Part shown: positions 1-64,000 of the stretch, in pieces | How positions within the stretch are numbered: position 1 is the stretch's first letter | How the letters are laid out: the number at the start of each line of letters is the position of its first letter | From: Acidobacteriota bacterium | GTDB lineage: Bacteria > Acidobacteriota > UBA890 > WLXD01 | Assembly: GCA_965205505.1 (NCBI GenBank) | Contig: CBDBHB010000006.1 | Coordinates: 352,001-416,000 of the forward strand | Length of the DNA stretch: 64,000 nucleotides | Direction of reading: 5' to 3' | Notes under the pieces: generated by a model | Database searches by the model: none | Seen by the model: the letters and a program-made list of their open reading frames with translations, nothing else | Told to the model about the DNA's origin: nothing | Program-made: the position numbers and the translations under genes

Positions 1-2
1 AC

Positions 3-425
3 ATGGTTTCGGCTCTGGCATGCTCGGCGCGCAGCCCGTTCAAGGCCTACGGGCCAGTCACGTACATGTACTACAACGAGGCGGAATGCGGCGCCGCGCC
101 GCCGCGGCCGTTCATCTACTTCCACGGTACCGCCGACTCAGTGGTTCCCATCCAGGGCTCGGACGACCCCTGGAACGACCCATCGGTGCCCGAAGCGATG
201 CAGAGGTGGGCAGATCACAATGGCTGCGAGGGCGGGCCAATCGAGCGGTCCGTCGGCGATGAGGTGGTCCACTTCTCGTGGGCTGGCTGCGAGGCCAGCA
301 CCGAGTGGTACCGCGTCGAAGGCGGTGGCCATACCTGGCCGGGCGCCGTCCAGCGGGAAGGTGGCGCCTACACCACCAGCGACATCTCGGCCAGCGATTT
401 GATCTGGGAGCTGTTCCTCAAATGA
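3..425 (+). CDS. Alpha/beta-hydrolase esterase (PHB depolymerase/LpqC-like), 5'-truncated by window edge
   Basis: FHGTADSVVP and GGGHTWPG motifs; C-terminal ISASDLIWELF. Confidence 0.75.
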   Translation: MVSALACSARSPFKAYGPVTYMYYNEAECGAAPPRPFIYFHGTADSVVPIQGSDDPWNDPSVPEAMQRWADHNGCEGGPIERSVGDEVVHFSWAGCEASTEWYRVEGGGHTWPGAVQREGGAYTTSDISASDLIWELFLK

Positions 426-733
426 AGCGTCGCGATCGTGAGTTAGGAATGGGGCGGAAGATAAGCCGCCGGGACTTTATCGACGGCGCCGGGGTGGCGA
501 TTAGCGGGTCACTGCTGTTCCCGTGGACTCAGGCGCGCGCCTACGCCTCCGAGGGGGCGACGCTGCCAGTTGCCGGCGCTGAGTACTATCCGCCGGCGCT
601 TACCGGCATGCGTGGCAGCCATCCGGGCTCGTTCGATGTTGCCCACGCGCTGCGTGATGGCAAGCGCTTAGTCGCCGCGCAGCGATCTTCTGGGGTTGTC
701 CGGAAGCGGCGGGGCAGCGGCCGCGATTCTTAG
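422..733 (+). pseudogene. N-terminal remnant of a Tat-exported spermidine dehydrogenase-like flavoprotein
   Basis: ATGA overlap with upstream stop; Tat motif SRRDFI; YYPPALTGMRGSHPGSFDVAHALRDG motif; similarity ends ~665, before any FAD-binding GxGxxG. Confidence 0.7.
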
Positions 734-2208
734 ACCGCATCGGGCACCGTCTCGATGCGCCGCCGGCGCCGCATGCCGTTGGCATAGAGACCCACGCCGA
801 GTAGGGTCAGCAGCGCCAGCATGCCGAAGACGGTGATGTAGAAGAACGTCGGGTCGGCAACGCTCTCACCCGGAATGAGCGCGAATACCAGCGACGCAGC
901 GGTTACTACGAAGCCCGTACCGCCGGCGAAGTAGGCGCCGTAGGGAGCGAACGGTGCACGCTGCACGCCTTCCGCTACCGGGTGCCGCTGCATGACAAGC
1001 AGCGCCGCGAACATGTACATGAACGGGATGAAGTAGACGACGATCTCGAGGCTGATGAAGATGCGATAGATCTGCTGCGCGGTGCCTCCCATGCTACCGA
1101 GGATGATCAATACCGCTGTGGCGATGCCGAGCGTGATCACCGACACGTGCGGGGTGGCGTACTTCGGGTGCAGGGTTCCGAAGGCGGCCGGCAGGTAGCG
1201 GTCGAGCCCGGCGACGAACGGCAACCGCGCGCAGGTCGCCATCCATGCGCTCACCGTGCCGATCGCCGCGATGCACAGGCAGAGCGCAACCAGCGAGCCC
1301 AGCACGCCGCCCATCGTGGAGCCGACCAGCCTCGTGCCCGCCACTCGAGCCGTGTCGGTCAGCCCGGTCAGGCCCGTGACCTGATCCACCGGGAGCACTG
1401 TCAGAATCGCCCAGGAGATCAGGATGAACATACCGAGCATCATCACACCGGCGGTAGCGAGCGCCCGAGGCACGTTGCGCTTGGGATCCTGCACCTCTTC
1501 GCTCATCACCGATGCCGCCTCGAGGCCGGTGAACCCGTACGCGACCGCCGCGAGCAGGATGAGGTCGGAGAGTCCTCCGAAGGTGGGGGTCACGGTGCGC
1601 ACCGAGATCTCGTTTGCCGAGCCGTAGTTGACCCATGTGAGGAAGCCCAATCCCACGACGATCAGCCCGGGCACCCACATGTTCAGGTAGCCGCTCGCAT
1701 TGTGGAGGCGCTTGGCGACGTCGAGGCCGAGGACGTTGACCACGACGACGATGGTGATCCCGACGACCGCGTACGTGGCGAGAAAATCTGGACGATCGGC
1801 CAGATACGACCAGCGCGGGATGACGAACGCGGCGTTGCTGGCCGAGAACAGCAGCACGGCGGGAAAGTAGACGAGGTTGGTAGCCCAGTAGAACCACGCC
1901 GTGATGAAGCCATGGAAATCGCCGAAGGCGCGTTGTACCCAGATGTAGATGCCGCCTTCGTCGGGGTGCCGGGCGGTGAGCTCGACCGTGGTGAATGCCT
2001 GCGGAACATAGAAGAGGACGAATCCCAGCACCCAGAGCACCAGCACGCTCGGACCGTTTTCGGTCGATAGCGCCACGACGCGCATGGTGACGATGCAGGC
2101 GATGTAGAAGAGCACCAGGTCGCGGGGTCCCATGACCTTCTTGAGCTTGCTCTTCTCGGCGCGCGCCTGCGCGGCGATCGTCTGATCGGCGATTGTCTGG
2201 CCGGTCAC
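730..2208 (-). CDS. APC-family amino acid permease
   Basis: 492 aa, ~12 TM; EGGIYIW, GLEAASVMSEEV.DPKRNVP, LHPKYATP motifs. Confidence 0.9.
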   Translation of the reverse strand: MTGQTIADQTIAAQARAEKSKLKKVMGPRDLVLFYIACIVTMRVVALSTENGPSVLVLWVLGFVLFYVPQAFTTVELTARHPDEGGIYIWVQRAFGDFHGFITAWFYWATNLVYFPAVLLFSASNAAFVIPRWSYLADRPDFLATYAVVGITIVVVVNVLGLDVAKRLHNASGYLNMWVPGLIVVGLGFLTWVNYGSANEISVRTVTPTFGGLSDLILLAAVAYGFTGLEAASVMSEEVQDPKRNVPRALATAGVMMLGMFILISWAILTVLPVDQVTGLTGLTDTARVAGTRLVGSTMGGVLGSLVALCLCIAAIGTVSAWMATCARLPFVAGLDRYLPAAFGTLHPKYATPHVSVITLGIATAVLIILGSMGGTAQQIYRIFISLEIVVYFIPFMYMFAALLVMQRHPVAEGVQRAPFAPYGAYFAGGTGFVVTAASLVFALIPGESVADPTFFYITVFGMLALLTLLGVGLYANGMRRRRRIETVPDAV

Positions 2209-3821
2209 CCCGCGCGCTCGCGCTCCACGAGCTCACGTCGAAGGATCTTTCCCGACGCCGACTTCGGAATTGCGGCGATGAACTCGATGGTGCGGATCTT
2301 CTTGTAGGGCGCCACCTGTTCCGCGACGAAGCCCTGGATATCGGCCGCTAGCTGGTCGTTGGCGTCCTCGGGCGAGACGTCCTTGGTAACCACGAAGGCT
2401 TTCGGAAGCTCGCCTGCCTCCTCGTCTTGGACGCCGATCACCGCCACGTCGGCCACCGAGGCGTGGGTCAGAATCAGCGCCTCGAGCTCAGCCGGCGCCA
2501 CCTGGAAGCCCTTGTACTTGATGAGCTCCTTGGCGCGATCCACTACCCAGACGTAGCCGGCCTCATTCGCATAGGCGATATCGCCGGTGTGCAGCCAGCC
2601 CTCCTCGTCGATGCAGTCCGCGGTGGCCTCGGGGGCGTTGAGATATCCGACCATGACATGCGGACCACGCTGGCAGAGCTCGCCACGTTCGTTCGGTCCC
2701 AGGATCGCACCGCTGTCGACATCGATGATCTTGGACTCGGCGTTGGGAACGCACGGACCGACCGACGACGTGTCGATGATCTCGGGTGGGTCGGGGTTCA
2801 TGTGCCCGACGGGGCTGAGCTCGGTCATTCCCCATGCCTGATTGACGCGTACCCCGAGGCGTTCGGCGACACCCGTGGCCACGTCCTCGCCGAGCGGCGC
2901 AGCGCCGCAAATCACTTGACGCAAGTGCGCAAGCGAATACTCGTCGACCGTCGGGTGTTTCGACATCAACAGCACGATCGGCGGCACCACGTGGGCATAG
3001 GTGACCTTGTAGTGCTCCAACGTGCGCAGGAACCGCTCCAGGTCGAAGCGCGACATGGTCACCATCGTGCAGCCGCGCATCAGCGAGTAGAGCATCATGA
3101 TCATGCCGTAAATGTGGAAGAACGGCAGCACGCCGATAAGCGTGTCGTCTTCGGTCAAGGCGTAGCCGCTTCCCGGCGCGACCCCGGCGATCTGCTGCAG
3201 GTTCGCTATCAGGTTGTAATGGGTCAGCATCACCCCTTTGGGAAGGCCGGTGGTGCCGCTGGAGTAAGGGAGCACCACCAGATCAGTGCGCGGGTCGATC
3301 TCGGCTGCCGGTACTGCACGCGCCGTTGCCGAAGACGTCTGCTCGGAGACCATCAGGTCGGCGAACGGCGTGGCGCCCTCGGCCTCGCCGAAGACGTAGA
3401 CCTGGGTAACGCCACCCGCTCGTGCTGCGGCGCGTGCCCGGTCGAAGAAATCGGGATTGGTGATCAGGAAGCTGGCGCCGGAGTCCTCGATCTGATGCTC
3501 GAGCTCGCCCTCGGTGTACAACGGGTTCACAGTGGTCACGGTGCCACCGAGCTTCGCCACCGCCAAGAACGCGATGGCGTACTCAGGGGAGTTGGCGGCA
3601 TAGAAAGCGAACACGTCGCCCTTGCCGAACCCGCGCTCGGCAAGACTGGCGGCGACGGTCGATACGGCAGCGACAAACTCAGCGAACGAGGTGACCTCGT
3701 CGGTCGCGCCGTTGATCAGCGCCGGCTTGTCGCCGTACCTGGCTGCACCTCGGAGGACGAAGTCGGTGAGCGACACATCGTGCGGAATTTCGACGTCTGG
3801 AAACGGGCTTCGGTAGATCAT
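2205..3821 (-). CDS. 4-coumarate--CoA ligase-like AMP-binding enzyme
   Basis: PYSSGTTGLPKGV, WGMTE, WLHTGD, KELIKYKGFQVAPAELE, PKSASGKILRR. Confidence 0.9.
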   Translation of the reverse strand: MIYRSPFPDVEIPHDVSLTDFVLRGAARYGDKPALINGATDEVTSFAEFVAAVSTVAASLAERGFGKGDVFAFYAANSPEYAIAFLAVAKLGGTVTTVNPLYTEGELEHQIEDSGASFLITNPDFFDRARAAARAGGVTQVYVFGEAEGATPFADLMVSEQTSSATARAVPAAEIDPRTDLVVLPYSSGTTGLPKGVMLTHYNLIANLQQIAGVAPGSGYALTEDDTLIGVLPFFHIYGMIMMLYSLMRGCTMVTMSRFDLERFLRTLEHYKVTYAHVVPPIVLLMSKHPTVDEYSLAHLRQVICGAAPLGEDVATGVAERLGVRVNQAWGMTELSPVGHMNPDPPEIIDTSSVGPCVPNAESKIIDVDSGAILGPNERGELCQRGPHVMVGYLNAPEATADCIDEEGWLHTGDIAYANEAGYVWVVDRAKELIKYKGFQVAPAELEALILTHASVADVAVIGVQDEEAGELPKAFVVTKDVSPEDANDQLAADIQGFVAEQVAPYKKIRTIEFIAAIPKSASGKILRRELVERERAG

Positions 3822-3909
3822 GGCGCCGGTAAGATACCGTAGCCCCGACTCAGGATCGCCCCCCTGACGAACCCCGGTGCGGTCGTCGGCGGCTTGTTAT
3901 CACTACGGG

Positions 3910-6054
3910 ATGACGAGGATGGTCTTCTTACGGTTACGTTCCACGCTCTGCGCGACCGGTGCAGTCGCGCTGCTGCTGGCCTGGGCGGCGAGCCAGGTGC
4001 TGGCGCATACCAACCCGCTAGGTTTGGTCGAGATTCACTGGCCGATGCCGGACATCGGTCGCACATTGTCGGGTGGCTATCCGGACTCGCTCGGCCTGTT
4101 CGCTTTTCCGCGCCGCGAGCTTCCTACGGTCCACGAGATCGACGGACGCCGTTGTGTCGAGGCCAGCTTCATCGCGCTCGATGTCGATGACGCGTTCGCG
4201 TTCGACATCGATGAGACGGTGGAGCTCGAGCTGGAGCTCGACGGCGAGGCCACCGGTACCATCAGGCTTTCTTACGATCGTAGTGGACGGAGTGAGGCGG
4301 TCAGCGAGATCGCGCGGCCGGGGCGCGCCGCAGGTCGCTGGCGTCGCGAGGTCATCACGCTCGAGCGCGCCCGCTTCGCCAACCGCGGCATGGGAGGGAC
4401 GGATATCGCTCTGTCGGCGATCGGTGCCAACCGCCGGCGCCAGACCGACGAGCCGAACACCCTCAGCGTGTGCTCCGTGGCTTTGCAGCGCTCACACCGA
4501 ACAACGGCGCCTGCCGGATTCGGGCACGTCGAGCTAAGCCTTATCGACGGAGCGAGCGGCGAGCCCACGCCGGTGCGGCTCGGGTTGTACGACGCCACTG
4601 GTCGTATGCCGCTGCCCAGCGACGATGCTCTGATCGTCAACTTCTATGACGACGAGGTCAGGCAGATCTTCCTGCGCGGCCGCACGTTCGGGTTCCCGCA
4701 GCCTTGGCCGGCCGACAACCGTCACGTCTTCTACGCCGACGGCAGGTACCGCGCCGAGGTTCCTGCGGGCACCTATCACCTCGTCGCATCCAAGGGGCCC
4801 GAGTATCGGATTGTCGAGCGACAGCTCAAGGTCGAGGTCGGGCGCGAGCGCGAGCTCGAAGTCGTGATTCCACGCTGGGACGATATGCCAGCCAGGAAGT
4901 GGTATTCGGGCGATGTTCACATCCACGTCGCACGTCCCGACAAGTCGGGCGACGACCGCCTCAGCGCCTACCTCCGCGCCGAAGACGTGCACGTCTCCAA
5001 CACATTGGAGATGAACAATCCGGCCGCAGTTCACTTCGCGCAATATGCCTGGGGAATCGACGGGCAACACCTTGTCGGTGACCACGTCGTGGTCCCCGGC
5101 ATCGAGGGACCGCGCACGGCGCAACGAGGTCACACCATATCGCTCAATATCCTCGAGCCTTTGCACCGGCCCGAGCAGTACTTCCTCTACCACGAGGTCT
5201 TCGAGGATTACGCCCAGCAAGGTGGAGTGAGCGGCTACGCGCACGTAGGACAGGAAGAGTTCAACGGCTCCTGGGGGTTGGCGCTCGACGTGCCCTTCGG
5301 CCTTGTTGACTTCGTAGAGATTCTCCAAGGCGGATCGCTGTATACCGAGCTGTGGTACGAGTTTCTCAACCTCGGCTACCAGCTCACCCCGGTGGCAGGA
5401 TCCGACTTCCCCTACTACGACCAGGCCGGCGCGGTGCGCAGCTACGCCCACGTTAAAGGTGAGTTCACTCCTCAGGCCTGGTACGGCGCGTTGGAAAATG
5501 GCAACACCTTCGTGACCAACGGCCCGATGCTGACGTTCCAGATCAACGGGCAGGGCATGGGCTCAGCGTTGAGCGCGGCGCGCGGTGATGTGCTGAACGT
5601 CGAGGCGACCGCCCGCATCAACCCCGATATCGATGAGCTCGATCGGCTGGAGCTCGTAGCACACGGCGATGTTGTAGCGAGCGTGTCGATGTCCGACTCC
5701 GAAGGCACACTGACGCTGCGCCACCAGCTGACGGCGAGTACCGGGGCCTGGCTGGCGGTACGCGCCTATGGCAAGGCACAGGCTATCGCCCACTCGTCGC
5801 CCGTCTATGTTGAGGTTGATGGTCCTGGTTCCTGGAGCGCCGAGCGTGCGCCGGCGCTCATTGAGGCGATGCGAGCCCGATTGAGCCGGCTCGTGGAGAC
5901 ACCGATCGTTTTAGTTCACGAGCTGGAGTTCTGGGAGATGGGCGATGACCTCGAGAGTCTATGGGAGCGTCAGCGTCCGCTGATACGGCAGCGCGTCGTC
6001 GAGGCGAACCGGCACTACGATGACCTATTGCGCGCCATCGAGGCGCGGCGTTGA
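3910..6054 (+). CDS. Secreted CehA/McbA-family (PHP-like) metallohydrolase
   Basis: Signal peptide; WYSGDVHIH, GYAH, WYEFLNLG, AGSDFP, GNTFVTNGP, AHSSPVYV. Confidence 0.8.
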   Translation: MTRMVFLRLRSTLCATGAVALLLAWAASQVLAHTNPLGLVEIHWPMPDIGRTLSGGYPDSLGLFAFPRRELPTVHEIDGRRCVEASFIALDVDDAFAFDIDETVELELELDGEATGTIRLSYDRSGRSEAVSEIARPGRAAGRWRREVITLERARFANRGMGGTDIALSAIGANRRRQTDEPNTLSVCSVALQRSHRTTAPAGFGHVELSLIDGASGEPTPVRLGLYDATGRMPLPSDDALIVNFYDDEVRQIFLRGRTFGFPQPWPADNRHVFYADGRYRAEVPAGTYHLVASKGPEYRIVERQLKVEVGRERELEVVIPRWDDMPARKWYSGDVHIHVARPDKSGDDRLSAYLRAEDVHVSNTLEMNNPAAVHFAQYAWGIDGQHLVGDHVVVPGIEGPRTAQRGHTISLNILEPLHRPEQYFLYHEVFEDYAQQGGVSGYAHVGQEEFNGSWGLALDVPFGLVDFVEILQGGSLYTELWYEFLNLGYQLTPVAGSDFPYYDQAGAVRSYAHVKGEFTPQAWYGALENGNTFVTNGPMLTFQINGQGMGSALSAARGDVLNVEATARINPDIDELDRLELVAHGDVVASVSMSDSEGTLTLRHQLTASTGAWLAVRAYGKAQAIAHSSPVYVEVDGPGSWSAERAPALIEAMRARLSRLVETPIVLVHELEFWEMGDDLESLWERQRPLIRQRVVEANRHYDDLLRAIEARR

Positions 6055-6145
6055 CTACCGTCCTGGCGTCTGGACGGATAGTCGGCAAACGCGACGAAGT
6101 CGGAACGCAAGAGGAGCTGCAACCCTTGAGGGAGAGGTGGTCGCG

Positions 6146-7633
6146 ATGACGAATCTGCAACGTCCCATGGTGCATACCGCAGGTGCGGGCAAGCAGAGCG
6201 CGCCAGACAAGGCCAAGCGGCTTCTCGCGATGGTTCTGGTCGCCCTGGTGGCCTCGGCCAACCCGGCCTGGGCGAGTTACTGCGTGTACGTGGGCAAGAA
6301 CCTCACGATCGACGGCAGCGTGTTCCTCGGCGGCTACGGCGACGAGCCCTCGAGTCATTGGCTCGAGATCGTGCCAGCGCGCACCCATGCGCCGGGCACC
6401 ATGATCTGGGTGGGTGGAACGGAAGACGCGAGGTTGCCGGCCAGCATGTCGCAGATCCCGCAGGCGGCGCGCACCGCGAAGTACATCACGATGAACTACT
6501 CCGAGTACGCCGGCTATCCGGAGCCGCTGACGAACGGTGGGCTCAACGAGTACGGGGTGGCGGCGCGCGACGTTTGGTCACCGTCGCGGCGTGAGCTGGT
6601 GGACATGACCCCCAATCCGCAGCTGGGCGGTCCGAACTACAGCGATCTGGCGCGTATTGCCATGCAGCGCACGCGAACGGCGCGCGACGCGGTCGAGATC
6701 ATCGGTGGCCTGATCGACGAGTACGGCTACACGAGCTACGGCGGCAACTCGCACCTGTTCGCCGACGCCGACGAGGGCTGGGTGTTCATCAACTTCGCCG
6801 GCGGCAAGGGACTGTGGGCAGCGGAGCGGCTCGGTCCGGACGACGTACGCGTCTCGCGCCCCGGCTATATCGGCGACATCCCGGTGGACTTCGAGGCGAG
6901 TGCCGACCACATGGGCTCGCCCAACCTGGTGTCGTTCGCCGTCGAGCAGGGCTGGTACCACCCGGACTCCGGCGAACCGTTCAACGTCAACAAGATCTAC
7001 GGCGACGGTCAAATGCGGCATCCGGCCGTGGCGATGATCGAGGAGCGACTGCGGAAGCTAGCCGGCAAAGTCGGCCTGACGGACATGATCGCCGCGGTCC
7101 GTACCACCGAGCTGACCGGCGACTCGGCCGGTTACGGACAGGTGGCTCACCTACGTCAGGGCAGGCACCCGGAGCTCGGCGTGCTCTGGGTCGCCGCAAC
7201 GACGTCGTCGATGGCGCCGTTCATCCCGTTCTATGTCGGCACCACCGAGGTGCCCCCGGAGCTTCGACGGCACCGTTACCTGAGCAGCGGCGAGGCCACG
7301 GGTTTCATGTCGGAGGACAAGCGTGGCATCGAGTCGACGCGCTTCGCATTGCGTACCTACAAACGTCTGCTCTACTTGACCGAGGAGCATCAGGAGAAGT
7401 TCCTGCCGGAGGTCACGGAGGCGCTCGAGGCGTTCGAGGCGCGATTGATCGAGCGCCAGGAGAGCGTCGAGCAGACCGCGCTGAAGCTCTTCGAGGCCGG
7501 TGAGCCTCAGCTCGCGCGGAAATACCTGACCTACTACAGCGGCACAGAGGCGCTCAACGCCTGGCGCCTCGGAGAAGCCCTCGCCAACAGCATCGAAGCG
7601 CGGACGAGAGCTCTGTACGGCATCCGGCAATGA
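6146..7633 (+). CDS. Secreted C69-family dipeptidase (Ntn hydrolase)
   Basis: Signal peptide AWA then SYCVYVGK..T.DGS; NGGLNEYGVA, TARDAVEIIGGLIDEYGY, LFADADEGW; start codon uncertain. Confidence 0.8.
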   Translation: MTNLQRPMVHTAGAGKQSAPDKAKRLLAMVLVALVASANPAWASYCVYVGKNLTIDGSVFLGGYGDEPSSHWLEIVPARTHAPGTMIWVGGTEDARLPASMSQIPQAARTAKYITMNYSEYAGYPEPLTNGGLNEYGVAARDVWSPSRRELVDMTPNPQLGGPNYSDLARIAMQRTRTARDAVEIIGGLIDEYGYTSYGGNSHLFADADEGWVFINFAGGKGLWAAERLGPDDVRVSRPGYIGDIPVDFEASADHMGSPNLVSFAVEQGWYHPDSGEPFNVNKIYGDGQMRHPAVAMIEERLRKLAGKVGLTDMIAAVRTTELTGDSAGYGQVAHLRQGRHPELGVLWVAATTSSMAPFIPFYVGTTEVPPELRRHRYLSSGEATGFMSEDKRGIESTRFALRTYKRLLYLTEEHQEKFLPEVTEALEAFEARLIERQESVEQTALKLFEAGEPQLARKYLTYYSGTEALNAWRLGEALANSIEARTRALYGIRQ

Positions 7634-9384
7634 GGCTCCATGGCGGGGCGTTGGTCGCCGCCGTCACGCTGTGCGCGGGGTGCTCCCCGGCGTTGCAGCT
7701 GCCGGCGGACACCATTGTCGTCAACGGCAAGGTGATCACCGTCGATACAGACGACTCGATCACCGAGGCGCTGGCGATTCGTGACGGCAAGATCGTCGCG
7801 CTGGGATCGACGCACCAGATCGAAGCGCTCGCGGGAGACGCCACGCGTCGAATTGATCTTGGCGGCCTGACCGCAACCCCCGGGCTCATCGATACTCACA
7901 ACCATTTCGCGGTCGGCGCCGCCGGAGCGCTCTTCACGCTCGACGTGTCGTACCCGGCGGTCGAGTCGATCACCGACGTCGTGGAGGCGGTTCGCGCCGC
8001 GGTCGCCGAGCGCGATCCCGGCGAGTGGATCACCGGCGGTGGATGGGACGAGGGAAAGCTCGAGGAACGGCGCTATATCTATGCCAATGATCTGGATGCG
8101 GTGTCGCCCGACAACCCGGTCTGGCTGACGCACACGACGGCGCACTACAGCGTCGGCAACTCCCTGGCGCTCGATCTGGCCGGTGTCACGCGCGACACGC
8201 CGGACCCGCCTGGAGGTGTGATCGACCGCCAGCCCGATGGCACGCCGACGGGCGTGTTCAAGGACACCGCGACGTCGCTGGTGCGACGCCACATTCCGAC
8301 CCGCGACGATGATCGCCTGCGCGAGGCCATCGAGCGTTACGTTCCCGAGCTGCACAAGGAGGGAATGACGGCGATCAAGGACCCGGAGATCGGCTTGCGC
8401 ACCTGGCACGCCTACCAGGCGGCGCTGGCTTCGGGGAGTCTCACCGCCCGGGTATTCGTGCTGTGGCGCGTTGGGCGAAGCGTCGAGGATACGCACCGGC
8501 TCATCGAGCAGGTCGGCCCGTTTACCAAGCCATGGATCTCCACCGGCGACGACATGCTGGTCTCGGGAGGCATCAAGCTGTACGCCGACGGTAGCGGCGG
8601 CGCACGCACCGCGTGGCTGCACGAGGAGTGGAACAGGAACCTCACCGAGGTCGATCACGGCAACTACGGCGTGCCGCGAGCCACTCCCGAGGTGCTTCGC
8701 GAGCAGATCATCGCCGTGCACGAGGCTGGCCTGCACCTGGGCGTGCACGCCATCGGTGACCGCACCATCGATGTTGTGGTGGATGCTTTTGCCGATGCGC
8801 TCGAGCGGAGTCCGGCATACGGGCTGCGGCACAGCATCATCCACTCCAACATCCCGACCGACGCGGCGTTGGACAAGATCGCCCGCCTGCAGGCCGACTA
8901 CGATGCCGTGTACCCGGAGGTTCAGCCCGGCTTTACCTGGTGGATCGGCGACACCTATGCCGGCAACTTCGGCCCGCAGCGGAATCAACGGTTGCTGGGC
9001 CTCAAAACCTATCTCGTTCGCGGTATCCGCTGGGGCAGCGGGTCCGACTACGATGTCACCCCGTTCGCGGCGCGGTATGGCCTCTGGGCTTCCGTGGCTC
9101 GCGAGACATTGATGGGTACCCACGGCGCGAATCCCTTCGGTACCGAAGAGTCCGTCGACATCCGCACGGCGCTGCGCTCCTACACCGCCTGGAACGCACG
9201 GCAGCTGTTCATGGAGGACCGCATCGGCACCCTCGAGGTCGGCAAGTACGCCGACATCGCCGTATGGGATCGTGACCTCTACTCGGTGCCGACCGACGAG
9301 ATCAAGGAGATGCGCTGCGAGTTGACGCTAGTCAACGGAGAGATCGTCTATCGGGCGCCGGAGACGCGCGTCTTGGTCGAGTAG
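7630..9384 (+). CDS. Amidohydrolase family 3 (YtcJ/NfdA-like) lipoprotein
   Basis: Lipobox CAGC; PGLIDTHNH, IKLYADGS, HAIGD, GSD, GTLEVGKYAD. Confidence 0.9.
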   Translation: MRLHGGALVAAVTLCAGCSPALQLPADTIVVNGKVITVDTDDSITEALAIRDGKIVALGSTHQIEALAGDATRRIDLGGLTATPGLIDTHNHFAVGAAGALFTLDVSYPAVESITDVVEAVRAAVAERDPGEWITGGGWDEGKLEERRYIYANDLDAVSPDNPVWLTHTTAHYSVGNSLALDLAGVTRDTPDPPGGVIDRQPDGTPTGVFKDTATSLVRRHIPTRDDDRLREAIERYVPELHKEGMTAIKDPEIGLRTWHAYQAALASGSLTARVFVLWRVGRSVEDTHRLIEQVGPFTKPWISTGDDMLVSGGIKLYADGSGGARTAWLHEEWNRNLTEVDHGNYGVPRATPEVLREQIIAVHEAGLHLGVHAIGDRTIDVVVDAFADALERSPAYGLRHSIIHSNIPTDAALDKIARLQADYDAVYPEVQPGFTWWIGDTYAGNFGPQRNQRLLGLKTYLVRGIRWGSGSDYDVTPFAARYGLWASVARETLMGTHGANPFGTEESVDIRTALRSYTAWNARQLFMEDRIGTLEVGKYADIAVWDRDLYSVPTDEIKEMRCELTLVNGEIVYRAPETRVLVE

Positions 9385-9393
9385 AGTGACCCG

Positions 9394-11127
9394 GTGGAAT
9401 CGAAGCGAGCCGACCGCACGCCTCTGACGGAGCCGCTAGGTCTCGCGTCGGCGCTCCTGGTCCTGGGCGCCGCGGCCGGGCCGGCGACAGCGCCGGTGCG
9501 TGGTGCGCCCGAGACGATCCTTCATGGCGGCCGAATCTACACGGTCGATCCGGCACGCCCGTGGGCTGAGGCGGTCGCCATCGAGGCCGGCAAGATCGTT
9601 GCTATCGGCGACGATGCCGAGGTGCTCGGCCTGGGCAGCAGCATGACCGAGCGGATCGACCTGGACGGTCGGATGGTACTTCCCGGCTTCCATGATCCGC
9701 ACGTCCACGTGGTCGAGGCGGGCGTCAACGAGCGCCTCTGTCTTTTCCCTTGGCGTCGTCCGCTAGCGGCCTACGAGCAATCGGCTCGCACCTGCGCCAA
9801 CCGCCAACAGCGCCGCGACTGGGTAGTCGGGGCGGGGGTCTTTGTGGCGGCGCTGCTGGAAGGAGACGAGCTACCGGTCGACGTGCTGGATCGCGCCGTG
9901 CCGGATCGGCCGGCGCTGATTCTCGACGACCTGGGGCATGGCGCGTGGGCCAACACAATGGCCATGGAAGCCGCTGGATATCGTCGCGCTAGTCCCGACC
10001 CGCCAGGCGGAATCCTGGATCGCGACGCAGTAAGCGGGCGTCTGACCGGAATCGTGTTCGAGAACGCCCAGCAGAGGCTGCGCGACGCAGCCTGGCCACC
10101 GACCGAACAAAACCTCGAAGAGACGTATCAAGGGCTGATCGGCAGCCTCGCCGAGCTCAACATGCACGGGATTACCTCGGTCAGCGATGCCGGCGGCTAC
10201 TGGACGCGCGGCCACCACGAGGTGTGGGAGCGCGCCCAGCGTCGCGGCGAGCTCACGGTCCGCGCCAGCAACGCGCTGTATGTGTTTCCGGACCGCCCGT
10301 TCGATGCTCAGATCGCCGACCTCGAGCGCCTGTATGCCAACGAGTCCGGGAGCCTGCTGCGATTCAATCAGGCGAAGATCTACATCGACGGCATCCTCGA
10401 CCTCGGAACCTCGGCGCTGCTGGATCCCTACCTCGAGAAAGCGTCTCCCCCGAGCCCGTCGCCTTCCGGGTTCGTCTACTTCGAGCAGGCTGTGCTGCAG
10501 GAGTATGTCCGGGTGCTCGACGAGATCGGGTTTCAAATGCACTTCCACGCCACCGGCGATCGCGGCGTGCGGCTGGCGCTTGACGCAGTGGAGGCTGCGC
10601 GGGCGGACAATGGTGCTGCGGATCGGCGGCATCGCGTCACCCACCTCTATTTGGTGGACGAAGAGGACCGGGGGCGGTTCCTCGAGCTCGGTGTGATCGC
10701 CGACCTGCAGATGCCCCCCGACGCCGTCAACCGTGCCTACGCGCGCTACCTGAGCCGCTTGGTCGGCGATGACGCGTCCGAAGCGCTGCTGCCGGTGCAA
10801 TCGCTGCTGGACGCCGGAGCCAAGACCGTTCTGAGCAGCGATTGGGACGCCGGCCCGCTGTCGCCGCTGGGCACCATCCAGCTCGCGCTGACGCGTTTCA
10901 CCGAACCGGTCGGCAGGCTCGGAGACGCGATCCGCATGCTGACGCTGGACGCCGCGTTCCTGCTGCACCAGGCCGACATCACCGGTTCGATCATGGTCGG
11001 CAAGCAGGCAGACCTGGTGGTGCTCGATCGCGATCTGTTCGCCATCCCGAAGACGCAGATCGAGGATGTGCGGGTGTTGCTCACGCTGCTTGACGGCGAG
11101 AAAGTCTTCCGCGCCGGAGGCTTCTGA
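9394..11127 (+). CDS. Second amidohydrolase family 3 (YtcJ/NfdA-like)
   Basis: PGFHDPHVH, KIYIDG, HATGD, LSSDW, GSIMVGKQADLVVLD. Confidence 0.9.
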   Translation: MESKRADRTPLTEPLGLASALLVLGAAAGPATAPVRGAPETILHGGRIYTVDPARPWAEAVAIEAGKIVAIGDDAEVLGLGSSMTERIDLDGRMVLPGFHDPHVHVVEAGVNERLCLFPWRRPLAAYEQSARTCANRQQRRDWVVGAGVFVAALLEGDELPVDVLDRAVPDRPALILDDLGHGAWANTMAMEAAGYRRASPDPPGGILDRDAVSGRLTGIVFENAQQRLRDAAWPPTEQNLEETYQGLIGSLAELNMHGITSVSDAGGYWTRGHHEVWERAQRRGELTVRASNALYVFPDRPFDAQIADLERLYANESGSLLRFNQAKIYIDGILDLGTSALLDPYLEKASPPSPSPSGFVYFEQAVLQEYVRVLDEIGFQMHFHATGDRGVRLALDAVEAARADNGAADRRHRVTHLYLVDEEDRGRFLELGVIADLQMPPDAVNRAYARYLSRLVGDDASEALLPVQSLLDAGAKTVLSSDWDAGPLSPLGTIQLALTRFTEPVGRLGDAIRMLTLDAAFLLHQADITGSIMVGKQADLVVLDRDLFAIPKTQIEDVRVLLTLLDGEKVFRAGGF

Positions 11128-11185
11128 GCCCTCGCTGTGCTCGAGCGTTTGCTCCAATACGCGACGCTGGGTCGCCGGCCGAGAC

Positions 11186-13789
11186 CTACCAGTTGAACGA
11201 GCGCGTGATCTTCAACGTCAGCGAGCGGTCGTGGCGACCGAAGCGAAGGCCGTCGTACTCGCCCGCCTGACGGTAGACGAGATAGATGTCGTCGCCGATG
11301 CGGTAGATGTAGCGCAGGCGCGCGAAGATCGAGACGTCGTTCGAAACGTTGCTGTGCTGAACCAGCGCATCGGTGAGCCAGCGGTCCGAAAAGCTGTAGT
11401 TGGCGCGCACGTTGAGCACGTTGCTCGTGAAGCTCCCCCCCGGAAGATCGATCTTGTTGTAGCGGAAGGTTGGAGCGACGCGGAGCTTCTCACTGAGCCG
11501 AAACGTCAGCCGTGGCGACAGCGTCAGTATGTTTCCATCGAAGAACTCTCCGATGTTGGTGCTGAGGCTGGCGCTGACCCTGCGGCCACCGAAGGTGAAC
11601 AGGAACACATCCAAGCTGTCGAAGCTGTACTCGCCGGGCGGGATCGTCACGTCGGGGTGGATCTCGAAGGGGACGTCGAGCCGCTCGAAGTCCCGAGCGT
11701 AGCCGCCGCCAATCGAGTCTCCCGACTCGAGCTCGAGGAACGCAAAGACTTCCTCCCGGCGGCTGACCAGCGTCCCACCGGTGTCGTGAAAGGTCGAGAG
11801 GCTGGCATCGATGCTCACCCGTCGCATCCATGCAATGCCCGGCCGCGGGTTCCATGAGGTCTGGTAGGCGCGGCGGACGATGTCCTCCCGCAGGACGAAG
11901 CCCAGATCGCTCTGGAAGTCGGGATCGATCCGCAGGACGTCGACGCTGGCGCCCCACAGGTCGCTGTTCCAGCCAACACGGAACTGGCCGGCGAACTTGC
12001 CTTCCTCGAGGTCATCGTCGGTGGCACGCGCCCCGAAGGCCGAGACGTTGAGGTTGTCGAAGAAAGTGAAGCTGGCGTCGGCTCCGATAACCGTGTTGGT
12101 CGCTCCGTCCGGCCCTTCGACGTTGGTTATGAGCGCGCCGACGCTCGATCGGGCCAGCACGTCCTGACGCCAGCGCAGCACCGCATAGTTGCGCCCTTCA
12201 CCGAACTCGGAGTCGCCCGTTCGGACGTTGAGGAAGCCGATGTTGCCGCTGCCCACCTTGCCCGTCATCTTGGCGCCGAAGTCGATAGGCGTTGGCTCGC
12301 CTGAGTCCGACAGGCCGATGTTGCGCGAGTGGAAGAGACGCAACGTTGGAGCTCCGAAGCCGCCGAAGCCACCGCCGCGTTGCTGGCCGAAGCTGAAGTT
12401 GTTGGCCCCTTCGAGGAAGAAGTCGCGCTTCTCGGGGAAAAAGAGCGAGAAGCGCGTCAGGTTGACGCGTTGCTGATCGACTTCGACCTGCGCGAAATCG
12501 GTGTTGTAGGTGAGGTCGGCGGTCAGGTTCGACGTGATCTGGATCTTGAAGTCGTCGATGCCGAGCTGGTCGGTAACGTCGTTGGTGCGACCGGGGTCGT
12601 CGAATAGTGAGGTAGTGCCGCCCAGAAAGTAGGGCCGGACCCGGAAGCGCTGGGTCACCGACAGGTTCTCGAAGCCGCGCAGGTCGCCGGCTTGCGATAC
12701 GGCGATGAATCGAAAATCACGTCGATAGTTGCTCCAGGCCACCTGCTCGTTCTTGTGGCGGATCTGACGCTCGAAGTCGACGCCCCAGTCGGCCATGCCG
12801 GACGAGAAGCGCAGGATCCCCAGCGGGATGACCAGCTCGGCCTCCCAGCCACGGGAGGTGACCTGTGCGGCCGCCTCCCAGGCCTCGTCCCAGTCGGAGT
12901 TGATCTCGCGCTCGTTGCGAATGGTGGCGTCGTAGCGGGTGCCGAGTGCGTTCACGGTGAACAGGAAGGCGCTGCGACCATCGTGGAAGGTGTCCAGCAA
13001 GATGCTGAAGGTGTCGTCGGATCCGCCGAATCGTGAGCCCAGCGCGTCGCGTCGCATCTCGGTGGCGAGCACGGCGCTCGGGTTGCTGTCGTACGCAATC
13101 ACGCCGACATAGAGGTTCTCGTCGTCGTATAGAACATGGACCTCCGTGCGTTCCGAGGCTGGCTGCCCTTCTTGCGGCTCGCGCTGAAGGAAGTCGCTGG
13201 CGACATCGGCAAGGGCCCAGCTAGCGTCGTCGACGATCCCGTCCATCACCGGAGCTTCGCTGGTACGCGTGACCGCCACGTCTGGTGCCCGACCCGGCGC
13301 CCGCGCAGATCGCGGTCGGGCAGCTCCGAACGCCGTCTCGAGAGCGGTGGGTGTTGGAGCGGCGGCACCGTCGGTCGCTTCGAACGGCGGTGTCGGTACA
13401 ACGGCACCGGTGGGTGTCGGCGCCCGCACGCCAGCCGGGTCCATGACCGGAGCGCTGGTGACACGAACGGGCGCGTTCAGCTCCCCCGGCGTGACCATCC
13501 GCACCGGAATCTGCCTTCTCGGTAACTGGGTCGGCACCATGAGCGGCGCGCGTGGTCCGCCTCCGTTCCCCGCCAGCGGCACGCTCCGCAGGGCGATGCG
13601 CGTGCCCGGAGTGACCATGCGTACGGGAATCGCCCGCCGCCCAACCGGCTGCTGTCGTTGGCGCTCGGTTTGGCTCTGGCGTTGGCGTTCTGCCGAAGCA
13701 GCGCTGGACTGGCTCAGGGACTCCGGCGCCGGGCCGGCAGCCACCACGACGGCGAGGCACAGGAAGAGAACTGACTTGGGCTTAGGCAA
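11186..13789 (-). CDS. CBM9-like plus DUF5916 outer-membrane beta-barrel protein with Pro-rich repeated N-terminal extension
   Basis: P..DG..DD..W, YDDENLYV, NTDFAQVEVD, RFSLFFPEKRDFFLEG; terminal Trp; TTG start at 13789 inferred from signal peptide. Confidence 0.8.
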   Translation of the reverse strand: MPKPKSVLFLCLAVVVAAGPAPESLSQSSAASAERQRQSQTERQRQQPVGRRAIPVRMVTPGTRIALRSVPLAGNGGGPRAPLMVPTQLPRRQIPVRMVTPGELNAPVRVTSAPVMDPAGVRAPTPTGAVVPTPPFEATDGAAAPTPTALETAFGAARPRSARAPGRAPDVAVTRTSEAPVMDGIVDDASWALADVASDFLQREPQEGQPASERTEVHVLYDDENLYVGVIAYDSNPSAVLATEMRRDALGSRFGGSDDTFSILLDTFHDGRSAFLFTVNALGTRYDATIRNEREINSDWDEAWEAAAQVTSRGWEAELVIPLGILRFSSGMADWGVDFERQIRHKNEQVAWSNYRRDFRFIAVSQAGDLRGFENLSVTQRFRVRPYFLGGTTSLFDDPGRTNDVTDQLGIDDFKIQITSNLTADLTYNTDFAQVEVDQQRVNLTRFSLFFPEKRDFFLEGANNFSFGQQRGGGFGGFGAPTLRLFHSRNIGLSDSGEPTPIDFGAKMTGKVGSGNIGFLNVRTGDSEFGEGRNYAVLRWRQDVLARSSVGALITNVEGPDGATNTVIGADASFTFFDNLNVSAFGARATDDDLEEGKFAGQFRVGWNSDLWGASVDVLRIDPDFQSDLGFVLREDIVRRAYQTSWNPRPGIAWMRRVSIDASLSTFHDTGGTLVSRREEVFAFLELESGDSIGGGYARDFERLDVPFEIHPDVTIPPGEYSFDSLDVFLFTFGGRRVSASLSTNIGEFFDGNILTLSPRLTFRLSEKLRVAPTFRYNKIDLPGGSFTSNVLNVRANYSFSDRWLTDALVQHSNVSNDVSIFARLRYIYRIGDDIYLVYRQAGEYDGLRFGRHDRSLTLKITRSFNW

Positions 13790-14004
13790 GACCAGAGTGT
13801 CCGAGGGCGCTGAGGCTCGACGATGCTGCTCCCCGGTTAAGTTACAGTGTGCGTCTGACGGACGAAATAAATCCGTCGGTTCCACGGCGCGTGGCCGGCC
13901 AGACAAGGCCAGCGGCCGACGGTTGTGATACTGCAGCGGAACTCGCCGCGGCCCTGAGTAGCACGCGCATGCGGCGGACCGACACCAAGGAGATCGAGGG
14001 CCGG

Positions 14005-15585
14005 ATGGACAGACAGATCGAGCCCCGAGTCTTCTGGCCGGCGTTGATCGTCATCCTGACGATGTGCACTACCGCCATGATGTGGCCCGAGGCCGGCGGG
14101 GTGGTGGTCAACCAGGCGCGAAACTGGGTGAGCTACAACTTCGGCTGGCTCTACCTGTTCTCCGGCATCGCGTGCTTCGGATTGCTCGCCTGGCTAACGT
14201 TCGGCCGTTTCGCCGGCGTGAAGCTCGGTCGACCTGATGACGAGCCCGAGTTCTCCACCTTCACCTGGATCGCGATGCTCTTCTGTGGCGGTATCGGTTC
14301 CAGCCTCACCTACTGGGCCCTGCTCGAGCCCATTTACTATCTGCAGACGCCTCCCTTCGCGCTCGAGAGCGGCTCCGCCCTTTCCTACGAGTGGGCCGCC
14401 ATGTACGGCAACTTTCACTGGGGGCTCAGCGCCTGGGCCTTCTGGGCCGTCCCGGCTATCATCATCGGTTACTCGTACTACGTGCGGCGCCAGCCCCGGC
14501 TGACCTTCAGCATGGCCTCGAAGAGCGTGCTCGGGCGGCACACCACCGGCCCGTTAGGGATCGCTATGGACGTCGCCGTGATGTTCGGAATTATCGGCGG
14601 CGTGGGGACGTCACTGGGTCTGGGTACGCCTCTGATCGCGGCGATCTCGGCCGAGATCCTCGGTATATCGCAAGGCATCGGACTGAACCTGGTGATCTTG
14701 TTCATCTGGACGCTCATATTCGGCACCAGCGTTTACCTCGGTCTCGAGCGTGGAATCGCGCGGCTCAGCAACATCAACACCTACCTGGCGCTCCTCCTGG
14801 TCGCCTTCGTGCTGGTGGTTGGCCCCACGGTGTTCATCCTCAACATGTTCAGCAACAGCATGAGCCTGATGCTGGACAACTTTTTTCGTATGAGCCTATG
14901 GACCGACCCCATCGCCGAGGAAAGGTTCCCACAAACCTGGACGGTCTTCTATTGGGCATGGTGGGTGGCGTACGCGCCGATGATGGGGCTGTTCGTCGCC
15001 CGCATCTCCCGAGGCCGCACGTTCCGCGAGGTCGTTTTTGCAATGTGCTTCTGGGGCTCGGTCGGCTGCTGGGCCTACTTCGCCGTCTTCGGCGGCTACT
15101 CGCTCCATCTGCAGGTCACTGGCGCTCTCGACGTCAGCCGGCTCCTCACCGAGGTGGGCCCGGCGAGAACGGGCGCCGCGATCCTGGCGTCGCTGCCGAT
15201 GAGCGGCGTGGTGCTGCCGACCATCGTGGTAGTGCTGTTCATCTTCATGGCGACCACCATCGACTCCTCGGCGTACATCCTCGCCTCGGTTTCGACGCGT
15301 GAGCTTCACGCCGACGAGGAGCCGGCGCGCTGGAATCGTGTCCTGTGGGCGATCATCCTCGGTTTAACCGCCATGATGATGCTCAGCATCGGCGGCCTCG
15401 AGGTACTCCAGGCGTCCTCCATCGTGATGGCGCTGCCGGTGCTGCTCGCCTTATACGTGCTCGCGTGGGCCTTCGTGAAGGACCTGCTCGAGGACTACGG
15501 CGAGGCGCTTGCCACGCCGCCTCTGCCAGTGGTGGAATACGACGAGGACGGCCGGCGTCTCCGCGATGATTCGACGCCAGACTGA
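14005..15585 (+). CDS. BCCT-family (betaine/carnitine/choline) transporter
   Basis: PEFSTFTWIAMLF, FHWG..AW, WTVFYWAWWVAYAP, ARISRGRT. Confidence 0.92.
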   Translation: MDRQIEPRVFWPALIVILTMCTTAMMWPEAGGVVVNQARNWVSYNFGWLYLFSGIACFGLLAWLTFGRFAGVKLGRPDDEPEFSTFTWIAMLFCGGIGSSLTYWALLEPIYYLQTPPFALESGSALSYEWAAMYGNFHWGLSAWAFWAVPAIIIGYSYYVRRQPRLTFSMASKSVLGRHTTGPLGIAMDVAVMFGIIGGVGTSLGLGTPLIAAISAEILGISQGIGLNLVILFIWTLIFGTSVYLGLERGIARLSNINTYLALLLVAFVLVVGPTVFILNMFSNSMSLMLDNFFRMSLWTDPIAEERFPQTWTVFYWAWWVAYAPMMGLFVARISRGRTFREVVFAMCFWGSVGCWAYFAVFGGYSLHLQVTGALDVSRLLTEVGPARTGAAILASLPMSGVVLPTIVVVLFIFMATTIDSSAYILASVSTRELHADEEPARWNRVLWAIILGLTAMMMLSIGGLEVLQASSIVMALPVLLALYVLAWAFVKDLLEDYGEALATPPLPVVEYDEDGRRLRDDSTPD

Positions 15586-15610
15586 CGGCGCTCGCCGAAG
15601 GTCGATCCGG

Positions 15611-17335
15611 ATGTATCTCGGCAGGGTTTCTCGGGCCCGGTGCGCAATGCTCGGAGCACTGTTGCTGCTCGCGTCGCTGCCCAGCTCGACCGCCGCCCAG
15701 GGACAAGAAGTGCGCTTCGTGCGTGTGCCGGACAACGCCGGGATCACGTTCTCGCACGACTACGGTGGAGCCGAGAAAGCCTACATATCGGAGTTCGGCG
15801 GATCGGGTGGAGCGTGGCTCGACTACGATCGCGATGGCGGCCTCGACCTGTTCCTGGTAAACGGACTCGAGGGCGCTGGCGCCGACCCTGTCGCTGCATC
15901 GATTGCAGGTCTCGCGGGTAGGTATTCCAGTGGTGGGCACGCCCTCTACCGACGCAGGCAAGGCGGCTATGGTCGTGTGCCCGATGGAGGCGGCGCCGGT
16001 GATCACGTTTGGGGCAACGGGGCGGCCGTTGCCGACGTCGACAACGATGGCTTCCCCGACCTGTTGGTTACGGCCATCGGTCCCGATCGCTTGTACCGCA
16101 ACAACGGCGACGGCACGTTCAGCGCGTGGCCGGCCAGAGTGCAGGACGAGGGCTGGGGCGCAAGCGCCACCTTTCTCGATTGGGACGGCGATGGCTGGCT
16201 CGATGTCTATGTTACCAAGTACGTGGATTTCGACGGTGCCAACACTCACACGGTGGGCGACCGCTACTGCATGTATCAGGGCGTCGACGTCTTCTGCGGG
16301 CCGGAGGGGCTCGATGGCGCGCGCGATGTGTTCTTCAGAAACCGGGCGGACGGCACGTTCGAGCCGTGGCCGAGTCAGCGAGTCGATCGCGAATCAACAT
16401 ACGGGCTGGCGCTGGTAGCCACCGATTGCAACGGTGATGCGAGGCCCGAGATCTACGTCGCCAACGACTCGACCATCAACCTGCTGTATCGCCGAGATGA
16501 TACCGGGGTACTCGATGAATGGGGCCTGTTCTCGGGCGCCGGCTATAGCAGCGAGGGCCTGGAGCAGGCGGGGATGGGCGCCACTGCGGCAGACTTCGAT
16601 GCCGACGGGCATTTCGACCTGCTCGTTAGCAACTTTCAGAACGACAACAACGCCCTCTACCGCAATCTCGGCGACTGCTCCTTCGAAGAAGTCAGCCAAC
16701 TGCTCGGGCTGGCCGCCAGCAGCCTTCCATACATGGGTTGGGCGGCGCAGTTCTTCGACCCGGACGGCGACGCCGACGTCGACGTGTTCGTGGCCAACGG
16801 CCACATCTATCCGCAACTCGACGAGTATGAGCCCTACGCGCAACGCAACCTGCTGTCGTTGAATCGATTGCGGGAAACCGGTGAGGCGCGGTTCGAGGAG
16901 ATAGGGCAGCAGGCGGGACCCGGGATGGCGATCGAGGCGACGTCGCGCGCGGCCCTCATCGGCGACTACGACAACGACGCCGATGCCGATGTGCTGGTGA
17001 CCAACATCAACGGTGCTCCGGACCTGCTGCGCAACGACACCGAGCCACAGCTTGCCGCGCTACAGGTGCGTCTGGTGGGTCGCGAGGCCAACCGAATGGG
17101 CTACGGAGCGCGCCTCCTGGTGCGCTCGGGCGACGACGTGCAAGTGTTGCAGATGAGCAGCGGCGATGGCTATCTCGGCAGCAACGATGCGCGACTACTC
17201 ATCTACCTGCCGTCAGGCCGCGCCGACGAGCTCCGGGTACTCTGGGGCGTCGGGAAGGAGACGGTCCTCACCGATGTGGCGCCAGGTCAGATCGTGGTCG
17301 ATCAGGAGCGAGGCGTCGTCGCCCGACAGAACTAG
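15611..17335 (+). CDS. CRTAC1-family FG-GAP repeat protein with ASPIC/UnbV domain
   Basis: Multiple DxDxDGxxD repeats; C-terminal NRMGYGAR..GDGYLGSND. Confidence 0.88.
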   Translation: MYLGRVSRARCAMLGALLLLASLPSSTAAQGQEVRFVRVPDNAGITFSHDYGGAEKAYISEFGGSGGAWLDYDRDGGLDLFLVNGLEGAGADPVAASIAGLAGRYSSGGHALYRRRQGGYGRVPDGGGAGDHVWGNGAAVADVDNDGFPDLLVTAIGPDRLYRNNGDGTFSAWPARVQDEGWGASATFLDWDGDGWLDVYVTKYVDFDGANTHTVGDRYCMYQGVDVFCGPEGLDGARDVFFRNRADGTFEPWPSQRVDRESTYGLALVATDCNGDARPEIYVANDSTINLLYRRDDTGVLDEWGLFSGAGYSSEGLEQAGMGATAADFDADGHFDLLVSNFQNDNNALYRNLGDCSFEEVSQLLGLAASSLPYMGWAAQFFDPDGDADVDVFVANGHIYPQLDEYEPYAQRNLLSLNRLRETGEARFEEIGQQAGPGMAIEATSRAALIGDYDNDADADVLVTNINGAPDLLRNDTEPQLAALQVRLVGREANRMGYGARLLVRSGDDVQVLQMSSGDGYLGSNDARLLIYLPSGRADELRVLWGVGKETVLTDVAPGQIVVDQERGVVARQN

Positions 17336-17336
17336 A

Positions 17337-17512
17337 CTAGCAGGCCGTGGTGAAAGTGTGGTGGGTCTGGCGACAGGGTCTTGCGAGGCGCAGGCAAGGA
17401 GAGAGGAGGAGGCGATGGTTACCCCATCGTTGACGAGGAACGACGCAGCATACGCGCGCAACCCCCTGTCGCCCGAAGGGTTACCCACCACACTTTCACC
17501 ACGGCCTGCTAG
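17337..17512. mobile_element. 176-bp MITE/REP-like hairpin element bounded by CTAG
   Basis: Perfect 29-bp terminal inverted repeat CTAGCAGGCCGTGGTGAAAGTGTGGTGGG (17337-17365, 17484-17512); inner imperfect arms GGCGACAGGGTCTTGCG / CGCAACCCCCTGTCGCC; second partial copy at 18969. Confidence 0.85.
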
Positions 17513-18120
17513 GGCCCCTGCCAGTCGATCTTGGCGTACTCGCCGCTCTGACCCTCGAGGTTCCAGTTCCGTCCCCAGTCACGGTACCGGCTCACCTTTG
17601 CGCGGCACACGACGATATCGGGCGCCATCCAATAGCCGCTGTTGGTCACCTTGGTGACCCCCGTGCCGCCGCGCCCCTTTATTGGCTCCACGTGACCGTC
17701 GATGATCTTCGGGATACCGACGCGCCAGCCGCGCCCCTCTTTCTCGAAGCTGATCGGTACATGCTTGGTGCCGCGAAAATCGGCGATCATGATCGAGAAC
17801 CAGCTGATGGGCCCACCTGCCTTGCCCGACAGGATCTTCTCGAGCGCCTTCGCTTTTGCCGGGCTGGCTTTCTCGTCGACGTAGAGCCCTACCGTCCAAC
17901 CTCCGTCGGCGAGCGCACCAGGGACATCCATCAGGACGGCGACCTTGAGGCCGTCAAGCTTCAACCTACCGGCATTGCCCTCGTGGATGTTGATGGCGTA
18001 CCACGTGTGGCAGACACCATGGCTGGGCTTCGCGGTTCCGAGCGACACCACACACGGACAAAACACATCGCAGTTGCAGCTCAGCACAATCTCGCCGCGG
18101 ATCCTCCAACGTGCCGCCAT
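17509..18120 (-). CDS. DUF1326 domain protein
   Basis: SCNCDVFCPC motif, GRLKLDGLKV, GGWTVGLYVDE; GGAGG RBS; paired with DUF2182 gene. Confidence 0.88.
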   Translation of the reverse strand: MAARWRIRGEIVLSCNCDVFCPCVVSLGTAKPSHGVCHTWYAINIHEGNAGRLKLDGLKVAVLMDVPGALADGGWTVGLYVDEKASPAKAKALEKILSGKAGGPISWFSIMIADFRGTKHVPISFEKEGRGWRVGIPKIIDGHVEPIKGRGGTGVTKVTNSGYWMAPDIVVCRAKVSRYRDWGRNWNLEGQSGEYAKIDWQGP

Positions 18121-18164
18121 AGCTCCTCCGGTTGCCACTTTCGCGAGTCAGACCTTAGCACCTG

Positions 18165-18956
18165 TCAGACGCCCAGACGGATCAGGTACAACCCCCAGAC
18201 CGTCAGCAGGACGCCAGCCGCATTGCTGACCAGGCGCACGGACGGGATCACTTTTTCCAAGAGCACGAAGGCGGCAATCAGTGCCAGCCACAGCAGGTTC
18301 ATGACCCCGGCGACGAACATCAGGGCCATGAGCGCCCAGCAGCAACCGACACAGTAGATGCCGTGCTCGAGCCCCATGGCCAGGGCACCGCGCCAGCCGT
18401 CGCGCCAGCTGGTCATGAAGAAAGCAAGCGGCGAACGGCAGTGTCTGAGGCACGCTTGCTTCAACGGCGTCCATTGGAACACGCCGGCAGTAAACAGGAG
18501 CACGCCGCCGAAGAGTGGGCTGGCGGCGGCGCCGTCGGCGTCTACCAGGGTGGCAACATGCAGCCGCCACTCCACAATGGTCGCCAAGCCGCTGAACACT
18601 GTCCACACGAGCACATAACCGAGTACGAAAGCGACCACCGGCCACACGGGTGCGAGCTCTGGGCCCTGCTTGCGCTTGATCTTGGCGAACGCCAGCACCA
18701 TCGGCGCGGCGGTCGGGACCATCATGGCGGTCATCATGACCGTCCATATCAGGAACAGCAGCCCCAAGTCGCCCAGATCCCAGGGGTGGGTTCGCGCCGC
18801 GCCGATGTGCGCTGCCGGCAGGTGCGGGAGCTCCCGAGCCAGCTTGACCGTGTATGCCCAGGCGAGCAGTGAAGCGACGATCAACCCACCCAGCACGAGC
18901 AAGCGGTCGTTGCGGAGCGCGGCTTCGAGGGCTCCCCCGGGCTTTGTCGCACGCAT
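18165..18956 (-). CDS. DUF2182 predicted metal-binding membrane protein
   Basis: W.VMM.AMM.P, FQWTPLKQACLRHCRSP, G.YCVGCCWALM, GVMN, EK. Confidence 0.92.
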   Translation of the reverse strand: MRATKPGGALEAALRNDRLLVLGGLIVASLLAWAYTVKLARELPHLPAAHIGAARTHPWDLGDLGLLFLIWTVMMTAMMVPTAAPMVLAFAKIKRKQGPELAPVWPVVAFVLGYVLVWTVFSGLATIVEWRLHVATLVDADGAAASPLFGGVLLFTAGVFQWTPLKQACLRHCRSPLAFFMTSWRDGWRGALAMGLEHGIYCVGCCWALMALMFVAGVMNLLWLALIAAFVLLEKVIPSVRLVSNAAGVLLTVWGLYLIRLGV

Positions 18957-18968
18957 GTTGGGGGCACA

Positions 18969-19057
18969 CTAGCAGGCCGTGGTGAAAGTGTGGTGGGTCT
19001 GGCGACAGGGTCTTGCGAAGTGCAGGCAAAGAGAAGAGGAGGAGGCGACGGTTACCC
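18969..19057 (+). mobile_element. Truncated left-half copy of the CTAG MITE
   Basis: First ~50 bp identical to 17337 onward; similarity decays after GGTTACCC. Confidence 0.85.
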
Positions 19058-19174
19058 GTGCCGACTTGACATCGACGGTCGGAACGGCGATATGAAGGAA
19101 TCTAACGGCGTCCCGGCGTCTATGCCACGCCGGCCGAATAGAAGACTTGCGCACTGCCCCGATCAGGAGACCCT

Positions 19175-20407
19175 ATGAAGATCTGTGAGCTTGGAGAACG
19201 CCCGCCACTCGGCGAGGTTCCGGACGAGATGCACGCTTGCATCATCCGGCAAGATCGCTTTGGTGAGCCTCGCGACGCGTTCAAGCACGAGATCATCCCG
19301 ACGCCTGCGATCGGTCCCGACGAGGTGCTGATCTACAACATGGCGACGGGAATCAACTACAACAACGTCTGGGCGGCGCTCGGCAAGCCGCTCGATGTCA
19401 TCGCGATACGTCAGAAGGGAGGTGAGCCCGAGGATTTCCACGCCGGAGGCAGCGACTGCTCGGGGATCGTCTGGAAGGTCGGCGACGACGTCACCAACGT
19501 GAAGCCAGGCGACGAGGTCGTGGTTCATAGCGGCTGGTGGCACCCGGAGGATCCATGGGTACTTTTGGGGCGCGACCCGATGCTCGCCGAGAGCACCAAG
19601 ATCTGGGGCTACCAGACCAACTACGGCAGTTTTTGCCAGTTCGCCAAAGCACAAGCGCACCAGTGCCAACCCAAGCCGAAGCACCTCACGTGGGAACAGG
19701 CCGGCTGCTACATGCTGTGCGCCTCGACCGCCTATCGCATGTTGATGGGATGGGCACCGAACGTCGTCGAGCCCGACGACGTGGTGCTGATCTGGGGAGG
19801 TGCAGGGGGCCTCGGCTCGATGGGGATCCAGATCGCCGCAGCCGTCGGCGGCCGACCGATCGCGGTTGTCTCGAGCGAAGACAAGGTCGACTTCTGCAAG
19901 CAGCTCGGCGCCATCGGTGTCATCAACCGCAGGGACTTTGACCACTGGGGGATGATGCCCGACACCAGCAGCCCGGAGTACGGCGCCTGGGCGAAGGGGG
20001 CGCGAACTTTTGGCAAGGCGATCTGGGAGGCTGCCGGCGAGCGCGTAAGCCCGACGATCGTCTTCGACCACCCGGGAGAAGCGACCATCCCGACGTCGAT
20101 CTTCGTGGCTTCAACTGGCGGCATGGTGGTGATCTGCGCCGGCACCAGCGGATACAACGCGACGCTCGACTTGCGGTATCACTGGATGCGTCAGAAGCGC
20201 TTCCAGGGCAGCCACCTGTCCAACGACGAGCAGGCAGCGGCGGTAAACCAGCTGATCATCGACAAGAAAATGGATCCTTGCCTGTCACAAACCTTCGCGT
20301 TCGACGAGATCGGCGAGGCGCATCAGTTGATGCACGAGAACCGCCACCCCTACGGCAACATGGGAGCGTTGGTCAACGCCACCGAGCCGGGTCAAGGAGC
20401 CTCGTAG
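19175..20407 (+). CDS. ccrA: Crotonyl-CoA carboxylase/reductase
   Basis: [49 protein letters not shown]; AGGAG RBS. Confidence 0.88.
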
Positions 20408-20468
20408 GATCTGACGGGCCCGTCACACATCCACCACGATATGCAACGATCATCTGTGGGGCGTAGCA

Positions 20469-22790
20469 TTAGTTGCTGGCGACGACTTGCAGGGGCAGTA
20501 GTCGAATCGCCTGCCCCTCGGCCTCGGCATCGATGACCCGGACCTCGACCAGGTAGTTCCCTGGCTCGAGGTTGCTGGGCAGCTGCAGCGTTCCGCGGTG
20601 CACCGTGAGGCCGGTGGGCAGCAATGACTGGCCCGGTATATTCGCAACCGATCGGCGCGCATCACGACGGAACATCGCTGCCGACACGAACGGATCGATA
20701 CCATTTATGACCTCGACGCTGGCTGCGATCGGCATGCCTGCCGGCACGCCTTGCCCGAGCAACGGCATCAGCCCGGTGCGCTGATCCACCGCCACGAGCA
20801 TCGGGTCTCCCATGTTCCAATCGTCCCCCGGAGACGGCACCTCAACTTCGAGGCGCGCCGTGCCCACACGGTCGCCGCCGTCCTCGGCGATCACCACGCG
20901 CAGATCGTACTCGCCCGGGTCGACGCTCCACTCGGCCGTGTACCGGAAATGCCGGAAGGCGTTGTCGGGCGCGTACCGAAACAGGTCCGGCCTCGGTTCC
21001 ACTACCACATGGCTCTCGGCGCCGACTTCGCCGGCGCGGTTCAGCGCGACGGCGTGCACCCGGAAGTATCGGATACCGAGGGTCTCAACCCAGCCGTCGA
21101 CAGCGGTGACGTCGGGGCTCGAGATATCGATGCTCTCGAACGCCGGAGCCCAGCTGCCGTCGACTGATTCCGCCGGCAGCGGCAGGCCAGCCACTAGCAG
21201 GATGGTTGGCGTGCCGTCGTCGCCGAATCGCTGGTACGCCGCAGTCGGAACCGGACGACCCATGATCGAGCCGGGCAGCGCCAGCGCGGCGGCGATCTGG
21301 CGCGTCTTCAGCTCGGGCTCCGCCAGATCGCGGTAGCCGGAGCGGGCGCGGACCTGCAAGCCCGGCCGCCGCAGGGCCACCTCGATCTGGTGGTACTCGC
21401 CATCAGCGTGCGGCGGTGGAGGCTCGTAGAACACCAGGTAGAAGCGACTCGCGTCGTGGGTTTGCTGCTCGAAGGCGTCCGACAGGTTGCTCCAGCCGAT
21501 GAACGCCCGGCCGCCGGTCCTGCTGGCAATCTCGTGCAGAGGCGCAGTGAGGTCGCGATATGCAGGGCGAACGTGCCGACGCAGCGCTTGTGAAACGAGA
21601 TTGTCGCTGATGCTAGCCGAGGTGCCGAGATTGTTGAGCTCGGAGATCGGTCGCGGGTCCACCGTATAGATGCTCACGTTGCCGGTGTTCGCGGTTTCGT
21701 ACAGCTCTTCCAGCAGGTCCAGGATGCGACGGTTCGGAGCCGACCGACCGAGCTGCGATCGGCCTGCCTCAAGGGCAACCGCGTCGCGGACGGCGGCGGC
21801 GAAGGCTTGGTATGGACCGCCTTCACTGAGCATGGCCCCGGAGGAGATCCACACCAGTGCCGTGCGCCCCTCCATGGCCGACAGGGCGTTCGTGAAGCGG
21901 AGAAGGGTAGTGAGTGTCGCCTCACCCCGCTCGCGCTCCAGATCACCGTCTCGCCGCCCCTGTTCTTCCAGGTTCCCGACGATCTCGCGCAGTCTTACAT
22001 TTTGTTGGAGCGGTGTCCCCACTGTGAAACCGGCGCCTGAGGTGGCGGAGTTCACTGCCTCGATCGCCAGCTGCATTACGGGCTCGTAGTCCGTCGTCAG
22101 GCGCGTGAAGATAGTCTTGCGTGTCAGGGCAGCCGCAGACAACTTCTCGGCCGCCGCGCGTAGCACGTCGAGATCGGTGGTCAGGGGGGCGAGCTCCTGT
22201 ACTTCGCCATGCTGGTCGATCATGAACACGCTACGCGGCACGTGCAGTGTCTCGGAACCCTCGATGAAGTCGGTGAAAGTCGCGGTGAGCCTGGGCTTGT
22301 TTTTCGGATCCAGGCTCGGCAGGTCGACGAGGTAGACGATCGCACCGAGCGTGCCGGGCGTTCTGGCGATCGGGGTGAGCTCCGGCCCTGCGTCGTACGC
22401 ACCGTTGCCGCCGCCGTTCGAGCTGGCGCTCTCGTGCGCGGCAGATTCTGATTCCACGTCGACCGTTTCGCCGGTCTCGAGGTCTACCAGCTGAATATTG
22501 AGAATTCGCTGCTCGACGCCGTCCTCGAAGATCTGGAAGTCTTGCCGCGTGAGGTTGTCGACAAAATTGCTGTCGTCGTCGGTGACGATGGCGTCGACGC
22601 GCACCCGTGTCACCGCGCTACGGAACAGCGGCGCCTGCGCCGGCAGAGCTTCCTGGACGATACCGAGCCCTGGATGCGCCCTGGCGTTCGAATGGACCGC
22701 AGCGGCCGCGCGGTTCGACGAGGGCAGCAAGGCTGTCGATACGAGCATCAACAGCGCGATGGTGAGAACGGGTGGGCGGGACCTCTTCAT
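20469..22790 (-). CDS. Secreted Acidobacterial-type VWA domain protein
   Basis: FRS.V.RVRVDAIVTD..FV..L...DF.IFEDGVEQ, GR.ALVWISSG, YTVDPR, TGGRAF, DGEYH.IEV, VRARSGY. Confidence 0.82.
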   Translation of the reverse strand: MKRSRPPVLTIALLMLVSTALLPSSNRAAAAVHSNARAHPGLGIVQEALPAQAPLFRSAVTRVRVDAIVTDDDSNFVDNLTRQDFQIFEDGVEQRILNIQLVDLETGETVDVESESAAHESASSNGGGNGAYDAGPELTPIARTPGTLGAIVYLVDLPSLDPKNKPRLTATFTDFIEGSETLHVPRSVFMIDQHGEVQELAPLTTDLDVLRAAAEKLSAAALTRKTIFTRLTTDYEPVMQLAIEAVNSATSGAGFTVGTPLQQNVRLREIVGNLEEQGRRDGDLERERGEATLTTLLRFTNALSAMEGRTALVWISSGAMLSEGGPYQAFAAAVRDAVALEAGRSQLGRSAPNRRILDLLEELYETANTGNVSIYTVDPRPISELNNLGTSASISDNLVSQALRRHVRPAYRDLTAPLHEIASRTGGRAFIGWSNLSDAFEQQTHDASRFYLVFYEPPPPHADGEYHQIEVALRRPGLQVRARSGYRDLAEPELKTRQIAAALALPGSIMGRPVPTAAYQRFGDDGTPTILLVAGLPLPAESVDGSWAPAFESIDISSPDVTAVDGWVETLGIRYFRVHAVALNRAGEVGAESHVVVEPRPDLFRYAPDNAFRHFRYTAEWSVDPGEYDLRVVIAEDGGDRVGTARLEVEVPSPGDDWNMGDPMLVAVDQRTGLMPLLGQGVPAGMPIAASVEVINGIDPFVSAAMFRRDARRSVANIPGQSLLPTGLTVHRGTLQLPSNLEPGNYLVEVRVIDAEAEGQAIRLLPLQVVASN

Positions 22791-22992
22791 CGAGCAAACT
22801 CCTACACAGGATGGCTTGCAAGCACCCCTGCAATTTATCCGCTGCACCGCCGGAAACCAACAGCAGGGGCCGCAACAGTGGCCACGGTCGAAGGCGTCGT
22901 CCCCATTGCTGGCCATCCAGGCGCACAGGGTGCTCGATGCTGGCCGGCACGGATCGGACCCGGGCCGCGCAGCGTGTGTAGAGTCTACGCCC

Positions 22993-24489
22993 ATGGGAAT
23001 CGAGCTTGCTCGCAAAGCCGGGAGCTTCGCTACTCGGCTGGCAATCGACGGATCAGGCGGGACAGCCCTGTACTCGGAGCTGCTGGCGCGCTCCGCGGCG
23101 GTCGCAGCAGCCGTGCTGGGCGACCGGGACGACCTGTGCGATCGACGCGTAGCGTTTCTCGTGCCGCCGGGTGTCGAGCATGTCGCGGTGCAGTGGGGTA
23201 TTTGGCGCGCCGGCGGAATGGCCGTACCCCTGGCGCTGTCACACCCCGAGCCCGAGCTCGAGCGCGCCGTTGCCGACTGTGAGCCCGCTGCTCTGATCGG
23301 ATCTGACGCGGAGGCGGAGCGCCTGCGTGGCATTGCGGGCGGCGCCGGAATCGAGCTCCTCGCCGTGCCGACGCCGAGCGCTGAAGCCGCGCTGCCGGCG
23401 CTCCCGGAGGTGGCGCCCGATCGCCCGGCGCTCATGGTTTACACGAGCGGCACGACGGGTGCGCCGAAGGGAGTCGTTACGACGCATTCGATGGTCCAAG
23501 CACAGATCACGGCTCTTGCGCAGGCCTGGGGCTGGCGCGACGACGATCGAATTCTGCACGTGCTGCCACTGCACCACGTGCACGGGATGATCGTCGCCAT
23601 GGACACGGCGCTCTGGTCCGGCGCTTGCTGTGAGTTTTCCGCGCCGTTCGACACCGACGCGGTGTGGGAGCGGCTGGCCTCGGGCGATGTCACCGTGTTC
23701 ATGGCCGTGCCGACGATCTATGGTCGGTTGATCCGTGCCTGGGAAAACGCCGCGGATGAGGCGCGAGCCCGATGGTCGCGGGGGGCGGCGGGATTACGCT
23801 TGATGACCTCGGGCTCGGCGGCGCTACCGGTGTCGACAATGGAACGCTGGCAGGAGATCACCGGACACCGTCTTCTCGAGCGCTACGGCATGACCGAGAT
23901 CGGCATGGCGCTGTCTAATTCGCTGGACGGAGAGCGTCGCGCAGGCACCGTAGGGCAGCCGCTGCCTGGCGTCGAGGCCCGTATCGTGGATGGCGCCGGC
24001 AGCGAGGTAGCGGAGGGTACGTCCGGCCAGATCGAGGTGTGTGGTCCGCAAGTGTTCCGCGAGTACTGGCGCCGACCCGAGGAGACCGCGGCGGCGTTCC
24101 GCGAGGGTTGGTTCATGACCGGTGACGAGGGCGTGCTCGAAGACGGCTACTTCCGTATCCTCGGGCGCCGCAGTGTCGACATCATCAAGACCGGTGGGTA
24201 CAAGGTCTCGGCGCTGGAGATCGAGGAGGCCCTACGTCGGCACCCGGCGATCGCCGATGTAGCAGTGGTGGGCGTGGCCGACGAGGAGTGGGGCGAGTGT
24301 GTGTGCGCAGCAATCGTCGCCGTGAGTGGCGATGAGCCGCGCCCGGAGGCCATCCGTAGTTGGTGCAAGGAACGGCTGGCACCATACAAGGTGCCTCGCC
24401 GCATACGGTATCTTGACCGGCTCCCCCGTAACTCGATGGGTAAGGTGACCAAGCTGGCGGTGCACCCATACTTTGCCCAGGGTGGTTGA
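22993..24489 (+). CDS. Malonyl-CoA synthetase (MatB/ACSF3)-like acyl-CoA synthetase
   Basis: YTSGTTGAPKG, LPLHHVHG, FMAVPTIY, LERYGMTEIG, DIIKTGGYKVSALEIE, PRNSMGKV. Confidence 0.85.
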   Translation: MGIELARKAGSFATRLAIDGSGGTALYSELLARSAAVAAAVLGDRDDLCDRRVAFLVPPGVEHVAVQWGIWRAGGMAVPLALSHPEPELERAVADCEPAALIGSDAEAERLRGIAGGAGIELLAVPTPSAEAALPALPEVAPDRPALMVYTSGTTGAPKGVVTTHSMVQAQITALAQAWGWRDDDRILHVLPLHHVHGMIVAMDTALWSGACCEFSAPFDTDAVWERLASGDVTVFMAVPTIYGRLIRAWENAADEARARWSRGAAGLRLMTSGSAALPVSTMERWQEITGHRLLERYGMTEIGMALSNSLDGERRAGTVGQPLPGVEARIVDGAGSEVAEGTSGQIEVCGPQVFREYWRRPEETAAAFREGWFMTGDEGVLEDGYFRILGRRSVDIIKTGGYKVSALEIEEALRRHPAIADVAVVGVADEEWGECVCAAIVAVSGDEPRPEAIRSWCKERLAPYKVPRRIRYLDRLPRNSMGKVTKLAVHPYFAQGG

Positions 24490-24514
24490 GGTGAGCACGA
24501 TACTCGGCTCTTTG

Positions 24515-25966
24515 ATGACCTACTGGCCGGTGCACCTGTTGCTGGCGGCCTATACGGGTGTGCTCGCCTACCACGCATGGCGAGGGAGTCGTGAGACGCA
24601 CGGGCTGGCCGACTACTACGTTGGTGGGCGCTCGATGGGTGGGGTCACTTTGGGGCTGTCGTTCTTCGCTACCTACTCGAGCACCAATAGCTTCGTCGGC
24701 TTTGCCGGTCAGAGCTACGAGTGGGGGATCGCCTGGCTGTTGCTGGCGCCGCTGACCGTGATCATGTCGGCGCTGGCCTGGCGCTGCGTGGCACCACGGC
24801 TGCGCATCTTCACCGAGGAACTTGATTCGTTGACGATCCCCGACTTTATCGGGTTTCGATTCGGCAGCACGCCGGCGCGGGTCGTGGCCGCGGTGATCGT
24901 TTTGTTCGCTAGCTTCTTCTACATGATCGCGGTGTTCAAAGGCATCGGAACACTGGTACAGGCGTTCCTCGAGATTCCCTACGAGGCTGCAATCGCCATC
25001 GTGTTCGTGATCGTGGTGGCGTACACGATGATTGGCGGTTTTATCTCGGTGGTGAAGACCGATGCCGTGCAGGGGCTGGTGATGATCGTTGCCGCCGTCT
25101 TGCTGTTCGGTGGCGTGGTGCGCGCTGCCGGAGGGGTGGGCGCGCTCGCCGAGGTCCGAGCCGCGGCGGAGACGGCGCATCTGTTCTCCTGGAACGGTGG
25201 GGCACCGTTCGTTTTCGTGCTAGGCGTGCTCATCGCCGGTACGGCGAAGTTCGTTACCGACCCTCGCCAGCTATCGCGCTTCTATGCGCTGGAGAGCGTC
25301 GAGGCGGTGCGCGCCGGATTCTGGACATCGACATTGGCGTTCGCACTGGTCTACTCGCTGCTGGTACCGCTTGGTCTCTACGCCCGGCGCATCTACCCGA
25401 GCGCAATCGACGACACCGATCAGATCGTGCCGCTGCTGCTGACCGGTGGCGCAGTGTTCAGTCCCGGGATCACCGCGTTCTTGCTGCTGGCGATGGTCGC
25501 CGCTGCAATGTCGTCGCTTGATAGCGTGCTGCTGGTGATGGCGTCGACCGCCGAGCGTGATATTGCCGGTGTGCTCGGCCGCACCGGCGCAGAGGGGGCA
25601 GAGCTTCGCAAGACGCGGCTGTGGGTGGCGGTGTTCGCCCTGGTTGCGGCGCTCATTGCGCTGCGCCCCCCCGGCGGGATCGTGGCTTTGACGGCGCTCT
25701 CAGGCGCTGTGTTCGCCGCCTGTTTCGCGCCTGCGGTGCTGCTGGGGTTGTACTGGCGTCGCGGAACGGGGGCGGCCGTGCTGGTGTCGTTTGCCGGCGG
25801 GTTGGCGACCCTGCTGCTGTGGCCGCGGCTGCCGATCGCGTCCGGGCATCAGGTCTTTCCTGCAGTCTTCCTTTCGACTCTCTTGTATGTCCTCACCGCC
25901 AAGCGCTCTGCGGTGGTGGAATCCCCGTCCCTGGACCGGTTGTTCGAGCGCGCTCGAGCCGGCTGA
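24515..25966 (+). CDS. Sodium:solute symporter (PanF/PutP-like)
   Basis: DYYVGGRSMG, TIPDF..RF, GG..SVV.TD..QG, AAMSSLDS. Confidence 0.88.
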   Translation: MTYWPVHLLLAAYTGVLAYHAWRGSRETHGLADYYVGGRSMGGVTLGLSFFATYSSTNSFVGFAGQSYEWGIAWLLLAPLTVIMSALAWRCVAPRLRIFTEELDSLTIPDFIGFRFGSTPARVVAAVIVLFASFFYMIAVFKGIGTLVQAFLEIPYEAAIAIVFVIVVAYTMIGGFISVVKTDAVQGLVMIVAAVLLFGGVVRAAGGVGALAEVRAAAETAHLFSWNGGAPFVFVLGVLIAGTAKFVTDPRQLSRFYALESVEAVRAGFWTSTLAFALVYSLLVPLGLYARRIYPSAIDDTDQIVPLLLTGGAVFSPGITAFLLLAMVAAAMSSLDSVLLVMASTAERDIAGVLGRTGAEGAELRKTRLWVAVFALVAALIALRPPGGIVALTALSGAVFAACFAPAVLLGLYWRRGTGAAVLVSFAGGLATLLLWPRLPIASGHQVFPAVFLSTLLYVLTAKRSAVVESPSLDRLFERARAG

Positions 25967-26110
25967 GGCTGTCGAGCCCGCTCCTCTCCCGGGCGATTTC
26001 GCGAGCGGCGGCGTGAGTCTCGGTACAGGCCGTCGGTTGACACACTTCCACTATGGTCTGCAGTGTCCTGCAACAGCGGTTCGTGGTCTTCTACGACCCC
26101 AGGAGGAGAA

Positions 26111-26491
26111 ATGGATTTTCTCAAGGGCTTTGCGGGTTTTGCGCACTGGCTTCCACGCCTGTCGCTTGCCGCTACCTTCGCGTATCACGCGCTGCCAAAG
26201 TTGACCGAATCCGGCGCCATGGCCGAGATGATGGGCATGCCGGCGATTGTCGTCATGATGCTCGGTGCGGCGGAGATGGCCGGCGCGGCGCTGATGCTAT
26301 TCGGGGGCATGGGCTCCGACTCGGCGACGCGCATCGCCGGGCTGATCTTCTGTATCGTCATGGTGGGCGCGATCGGCATGGTGCACGCTGCCAACGGCTT
26401 CAACTCGATCGGCAACATGGGGTTCGAGTTCCAACTGCTCATCTTCGCGACGTCGTTCTACTTCGCGGCAAAGGGGAACGACGCTAACTAG
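26111..26491 (+). CDS. DoxX-family membrane protein
   Basis: AGGAGG RBS; R..LA..F..H..PK, MVGAIGMVH, GFEF. Confidence 0.85.
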   Translation: MDFLKGFAGFAHWLPRLSLAATFAYHALPKLTESGAMAEMMGMPAIVVMMLGAAEMAGAALMLFGGMGSDSATRIAGLIFCIVMVGAIGMVHAANGFNSIGNMGFEFQLLIFATSFYFAAKGNDAN

Positions 26492-26511
26492 TGGCCTGAC
26501 TCAGGCCACTA
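26489..26511. repeat. Perfect palindrome TAGTGGCCTGA-C-TCAGGCCACTA overlapping the DoxX stop codon
   Basis: 11-bp arms with 1-nt centre; CAGGCCACTAA recurs at 53962-53972. Confidence 0.7.
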
Positions 26512-26974
26512 ACAGGGCGGGTTAGATGATCGAGCGCTCTCTCCGCTGATTCGGCGCGAAGACCCCCAGCAGTGGGCTGGGGGGTCGCTTCCTTGATGGC
26601 TCGGTAGCATCCGGGCGTCGCGTTCCTGCCGTTGAACGCGGCGTCCGACCGTGCTACACGTATGTGTACCGATGCGGTGATTTACAGCAACTTGATGGGC
26701 CGCGCGGGGCAGCAAGCGGACCATCTAAGTTGCCGCGCTCGCGGCATCTGCCGCGAGTTTTTTGGTTGAGACTCTGTCAACCTAGGAGAAGCGCATCGGA
26801 AACACGCACGACGCGGCCAGGGGCCGCGACATGAAGAGAGCGGCGAGAGGACCGGCTCGCAGACCCGCTCGCCAACCGTCGTCCTGACGGTGGTACCGCC
26901 GGCTGGGCAAAAGCTCGGAACCATGTGCGAAATCAGCCGCGCCCGTCGCGCGGTATCTCTTCGAAAGGACGTGT

Positions 26975-27331
26975 GTGATGTACGTTTCCAACTGGCTCTC
27001 GACTTGGCGGGCACATCTCTTCGGTGCCGATGCCGAGATCGACTACGACACCTTTGTGACCGGCCCACGCCAACGCCACGAGGTGCCCTGCCGTGTGTGT
27101 GGCAGCCGTTGTGACGAGGCGCGGGCGATCATCGCGACGTCGCCTGGAGATGAACCGCCGATGCTGATCGACCGCTTTGCGTGTCCAAATCGCGCGTCAG
27201 ATTGGCACCAACGAGCACGCGGGCTGGTGGTTCAGATCGAGTCGACCCCAAGCTTGCAGAGACGCCGGCTGCTGTGGGCCGACCTCGACATGATTCTCCG
27301 CCAGCAGCACATGCCGTGGCGAAGGGACTGA
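26975..27331 (+). CDS. Hypothetical protein, possible CxxC...C...H zinc-binding
   Basis: CRVCGSRC ... DRFACP...WH pattern; fills the intergenic gap. Confidence 0.6.
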   Translation: MMYVSNWLSTWRAHLFGADAEIDYDTFVTGPRQRHEVPCRVCGSRCDEARAIIATSPGDEPPMLIDRFACPNRASDWHQRARGLVVQIESTPSLQRRRLLWADLDMILRQQHMPWRRD

Positions 27332-27371
27332 GAGCTACACCTCCACCAGGGCCTGCTGCTACCAGGTCGTT

Positions 27372-28625
27372 TCAGGCGACGATGGAATCCGCTGATCGCG
27401 GCCACCGGTAGAAGGTGAGCGCGCCGTCCTCGAGCTCTGCTTCCACCACGTCGACGGCGGTGATCTGAGCCGACGTTAGAAGCCGCGATACCGGGTCGAC
27501 GATCAAGCGCTCGGTGGCGCGCCTAAGTGGTCTCGCACCGAGAGTCGGGTCGGTGCCCGCGTCGATCACGAACGCCCGCGCTTCCGGACTCGTCTTGATC
27601 AGCAGCGGCACGCCGGCCTGCTCGAGGGCTCGCCTATTGATATCGGCAAGGAACTTGTCGAAGATCCGCCCCAGATGGTCGCTCTGCAGTGGCCGGTACA
27701 CGAGAACCTCGTCGAAGCGGTTGAGGAACTCGATCGGGAACACATTGCGCGCCGCCTCGCTGGCAATGTCGCGCAGGGTGTGCTCGGTGTCGTCCGGTGT
27801 CTCGGCGGCGCGGAAACCGATCGGGACGCGCTCCATTGCCTGGCTCATCTCGCGGCTGCCCACGTTCGACGTCATCAAGATGATCGCCCGCGTCAGGTCG
27901 GTGGTCCGGTTGTTGCCGAGGGTCACCTGCCCTTCCTCGAGGATGCCAAGCAATGCGTTCCATAGCGTGGGATGCGCCTTCTCGATCTCATCGAACAAGA
28001 TGATCGAGTACAGTTCGTTGCTGGCATCGTGCGCTCGTTCGATGAGCGCCGGTTGTTCCTCGTCTCGTTGTCCGCCGGCCTGTCGCATCTGCCAGTGCGG
28101 CAGATCAACGCGTTGCTGGCTCAACAATGGGTCGATGTCGCCACCGACATAGCCGGGCGGCGAGCCCAGCAGCTTGGCGACCTCGTGTCCATGGGCGTAC
28201 TCCTCACAGTTGATGCGGTGCAGCGCCGAGACGGATCCGAACAGTGCCTCGGCCAGCGCCAACGCGGTCTCGGTCTTGCCCACGCCGGTCGGCCCGAGCA
28301 GCATGCCGGTAAGCAACGGGCGGCGGGGATCTCGCAGCCCCGACAGCACCCTCGACCATGAGCACACCAGCGCGTCGATGGCGTCGTCCTGTCCGATGAC
28401 CCGGCGGCTCAGATGTTGTGCTAGCGGCTCGCTTTTCTCGAGGCGGCAATCAGGACGCATCGGGGTGCGCTCACCGGCGAGACGGCGGAACGACGAGGGA
28501 CTGGTTCGCCTGTCACGCGACCGCCGGCTCGGCGAACTCGGTGGGGCCGGGGGGCCCTTGCGGGTGGCCGGCTGCAGGCTTGGGGTAGCGTCGGTCTTGA
28601 CCGTGGCTGCTTTCTTCGTTGCCAT
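27372..28625 (-). CDS. Stand-alone ClpA/B D2-type AAA+ ATPase
   Basis: RRVIGQ, Walker A GPTGVGKT, LLGSPPGYVG, Walker B ILFDEIEKAH, MTSNVG, EFLNRFDE, GARPLRR; AGGAGG RBS before ATG 28625 (alternative ATG 28460). Confidence 0.85.
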   Translation of the reverse strand: MATKKAATVKTDATPSLQPATRKGPPAPPSSPSRRSRDRRTSPSSFRRLAGERTPMRPDCRLEKSEPLAQHLSRRVIGQDDAIDALVCSWSRVLSGLRDPRRPLLTGMLLGPTGVGKTETALALAEALFGSVSALHRINCEEYAHGHEVAKLLGSPPGYVGGDIDPLLSQQRVDLPHWQMRQAGGQRDEEQPALIERAHDASNELYSIILFDEIEKAHPTLWNALLGILEEGQVTLGNNRTTDLTRAIILMTSNVGSREMSQAMERVPIGFRAAETPDDTEHTLRDIASEAARNVFPIEFLNRFDEVLVYRPLQSDHLGRIFDKFLADINRRALEQAGVPLLIKTSPEARAFVIDAGTDPTLGARPLRRATERLIVDPVSRLLTSAQITAVDVVEAELEDGALTFYRWPRSADSIVA

Positions 28626-28804
28626 CGCAGCACCTCCTGCCGCCACTCGGGCGGCCGCGAGGGGACCCTTGCCATACCTATGACTGTGCCGGACGGCACC
28701 AACCCGTTTCACGTCTGCACGATGGTTGCGAGCCAACTGTGCGAGCGACGGTGGCGCGGTATAACCACCAGCACCCTGCAATCGGAGCTTCGAGGAGCGA
28801 GCGC

Positions 28805-29131
28805 ATGAACCCCACGGATCGCTCTTCCCCGCCGGCATTGACGAGCAACCAGCGACGTCATCTGCGGGGCCTGGCACACGGCTTGGCAGCTGTGGTCCAC
28901 GTCGGCAAACAGGGCTTCACGCCGGCGGTGCGATTACAGCTCGACGCGGCGCTAGAAGATCACGAGCTCATCAAGGTGCGGCTTGCCGCGGCGCGACCGG
29001 CGCGGCCAGCCATCGCCGCCATGCTGGTGGATGCCACCGGCGCCGAACACGTGGGCTCCATCGGCGGCGTCTTGATCCTCTACCGGCGTCGAGCCGACGC
29101 CGAGCGCCGGTCAATCGTTCTCCCGACCTGA
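28805..29131 (+). CDS. yhbY: YhbY/CRS1-family RNA-binding protein
   Basis: LT..QR..LR..AH, VGKQG, L..HELIKV, IG...ILYR. Confidence 0.9.
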   Translation: MNPTDRSSPPALTSNQRRHLRGLAHGLAAVVHVGKQGFTPAVRLQLDAALEDHELIKVRLAAARPARPAIAAMLVDATGAEHVGSIGGVLILYRRRADAERRSIVLPT

Positions 29132-29166
29132 CCGACGATCGGCAAGACGGGCGCGCCAGCGGCCGG

Positions 29167-29829
29167 CTACGGGGCCGGATAGAGAGTTTCCAATGCCGCC
29201 TTATCGGCATCCGACAATCCGCCGATGGCTTCGATGTCGGCCCGCTCATCGAGACGAGCCCGATAGCGTTGGAAATACATCGGGATATCACCGCCGAGTC
29301 GAAACGAGTACATGACATCCTCGAACTCGGCACTGTGCGGCAACCCGAGCGCATGCCCGAACTCGTGCAAGCACGTCAAGTACACCACGGCGTCGCGGTA
29401 CAACGGATCGCGGCGAGCACGGCGGTCGATTTCCGGCCCCAAACCGCCGGTGGCCGGACGCACGAAGACCGCAGCTCCGGGCCTACCCTGATAGCTGAAC
29501 GGTCGCATCTCGCCGAACAGGCCGCCGGAGGCCGACACCCAATAGAGATGGAGCAGCGCGTCTTCCCATGGCGCTGGCTCGAGTACGAGCTGGCCGTTGG
29601 CGGCACGCTCCCAAGCGCGCAGCGCCCACACTGCGAGCTCGTCATCGCGGGCACGAAACCCGGTGTCTGGCTCACCCGATGGAACGTAGAAGCCGATGGG
29701 GTTGCGATTGTCGAGGGGACCATACCCTTGCACCCACGCAACGGCGCGGGCCGTCGAAGAGGCGACTGCAAGCAACGCGCTGCCCGCGACCACCAGACGA
29801 CGGATCAATGCCCGAGCGTCGGGTGTCAA
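29167..29829 (-). CDS. Matrixin-family (metzincin) zinc metalloprotease
   Basis: HEFGHALGLPHS plus Met-turn DVMY; hydrophobic N-terminus; TTG start inferred. Confidence 0.8.
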   Translation of the reverse strand: MTPDARALIRRLVVAGSALLAVASSTARAVAWVQGYGPLDNRNPIGFYVPSGEPDTGFRARDDELAVWALRAWERAANGQLVLEPAPWEDALLHLYWVSASGGLFGEMRPFSYQGRPGAAVFVRPATGGLGPEIDRRARRDPLYRDAVVYLTCLHEFGHALGLPHSAEFEDVMYSFRLGGDIPMYFQRYRARLDERADIEAIGGLSDADKAALETLYPAP

Positions 29830-29833
29830 GCAT

Positions 29834-30631
29834 CTACCATCCGCACTGACGGTTGGCGTTCTGCTCGTCGAGCCAGGCTTGCAGGGGGGCGAAGGAGTCG
29901 AGAATGGCGGTGGCGTCCATCTCGGTCTCGCCGGTGAGCGCCTCGAGCGCCTCGGGCCACGGGCGGCTGGCTCCCATCTCGAGCATGGCGTTGAGTCGAG
30001 CTCCTGCCTCCTCGCTTCCGTAGATCGTACAGCGATGCAGCGGGCCCTCGAAGCCGGCCGCATCGCACATCGCCCGGTGGAACTGGAACTGCAGGATCCG
30101 GGCGATGAAGTACCGCGTATACGAGACCATTGCCGGGATGTGGTACTTGGCGCCCGGATCGAAGCTCTCTTCGGTTCGCTCGATCGGCGGCGCCACGCCT
30201 TGGTAGCGCTCGCGCAGCTCCCACCAGGTGCTGTTGAGCTCGTCGGCGCCGATGTCGCCACTGGAGATTTGCCAGCGCCACTGGTCGAGCATGTAGGTCC
30301 ACGGTAGTGCCGCGACGCGATCAAGCGCCATGTTCAGGAGTAGTCCAATGTCACCGGACGCAACAGGGACCTCGTCGATGAGGTCGATCTGGTGCAGTTA
30401 CTCGGGGGTGATCGACAGCGCGATGGCGTCGCCGATGGCCTCGTGAAAGCCAGGGTTGGCACCACCCTGATACATCGTTGGCTGGTCGCGGTAGGCGCGT
30501 TGGTAGAAGTTGTGGCCGAGCTCGTGATGGATGGTATCGAACGAGTCCGCCGTCTTGTCGATGCACATCTTGATGCGGTAGTCCTCGCCGTCCCCCATGT
30601 CCCAAGCACTGGCGTGGCACACAACCTGGCG
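29834..30631 (-). pseudogene. C-terminal half of M2-family (ACE-like) peptidyl-dipeptidase with in-frame TAA
   Basis: RQVVCHASAWD, HHELGH, GANPGFHEAIGD, TPE*LH (TAA 30398-30400), DQWRW, FDPGAKYH, YTRYF. Confidence 0.9.
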
Positions 30632-30790
30632 GGGTGGCTCCGTGCCCTGAACTATCTGGGTATGTATCACGCAGAACGCCAAGAGCGGGCGCAGGCGGAG
30701 GGCTACTTCCGACGTTATCTGCGCTATTGGGGCGACGGTGAGATCGACCGCGACGAAGTTGCGGCGGCCCGCGCCTACCTATCCCGGTAA
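30632..30790 (+). pseudogene. Displaced C-terminal TPR tail of the Ser/Thr kinase, inside the inversion
   Basis: GWLRALNYLG...YFRRYLRYWGDGEIDRDEVAAARAYLSR*; TPR-like, no start or RBS of its own. Confidence 0.75.
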
Positions 30791-30830
30791 TGCCGCGTTG
30801 CCCCACCACGGCCTGCTAAGGATCACTTCT

Positions 30831-31829
30831 ATGCTTCGAGCTGCCGCTTGTCTCCTGATTCTCCTCACCGCGTTGGCGTGCGCCGCAGCCGGCGATGGTC
30901 CGGTCACACCGGCCGACGCCGACGCATTCATCGCCGAGTCTGAGCAGCAGTTGGCAGCACTGGGCCGATCGCAAGCCAACGCCGACTGGGTGCAGGCCAC
31001 GTACATCACCTACGACAGCACCAAGGTCGCCGCCGCCGCCCAAGAGCGCATCACCACCGCGGCAGTCGATCTGGCCAACGCATCGACCCGCTTCGACGGG
31101 CTCGACCTGGCTTTCGACACCAGGCGCAAGTTGGGAATGCTCAAACGAGCTCTTTCGGTGCCGGCGCCGGCCGACGAACAGTTGATTGCGGAGATCGCGC
31201 GGCTCTCCAACGAGCTGACCGGAACCTACGGCTCGCACGAGTACTGTCGCGACGACGGCGAGTGCCTCCAAGAGCCGCACATGGTCGACATCATGGCCAA
31301 CAGCCGCGACCCCGATGAGCTTCTCGAGATTTGGCAAGGCTGGCGCACCATGGGCCCGCCCATGCGCGACGACTACATGCGGGTGATGGAGATCGCCAAT
31401 CAAGGCGCGCGCGTGCTCGGGTTTGCCGATCTCGGGGCATTGTGGCGCTCCAACTACGACATGGATCCCGATGCGTTCGCGGCAGAAGCCGAACGCCTGG
31501 TGCGCCAGGTGCAGCCGCTTTACGAGGCGCTCCAATGCCACGTCCGCGCCGGCCTCCATGACTACTATGGGTCGCGCATCGTTCCTCTGGACGGCCCTAT
31601 CCCGGCCCACCTCCTGGGCAACATGTGGGCTCAGAGCTGGACAAACGTATACGACCTCGTGGCGCCGGAGTCGTCGGCAGCGGTGTATGACCTCACGGAA
31701 CGCATTCAGCGCTCGCGAATGAGCGAGCTCGACATGGTCAGCACCGGTGAGGCGTTCTTTACATCGCTGGGCTTCCAGCAGTTGCCGGAGACCTTCTGGC
31801 AGCGTTCACTGTTCACCAAGCCGCGAGAC
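30831..31829 (+). pseudogene. N-terminal half of M2-family (ACE-like) peptidase, inside the inversion
   Basis: Signal peptide; ADWVQATYIT, SRDPDELL..W.GW, PLYE.L.C.VR, IPAHLLGNMWAQSW, FWQRSLFTKPRD, then homology stops. Confidence 0.9.
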
Positions 31830-31831
31830 AT

Positions 31832-34723
31832 GATCGGGTTGTCGACCCGCGGCATCGACGCTTCCTCCACGGCCCTGAGCTCCCGGGCGGCGGCCTCTTC
31901 GTGGCCGCCGAGCCACAACGACTCGGCGAGGATGAATCTCATCGCGAGCCCTTCATCGCTCAGGTCGCGGGTCGGCAGCAGCTCCAACGTGGTCCGTAGG
32001 TGGGGAACCGCGGCCTCGAGGTCGCCTGATGCCCACGCGATTACTCCGTCGATCTGAGCCTCCGCACGGCGCTGGCGGATCTCGGTCAGCGGCACTCCGG
32101 CGATCGACTCGCGGAACGCATCGGCCACTTGGCGTGCGCGCGCCTCATCGCCGGCCAGCACGCGTCCGACCATCTCATTCAACGCCACGAGCTGTGGGTT
32201 CGCCGGCTCAGGCGCCGTCCGACGCAGCTCTTCGGTCCGCTCGAGCGTCAGCTCCGCGTCCGCCAAGCTACGTGCCAACTCGACCTGTGCCCCGAGCGCG
32301 CGCTGGTGTTCCATGCTGCCGGGGGGGAACAGTGTCCCCGCCTCCTGCAGCGCGGTTCTCGCTGTGGCCGCCTGGCCGAAGTACAGGTTCTGCGCGGAGA
32401 GCGCCAAGTATCCCTCGAACTTGGCCTTTGGATTCGGATCTTGAAGCATCGTGCGAGTCTCGGCGCGCGCTTCGTCCCAGCGCTCTTGCATCACCAGGAT
32501 GCCCCAGCGCAGTACGCGCTTCCGGTACTCGGGTACAAGACGGTTTGCGGTGGCGAGCTCTTCCAGGGCTTCGTCGTACGCGCTGTTGCGCGCCAGCCCG
32601 GCGGCGAGATTGAAGTATCCCTCGGCGTTGTCCGGGTTCGCCTCGACGTACTCTCGGAGCACGGTCACGGCATCGGCAACCCGCCCTCGTGCCGCATAGG
32701 CGAAGGCCATCGAGTAGGCGTTAGGCGCGAAGGAATCGCGCGCTTGCCGGAGCTCCTCGAAGTGTTCGATTGCCTCGTCGAATCGCTCCAGATCCATGAG
32801 GCCCTGGGCAAGGTTGGTGCGCGCCGCAAGGTGGTCGGGGTACGACTCGACAGCCTTGGCGTACTCGTCCAGCAATTCGGTGATGGTGCGAGGGTCCATC
32901 CCCAAGTCGCGTCCGCGGATGTAGTGGCGTTCGCGCGGCGGCAAGCGGTCGGCCATGTCGAAGGCTCGCTGAGCGTAGCGAGCCGCTATCTCCTTGTCGC
33001 CGAGATTACCGTGCGCCACCGACAGCTTGGCGTGCGCCATAGCGAAGTCGGGGTCCAGCTCGACCGCCCTCTCGAGCAGCGGAACAGCGTCACGGTACTT
33101 GGACTGCAAGTTGAGCTCGACGCCCTCGTTGTAGAAGCGGAACGCCTCGATGTTGTCGGTCGTGACCTCCTCGATGTCTCGATAGCCCATAGCGCCGCCC
33201 GACAATGCCGCGTCGTGGTCGGCGTGGCTCATGTCGAAGCTCGCCTCGATCCACGCATGTAGCTCGTCGACCAGGTCGAATAGCTCATCGACGCTTCCCT
33301 GTACCGATCCGGACGACAACACCTCGCTCGAGTCCGGGTCTTGAATGCGAGCGTTGATGCGGATCTCGTCGCCGGCGCGGGCGAAGCTGCCGACGATCGC
33401 TCGGTTCATGCCGGCCAGCCGGGCGATCTCGCCGACCACCTCACCAGAGGTGGTGGAATCGCCCAGACGTCCCATGCCTTGCAGCATCGAGTAGAGGCGA
33501 TCGGTGGCGAGCACACGGACGCCGGGAATCTGCGACAGGTCGGTGACCAACATTTCCGTGAGGCCGCTGCGCAGCCATTCGAGCTCGGGGTCGCCGCTAA
33601 TGTTGTCGAAATAGAACACCGCAACCGAGAGTTGGCCGTCGAGCGAGGTTGGAAATGCCGGTGGTTGCCCCACTCTCGGGCCGGGTTCCACTCTGTCGCG
33701 GAGACCGAAATAACCGATTGTCAATACGGCCACGACCGCGACGGCAAGGGCACCATAGCGGAGCCACGAAGAAGCCTCGACAACGACAACCTTGGAGCCC
33801 GGAAGGTAGGCTCCGAGCTTCGATACCCTGCTGACGTCGGAATGGAGTCTGGACGAAAGCAACTCGCCGGTCTCCAGATCGCGGCGGATCTCCTTCAGAT
33901 CCCGTCGCAGGTCGGCTGCCGTCTGGTAGCGCTGGTCGGGCTGCTTGGCCAGCGTTCGCTGGATGAGGCGCGCAATCGGCAGCGGGATCGCCTGTCGCAC
34001 ATCGCTGACGGAGTCGGGGTCATCCTTGAGGATCGACGAGAGCACCGAGATGTTGGTCTCGCCATCGAAGGGACGTTTCCCGGTGATCATCTCGTACAGC
34101 AGGATCCCGAGCGAGAAGATGTCCGACCGGTGATCGAGACTGCGTCCCTCAGCTTGCTCCGGCGACATGTAGGCGATCGTCCCCAGGATCTTTCCCTCGC
34201 CGGTGAAGTCACCGGTCAGCATTTGCGTCATGCCGTCGGGCCCGCTGCGCTGCTCATTGATCTTGGCGAGCCCGAAATCGAGCACTTTGACGCGCCCGGC
34301 GTCGTCCACCATGATGTTGGCCGGCTTGAGGTCGCGGTGAAGGATGTTGCGCTCATGCGCGGCCGCGACCGCATCGGCCAGCGGCACGGCGATGTCAAGG
34401 AATTCCTTGACGGGCATCCCCTCGCGCGGAATGAGCTGGTCGAGCGTTTGGCCGATGATCAGCTCCATGGTCATGAAGCGAACGCCGTCGGCCTCTTCGA
34501 CCGCGTAGATCGTGACGATGTTCGGGTGGCTGAGCGCGGCAACGCTCTTAGCCTCGCGCTCGAAGCGCGCCAGACGCACCGGGTCGTCGGCCAGACTCTC
34601 CGGCAAGAGCTTCAGCGCCACCTGGCGGTTGAGCTTGGTGTCGCGCGCGGCGAACACCTCGCCCATGCCACCGCTGCCGAGCTTGCGCACGACCTCGTAG
34701 TGCGCCAGTCGCGTTCCGATCAC
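31832..34723 (-). CDS. Ser/Thr protein kinase with TM, TolB_N/FlgO-like and TPR domains; C-terminus disrupted by inversion (current ORF reads on to 31706)
   Basis: LGSGGMGEV, VALK, HRDLKPAN, DFGLAK, YMSPEQ, SDIFSLG, TPR repeats; GGAGG RBS before GTG 34723. Confidence 0.9.
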
Positions 34724-34854
34724 CGCGAACCCTCCGTGAGTCGCTGCGAACAAGACTACCTCTTGTCCGTGGCCGCTCGTAGCCCGCCGGGCCGCACCTC
34801 GGTAGCCGTCGATGGGACGTCGTCTGCGTCTGAGCGCCGCGCCGACGTGCCGGT

Positions 34855-35637
34855 TCAGGTGACCTCGTCAGCCAGCGCGATGACGCGCAGGGGGCTACCG
34901 CTGCCGTCGACCAGCTTCAGCGGTGCGGCAATCACCACCGCGCCCGTGGGCGGCAGCTTGTCGAGGTTGCACAGGCTGGCAAGCCCCAGCTTGCCGGCCC
35001 CGTGCATGAGCGTGTGGGCCGGGAAAGCGGGATCAAAGCCAGCCGCCTGGCCGGCGTCCGTGCCGACTGTCTCGACACCGATGCCGAGGATGTCCCGTTC
35101 GGCCAGTATCCGGATCGTGTCGGTGTGGAATCCTGGACTGTGCGGGCCGTCGTCGTGGATGTTGAGGAACGCCTCGGCACCGCGACGGTTGCTCCACCCG
35201 GTGTTCAGGAGCACCCACCCGCCGGCCGCCAGGGGTCCGTGTTCGCCCTCCCACGCTCGCAGTTCTTCCGGGGCGACCAGATAGTCGGGATCATCGGCCA
35301 CTGCCGCAGTTACATCGATCACGCTGGCGGGGCCGACGAAGCGGACCGGAGAGATTGTATCGGTGGTGTTGTCGGGCAGGTCCTTGCCGCTGATCCAGTG
35401 GCCAGGCGCGTCGAAGTGCGTACCGGTGTGCTCACCGAAGCTCAGCGCATTCCAGTACCAGGCCGGTCCGTCGTCGTCGAATCGCGAGATCTGCTCGATG
35501 GTGACGCCAGGAGAGAGCGCGAACGGTGGCGGCAAGGCGATCACAGGCGTGTCTGGCTCGAGGGGTTGCGTGAGGTCGACGATGCGAACACTGCCGTCTC
35601 GAATGGCATCAGCTAGCTGGGTCAGAAGGCCGCTCAT
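34855..35637 (-). CDS. Cyclase/kynurenine formamidase-family metallohydrolase
   Basis: VDLTQPL, GEHTGTHFDAP.H, LP..GA....APLK...GSGSP.R. Confidence 0.9.
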   Translation of the reverse strand: MSGLLTQLADAIRDGSVRIVDLTQPLEPDTPVIALPPPFALSPGVTIEQISRFDDDGPAWYWNALSFGEHTGTHFDAPGHWISGKDLPDNTTDTISPVRFVGPASVIDVTAAVADDPDYLVAPEELRAWEGEHGPLAAGGWVLLNTGWSNRRGAEAFLNIHDDGPHSPGFHTDTIRILAERDILGIGVETVGTDAGQAAGFDPAFPAHTLMHGAGKLGLASLCNLDKLPPTGAVVIAAPLKLVDGSGSPLRVIALADEVT

Positions 35638-36203
35638 GAGCTCCCCTGCTGCAGGTAGCGGGCGAACTGGAAGCGGTTCTCCAGCAGCCCTAAGTCGGTA
35701 ACGAATGCCTTCGGCCCTTCGTCGGCTACTTTGGCGACGATCGTGGCTACCTCGCGTGCTTTCCGAGCGGCGTCGAATGCTGCGAGCAGCGCATCGACAT
35801 CGACGACGGTACTGGTACGAGGTACACCCGCGCCGGCGGCGATCGCCGCTAAATCGGAACCTGTGGCGGTGGCGGTCGGAAATCCCCCGACCGACAACAG
35901 GCTCTCGTTGTCGAACACCAGATGCACCAAGTTACCAGGCCGGTAGCGTCCCAACGTCGTCAGTCCGCCCAGATTCATCAGCGCCGATCCATCTCCGTCG
36001 ACGACCACGACCTGCCGTTCCGGCAGCGCCAGTGCCAAGCCCAGCCCCATGGACGAGGCCAGCCCCATGGCGTGTTGCAGATAGAAGTGGTTGGGTCGGT
36101 GTCCGAGCGATTGCAGCTCCGCCGCCACGGCTCCCATGATGGTCACCACCACGCAGTCAGCGAGTCGATCGTAAAGCGCGCGGAGAGCATCTATCCGCAG
36201 CAT
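35634..36203 (-). CDS. TPP-dependent decarboxylase beta subunit (ComE/phosphonopyruvate decarboxylase-like)
   Basis: MGLASSMGLGLALA, TPP motif DGDGSALMN...FDNE. Confidence 0.85.
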   Translation of the reverse strand: MLRIDALRALYDRLADCVVVTIMGAVAAELQSLGHRPNHFYLQHAMGLASSMGLGLALALPERQVVVVDGDGSALMNLGGLTTLGRYRPGNLVHLVFDNESLLSVGGFPTATATGSDLAAIAAGAGVPRTSTVVDVDALLAAFDAARKAREVATIVAKVADEGPKAFVTDLGLLENRFQFARYLQQGSS

Positions 36204-36217
36204 CCGGTCGCCCACCT

Positions 36218-36730
36218 TCAGTCCGCCCACATCAGGTCGCGCCCGAGCAACACGCCGACCGGTCGCAAAGAAGAGTAAGCCAGCGACATCGCCTGCTCCA
36301 CGCGGTGAGGCACGTGGTCGGGTGCCTCCAGACGCAGGTGAGGAATGCGCAACGCGTCGAGGACGTGCACGGTCTGTCCGCCGCCTTCGGTCTGCCAGGG
36401 GTCGCGCTCGCCGAACGAGCCGCGGTCGCTGATCAGCATCAACAGCGGAATACGGTAAAGCTGTGCCCCCGAGACAATGCCGTTGACCGATGCCAGAAAC
36501 CCATGATTCTGCATGAGCATCACCGATCGCACGCCGGCGAGGTGGGCACCCATCGAGATCCCGACGCCCTCCTCTTCCTTGGCGAGCCGCACAAGTGTGG
36601 TGTCGGCGTCCTCCTCGGCAAGGCGGATGAGGTGTACAAGCCAAGTCTCCGGAAGCGCCGAGATGATCTCGACGCCGCACGATTTGAGCGCCTCGTAGAC
36701 GACCCGCGAGTTGCCTAGCGAAACCGGCAT
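36218..36730 (-). CDS. TPP-dependent decarboxylase alpha subunit (ComD-like)
   Basis: LPETWL, KEEEGVG...GAHLAG, LMQNHG, IS.RG..GE. Confidence 0.85.
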   Translation of the reverse strand: MPVSLGNSRVVYEALKSCGVEIISALPETWLVHLIRLAEEDADTTLVRLAKEEEGVGISMGAHLAGVRSVMLMQNHGFLASVNGIVSGAQLYRIPLLMLISDRGSFGERDPWQTEGGGQTVHVLDALRIPHLRLEAPDHVPHRVEQAMSLAYSSLRPVGVLLGRDLMWAD

Positions 36731-36759
36731 GACGGTTCCCGTTGTCAGGTGCTGCCCGT

Positions 36760-37935
36760 CTATTGCAGCGTAATGAGGTACTTGATCGCGAACGTGCCGA
36801 GCCAGTGCGACCCGTAGTAGTTGGCCTCGAACATCGCCGCCGTTCCATGGGCCGCCTGCTGTGCTGCGGTTGATCGGTAGGCCTCGAAGCTCGGATGCTC
36901 GCTGCCGAGGGTGGCCGCCAGGCGACTTAGCGCCTCGGCACGCGTGAAGGCCAGCCCGATCAGGTGCGACTTCGCCCCCATGAGCCCGCCGTCCTCTGCG
37001 ACACTCTCGCCCAGTTGTACTTGTTCAGCTAGTCTGCGAAAGTTCGGGCTGTCCGGCGCTGGCAGAAACCTGTCGTGCCAGCTCGTGAAGCTCGGCCGAT
37101 CGAGGACCCGTGCCATCAACGTCGCCTCTTGTAGACATGGTGACAAGAAATCGGAGGCCGATGGCTCGTAGGCCAACGGACAATCGACGTCAGCGCCGTA
37201 GAGTGCCTCGGCGCGCGAGACTACCAGGTGCCATAGAGCCGTATCATCGGTGCTCTCCGCGTAGTCGAGGATCAGATCCATCGCGAATGCGGTGTTGGCA
37301 TGGGTACCGCTACGCACCGGATAGTCGAGGCTCTCGAGATAAAAGGGCAAGCGATCGACGAATACCTGCGCCAGCGGCGCCGAGTTCTCGGCCCAGGTGG
37401 CGGCATCGGGGTATGTCGAGTCGCTCAGCGCGGCGTGCAACGCAAGCAACCAGGCCCAACCATAGGGGCGCTCGAAGGAGCGGTTGTCGGTGAAGAAGGA
37501 AAGCTCACCGGCAAGCGGCCGCGCGCCGAGGTGCTCGTCGAGCTTCTCGGCGATGAGCGGGGCGATGGGCGACTCCGGGAACCGATCGAGGATCTCGACC
37601 AGCGCCCAGGTCGAGTTCACTGCCGAGTGCCAGTCGAAACAACCGTAGAAGGCGCGCGTGGTCTCGAAGTCGGGACGCAGCGCCGCAGTGCGCTCATACA
37701 GGTACCCGGTCCCGCTGGGGGCTGTGTGCGGCCGATCAAGGCATGCGAGTGGCATTGCTGCCAGCGCCAGTGCCGTGTTGTCGTCGAGCTTCGGCTCGTC
37801 CGGTAGAGCAAACACCGGATCGGGCTGAGCTTCCGGCGGGGTTCTGTCGACGTCAGCCTGACAACCGCCCAGCGCGGTGAGCATCAAGGCCACTACGTGA
37901 AGCGAACGGTGAGAACTGAACGAAGGCATGATCAA
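36760..37935 (-). CDS. DUF2891-family lipoprotein
   Basis: AFYGCFDWHSAV, FERPYGWAWLL, RSGTHANTAF, EPS..DFLSPCL.EA, YYGSHWL.TFA. Confidence 0.9.
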   Translation of the reverse strand: MIMPSFSSHRSLHVVALMLTALGGCQADVDRTPPEAQPDPVFALPDEPKLDDNTALALAAMPLACLDRPHTAPSGTGYLYERTAALRPDFETTRAFYGCFDWHSAVNSTWALVEILDRFPESPIAPLIAEKLDEHLGARPLAGELSFFTDNRSFERPYGWAWLLALHAALSDSTYPDAATWAENSAPLAQVFVDRLPFYLESLDYPVRSGTHANTAFAMDLILDYAESTDDTALWHLVVSRAEALYGADVDCPLAYEPSASDFLSPCLQEATLMARVLDRPSFTSWHDRFLPAPDSPNFRRLAEQVQLGESVAEDGGLMGAKSHLIGLAFTRAEALSRLAATLGSEHPSFEAYRSTAAQQAAHGTAAMFEANYYGSHWLGTFAIKYLITLQ

Positions 37936-38026
37936 CAGTCTCTCAGATGGCTACTTCCGCGGACCGCGGGCGGCTCGATGCAGGTACATCTTGATCGCCG
38001 GCGCGAAAGCGGCTCCTAGCAGGCCG

Positions 38027-38854
38027 CTAGCGTAGGAACCGCTCCTCGAACTCGGCGGAACGAATGATCGAAAGCACCACCTCTAGGTAGCGTCGGCGCT
38101 CCACCTGCGGTAACAGGTCGCGGGTTCCTGTGGAGTCCGGGCTACGCTGCAGCAACCCTTGATAAAACCTGTTGAGGAGCTCCGCCGAGCTCGTATTCGC
38201 TGCGCTTTGCAGGAACTCCCCGCTGCGCAGCATCGCCTGGGCCTGCGTTTCGAGGCGGCCTCGTTGCACCTCGGACACGGCGCCGGCGAAACTGCCCGCG
38301 TCGGCGTCGCGCCCCAGTATGCCGTGATAAAGTGCGCGGACGATTGCCTCAGCCTCTTCGCGCTCATAGCTGGAGGCCATGTCGCGGCGCACCTCGACAT
38401 CGACGCGCCACGCGAAGTTGAGGTTGCCGGGTACGTAAAGCTCGAGCCGGCATTGACCATCCGGACGACGCGCCGAGATCCGCACCGTTCCTTCATCCCT
38501 CGGCTCGACGTCCAGGACGCTTCTGCAGTCGCGGTCGTCGAACCCTAGCGCCAGGCGATCTTGCGGAAAGCTGCGGCCATCCTGGTCGCGGCCGCTGACT
38601 TCGATATCGATGTCACCACGCGGCGGGATCGCGAGCACGTCGTCGGGGTCGTAGTCCTGCCAGTTATAGCCGTCGCCCTTGACGCGCAGCTCGACTCGGC
38701 AGAGCAGCGGGTAGCGCCAGTTGCCACAGTCCTGCAGCGCGATCGAGGCCCCGCGCGTCGGGGCTGTCCCACCAGCGGCGCTGTCGCCGGGCGCCACGGC
38801 GCCGTTCAAGAGTAGAGGAATGACGAGCAACAGGGCGTTCCGTGGATATCTCAT
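38027..38854 (-). CDS. Secreted protein with C-terminal DUF4214/phycobilisome-linker-like repeats
   Basis: Signal peptide; two LY..L.R..D ... S.EF units. Confidence 0.65.
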   Translation of the reverse strand: MRYPRNALLLVIPLLLNGAVAPGDSAAGGTAPTRGASIALQDCGNWRYPLLCRVELRVKGDGYNWQDYDPDDVLAIPPRGDIDIEVSGRDQDGRSFPQDRLALGFDDRDCRSVLDVEPRDEGTVRISARRPDGQCRLELYVPGNLNFAWRVDVEVRRDMASSYEREEAEAIVRALYHGILGRDADAGSFAGAVSEVQRGRLETQAQAMLRSGEFLQSAANTSSAELLNRFYQGLLQRSPDSTGTRDLLPQVERRRYLEVVLSIIRSAEFEERFLR

Positions 38855-38963
38855 CGGGGGCTCCGTTGGCAGCAGGCTGGCAAGTGGACTATTTGACCGC
38901 GCGGAGCGACTCGGCGCCAGTGGGAATCCATGACGGGCCCAGAACCGCATGTAAGCTTTCATC

Positions 38964-40142
38964 ATGAATGCGTTGCTCTGGGAGCTCGACACGTGTTGCT
39001 GGCCGCTGGCGCCCGCCGGGCGTCGCTGGCGCCGGTGGTCGGCGTGTGCCGTGCTTGCCATGACCTGGGCGTGCACCGCCTCTGACACGCCGGATGCGGC
39101 GATTGGCGGCCTCGAGAGGACTATTCCTCCGCTGCCAACGAGCTTCCACCGTGGCATGAACATCGAGCCGATTGGCGGCTACGGCGCTCCGATTGATCTC
39201 CGGGCGTTGCCCGTGAGCCTCGACGCGTTGGTCGAGTTGGGCGTTGACCACGTGGCACTCATACCGAGCTTCTTTCAACCGCGGCTCGGTGTTGTCGAGC
39301 TCACCTGGCGACCCTCGCGCGACCGCGTCGAGTCGGACACGCGGTTGGCAATTCGCCTGGCACACGAACGTGGGCTGGCGGTATTGCTCAAGCCGCACCT
39401 TTGGCTCGACGACCGCTCTGACGGGGCGTGGCGGGGCGACATCGATCCCGACCGGGCGGCATGGCCGGCGTGGGAGCGCGCCTATCGCGACGCGGTGCTG
39501 GGCTTCGCGCGACTCGGCGCGCAAGAGCAGGTCGCGGGCATCTCCATGGGCTCGGAGCTCACGCGTGTAGCCCTGGCACATCCCGACTTCTGGCGTCAGC
39601 TGGCCTCTGACATCCGCGAGGTGTTCTCCGGCGAGCTCACCTATGCGGCGAACTGGGACAGAGAATTCGAGCAGATCGAATGGTGGGACGCAGTCGACCA
39701 CATCGGTGTCGACGCGTTCTGGCCCCTTACCGGCGTTCGCGATGAAGCACTTGACGGCGACAAGTGCCTCGAGCGCCTGGACCGGATCCGTAATCTGATG
39801 GCGACCGTGGCAGCGCGCTACGACCGACCCATTCTACTGACCGAGGTCGGTTATAAGTCGGCACTCGGTGCTGCATACCGCCCCTGGGAGTGGCACGACG
39901 ATCAGGTTGCCGATGTCACCGTTCAGAGCACCGCCTATGCGTGCCTGGCCGAATCACTCGGCGCGGTGGCTGGCGACGTCGGTCTCCGCGGGCCCACCAC
40001 CGAGAAAGCCAGCTGGCTCGTCGGGGTGTACTTCTGGATTTGGCACACCGATCTCGAATGGGGCGGACTCGACAACAGCGACTTCACGCCGCGCGGCAAG
40101 CCGGCTCAGCAAATCCTGCGCACCTGGTTCCAGGCGCGATAG
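38964..40142 (+). CDS. Glycoside hydrolase family 113-like protein
   Basis: GL.VLLKPHLW, WRG.I, MGSEL, TYAANWD, D.IGVDA..PL, LTEVGY, FTPRGKPA; start uncertain. Confidence 0.82.
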   Translation: MNALLWELDTCCWPLAPAGRRWRRWSACAVLAMTWACTASDTPDAAIGGLERTIPPLPTSFHRGMNIEPIGGYGAPIDLRALPVSLDALVELGVDHVALIPSFFQPRLGVVELTWRPSRDRVESDTRLAIRLAHERGLAVLLKPHLWLDDRSDGAWRGDIDPDRAAWPAWERAYRDAVLGFARLGAQEQVAGISMGSELTRVALAHPDFWRQLASDIREVFSGELTYAANWDREFEQIEWWDAVDHIGVDAFWPLTGVRDEALDGDKCLERLDRIRNLMATVAARYDRPILLTEVGYKSALGAAYRPWEWHDDQVADVTVQSTAYACLAESLGAVAGDVGLRGPTTEKASWLVGVYFWIWHTDLEWGGLDNSDFTPRGKPAQQILRTWFQAR

Positions 40143-40177
40143 ACAGGTTCGCTGCGGCTGCGCCGTTGCCTAGTATC

Positions 40178-41836
40178 CTACCGGCGAGGCGGCTCCGGGC
40201 GCCTGCCGTTGAGCCGACTCTCCGCCTCAGTCATTAGCCTGTCGAGGCCGCTCCGCCGGATCGCGCTAACGGCAACCGCATCGTGTCTGGCGACCAATCC
40301 GGTCATCTCCTCGTCGGGCACGAGGTCGGCTTTGTTGAGCACCTTCAGAACCGGTATTCGCAGGGCGTCGAGATCATCCAGCAGGCCGTTGACTGCGTCG
40401 ATCTTGTCATCGATGCGCGGATCGGACGCGTCGATGACGTGCAGCAACAGATCCGCATCGACGAGCTCCTCCAAGGTGGCGCGGAACGCGGTGATGAGGT
40501 CGCCTGGCAGCTCAGCGATAAAACCGACGGTATCGGTGATGATCACCTCGCGCTCACGCGGGAAGCGCAGCCGCCGACTCGTGGGGTCGAGGGTCATGAA
40601 CAGTCGGTCCTCGGTCTCGATGTTCGACGAGGTGAGCGCGTTGAGCAAGGTGCTCTTGCCGGCGTTCGTGTAGCCGACGATCGACAGCACGGGCAGGCCT
40701 TGCTGGCGGCGCCGGCGCCGTCGCACGTCGCGCTGCTTGGAGAGCTGCTCGACTTGTTTCTCCAGGCGCCGGATGCGATCGCGGATGCGGCGACGGCCGA
40801 TTTCCAGCACGGTCTCGCCGGGGCCGCGTCCGCCGATACCGCCGGTGAGGCGCGACAGGCCGGCGTCTTCGTCGGTCAATCGCGGCAGCGAGTAGCGGAG
40901 CTGTGCGAGCTCCACCTGTAACTTGCCGTCACGGCTGCTGGCCCGTTGGGCGAAGATATCGAGGATCAACTGGGTGCGATCGATTGCCTTCATTCCAGTA
41001 GCGTCTTCGAACGCCCGAGCCTGGGCGGGCTTGAGATCGATATCGAAGATCGCCACGTCTGCGTTGCGGCGCATTGCCTCGAGGATGAGCTCCTGTAGCT
41101 TGCCTCGTCCGACGATCGTCTTCGGATGGATGCAGCTTTTTTGCCGCATGGTGCCGGCAACGACGACGCCGGACGAGCGCACTAGCTCCAGCGTCTCCTC
41201 GAAATGTTCGTCTTGCGGCCGCAAACCGATCACCAGGGCGCGCTCTGCGTCTTTGGGCCCACGCGCACTTCCGACGACACGGGCGAACTCCTCCTCGAGC
41301 GCGGCAATCGTGGCAGCGAAGTCGAGGTCGAGCGACTGAACGTTGCGGGCGTGTTGATGGACGAACGGGTCGCCGAGGGGCGCTCCGTCGCCCGGCTCAG
41401 CGAGCGCTGCCGGGTCGAGGTAGGCAGCCTCGATACGGCCGGGTAAGCCATCGGCCTGCACCTCGATCATCGCCACCATATCCAGCCGCAGTAGCGCCAG
41501 GTCGTTCAAGTCGTCGGCGGTAAGCGCCTCACCCCGCAGATGCGTATGTACCAGTCGCAGACCGCGGAAGCGGCCGGCACCGCCCCGCAGCCGGCCGATG
41601 TCGGGCAGCATTAGCTTGTGGGCGTCGCCTACAATCACGTGCCGTACGGCTCCGTTCCGAGCCAGGAGCACGCCGATCTGGCGGCCAAGCTCGCCAGACA
41701 GCTCTGCGAGGTGCTGTGCGAGCTCACCGGAGACCACGGTCTCGGGTGGTACGCGGCGCCGGAAAGTGCGTTCGAGACCCCGCTTCTGCGAGGCCTGCAA
41801 GCCTTGCAGCGCGCCAGTTATCGGTTGCCTGGATAT
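40178..41836 (-). CDS. hflX: GTPase HflX, long form with N-terminal extension; probable ATA start
   Basis: [41 protein letters not shown]; GGAGG 8 nt before in-frame ATA at 41836. Confidence 0.92.
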
Positions 41837-41859
41837 GAGAAGAGCCTCCGGGTGCGGGA

Positions 41860-43008
41860 TTAGCCGCCCAGCCAGGCGCGCATCAGGTTCGCCACCATGA
41901 AGCCAGTGTAGTTTCCGACCGCGTACCCCAACAGGCCGATGGCAACGCCGGGGAGCAATTGGTCGGTATAGCCGCGAGCCGACGACAAGGCAATCGCCGA
42001 AGCGGGGCCGCCGACGTTGGCCTGCGACGCGACCGCCAACGTTGCGGCATCGATTCCGATCAGTCGGCCGATTCCGAAAATCCCGATACCATGTATGACA
42101 AGCGTCGTGGCGGCAAACCAGAAGACGGCAGGCCCGACGTGAAAAATGTTCGCCAGCACCGATTGCGCGCCGTTGGCGGCGAGGAACAACAGCAGAACGT
42201 AGTTGCCGAGCGGGGCACCCCCAGCCAGCCCCTTGATCCCCGGCACCTGTGCCAGCAACAGCACGATCGTGGTCAACCAGAGAATCTCCGGCAGCACGGG
42301 TACCAGCGCGGCGACCCGCCCAGCGAGCCAGACCGCCCCGACTGCCAGCGTCACCAGCGCCGCCAACTCGGTAATGGCGATCGGCCGAACACTACTCTTG
42401 AGTGCCCGAGCAATGCCCGACGGCTCCTCCTTGCGAATTCCGCTGGCCGCAGTGTCTCGGGTCCGGCTGCCAGGCGACAGCAGCAATGGTGCGACGAGAC
42501 ACGCCGCCATCCACAGAGCGGTGAGCGTTACGTCGGCGGCAATTGCCGCCGAGAAAAGGTCGCTGCTGGTGTCGAAGGCACGCCCCAGCGCTGCGAAGTT
42601 CATTCCTCCGCCCGTGTAGGTGCCGGTGAACTGGCCCGCAAGCTTCCAGCTCTCGGTCCCGACACTGTCGCTCCACAGCAACGCTCCGATGACGGCTCCC
42701 GCCGCGGTGGACGCGGCGCCGATTCCGAAGGCGGCGAGCATGCTCATCCCGGCGTCCGTCAGCGAGCGCAGATCGACATTGATCAGGATTAGCGCGACAG
42801 AGAGGTTGACCCCTTGACTACTCAGCCATTGATAGGTGGGCGAGGTCCCCGGCAGCACGCCGGAATTGGACAGCGCCATGCCGATCAAGATGCCCACCAG
42901 GGCGGCGCCGAGGGCGCGGAAGAAAGCGAACCTCTCCTCCAGCCACAGCGCTAGAAACACCACCGCAGCCAGCACCAGGACCACCGCCACCGGGTCGCGA
43001 ATCACCAC
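41860..43008 (-). CDS. DUF819-family membrane protein
   Basis: [10 protein letters not shown] and [11 protein letters not shown] motifs; ~10 TM. Confidence 0.88.
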
Positions 43009-43014
43009 GGGCTG

Positions 43015-43221
43015 CTAGCGCCCCCTCCGGCTGACCACGAACGCACAAAGGGCGTCCCCCAACGCAACTGCGAGAAGGACGCCCCCGATCAGCTCGTAGT
43101 CGCCCATAAGGAGCAGGGCAACACCGGCTATGAAGAACGCAATCGCCGAGGCGATCAGCACTATGACCACGAGCAAGCCAGATCTATCGTTCCCGCCCGC
43201 TGGCGGATCCGATTCGGCCAC
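43015..43221 (-). CDS. Small two-TM hypothetical protein
   Basis: 68 aa, two hydrophobic helices, co-oriented between HU and DUF819 genes. Confidence 0.6.
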   Translation of the reverse strand: MAESDPPAGGNDRSGLLVVIVLIASAIAFFIAGVALLLMGDYELIGGVLLAVALGDALCAFVVSRRGR

Positions 43222-43237
43222 CCGGTGGTCCCTTCGA

Positions 43238-43567
43238 TCAGCCCATCATCGATGATCCGCCCATCGATGATCCACGGTCGGCGACGCGATCCTTCAGACC
43301 CTTTGCCGCCTTGAACGCTGCCACCGTGGTGGCGGCGATGTGGATCGTCGCTCCGGTGGCCGGGTTGCGGCCAAGACGCGCCTTACGATTGCGGGTTTCG
43401 AAGTTCCCGAAGCCGGCGATCGAGACCTTTCTGCCCGCATCGAGCTCGACGGCGAGGATCCCCTGCCCCGGCTTGGTCGAGAAGATGCAGTCGATGACTT
43501 CCTCGGCTTTGGCCTTGGAAAGGTCGCATTTGCCGGCCAACTTCGCAGCCATATCGGCCTTGGTCAT
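43238..43567 (-). CDS. hup: HU-family DNA-binding protein
   Basis: MTKAD, GFGNFE.R.R..R.GRNPATG..I.I, FKA.K.LK. Confidence 0.92.
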   Translation of the reverse strand: MTKADMAAKLAGKCDLSKAKAEEVIDCIFSTKPGQGILAVELDAGRKVSIAGFGNFETRNRKARLGRNPATGATIHIAATTVAAFKAAKGLKDRVADRGSSMGGSSMMG

Positions 43568-43790
43568 TTCCCCCCCACAGGAAGCAAGTAGTGTTTGATA
43601 GCTCCAGGCTGGACCCTCGAGGTCCAATTGTCGAGCCCGACGCGAGGGTTTTTGCGTTATGCCCCAAGGGGATTTCGGCGACTGAGCGAGGTCGGCGAGG
43701 CGTTCGCGAGGGTTGCACGAACGGGCTGGACCTGCGACTCCGATCCAATTGATTGGACCGGCCGCGATGGAATGCGGAATTTTCAGCGAA

Positions 43791-43808
43791 ATGTTGAATT
43801 TTCAACAT
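43791..43808. promoter_or_regulatory. Palindrome ATGTTGAA-TT-TTCAACAT, candidate operator
   Basis: 8-bp perfect arms in the AT-rich gap between divergent hup and blaI-like genes. Confidence 0.4.
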
Positions 43809-43860
43809 GAACCATGTTAGGTTCGACGACGTTTGTACGCGTATTCAGGAGAGGGACGAA

Positions 43861-44244
43861 GTGAAGAAGCCAGGAACGCTCAGCCGTCGGGAGCGCGAGG
43901 TCATGGACATCCTGCACCGCAGAGGTGAATCGACGGCAGCCGAGGTTCGCGCCGCGATGACGAAGCCGCCGACAGACCCGGCGGTGCGATCAATCCTGAG
44001 GATTCTGGTCGAAAAGAGCCAGGTCGGCTTCGAGCAGCAGGGGCCGCGCTACGTTTACTCACCTACGGTGCCGCGGGAAGCGGCGCGCCGGTCGGCGCTC
44101 GACCACGTCCTGCAGACGTTCTTCGACGGATCCACAGAAGGCGCGTTGGCGGCGCTACTCGAGATTCGCAACGACAGGCTCACCGATGCGGAGCGGCGCA
44201 GCCTGAAGCGTTTGATCGATCGCGCCGCACGCGAGGGGCGCTGA
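43861..44244 (+). CDS. BlaI/MecI/CopY-family repressor
   Basis: LSRREREVMD, R..LRIL.EK, RYVYSP, TFFDGS. Confidence 0.92.
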   Translation: MKKPGTLSRREREVMDILHRRGESTAAEVRAAMTKPPTDPAVRSILRILVEKSQVGFEQQGPRYVYSPTVPREAARRSALDHVLQTFFDGSTEGALAALLEIRNDRLTDAERRSLKRLIDRAAREGR

Positions 44245-44245
44245 A

Positions 44246-46504
44246 ATGGGGCTGCCAGGACCCGAGCTCGGACTGCAGCTGACCGGATCGCTCCTGCTGG
44301 CCGCGACGCTACGCGGAACGGCGCTGGTATCGCTGGCGCTCGTCGCCGCCTTCTTCCTGCGACGTTCCACCGGCGCCGTGCGCCACATTCTGTGGAGCGT
44401 CACCATGGCCGGGCTCCTGGCAATGCCGGTGCTCTCGGGCCTCTTGCCCTCCCTGCCGCTGCCACTACCGACCGTTTTCTCGGCCGAGCCAGAGCGTCTG
44501 CCGGTGGCCGTGTCGCCGCAGCTTGCCGCACCAGGGCCAGCAGCAGTCGAGCCATTGGCCACCGTCCGAGACGCGGCTTCCACCCGTGAACCTGTTGCGC
44601 GTCGTGTCCCATCGCGCTCGGTCGGTGCCAGCGCCGCGATAGCCGTGGTTGGCGTTTGGATTCTCGGTGCGGGCGCCGTGGCGACCGCGTTGATGCTCGG
44701 CTTGCTGCGCGCCTGGCGAACAGCGACGCGTGCTGCGATCGTCCGGGACCCGGCTTGGCGGGCCGAGCTCGAGCAAATTCGCCGCCGGCTCCGTATCCGT
44801 CGTCCGGTGCGCCTGGTGTCGTCGCACGGCATCAGTACACCGCTCACCGGCGGGATCGTCCGACCGGTGGTGTTACTTCCCGAGCAGGCGCGCCACTGGG
44901 ATGCCGTGCGTCGTCGGCTCGTGCTACAGCACGAGCTCGTACACGTACGGCGCCTCGATGCGCTGCGCCAGCTGCTAACTCGCCTTGCGGTGTGTGCATA
45001 CTGGTTCCACCCACTCGTCTGGGTTGCCTCGCGCATGGCGATGCTGGCGCGTGAGCAGACATGCGACGAAGAAATGATCGCCCTCGGCAACCTGCCATCG
45101 GTATACGCCCGTCATCTGCTCGAGCTGTCGGCGGGAGCCCGGTCCCCGGGTGCGGCACTCGCCATGATTGAACGTCCCCACCTGGAGAAACGATTGATGG
45201 CCATTCTCGAACTTCGTCGACGCGGCGCGAGCACAATGCTCGGCGTTGCAACGGGCCTGGGCATGGTGATAGCTGCACTGTCGGTTGCGGCAGCGCAGCC
45301 GCAGGAGGCGGCGCCGTTACCGCCTCTGCCGCCCCGGTCCATTCCGGCGCCCGTTCGGTTGCCCGTCCAGGTTTCGACGCTGGCGCCCTTGTCGGCGCCG
45401 CTGGGCGCGGTTCCGCCGTCCGGCCTCGCGACGCCGATTGCCCCTCCGGCGATCGCCCTTTTGCCGATCGCCCCTCTGCCGATTGCCCCGCCGGCGAAGC
45501 CACAGTTCCCGACGGGGGGTCGCAGCTGCCAGCTGGAGGGTATGCACGGAAACTTCAGTGGCACGTGGAGCACCAGGCGGGACGATACCGGCGCGACGTT
45601 CGTCGAGCGCTTTGGCAACGACAACAGCGATCGCGTGATCCAGAAGCACATCGGTGACCTGCGGCTCTGCATGCGGGTCCATGGCGCTGTGGATCTGGGG
45701 TCCGAGGGTGATCGCATCGGGCCGGTAGGCGAGGGCGGCTGGCTCGTCATGGAGTCGGAGCTCGACGGCGTTGTCAAACGACTCGAGATCGCCTCCGTTG
45801 ACGGCGGCTCGGAAGCCGGCTGGTCCGTCGACGGCCAGGAGCAGGCCTTCGATCAACATGCGCGGGCCTGGCGCGACCAAGTTCTGGGGGTGCTAGCCGA
45901 CTATTGGGAGATCAGCCAGCTACGTGGGCAGGTAAGCAGTCTGCGCGGCCAGATCTCCTCGACGAAAGGGCAGGTCAGCAGCATGCGTGGTCAGATTTCC
46001 TCGGCACGAGGGCACGTGAGCAGTTTGCGCGGTCGCATCTCCAGCCATCGAGGGCGGATTTCGAGCTTGAACGTAGCGACGCACGCCACCCGAGACGAGG
46101 AAACGCAGAGTCGGCTCGCCGAGGAGATCCGTGAGGCTGAGGCCGTGATTCGTGAGATCGAGAGTGAGATCGACGAGTATGACGTGGAGGGAAGGGCTGC
46201 AGAGATCGAGCGCCTGATCGAAGAATTCGACGTTGATTCGAGTGTCGACGAGATCGAGCGCGAGATCGAGAACTACGACCTCGCAGCCAAGGTTGCCGAG
46301 ATCGAGCGCCAAATCGAGGCCTTTGATCTGGAGTCACGGATCGCCGAAATCGAGCAACAGATCGAGGCGCTCGATGTCGATGGCAAAGTGCGGGAGCTCG
46401 AGCAGCGTATCGAGGCGCTCGACGTCAAGCGTCGAGTCGAGCAGATCCAGGCCAGCCTCGAGCCCAAGCTGGCGACACTGCGGCAGCTGGTGCCGGTGTC
46501 CTGA
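44246..46504 (+). CDS. BlaR1-like M56 metallopeptidase with repeat-rich coiled-coil C-terminus
   Basis: HELVHVRR.D, YWFHPLVW, REQTCDE; Pro-rich linker; heptad and 16-aa repeats. Confidence 0.9.
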   Translation: MGLPGPELGLQLTGSLLLAATLRGTALVSLALVAAFFLRRSTGAVRHILWSVTMAGLLAMPVLSGLLPSLPLPLPTVFSAEPERLPVAVSPQLAAPGPAAVEPLATVRDAASTREPVARRVPSRSVGASAAIAVVGVWILGAGAVATALMLGLLRAWRTATRAAIVRDPAWRAELEQIRRRLRIRRPVRLVSSHGISTPLTGGIVRPVVLLPEQARHWDAVRRRLVLQHELVHVRRLDALRQLLTRLAVCAYWFHPLVWVASRMAMLAREQTCDEEMIALGNLPSVYARHLLELSAGARSPGAALAMIERPHLEKRLMAILELRRRGASTMLGVATGLGMVIAALSVAAAQPQEAAPLPPLPPRSIPAPVRLPVQVSTLAPLSAPLGAVPPSGLATPIAPPAIALLPIAPLPIAPPAKPQFPTGGRSCQLEGMHGNFSGTWSTRRDDTGATFVERFGNDNSDRVIQKHIGDLRLCMRVHGAVDLGSEGDRIGPVGEGGWLVMESELDGVVKRLEIASVDGGSEAGWSVDGQEQAFDQHARAWRDQVLGVLADYWEISQLRGQVSSLRGQISSTKGQVSSMRGQISSARGHVSSLRGRISSHRGRISSLNVATHATRDEETQSRLAEEIREAEAVIREIESEIDEYDVEGRAAEIERLIEEFDVDSSVDEIEREIENYDLAAKVAEIERQIEAFDLESRIAEIEQQIEALDVDGKVRELEQRIEALDVKRRVEQIQASLEPKLATLRQLVPVS

Positions 46505-46513
46505 CTCAGCACA

Positions 46514-46914
46514 CTATCGTCGCGGCGGCGGCGGCCCGCCGGGCGGTCGGGGCGGCGGACGGCGGACGGCGCGCGAAGCTCTCCAAACGCTGGCGCTGCT
46601 CGCCGTCCAAGTGCTCGCTGAGCTCGGCGATCATCGCGTAGAGCGCGGCGCGAAGCTCGTCGCGGGATCCACGGTCGATCTGCTGGTTGCGTTCGGCAGT
46701 TGCCTCCAGAATCGGGTGGATCGCTTGCCGCTGCTGTTCGTCTCGCGGACCTATGATGCGCTCCAAAGTGACGTACGAAACCTTGTCTGTCGCCAAGACC
46801 CTGGATCATCCCGAAGCGGAATTGCTGTAGGGCGCCGCCGAGGAACACGCCGAGCACAACGCCAATCGCCAACGTAATGCCGAGCAGCAGGGACGAGCGG
46901 GTACTGGGCCTCAC
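46514..46914 (-). pseudogene. Frameshifted membrane-anchored helical protein (Spy/CpxP-like), third gene of the ECF operon
   Basis: +1 base at 46765-46767 and tandem GGCGGAC at 46554-46567; removing both gives a 130-aa ORF. Confidence 0.65.
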
Positions 46915-47154
46915 AGCGAATCGCCAACGCTGACGTCGGGTAGCTTGTCAGCCAACTGGTAGGCGGCCTCGATCGAAACAGGCTCGAGGCCCAGAGCCGC
47001 CTCCATGAGAGATTGGCCCTCCACGGGCTCTGTCCACAGCACGCTGTAGCCGACCAGCAAGAGCGTGACAGCTGCCGCCGCCGCCGCAAGTCGCCAAAAC
47101 TGTTGCAAGAGCACCAAGCCGCTCGGTTTCGGTTTTCGGTGCTCGCTCAGTCAT
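46911..47154 (-). pseudogene. Frameshifted putative anti-sigma membrane protein
   Basis: ATG overlaps sigma stop; TM-coding part is in a different frame. Confidence 0.6.
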
Positions 47155-47747
47155 CCGACTCGGCCGCCCATGGTCGGAGCATCGGCTTCAGCGTCTTCAT
47201 GGCCCGGGACAGACGCGACATGATGGTCCCCTGCGGAACCCCGAGAAGCTCCGCCGTCTCGCGGGTCGAGTAGCCTTCGATCATACGCAGAACCACGATC
47301 GCCCGATGATCGGCTCCGAGTGAGCGGATCGCGGCATGCACCGCCCCGACTACATCGCCGCTCGACACGGCGCGCTCGCCACTCACGGCCGACTCGGCCA
47401 GAGGAGTCTCATCGGCGGAACGGTCACGGCTGACGAATCGGTCGAGCAGCCTGCGTCGGCGTTTTTAGCGCGTTGAGTGACTGATTGATGGCGATGCGGG
47501 TCAGGTAGGTCTTCACTGCCGCCTCGCCGCGGAACCTGGAGAGCGATCTATAGAAGCGCACGAAGACCTCCTGGCCGACGTCGCCGGCGCCGTGGCCCAG
47601 CATGCCGATTACCGTTGCTGCCACCGCTCCCTCGTAGCGCTCCACCAGTATCCTGAACGCCTGTTCGTCGCCGCTCTGTGCCCGGTCGACCAGGCTCCGA
47701 TCATCTTCATCGGAGGCTGGAGTTGAATCGCGCACAGGAGTCTCCAT
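47147..47747 (-). pseudogene. ECF RNA polymerase sigma factor, frameshifted
   Basis: Region 2 (DVGQEVF, FRGEA..KTYL.RIAIN) and region 4 (LR.IEGYS..E.AELLGVP.GT.MSRL.RA) are in different frames; A5 run at 47462-47466. Confidence 0.88.
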
Positions 47748-47985
47748 GACCGTCGCTTATTAGACAGTCCAGTCAACGGTCTCATTCCATCTGTCGTCAC
47801 CGGAATCGACACTTGCGTCCGGAGACCCAGCGGCTGGGCGCGTTTCGCATCTTGATGTCGCCGTGGGAGGCTGCCCGTTGGGTCACCAGGCCTGTGAACG
47901 ACAGGCTAGACTCCTCGACTGGCGGCCTCACCGTCGGCGGAGCTCTGACGACGGTGAGCGCCATCGGGTGCCACAGGGGGGCGCG

Positions 47986-49230
47986 ATGCGTCGGGCGACT
48001 TCAACGGTGGGAGCCGTACTTGTAGCGGTGCTGATGGCCGCGCCTGTCGGATGTGGCTCAATTCGAGGTGAGTCTTCGAGCTTGCCGCCAACGCTGATCT
48101 TGATCTCGATGGACGGCTTCCGCTCCGACTATATCGAGCGGGTCGAGACACCGCACCTGGATCGCGTAATCGCCGGCGGGGTGCGTGCTGAGGGGCTGAT
48201 CCCGCCGTTCCCGAGCAAGACCTTCCCAGGCCACTACACGTTGGTGACCGGCCTCTATCCAGGTCACCACGGAATCATCTCCAACAACATGCGCGATCCG
48301 GGGTGGCCAGAGGAGTTCGGTTTGAACCGGCGGCGCGAGGTGGAGAACGGTCGTTGGTGGGGCGGCGAGCCGATTTGGGTGGCCGCACAGCGTCAAGGAC
48401 TCCGGTCGGCCGTCTACTTTTGGCCGGGATCCGAGGCGGCTGTGCAGGGGGTACGTCCGACTCACTGGTACAAGTTCGACGCCAGCGTTCCGTTCGAGGC
48501 ACGCGTCGACCAGGTCCTCGAGTGGATCGATCTTCCCGCCAACGAGCGCCCGTCGCTCATCGCGCTGTACTTGGGAGAGCCCAACGACAGCGGCCATCGC
48601 TTCGGCCCGTTGGCCGACGAGACGATGGCGGCGATTCGTCGTGTCGATGCGACCGTTGGACGTTTGCTCGACGGTCTCGACGAACGTCACATACGGCAGT
48701 CGACCAATATCGTCTTGGTCGCCGACCATGGCATGGCGCAGATGGACTCCGAACGAGTGATATTGGTCGATGACCTCGTCGATCTCGAACCCGACGAGGT
48801 TTTCGAGCAAGGTGCGCTGCTGCAGGTGTTTCCGCGCCCCGGTCGCGAAGATCTGATCTATGATGCGCTGGCTGGTGCCCATCCGAACCTGCACGTCTAT
48901 CGTCGCGACGAACTGCCAGCGCGGCTGCGCCTATACGACCACCCGCGACTGCCGCCGATACTGGCGACACCGGATGTGGGATGGGAAGTTCTCACACGCT
49001 CGCGGCGCGCCGAGTGGGGCAACAGAATGATCGCTGGCGATCACGGCCAGGACCCGACGCATCCGGACATGCAGGCGATCTTCGTCGCCGCCGGGCCGGC
49101 GTTCGCCAGCGGCGTCATCGTGCCACCAATCGAGGCGGTCGACGTCTACGGCCTGCTCGCCGCCGCGCTCGGTATCCGGGTGCCCGACAACGACGGCAAC
49201 CCGGCTCGCACCTCCAGCATCCTGCGCTAA
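47986..49230 (+). CDS. Ectonucleotide pyrophosphatase/phosphodiesterase (NPP) lipoprotein
   Basis: ISMDGFR, PSKTFP.H.TLVTGLYP..HGI, WWGGEPIW, D..GH, ADHGM, GDHG. Confidence 0.92.
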   Translation: MRRATSTVGAVLVAVLMAAPVGCGSIRGESSSLPPTLILISMDGFRSDYIERVETPHLDRVIAGGVRAEGLIPPFPSKTFPGHYTLVTGLYPGHHGIISNNMRDPGWPEEFGLNRRREVENGRWWGGEPIWVAAQRQGLRSAVYFWPGSEAAVQGVRPTHWYKFDASVPFEARVDQVLEWIDLPANERPSLIALYLGEPNDSGHRFGPLADETMAAIRRVDATVGRLLDGLDERHIRQSTNIVLVADHGMAQMDSERVILVDDLVDLEPDEVFEQGALLQVFPRPGREDLIYDALAGAHPNLHVYRRDELPARLRLYDHPRLPPILATPDVGWEVLTRSRRAEWGNRMIAGDHGQDPTHPDMQAIFVAAGPAFASGVIVPPIEAVDVYGLLAAALGIRVPDNDGNPARTSSILR

Positions 49231-49297
49231 CCAGTCGCGCGGGCCTTCGGGCGTCGGCTCGGGATAGAACAGGGCATCTTCCTCCGGTCGGGTAGTC

Positions 49298-50791
49298 CTA
49301 CCCTGCCGCCTGTTCCTCGCGCTTTTTCCGGGCGACCTCGAGCTTGCGTAGATATCGGATCATGCGGTCGAGTCGGGCGCGTGCTTTGTCTCGCGACATC
49401 ATCTCGAGCACTTCGAAGATGCCGGGCGATGCCTTCTTGCCGGTAAGCGCGACGCGGACCACGTGGATCAGATCGGCGGCCTCGCGGTCCATGCCCTCGA
49501 CGACCTCGCGAAGCGTCGTCTCGAGCTCTTCCTGTTCCCAAGGATCGACCTGCAGCAAGATCTCGCGAAACGCCTCGACCAAGCCGAGGACATCCTTGCC
49601 CTGAATGTGCTCCTTGATGCCGTCGGGCTGGTACGCGAACGCCTCGGTCAGGAAAGGCGCGATGTTGTCGGCGAGCTCGTTCGTTGTCCGCGCCCTCGAC
49701 TGCCACAGCTCGATCAGCGCGAAGAAGTAGTCGCGCCGCTCCATATCGAGCTCTTCCTCCCAGCAACCACGAACGCGTAGCGCATCACGCACGGCTTCAC
49801 GCAGCTCTCCGGCAGGAACCTTGGAGATGTACTCACCGTTGAGCCAGGAGAGCTTCTCGAGGTCGAACTTCGGGTTCGACTTGTTGACGCCCTCCAGGGA
49901 GAACTCGCTGATCAGCTCGGTAACGGTGAATACCTCGCGGTCGTCGCCTGCGTTCCAGCCAAGCAGCGACAGGTAGTTGACCACGGCGCCAGGGAGGTAG
50001 CCCTTGTCATGGAAGTAGGTGACGGAGGTTGCCCCGTGACGCTTCGACAGGCGCTTGCCGTCCTGCCCCAAGATGAGCGGCAGGTGGCCGAACTCCGGCA
50101 GCTTGGCATCGAGCGCTTGATAGACGAGCACCTGCTTCGGCGTGTTCGACAGGTGGTCGGCGCCGCGGATTACGTGTGTGATCCCCATCTCGATGTCGTC
50201 GACGACGTTGGAAAGGTGATACGTGGGCTTCTCGTCGGAGCGCAGCAGCACGAAGTCCTCGATGGTCGAGCACTCGAAGGCGACCTCGCCCTGCACCAGA
50301 TCGTTGACGGTGATCGACCCTTCACCGGGGACCTTGAAGCGAACCGTATGCGGCTCCTCGGCCTCGATGCGCTTGCGTACCTCATCCGCGGCCAGATCGC
50401 GATCGGCTCCACGGTAGACCCAGTTCTCCTCCTGGTCGTCATGGAGCTCCTGCCGCTGCTCGTCGAGCACTTCCTGGCTAGCGAAGCAGTAGTAGGCATG
50501 GCCCGAGTTCATCAGCAGCGATATGTAGTCGCGATACAGATCCAAGCGCTCGCTCTGGCTTACCGGTCCCTCGTCCCAGTCGAGCCCGAGCCAGGTAAGG
50601 GAGTTGAGGATCGAGTCCAGGAACTCGTCCTGCGAGCGCTGCTCATCGGTGTCCTCGAGTCGCAGAATGAACTTGCCGTCGTGGTGGTGAGCGAACAGCC
50701 AGTTGTAGAGCGCCGTGCGGGCACCGCCGACATGCAGCTCACCGGTGGGACTGGGCGCGAAGCGAACGCGAACCACGGACTTGTCGGACAT
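49298..50791 (-). CDS. gltX: Glutamate--tRNA ligase
   Basis: RFAPSPTG.LHVGG, LRLEDTD, ITHVIRG.DH, LSKR. Confidence 0.95.
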   Translation of the reverse strand: MSDKSVVRVRFAPSPTGELHVGGARTALYNWLFAHHHDGKFILRLEDTDEQRSQDEFLDSILNSLTWLGLDWDEGPVSQSERLDLYRDYISLLMNSGHAYYCFASQEVLDEQRQELHDDQEENWVYRGADRDLAADEVRKRIEAEEPHTVRFKVPGEGSITVNDLVQGEVAFECSTIEDFVLLRSDEKPTYHLSNVVDDIEMGITHVIRGADHLSNTPKQVLVYQALDAKLPEFGHLPLILGQDGKRLSKRHGATSVTYFHDKGYLPGAVVNYLSLLGWNAGDDREVFTVTELISEFSLEGVNKSNPKFDLEKLSWLNGEYISKVPAGELREAVRDALRVRGCWEEELDMERRDYFFALIELWQSRARTTNELADNIAPFLTEAFAYQPDGIKEHIQGKDVLGLVEAFREILLQVDPWEQEELETTLREVVEGMDREAADLIHVVRVALTGKKASPGIFEVLEMMSRDKARARLDRMIRYLRKLEVARKKREEQAAG

Positions 50792-50982
50792 TCACTACCT
50801 CTCGATGGACAGATGCAGAGCTCGACAGATTCAGAAGGGGTGTCTCGCGGAAGGAGGAAACAACCTCGCGGGCGGCTCGGCGGGGCGAATCGACTCCTGA
50901 TTAATGAACGGCCCCTGCCGGCCTCGACGTCGGAATGGTAGCCGGTCGGCGGCAGTATCGCCAGCCGCGGTCTATCGCAGCG

Positions 50983-51318
50983 TCAGTTGCGCGGACGGAC
51001 GAAGCCGCATACCTGACATTCAAGCGCCGTGCGCCTAGCCGCGATCAACATCACGCCCAGCAGTGCGAACACCGCACCGGGTAGTAGCGAACGTCCTGTC
51101 ACCCAGCCCAGCAGCACCGCCCAGAAGGCCAGAGTGATGAGCGTGACACCGCCGAACGGGCTGAATCGATGTCGCTTGCTCAGCGTCCACGACCCGGGGG
51201 CATCGCACGACTGGCAAACATCATCGGCCGCCCCCGCATTACGCGTTGCAGCGGCTACAGGGTCGGCAATATCGACCAAGCCCGGGCCGTCGTGTGGATC
51301 AAGCTTGCTGGCGCTCAC
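50983..51318 (-). CDS. Small membrane protein with split CxxC zinc ribbon
   Basis: CQSC, two TM segments, CQVC; start inferred. Confidence 0.55.
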   Translation of the reverse strand: MSASKLDPHDGPGLVDIADPVAAATRNAGAADDVCQSCDAPGSWTLSKRHRFSPFGGVTLITLAFWAVLLGWVTGRSLLPGAVFALLGVMLIAARRTALECQVCGFVRPRN

Positions 51319-51360
51319 GGCTCGGATTGTACGCGACCTGGGCGGCCTTCGCGGAAAAGG

Positions 51361-51449
51361 CGGAGGGGGTGGGATTCGAACCCACGGCACGGAATGAACC
51401 GTGCAACGGCTTAGCAGGCCGCCCTATTCGTCCGCTCTAGCACCCCTCC
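51361..51449 (-). tRNA. tRNA-Ser(GCT)
   Basis: GGAGGGG acceptor stem, anticodon loop CT-GCT-AA, long variable arm, GTTCGAATCC; CCA not encoded. Confidence 0.95.
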
Positions 51450-51489
51450 AACGGGACTGATCTCCATGCACCGGCGACTGAGGCGGAGG

Positions 51490-51582
51490 CGGAGGCAGAA
51501 GGATTCGAACCTTCGGACCGCCTTTGAAAGCGGTCAACGGTTTTCAAGACCGCCGCATTCAACCGGACTCTGCCATGCCTCC
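51490..51582 (-). tRNA. tRNA-Ser(TGA)
   Basis: GGAGGCA acceptor stem, anticodon loop CT-TGA-AA, long variable arm, GTTCGAATCC. Confidence 0.95.
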
Positions 51583-51631
51583 GGATGAGCGGTAGGTTAC
51601 CAAGACCGGGCGTGCGAGGTAGCCCGGGTGG

Positions 51632-52921
51632 CTAACCGCCCGGGCGGTCGATTGGGTCGATGCGCTCGATATCGGCCAGGTATGGGCGCAGGGCCTTCGG
51701 TACCTTCACCGTGCCATCGGCTTGCTGCTGATTCTCCAGGAGCGCCACGAGGGCGCGACCAACCGCAATCCCGGAGCCGTTCAGGGTGTGGGCCAGCCGC
51801 GTCTTTCCATCGCCATCGGGCCGGTAACGAATGTCGGCGCGTCGCGCCTGGAAGTCGGTGCAGTTGCTGCACGACGAGATCTCTCGATAACGATGCTGCG
51901 AGGGTAGCCAAACCTCCAGGTCGTAGGTCTTGGCGGCAGCGAAGCCCATGTCGCCCGTCGACAGCGTGATCACGCGATACGGCAACTCCAGACCCTGCAG
52001 AATGCGTTCGGCGTCGGCGGTGAGCGTCTCCAGCGCCTCGAAAGAGGATTCCGCATCGGTGATCCAGACGAGCTCGACCTTGTTGAACTGGTGCATGCGT
52101 ATGAGCCCGCGAGTGTCGCGGCCGTAAGAGCCCGCTTCACGCCGGAAACACGACGTGTGGGCGCAGTACTTCACCGGAAGATCTGTCGCGGCGAGAATCT
52201 CCGCGCTGTGGAGGTTTATCAGCGGCACTTCGGAGGTCGGAATCAGGTACAGATCGTCGCCGCCCACGAAGAAGGCGTCGGCGGCGAACTTTGGCAACTG
52301 GCCGCTTCCCCGCATCGCCTGCGGTGTTACCAGCAGCGGCGTGAGCACCTCCAGGTAGCCGTTGCTCGTATGTACATCCAGCATGTAGGCAGCGAGCGCC
52401 CGCTCAAGCCTTGCGCCGGCACCGAATTGCACCGAAAAGCGTGCTCCAGAGAGCTTTGCCGCACGCGCGAAGTCGAGGATGCCGAGCGACTCACCGAGCT
52501 CGACGTGATCGCGGGGTTCGAAGTCGAGCTCTGTTGGCTGACCCCAGGTGCGCTCAGTGCGGTTGGCCGCCTCGTCCTCGCCCGGCGGCACGCTCTCATG
52601 CGGCAGATTCGGCATGCGGAGCATATCGTCGCGAATCGCCGCTTCAACGCCCTTGAGCGTGCCCTCGAGCTCCTTGATCCGATCGCCTACGCTACGCATG
52701 CGCGCCATGATCTGGCTGGCGTCGGCACCGCTGCGTTTGAGCTCGCCGATCCGTTTGCTGGTTTCGTTACGCTCTGCCTGCAGCCCTTCGACCTCGCCGA
52801 TGAGCGCACGTCGCTGTCCGTCGCGGTTCATCAGCGCGTCGATGTCTACATCCGAGTGGCGCTGTGCCAGCGCCTTGCGCACTTGGTCGGGATGTTGGCG
52901 GATGATGCTGAAGTCGAGCAT
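51632..52921 (-). CDS. serS: Serine--tRNA ligase
   Basis: LIPTSEVP, FRREAGSYGRDTRGLIRMHQF.KVE, EISSCSNC.DFQARR, HTLNGSG. Confidence 0.96.
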   Translation of the reverse strand: MLDFSIIRQHPDQVRKALAQRHSDVDIDALMNRDGQRRALIGEVEGLQAERNETSKRIGELKRSGADASQIMARMRSVGDRIKELEGTLKGVEAAIRDDMLRMPNLPHESVPPGEDEAANRTERTWGQPTELDFEPRDHVELGESLGILDFARAAKLSGARFSVQFGAGARLERALAAYMLDVHTSNGYLEVLTPLLVTPQAMRGSGQLPKFAADAFFVGGDDLYLIPTSEVPLINLHSAEILAATDLPVKYCAHTSCFRREAGSYGRDTRGLIRMHQFNKVELVWITDAESSFEALETLTADAERILQGLELPYRVITLSTGDMGFAAAKTYDLEVWLPSQHRYREISSCSNCTDFQARRADIRYRPDGDGKTRLAHTLNGSGIAVGRALVALLENQQQADGTVKVPKALRPYLADIERIDPIDRPGG

Positions 52922-53040
52922 TCGGGAGACCTGGGTGGCGAAACACAAAGGCACTACCGAGAGGATACCGGGGCCGCCGATGGCGCACGAGTACGCGTGG
53001 TAGCTTCGGGCGTTCCAGTTTTCGACAGCACAGGATCACC

Positions 53041-53901
53041 ATGAGCTTCCGCACGACGGTTATTCCGGTTGCGGGCCTCGGCACGCGCTTCCTGCCAGCC
53101 ACCAAGGCGACTCCCAAGGAAATGCTCCCGGTGTTCGATCGGCCGTTGTTGCAGTACGCCGTCGAGGAGTCGGTGGCCGCAGGCGGTAGCCGAGTCGTCT
53201 TGATTACCGCGCCCGGCAAGACCTCCGTGCTCAAGCACTTCGCTGCCGATCCGGGGCTCGAAGCCACCCTCCGTGAGCGCGGCAAGACCGCGATGCTCCA
53301 GGTCGTCCAGTCGGTTACCAGGCTCGCCCAGGTAGAGGCGGTGGAGCAACGAACGCCGCGCGGTGTCGGGCACGCCATCTTGCAGGCGCGCGAGACCGTA
53401 GGCGACGAGTACTTCGGGGTCATGTTCCCGGATGACTTTCTGCTGGCGAAGGTTCCCGTCCTCGAACAGCTCCGACGCGTTCACGCCCAACACGGAGGCG
53501 TCGTGTTGGCGGTCGAGCGGGTACCGCACGAGCACGTTGAGCGGTACGGCGTGATCAGCGGCGAACGTGTTGCCGCCAACGTCTACCGCGTCAACGACAT
53601 GGTGGAGAAGCCTTCGATCGACGAGGCGCCCACGGATCTGGCGATCGTCGGTCGGTATGTGCTTCCGCCGAAAATCTTCAGGATCCTCGGCGAGACCAGC
53701 ACCGGCGTCGGCGGCGAGGTCCAGCTAACCGATGCGCTGAGGTCCGCGCTAGGCGAGGAACCCTGTCATGCGGTGGAGTTCGAAGGGCTCCGTTACGACT
53801 GCGGTAGCCGCTTCGGGCTTCTACAGGCCACCGTCGAAGTGGCACGACGTCATCCCGAAGTGGGGGGCAGGTTTCGTCGCTACCTGAGCGAGCTCGACTG
53901 A
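53041..53901 (+). CDS. galU: UTP--glucose-1-phosphate uridylyltransferase
   Basis: PVAGLGTRFLPATKA.PKEMLP, VEKP, GEVQLTDAL, RYDCG. Confidence 0.93.
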   Translation: MSFRTTVIPVAGLGTRFLPATKATPKEMLPVFDRPLLQYAVEESVAAGGSRVVLITAPGKTSVLKHFAADPGLEATLRERGKTAMLQVVQSVTRLAQVEAVEQRTPRGVGHAILQARETVGDEYFGVMFPDDFLLAKVPVLEQLRRVHAQHGGVVLAVERVPHEHVERYGVISGERVAANVYRVNDMVEKPSIDEAPTDLAIVGRYVLPPKIFRILGETSTGVGGEVQLTDALRSALGEEPCHAVEFEGLRYDCGSRFGLLQATVEVARRHPEVGGRFRRYLSELD

Positions 53902-53968
53902 CGCGGCGCGCCTTGATCTCACCCGCAAATCCCTTCTGCGATCTGCAACGATCATCTGTTACAGGCCA

Positions 53969-54298
53969 CTAATCGCTCTTCTTGTCGGGTTTCTTCGAAG
54001 TCTTGTCGCTCGTCGACTTGGCGGTCGTATCGGACTTGTTCTCCGACCCCTTCTGGCCCTTGCCCTTGCCCTTGCCGCTTGCGGCAGATTCCTTGCTGTC
54101 CGATTCCGGCTTCTTGCCCTTGTCGGAGTAGTCGGTGACGTACCAACCGGTGCCCTTGAACTGGATCGCCGGAGCATGCACCAGCCGATCGACACGCCCT
54201 TTGCACTCCGGACAAGTGCGCACGATGCGGTCCGAGAATTTCTGTATGCGTTCGAAGCGATGGCCGCACTTGCGGCACTCGTACTCGTAGATTGGCAT
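53969..54298 (-). CDS. FmdB-family zinc-ribbon protein
   Basis: MPIYEYECRKCG, CPEC, FKGTGWYVTDY, K/S-rich tail. Confidence 0.92.
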   Translation of the reverse strand: MPIYEYECRKCGHRFERIQKFSDRIVRTCPECKGRVDRLVHAPAIQFKGTGWYVTDYSDKGKKPESDSKESAASGKGKGKGQKGSENKSDTTAKSTSDKTSKKPDKKSD

Positions 54299-54503
54299 CG
54301 GTGGTCGCGCCGAAGAGAACGGGGGGCGGTCGAGGCGTCAATATATCAACGTATGGAGAGTGGCTTGCACCGTTTTCGATAGCTGGACCGCTGCGGCCCC
54401 GTTCACATCGGCGCCAAATTGGGGGCGGGGAAGTCTGCTTCGCAGGTGAACCAGGCTCGGATCTCGGTGGTACGGCGCGCTGCCGCCGATACGCCCAGGC
54501 ACT

Positions 54504-57179
54504 TCAGGCTTTGGCGTCCATCCAGTTGGCCCCGACGCCGATTTCAACCAACAGCGGTACGTCGAGCTCGATGGCGCCCTCCATTTCCTGTTTCACCACT
54601 TCCGTTACTCGATCGACCTCCGGCTCGGGCACCTCGATCACCAGCTCGTCGTGCACCTGGATGAGCATCCCAGAGCTCAGCCCTAGCTTCGCGAGGCGGG
54701 CATGCAGATTGACCATGGCCAGCTTGATCAGGTCGGCGGCAGTTCCCTGAAGCGGTGTGTTCACGGCGATGCGCTCGCCGAAAGAGCGCACCATCGGGCG
54801 CCCGCTCTGCAGCTCGGGGAGGTGGCGTACCCGTCCCAGCAAAGTGGTTACGAACCCTTCCGCCCGGGCACGCTCGATCGTCGCCTCGAGGTAGTCGCGT
54901 ACCCTCGGGTAGGCGCTCAAGTAACGCTGGATGAAATCCTTGGCCTCCGCCAGTGAGACGTTGAACTCGCGCGCCAGGCGCTGTGGGCCCATCCCGTAGA
55001 GCACGCCGAAGTTGATTACCTTGGCCCGGTCACGTTGCTCGTAGCTAACGTCGTGAGGTTCGACGTGGAAAATCTGGGCGGCGGTGGCGCGGTGGATGTC
55101 GATGCCGTCGAGGAAGGCCTGCTGCAGCGCCGGGTCGGCCGATAGATGCGCCATGATGCGTAGCTCGATCTGCGAGTAGTCGGCCGTCATCAGCAGGCAG
55201 CCATCGGCGGGAACGAAAGCGCGGCGAATCTGGCGTCCGGTTGACTTGCGGATGGGAATGTTCTGCAGGTTCGGGTTGCTGCTCGACAGGCGTCCGGTCG
55301 CAGCCACCGCCTGATCGAAGGAACCGTGAACGCGGCCGGTATCGGGCAGCACATAGCCCGGCAATGCATCGACGTACGTGCTCTTGAGTTTCGAAAACTC
55401 GCGATACTCCAAAATCTGGCTGACGATCGGGTGGTCGGCGGCCAGCGCTTCGAGTATCTCGGCCTTGGTGGAGCGACTGCCCTTCGCGGTTTTGCCGCCG
55501 GCGGGTAGCCCGAGCCGGTCGAACAGTACCTCCGCGAGCTGCTTCGGCGAGTTGAGGTTGAACGGCTCTCCGGCGATTTCGTGGATCTCCGCTTGTAGGG
55601 TCTCGATGCGTTCCGCGAACTGGGAGGACATCTCCGCCAGGTAGCCGGTATCGATGCGTATGCCGCGCAGCTCCATTGCCGCCAGCACTTGCATCAAAGG
55701 CATCTCGAGGTCGGCGAGCAGCGCCGCCAAGCCCGGTTGTGCCTCGAGCTCCGTGTCGAAAGCGATTGCCAATCGCAGGGTCAGGTCGGCGCGCTCGGCC
55801 GCGTAGCGCGTCGCCTCGGCTATCGGGATAGCGTCGAATGTGGCCTTGCGGTCGGGAAGTATTTCCTTGAGCTCGGTCATGCGAACGTGGAGTAGATCGC
55901 TCGCCAGCGCCGACAGGCCGTGGCTCTGACGTGTCGGATGCAGCACGTATGAAGCCAACATGATGTCGAGCTGCGGCTCCACCCCGACGACATGGTGACG
56001 CGCCAGCGTGATCAGATCGCGCTTGAGGTCGTAGCCAACGAGGTCGACGTCGCCGTCGCCGAGCAATGGGGACAGCATGCGAAGACACTCGTCGGTGCGC
56101 ATCGCGTTCGTAACTCCGAGGCCCTGATGAGCGAGCGGTACATATACCCCGCTACCGACCTCCCAGCTCAGCCCCACACCGACGATCTGGGCGCGCATCG
56201 GTTGCCCGGCATCTACCTCCAGCTTGATGGCCACACGTCCCGCCTCACGGATCGTCATGATGACCGTCTCAAGCTCGGCAGCGTTAGCAACGGTGCGGTA
56301 ATCGCCCTCTGCTCGCTCGGGCTCCAGGACGTAGTCGTCTAGCAGCCGACGGAACTCCAGCTCCATGAAGATCTCGCGGCATGTGGCGACGTCGGGTTCT
56401 CCGACTTGCATCGCTTCGAGGGATAGCTCGATCGGAAGATCAGTGTGGATGGTGGCGAGCTGCTTCGACAGGTGGGCCTGCGCGGCGTACTCGGCCAGGT
56501 TGCGACCATACTTGTACTTCGCCAGGTCGGCCGCGTGGTCGACTGCGTTCTCCAGCGAGCCATAGGCCTGCAACAACTCGCGAGCCCGCTTCGGGCCGAT
56601 CCCCGAGACACCCGGAATGTCGTCGACACTGTCACCCATCAGCCCGAGCAGATCGGTCATGAGTCGAGGAGGCACACCGTACTTGTTCTCCACCTCCTCG
56701 GGGCCGTAGACGTAGCGCTGGTTGCGCTCTGTCAGCAGCTTGACCTCGTTGCTGACGAGCTGCAGCAGGTCCTTGTCTTCGGAGACGATGACGGTGTGTA
56801 TCCCGGCCTCCTCGGCGCGGGCGGCGAGCGTGCCGATCACGTCGTCGGCCTCGTAGCGCGGCAGCTCGAAGATGGGGATGCCCATCGCTTCGACGATGCG
56901 CCGGATCCAGGGAATCTGCTTCCGTAGGTCATCGGGTGTTTCGGGCCGACTGGACTTGTAGCCCGCGTACTCTTCGTGGCGCACGGTGGGTCCAGGCGGA
57001 TCGAACACGACGCCGCAGTAGTCGGGCTTCTCCTCGTTGATCAGCTTTCGCAGCATGGTGACGAAGCCCAGCGTGGCGTTGGTGGGAACGCCGCGCGAGT
57101 TGGTGAGCTCCGGCAACGCGTGGTAGGCGCGATGGATCTGATTGAGGGCGTCGATCAGACAGAGTTTCTTGGGAGGCAT
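54504..57179 (-). CDS. polA: DNA polymerase I
   Basis: YEADDVIG, GDSVDDIPGV.GIG, TGRLSS.NPNLQNIP, DYSQIELR, AKVINFG.LYG, QVHDEL. Confidence 0.96.
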   Translation of the reverse strand: MPPKKLCLIDALNQIHRAYHALPELTNSRGVPTNATLGFVTMLRKLINEEKPDYCGVVFDPPGPTVRHEEYAGYKSSRPETPDDLRKQIPWIRRIVEAMGIPIFELPRYEADDVIGTLAARAEEAGIHTVIVSEDKDLLQLVSNEVKLLTERNQRYVYGPEEVENKYGVPPRLMTDLLGLMGDSVDDIPGVSGIGPKRARELLQAYGSLENAVDHAADLAKYKYGRNLAEYAAQAHLSKQLATIHTDLPIELSLEAMQVGEPDVATCREIFMELEFRRLLDDYVLEPERAEGDYRTVANAAELETVIMTIREAGRVAIKLEVDAGQPMRAQIVGVGLSWEVGSGVYVPLAHQGLGVTNAMRTDECLRMLSPLLGDGDVDLVGYDLKRDLITLARHHVVGVEPQLDIMLASYVLHPTRQSHGLSALASDLLHVRMTELKEILPDRKATFDAIPIAEATRYAAERADLTLRLAIAFDTELEAQPGLAALLADLEMPLMQVLAAMELRGIRIDTGYLAEMSSQFAERIETLQAEIHEIAGEPFNLNSPKQLAEVLFDRLGLPAGGKTAKGSRSTKAEILEALAADHPIVSQILEYREFSKLKSTYVDALPGYVLPDTGRVHGSFDQAVAATGRLSSSNPNLQNIPIRKSTGRQIRRAFVPADGCLLMTADYSQIELRIMAHLSADPALQQAFLDGIDIHRATAAQIFHVEPHDVSYEQRDRAKVINFGVLYGMGPQRLAREFNVSLAEAKDFIQRYLSAYPRVRDYLEATIERARAEGFVTTLLGRVRHLPELQSGRPMVRSFGERIAVNTPLQGTAADLIKLAMVNLHARLAKLGLSSGMLIQVHDELVIEVPEPEVDRVTEVVKQEMEGAIELDVPLLVEIGVGANWMDAKA

Positions 57180-57373
57180 GCGGAGCGTGCGGTGCGAGGT
57201 TGAGGGTGACCGGATGCTACTGCGGGACGCGCAGAGGCGCCAACGACAGGCTGCTAGACTAAAGGGGTGCAGAAATGGCGATGCGGCCATCGAGCGGGGT
57301 ATCACAAAGACGGATCGTGCTCAGTTGACCCTGTTCGAAGGACGGTGATAGATTTCGCACCTCCTACCCCTCC

Positions 57374-59122
57374 GTGAACAAGATGCCAAGGTGCATATTG
57401 GCTCGGACACGTCCTCAACCGGTGCGGGCGATCGCGTTGACACTGGCCGTCCTACTGACGGTGGCTATTTCTGCGAACGCCACGGCGCAAACTCCGGTCG
57501 CGTCGACCACTCAGAACCTCGTCGGCGTAGTGCAGGATTCCGGCGGCCTGCCGTTGCTGGGAGCCTTCGTGGCGGTGATCGCGCTGGGCTGCGACCAGCC
57601 GGCCGCGATTGTCGTGACCGACACCAGCGGCGGGTTCGAGGTCAAGGACCTGCCCTCCGGCGTCTACTCGCTCCTCGTAGGAAGCCTGGGATTCTCGGGC
57701 ACGATGCTGCAAGGCATCAACCTACCGGGTAGCGCCCCGCTGACCTTGCAACTCGAGGCTGATCCCTCGCGTAGCCTTTCAGCTTTCAGCGCGCCGCTGG
57801 ATATGAGCTGGGCGCTGCGCTCGAAGAAGCGCGACGTGCTACGCGAGACCCACGGCACGATCGTTGTCGACAACGGCACCGACGCCGTGAGGCTGGCCCC
57901 TGCCTTGTCTGTGACAGACAGAGTGGTGCGGGGTACGGACGCCGTGACCGGCGAGCTGCGTCTTTGGAGCGTCACGAGCACGAGCAGCGCCGAGACGGTC
58001 GGTGTCACGTCGCTGTCGCTCGGCAGCCCGGAAAGCTGGAACCTTCGAGCACACGTAGGGGGCTCGGGCGACCTGTGGGCGGCAGGTGACTTCACGCGCC
58101 AGGTCGGTGGCGGCCATGAGCTTCAGGTCGGATTCGGCTACGTTGGCGGAACGTTTGATCTGCTTGGTCCCGCGCATCGTCAGAATACTCCGGGCGACGC
58201 CTGGATCGGACGCCTCGATGTGCGTGACACATGGCGAATCTCGCGTCCGTTGAGCGTCTCTGTGGGCGCTCGGTATGAGCATCAGAGTTATCTCGCCACC
58301 TCCGCTCTGGTGTCGCCCACCGTCGAGGTGACGTACCAACCCGGTGAGACGACGCGCATATCCACCGGAGCGACCCAGAGCTCGACGGGCTTCAGCTTGG
58401 CTGATGACCAGGGGTTCGAAGTGCTGACGCTGCTCCGTCAAGCGGAGCTTCGCATCGGCAACACCAGCCGCGTCCAGCCGGAACGGGCGCGCCGCTACCA
58501 CCTCGAGGTGGAGCAGCGTATCGGCCCGGCCGCGGTCAGCGCCCGCGCCTACTTCGACAACGTCACCGATGAGCTTCTCGGCGTCTTCGTCTCGGGGCCG
58601 GACGGGGTCAGTAACTACCTGCTCTTCAACATCGGCGATTCCACTGCCAAGGGGTTCGAGCTTGCTGTGGCCGGAGAGCTGCTCGATACGCTCCTCGGCA
58701 GCGTCTCGGGCGAGGTCAGCTATGCGCGGCATAGTCGAAACAAGAGCTACTCATTTGCGACTCCGGGCCAGTTAGTACACCGCCTGGTGGAGATCGACAG
58801 CAACATGATTCGCCAGACGCACGAAATACAGGCTTCTGTAGCCGCCGAGCTGGCGCCGTCGCGCACGCACCTCCAGGCAAGCTACAACTGGCGATCAGGC
58901 ATGCCGATCGTTCAGGAGGGCGAGGTACGGTACGACTATGGGCGACTGGATCTGCGCTTGCGGCAACCGTTGCCGTTCCGGTCCAGGCGCACGCAATGGT
59001 CGGCAATGGTGCAGGTTCGCAATCTGCTCGGACCAGCATACGATCGTCTCTACAATGTATCCCTGGCTGAGCTCGTGGGACTCACCCGCGGCATTGCCGG
59101 CGGATTGGCAGTTCGTTTTTGA
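57374..59122 (+). CDS. Outer-membrane beta-barrel (TonB-receptor-like) with carboxypeptidase-regulatory-like domain
   Basis: Signal peptide; G.V.D..G.PL.GA, TD..G.F, LP.G.Y; amphipathic strands; terminal Phe. Confidence 0.7.
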   Translation: MNKMPRCILARTRPQPVRAIALTLAVLLTVAISANATAQTPVASTTQNLVGVVQDSGGLPLLGAFVAVIALGCDQPAAIVVTDTSGGFEVKDLPSGVYSLLVGSLGFSGTMLQGINLPGSAPLTLQLEADPSRSLSAFSAPLDMSWALRSKKRDVLRETHGTIVVDNGTDAVRLAPALSVTDRVVRGTDAVTGELRLWSVTSTSSAETVGVTSLSLGSPESWNLRAHVGGSGDLWAAGDFTRQVGGGHELQVGFGYVGGTFDLLGPAHRQNTPGDAWIGRLDVRDTWRISRPLSVSVGARYEHQSYLATSALVSPTVEVTYQPGETTRISTGATQSSTGFSLADDQGFEVLTLLRQAELRIGNTSRVQPERARRYHLEVEQRIGPAAVSARAYFDNVTDELLGVFVSGPDGVSNYLLFNIGDSTAKGFELAVAGELLDTLLGSVSGEVSYARHSRNKSYSFATPGQLVHRLVEIDSNMIRQTHEIQASVAAELAPSRTHLQASYNWRSGMPIVQEGEVRYDYGRLDLRLRQPLPFRSRRTQWSAMVQVRNLLGPAYDRLYNVSLAELVGLTRGIAGGLAVRF

Positions 59123-59327
59123 GCAAGTAGCACCGGCGGCTCGTTCCCCTGGGGCGGTTGGAGCGCGACGCTGGATGGATTCAGAAAATCGAGTTCGAAG
59201 TGCGGCGAGGGAGGCAACCCCTCGCCTTTTTCTATTCTTACGGGCGACAAAACAGGTTCACTTTTTTGAATTCTTCGACCAATAGATTGGATCACCGATT
59301 GACGTGAATTGTCACTTTGGCCGCTCA

Positions 59328-59347
59328 GGGCCCTTCATGAAGGGCCC
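59328..59347. promoter_or_regulatory. Perfect 20-bp palindrome GGGCCCTTCATGAAGGGCCC
   Basis: Self-complementary; about 30 bp upstream of the sigma-54 motif. Confidence 0.5.
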
Positions 59348-59376
59348 CCTGGTGTTGTGCCGTTTGCCTGCCCCGC

Positions 59377-59391
59377 TGGTATGCCTCTTGC
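59377..59391 (+). promoter_or_regulatory. Sigma-54 (-24/-12) promoter candidate TGGTATGCCTCTTGC
   Basis: GG-N10-GC spacing with TGG and TTGC, 76 nt upstream of the kinase ATG. Confidence 0.6.
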
Positions 59392-59467
59392 GTAGATTGG
59401 TAGCCAGCTGCGTAGTTAGTTTCGAACCTGAGTCGTGCTACCCGTTTGCCCGGGCTGAACAACCCCA

Positions 59468-62332
59468 ATGACCAATCAACGCCAACGCATCGACGCTCTC
59501 CAGATCGTCGGGCTCATTGCCCTTGCCGGCGCGCTGGTCTTCCTCGGGGCGATTTCGTTCACTAACCAGCTGAGCTGGCGTGAGCCTACCGACGGAGTGC
59601 GATGGGAGCTGCGCGACGATCAGGTCACGGCCGCCGAGGTCGAGACGGCTGGAGCTGGCGCCGACGCGGGACTACACGCCGGCGACACGCTGATGAGCAT
59701 CGACGGTCAGCCACCAATCGACCCGCTGGTGGTGGAGATCATGCTCTTCAATCGCGACGTCGGTGAGCGTGTCGAGTACATGGTGCACCGAGCCGGCGCC
59801 GATATTCTTGTTCCGGTGATCGTCGGCGGTCGACGGGTGGAGACAGGCTACTACTACTATCTGGCGTTCGTCGGGCTGGCGTTCCTGCTGGTCGGGATCT
59901 TCGCGTTGCTGCGCGGCTCCGATTCGTCGAGCCGTCGGTTCTTTGTGCTCGCGATTGCGTTCTACTTGCTCTTCACGCTGTCGGCTACGACACGCGATGC
60001 TGACCCGTGGAACAACGTCATCTCGTGGCTCGATCAGATTGCCAGGGCCGTTGTGCCGGGCCTGTTCGTCTATTTCGCGCTGACGTTCCCGCGGCCCAAG
60101 CGGGAGTTCGAGGCGGCGCGGTCGCCGCTGACCCTGGCGATCTTCGCACCTGGTGTTCTCCTGTTCGCGATCAACCTGCTGTCTCGGTTCGCCAGCCGTT
60201 GGATGGGGCTGTCTGCCGTCGGCGCCGATCGTCTGTTTCAGATCGGAGCACGCGGCGAGCTCTTGTATTTTGCGCTTGCGATCGTACTCGGGGTGGCGAC
60301 GTTCGCGCACACGTTGCGAAGTTCCACGAGTCCGGCCGAGCGTATGCGGCTCAAGTGGCTGGTCGGCGGCCTAGCGGTCGGATTCCTGCCGTTTCTGGTG
60401 ATCTACCTGCCGATGGAGATGCTCGGGCTCGAGTACGTGCCGCTGACCAACCTGTCGATGATCCCGCTGATGCTGGTGCCGTTATCGTTTGCCTACGCGG
60501 CAGTCGGCTTTCGCCTCTGGGACGTCGAGGTAATCCTCAAACAGAGCATTACCTACGCCGTGGCGATCTTGGTCGTGCTCGGTGTGTATTTCGCCTCGCA
60601 ATGGTCGCTGGCGCGTCTGCTCGGCCCCGAGGACCAGCTCGTGCAGACAGCGTCGCTCCTGGCCATGTTGCTGGTGGCGATCGGTTTCGCACCGTTGCGC
60701 GAAAAACTCAGTGATCTCGCCGATCGTCTCTACTATCACGACAGCTACAGGGCTCGCCGTACGCTCATGGACTTCGGGCGCGAGCTCAACAGTGAAACTG
60801 ACCTTTCGCGCGTCGTCGACCTACTCGCGCGACGGGTTCGCGAGACCCTGCACGTGGGTCGTGTTGCCGTGCTGCTGCGAGCGCGGGAGCGCGACCCGCT
60901 GCGCATCGTTCCACCCAACGGCGCACTGACGGAGGGCCGACAACTGTCGTCGACGTTCTCCCAGTTCGTAGCAGGCGCACTGTCTAGGCGCGAATTTCTC
61001 TACGTCGACGACCTCGGAGACCTGCTCGACGAAAACCCCGACGATGGCGAGATCCTCGAGGCCGAGGACCTGTCGTACTTTCTACCGTTGGACGTCAAGG
61101 GCGACATCATCGGCGTGCTCGCGCTGGGCAGAAAGCTCTCCGGCGACTACTTGTCGACGGAGGATCTCAAGGTACTGCAGCCGCTGGCGGCGCACCTCGC
61201 GCTGGCAATCGACAACGCCCTGCTGTACCGCGAAGTGCAGCGTCGCGCCGGCGAGCTCGAGCGCCTGAAAGAGTACAGCGAGAACGTTGTCGAGAGCATC
61301 AAAGCCGGCGTCATGGTGCTGGACGAAAATGGCCGTGTGCAGTCATGGAACCGCTCGCTGGCGCGCTTGTACGGTATCGAGCCCGAGCAAGCCATGGGGC
61401 TGGCGCTTGAAGAGCTGTTTCCTGCCAGCTTCAACCGGGTGCTCTCCGATGCGCGTGCCAAGCTGCACCGTGGCCTCGAGCCGGTGACTTCCGCCTATCG
61501 CATTCCACTCCGCACGCGCGCCGGAAAGGACTGCGTCGTCACGTTTTCGATGGCGCCCCTGGTCGGTGAGCAGGGCGGCGAGGGCACGGTGATCATCGTC
61601 GACGACGTCACCGAGCGGGCCGAGCTTGAATCACAGCTACAGCAGGCCGAGAAGCTCACATCGGTCGGGCTCCTCGCCGCCGGTGTGGCGCATGAGGTGA
61701 ATACACCGCTGACCGGCATCTCGAGCTACGTGCAGATGCTGCAGCGCCGGCTTCCGAAGTCCGACCCGCACCTCGCTATCCTCGAGAAGATCGAAAAGCA
61801 ATCGTTCCGTGCCTCGCAGATCGTCAACAATTTGCTGAACTTCTCACGCCAGGAGACGGGCGACTTCAGACACGTCCATCTCAACGATATGGTACACGAC
61901 ACGCTGGCGCTGGCGGAGATCCAGCTCAACAAGCGCAACATCAAGATCACCACCAAGCTTGGCGACGTAGCGCCGGTGACCGGCGACCCGATCAAGCTGC
62001 AGCAGGTGCTCATGAACTTACTGCTCAACGCTCGCGACGCGATGCCTACCGGTGGTGAGTTGCGCATCGAGACGACGCAGAACAACGGCGACTCGATGCT
62101 ACGGGTCAGCGATACGGGGACGGGCATCAAGGAAAGCGACCTCGACAAGGTCTACGACCCGTTCTTCACGACCAAGGGCATTGGCAAAGGTACCGGCCTC
62201 GGGCTGTCGGTGAGCTACGGGATCATTCAGGAGCACCGCGGCACGATCGCCGTGGAGAGCGATCCGGATACGGGCACGACGTTCCGCATCACCCTGCCTT
62301 CGACGAGCGCCGACTGGCACACCACCTCCTAG
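59468..62332 (+). CDS. Membrane sensor histidine kinase (PDZ, multi-TM, GAF, PAS, HisKA, HATPase)
   Basis: AGL..GD.L.SIDG, AHEVNTPL, NLLLNARDAM, DTGTGI, PFFTTK, GTGLGL. Confidence 0.92.
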   Translation: MTNQRQRIDALQIVGLIALAGALVFLGAISFTNQLSWREPTDGVRWELRDDQVTAAEVETAGAGADAGLHAGDTLMSIDGQPPIDPLVVEIMLFNRDVGERVEYMVHRAGADILVPVIVGGRRVETGYYYYLAFVGLAFLLVGIFALLRGSDSSSRRFFVLAIAFYLLFTLSATTRDADPWNNVISWLDQIARAVVPGLFVYFALTFPRPKREFEAARSPLTLAIFAPGVLLFAINLLSRFASRWMGLSAVGADRLFQIGARGELLYFALAIVLGVATFAHTLRSSTSPAERMRLKWLVGGLAVGFLPFLVIYLPMEMLGLEYVPLTNLSMIPLMLVPLSFAYAAVGFRLWDVEVILKQSITYAVAILVVLGVYFASQWSLARLLGPEDQLVQTASLLAMLLVAIGFAPLREKLSDLADRLYYHDSYRARRTLMDFGRELNSETDLSRVVDLLARRVRETLHVGRVAVLLRARERDPLRIVPPNGALTEGRQLSSTFSQFVAGALSRREFLYVDDLGDLLDENPDDGEILEAEDLSYFLPLDVKGDIIGVLALGRKLSGDYLSTEDLKVLQPLAAHLALAIDNALLYREVQRRAGELERLKEYSENVVESIKAGVMVLDENGRVQSWNRSLARLYGIEPEQAMGLALEELFPASFNRVLSDARAKLHRGLEPVTSAYRIPLRTRAGKDCVVTFSMAPLVGEQGGEGTVIIVDDVTERAELESQLQQAEKLTSVGLLAAGVAHEVNTPLTGISSYVQMLQRRLPKSDPHLAILEKIEKQSFRASQIVNNLLNFSRQETGDFRHVHLNDMVHDTLALAEIQLNKRNIKITTKLGDVAPVTGDPIKLQQVLMNLLLNARDAMPTGGELRIETTQNNGDSMLRVSDTGTGIKESDLDKVYDPFFTTKGIGKGTGLGLSVSYGIIQEHRGTIAVESDPDTGTTFRITLPSTSADWHTTS

Positions 62333-62381
62333 CCCCCCTCCCGCGAGTCGGTTGGCGCTACCGGCCGCGCAGGTAGAGCCT

Positions 62382-63779
<1,398 letters not shown>

Positions 63780-63857
63780 CGCCGCACGCTCGGCCCGTTA
63801 TCTGCCCGTCGATAGAATGCTACAGACTGGCACAACGATGCCCGGAGGCAATAGCCG

Positions 63858-64000
63858 ATGACCAAAACGACGCTCGTCTGGATGGCGGTGCTCGTGCCCG
63901 CTATTGGAGGAGGCGCTCATTCGCAGGCGGCGGGGTTCGAGCGCCACGACGTGCCCGTGGCGACTCCCGCGTACAACCTGCAACAGGGCGACTTCGACGG
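63858..64000 (+). CDS. Start of a secreted protein, probably FG-GAP/VCBS repeat; runs off the window
   Basis: GGAGG RBS; signal peptide MTKTTLVWMAVLV..; ends in GDFD. Confidence 0.55.
   Translation, partial: MTKTTLVWMAVLVPAIGGGAHSQAAGFERHDVPVATPAYNLQQGDFD

Follow-up and report, generated by a model that had tools for sequence, protein, structure and literature searches.

Two broken genes lie at this locus, a putative Ser/Thr kinase-TPR gene and a putative ACE-like peptidase gene; by the window we mean the whole stretch of 64,000 nucleotides that was analyzed. On the minus strand, the kinase open reading frame runs from 34723 down to 31706 and is identical to the database protein P0001 (1005 aa). 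Its native part, codons 1-965 with a GTG start at 34723 (31829-34723), is identical to residues 1-965 of P0001 and shares about 99% identity with P0121, an intact protein of 1016 aa. In a Pfam profile search this part matched Pkinase (E 3e-48; residues 19-278 of the searched query) followed by TPR families, and by these matches the gene fits a bacterial Ser/Thr kinase of about 1000 aa with a C-terminal TPR array. The protein is native through ...RVDNPIM and then carries 40 unrelated residues, whose codons and stop (31706-31828) are the antisense of the N-terminal half of the peptidase gene: P0001 ends SRGLVNSER...LIRER at the place where its sisters read WLRALNYLG.... The true kinase C-terminus was found as a tail on the plus strand at 30635-30787 (30635-30790 with the stop), corresponding to codons 966-1016, WLRALNYLG...AYLSR, and here P0121, P0123, P0124, P0126 and P0127 read ...NPIMWLRALNYLGMYHAERQ.... 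The tail matches the C-termini of P0121, P0123, P0126 and P0127, and that of P0124 up to a late frameshift; it also matches P0002-P0006, and relatives at 41-44% identity end alike. Kinase homologues are 1014-1024 aa long and share this C-terminal tail, in which the match to TPR_10 is weak (E 0.004, below the cut-off).

Concerning the peptidase gene, its codons 1-333, encoding the signal peptide and the N-terminal half without the zinc site, lie on the plus strand at 30831-31829. This piece ends FTKPRD, matches Peptidase_M2 (PF01401) at positions 5-311 of 581 (E 9e-82) and is 99% identical to P0129. Codons 334-598 and the stop lie on the minus strand at 29834-30631, with an HHELGH zinc motif and no start codon of their own, and match PF01401 in two further pieces, 30631-30401 at positions 313-389 (E 1e-35) and 30397-29837 at positions 392-581 (E 2e-80). 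Since the three pieces cover PF01401 and the HEXXH motif is present as HHELGH, the predicted product belongs to peptidase family M2 (ACE-like). The two minus-strand pieces are separated by an in-frame TAA at 30398-30400, in M2 codon 411. This codon is Y in all relatives read at that position: P0129, P0130, P0249 and P0254 read ITPEYLHQ, and the relative locus L001 has TAT. The TAA does not figure in an earlier note on this DNA, made by a model from the letters and open reading frames.

The arrangement corresponds to a segment of 1,196 bp inverted at window positions 30634-31829, with breakpoints that could be placed to the base. The junctions were anchored on the I-M-W of the sister proteins, where M and W are single-codon residues, and on KPRD|RQVV. 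The segment carries the last 51 kinase codons, a 40-bp spacer (30791-30830, plus strand) and M2 codons 1-333, and the breaks fall between kinase codons 965/966 and M2 codons 333/334. The spacer, lying inside the segment, shows that these two genes were direct neighbors before the inversion, and the minus-strand order shown by the sequence was then cyclase, kinase-TPR, 40-bp spacer, M2 peptidase and matrixin-like gene. The right junction, 31829/31830, is exact, with a 2-bp overlap (AC on the plus strand, 31828-31829), and the last native kinase codon, ATG at 31831-31829, has one base in common with the segment. At the left junction, hand comparison with the sister proteins revealed two extra G at 30632-30633; as these stand in a G run (30631-30634), any two G of the run could be the extra pair. 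L001, which reads GAC CGC at this site, was used in the comparison as well, and the simplest reading is that of a clean flip to which two G were added. A staggered cut with fill-in and a 1- or 2-nt duplication was rejected by hand, the predicted junction sequences being different from the observed ones.

A scripted flip of 30634-31829 that leaves out 30632-30633 brings back both frames and gives a kinase of 1016 aa that differs from P0121 at 7 positions and an M2 gene of 598 codons whose product differs from P0129 at 4. Both reconstructed lengths equal those of the sisters, from which it follows that no coding sequence was lost. The main proposal of the earlier note, a reciprocal inversion with both breakpoints inside genes, was in this way confirmed by Pfam matches, sister proteins and scripted read-through together. 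That the kinase stops at RVDNPI and resumes on the plus strand as GWLRALNYLG...AYLSR agrees with sister proteins that read NPIMWLRAL continuously, and that the M2 half stopping at FTKPRD (31829) resumes as RQVVCHASAWD on the minus strand from 30631 agrees with the consecutive PF01401 matches. Its expectation of a 598-aa peptidase and a kinase of about 1016 aa, with no coding sequence lost, was met by the same read-through. Frame arithmetic by hand also gives the net surplus of 2 bp by which, as it had argued, no clean flip restores both frames; the surplus can now be placed as the two G of the left junction. Alignment of the reconstructed proteins with relatives, which it had suggested as a check, returned intact 1016-aa and 598-aa sisters in the un-inverted order.

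Sister assemblies are about 99% identical to this one in the kinase and M2 proteins, the comparison being at the protein level. Five of the eight other members of the kinase 90% cluster reach the junction, and all five read NPIMWLRAL and are un-inverted, while the remaining three are N-terminal or middle fragments, uninformative at this point. In the M2 cluster of P0129 all the members (7/7) are un-inverted, six of them 598 aa long and the seventh, the fragment P0252, also spanning KPRDRQVV. The chimeric kinase P0001 was found on one contig. Judging from these proteins, the inverted form occurs only in this assembly among the sister sequences compared. We also considered synteny at 80 relative loci, where only L001 has the same neighboring genes, with no kinase between its cyclase and M2 genes; a scan of genome contigs with M2 found no genome closer than 82%. 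As for decay after the break, the two broken genes differ from a sister strain of 3.69 Mb at 13 of 1614 residues and seven intact neighbors at 15 of 2755 (Fisher p = 0.33; of the ten neighbor genes looked up, three lacked a counterpart in the strain and were omitted from the count). Divergence is thus not clearly higher in the broken genes and, the TAA aside, gives no independent sign of decay following the break.

Such a pattern has to be weighed against an artefact of assembly, consensus or library, according to which the organism would be un-inverted and the flip would come from chimeric molecules, a mis-oriented short piece, polishing or scaffolding. We regard this as unlikely, although it is the most serious of the alternatives. 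It is favored by the occurrence of the inverted form in one assembly against five un-inverted sister sequences covering the junction, and by the position of the extra bases in a G run. An ECF sigma gene in the window has a frameshift at a stretch of five A, and the TAA in M2 is a single-base change; either may be a sequencing error. Kinase, M2 and BlaR1-like genes that are split or shortened in sister assemblies suggest that error-prone data are common in the group. The A5 run of the sigma gene lies at 47462-47466. On the other hand, the remaining 35 large open reading frames of the window gave full-length family matches and the ten neighbor genes looked up have proteins of sister length, which indicates that the consensus is generally good; a change from two to four G would be large for a homopolymer error, and there is no repeat at the junctions able to confuse an assembler. 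Chimeras of multiple displacement amplification (MDA), as described by Lasken and Stockwell 2007 (PMC1855051), resemble this case in that their junctions are inverted and show 2-21 nt of priming overlap. However, the chimeras reported there are single and mostly inversions with an intervening deletion (>85%), whereas here two reciprocal junctions were found with every base kept, on a contig of 524 kb.

The junctions were also searched for symmetry. They sit 5-7 nt inside a 6-bp pair, ACAACC at 30621-30626 and GGTTGT at 31837-31842, which the earlier note had given as the only symmetry; this was borne out, as no longer or imperfect repeat lies near the junctions. Exact inverted k-mers of at least 7 bp were absent within ±15 nt of the junctions, and the best local inverted alignments scored 6.0, 6.0 and 8.5 with flanks of 30, 60 and 100 nt, values no higher than the random median; of 1500 random position pairs, 1140, 1494 and 928, respectively, scored at least as high. 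In a repeat search over 29500-33000, the 25 longest inverted pairs in the list include none with arms within 50 nt of both junctions. A 6-bp pair occurs within ±15 nt in 3942 of 20000 random position pairs, and in only 676 of 20000 when the arms are within 15 nt and outside only. We conclude that an inverted repeat beyond chance is absent at the junctions. A crossover inside the 6-bp pair was rejected, since the 5-7 nt separating arm and junction would then be inverted as well, and those bases are un-inverted. No restriction-type motif common to both break sites was seen by hand. Recombinase, integrase and transposase families of Pfam were absent from the 144 open reading frames and gene pieces of the window (6 + 35 + 103), in accordance with the earlier statement that it holds no recombinase.

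These searches bear on a programmed intragenic inverton, in which an invertase encoded elsewhere would toggle the kinase C-terminus and the expression of M2. We consider such a switch highly improbable. The intragenic breakpoints, the premature stops, the split open reading frames and the absence of base loss recall the intragenic invertons presented in the preprint 10.1101/2023.03.11.532203; the short pair just outside the junctions, with arms placed as they are in few random pairs, also speaks for it, and an invertase may act from afar while the search covered 64 kb. But invertons are defined by inverted repeats at the crossover, where here no repeat better than the 6-bp pair was found; two genes and their spacer are spanned, no invertase is encoded in the window, and the exchange was not conservative, two bases having been gained so that no re-flip restores both genes. 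Moreover, M2 in the inverted state lacks its zinc site and bears a TAA, hence gives no alternative product; this assembly shows no sign of the other orientation, and the flipped state is seen in none of the five sister sequences. A recurrent or programmed inversion independent of inverted repeats, for instance by an unknown enzyme with ACAACC/GGTTGT aiding synapsis, which in some members of the population would turn M2 off and give the kinase another tail, seems to us very improbable as well.

We therefore consider it probable that a one-off, non-homologous inversion took place in the sampled lineage or population, by end joining or template switching, and disrupted both genes. Among the three readings that the earlier note had offered, the one-off rearrangement fits best, while the invertible switch is unlikely, with no inverted repeats, no invertase in the 64 kb and an exchange that is not conservative. 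Two breaks would have arisen 1,196 bp apart, one in each gene, and the fragment would have been re-inserted in reverse with no homology involved, exactly and with a 2-bp overlap at the right junction and with a gain of two G at the left one. As to the route, joining of the ends left by two double-strand breaks would be likeliest, or else two template switches while the DNA was being replicated. It should be noted that the junctions are known from the consensus sequence alone. What was found at them, little homology and an addition of 2 nt, in a form private to one lineage, is what characterizes a non-homologous rearrangement. The kinase keeps residues 1-965, loses its last 51 and gains 40 unrelated ones, and of M2 there remain an N-terminal piece of 333 codons, which has no zinc site, and a C-terminal piece, which has no start codon and bears the TAA. 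The event is not usefully reversible, because after a re-flip the two extra bases always leave one gene out of frame.

The case was also compared with known systems. LigD adds non-templated nucleotides. Neither Ku nor LigD was found within the 64-kb window. The case resembles non-homologous end joining (NHEJ) by Ku and LigD in the 0-2 bp of overlap at its junctions, the 2-nt addition, the fragment re-ligated in reverse and the single private event. Bacterial NHEJ is described in PMC6379672 as able to insert a fragment at a break in both directions, with minor alterations of the ends. In the Sinorhizobium experiments reported there, a cassette was inserted either way round and its ends were mutated; deletions were the usual outcome with incompatible ends, whereas no base was lost here. 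The spontaneous inversions of a Salmonella chemostat study (PMC3411829) are similar in being small and in needing no site-specific recombinase. In that study, however, every confirmed inversion had inverted microhomology of 12 bp or more at its endpoints; the present case, with 2 bp at the right junction and none at the left, would be unusual for that route.

The finding is an ordinary one and reveals no new mechanism. It serves mainly as a worked example: the proteins of sister genomes alone suffice to polarize a small inversion in a metagenome-assembled genome and to place its breakpoints with single-base precision. Through inversions of this kind chimeric open reading frames enter databases, examples being P0001 (the 1005-aa kinase) and an M2 hybrid of 439 aa. 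Should the inversion be real, an uncultured lineage of Acidobacteriota would have undergone end joining or template switching independent of repeats, and would have lost the M2 peptidase and the kinase C-terminus at the same time.

The ACE-like M2 peptidase gene lies in two pieces on opposite strands. Its N-terminal half, which has an ATG start at 30831 and a signal peptide, occupies 30831-31829 (+) and ends in FTKPRD at codon 333, after which the frame continues into unrelated sequence, as seen in the ORF list and the junction sequence; the C-terminal half opens with RQVVCHASAWD... and runs from 30631 to 29834 (-), with its stop at 29836-29834. On Pfam PF01401 (581 positions), 30831-31829 (+) covers positions 5-311, 30631-30401 (-) positions 313-389 and 30397-29837 (-) positions 392-581. 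The split between 31829 and 30631 proposed in the earlier note is thus upheld by ORF list, junction sequence and Pfam. A query with the N-terminal half retrieved a sister M2 peptidase, P0129 (598 aa, 99% identity), whose cluster has seven members: 6 are full-length at 598 aa and the seventh is a fragment of 276 aa. P0129, P0130, P0249, P0254 and the fragment P0252 carry FTKPRDRQVVCHASAWD unbroken over the break, and in P0250, P0251 and P0253 the alignment spans all 598 residues.

The kinase-TPR ORF starting at 34723 (-) is identical to P0001, the window's own database entry (1005 aa), and matches Pkinase and many TPR families in Pfam. It is native as far as ...RVDNPIM, one residue past the end previously claimed (RVDNPI), and its next 40 residues are unrelated, being antisense of M2. 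The claim of a displaced tail on the + strand held: the stretch 30635-30787 translates to WLRALNYLG...AYLSR and then reaches a stop. The 90%-identity cluster of this kinase numbers nine sequences including the window's, and five of the eight others span the junction, while P0122, P0125 and P0128, which are N-terminal or middle fragments, fall outside this count. All five (P0121 and P0123, both of 1016 aa, P0124, P0126 and P0127) have ...RVDNPIMWLRALNYLGMYHAERQ... at the junction, and distant homologues (41-44% identity, 1014-1024 aa) have a C-terminal tail of the same kind. Because the five sisters and the distant homologues end alike, the + strand tail is, on sequence comparison, the true C-terminus of the kinase. 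The chimeric form is found in the database on one contig only.

When 30634-31829 was flipped by script and 30632-30633 dropped, the kinase came out at exactly 1016 aa and differed from P0121 at 7 positions, and the M2 gene came out at exactly 598 codons and differed from P0129 at 4; no sequence was lost. The products foreseen in the earlier note (a 598-aa M2 and a kinase of about 1016 aa) were thereby recovered, as was its statement that no coding sequence had disappeared, since the reconstructed lengths match those of the sisters, which are un-inverted. In the simplest parse of the junction sequence the left flank ends at 30631, where M2 codon 334 begins in - strand reading; 30632-30633 are filler, two extra G; the inverted segment is 30634-31829 (1,196 bp); and the right flank begins at 31830. 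Inside the segment are the closing base of kinase codon 965, codons 966-1016 with their stop, the spacer of 40 bp and the first 333 codons of M2; these are contiguous, which shows that the kinase was the immediate upstream neighbour of M2 until the flip. The ancestral kinase DNA, ATC ATG TGG, was set by the sister residues I-M-W and is fixed because M and W are single-codon residues, and the DNA of L001, a related Acidobacteriota locus, reads GAC CGC at the M2 break. At the right junction 31828-31829 form a 2-bp overlap, fitting both M2 GAC and, on the other strand, kinase ATG-T. The net 2-bp surplus noticed earlier is located in the two extra G and, on the simplest parse, is a 2-nt addition within the G run of the left junction; a re-flip therefore puts one of the two genes, kinase or M2, out of frame, as had been anticipated. 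Together, alignments and junctions demonstrate, at the level of the assembled sequence, that 1,196 bp are reciprocally inverted in this assembly alone, one junction having a 2-bp overlap and the other a 2-nt addition.

The sole symmetry near the junctions is the pair ACAACC (30621-30626) and GGTTGT (31837-31842), 5-7 nt outside the breakpoints, as already reported; an exact-match search found no inverted match of at least 7 bp within ±15 nt of the junctions. Among random position pairs of equal spacing, a 6-bp inverted match with its arms outside and within 15 nt occurred in 676 of 20000, and one within ±15 nt in 3942 of 20000 random pairs. Local inverted alignments of the junction regions scored 6.0, 6.0 and 8.5 with flanks of 30, 60 and 100 nt, values attained by 1140, 1494 and 928 of 1500 random pairs, respectively, and none of the longest 25 among 435 inverted pairs from a repeat search was located at both junctions. 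Pfam scans of the window's 6 gene pieces, 35 large ORFs and 103 gap ORFs (stop-to-stop ORFs between the large ones) detected no recombinase, integrase or transposase, in agreement with the earlier note. The window is ordinary chromosome, encoding DNA polymerase I, seryl- and glutamyl-tRNA synthetases, HflX, HU, transporters and hydrolases.

Of the three origins first considered, we regard a real one-off, non-homologous inversion as the probable one, although the microhomology then proposed does not extend beyond the 2-bp overlap. Two breaks would have been religated without homology, with end joining and a double template switch as the candidate routes. In the cassette experiments of a Sinorhizobium NHEJ study, insertion at a chromosomal break took place in either orientation and with altered ends (PMC6379672); the window likewise presents a flipped fragment and a 2-nt addition. 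A short-repeat-mediated route is disfavoured by comparison with a Salmonella study in which, by its account, inverted microhomology measured 12 bp or more in all confirmed spontaneous inversions (PMC3411829), against 2 bp at one of our junctions and none at the other. That the inversion is an artefact of assembly or amplification seems less likely: more than 85% of the MDA chimeras described in one report are of the inverted-with-deletion form (PMC1855051), whereas here two exactly reciprocal junctions come with zero sequence loss, and no repeat is at hand to mislead an assembler. A reversible switch is highly improbable, since an inverton, as defined in a preprint (10.1101/2023.03.11.532203), requires an invertase acting on a pair of inverted repeats, whereas such repeats are absent from these junctions and the exchange was non-conservative, two G having been gained.

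Lesions aside, the window consensus looks sound because its 35 large ORFs have full-length domain matches in Pfam and because 10/10 neighbouring proteins looked up are present in the collection, most with same-length sister proteins. A second lesion in M2, absent from the earlier account, is an in-frame TAA at codon 411 (30400-30398, -), which is Y in P0129, P0130, P0249 and P0254 and TAT in L001; either the nonsense mutation is genuine or the consensus is wrong at a single base. An ECF sigma factor lies in two frames, with Sigma70_r2 in 47427-47756 (-) and Sigma70_r4_2 in 47150-47464 (-), split at a five-A run (47462-47466) where, by hand, one A less unites the frames; the alternatives are a pseudogene and a sequencing error in the homopolymer. 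Split or shortened kinase, M2 and BlaR1-like genes also occur, at various positions, in sister assemblies (P0122, P0124-P0128, P0252, P0298-P0301): on three contigs the kinase is broken into 2-3 pieces, P0252 has a frameshift three codons past Y411, the position of the window's TAA, and the BlaR1-like protein, of 752 aa in the window, measures 530 or 656 aa in some of these assemblies. The pattern points to assemblies prone to error or to a sequence context that is error-prone locally, and these genes, like the window's lesions, could be true pseudogenes or leftover sequencing errors. Elsewhere, a 988-aa ORF at 20469-23435 (-), without Pfam match, overlaps by ~940 bp the open frame 22495-24486 (+), a full AMP-binding enzyme, and is probably non-genic in part. 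The 538-aa AMP-binding protein at 2208-3821 (-) shares a cluster with 268-aa AAA ATPases of Microbacterium, which supply its representative and the majority of its listed members; this looks like a clustering oddity rather than biology.

Compared with a sister strain on a 3.69-Mb contig, 13 of the 1614 residues in the two broken genes are changed, and 15 of 2755 in seven intact neighbours (Fisher's exact p = 0.33); the inversion is recent, or else the numbers are too small. Among the genomes found, the nearest is the Acidobacteriota MAG of L001, 82% identical in the N-terminal half of M2; it has in common with the window the DUF2891, thiamine-diphosphate enzyme subunit, cyclase, M2, matrixin-like and ClpB-like genes; none of the neighbour genes tested was common to the window in the other 79 loci fetched. 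The kinase is missing from the gene order shared with L001: at 9213-11797 of L001, the counterpart of window 29834-35637, the cyclase adjoins M2 with no kinase-TPR gene between. At L001 6071-8005 (-) a 644-aa ORF separates DUF2891 from the thiamine-diphosphate enzyme genes, and its window counterpart (36730-36760) is a 29-bp gap. Because the L001 cyclase abuts M2, the 3-kb kinase gene is, judging from gene order, one gained or lost between the two lineages. The inversion itself is an ordinary structural variant, of an event type already known; as read from the assembly, it leaves the kinase shortened and with an unrelated tail, and splits the signal peptide and N-terminal half of M2 off from the zinc-binding half.
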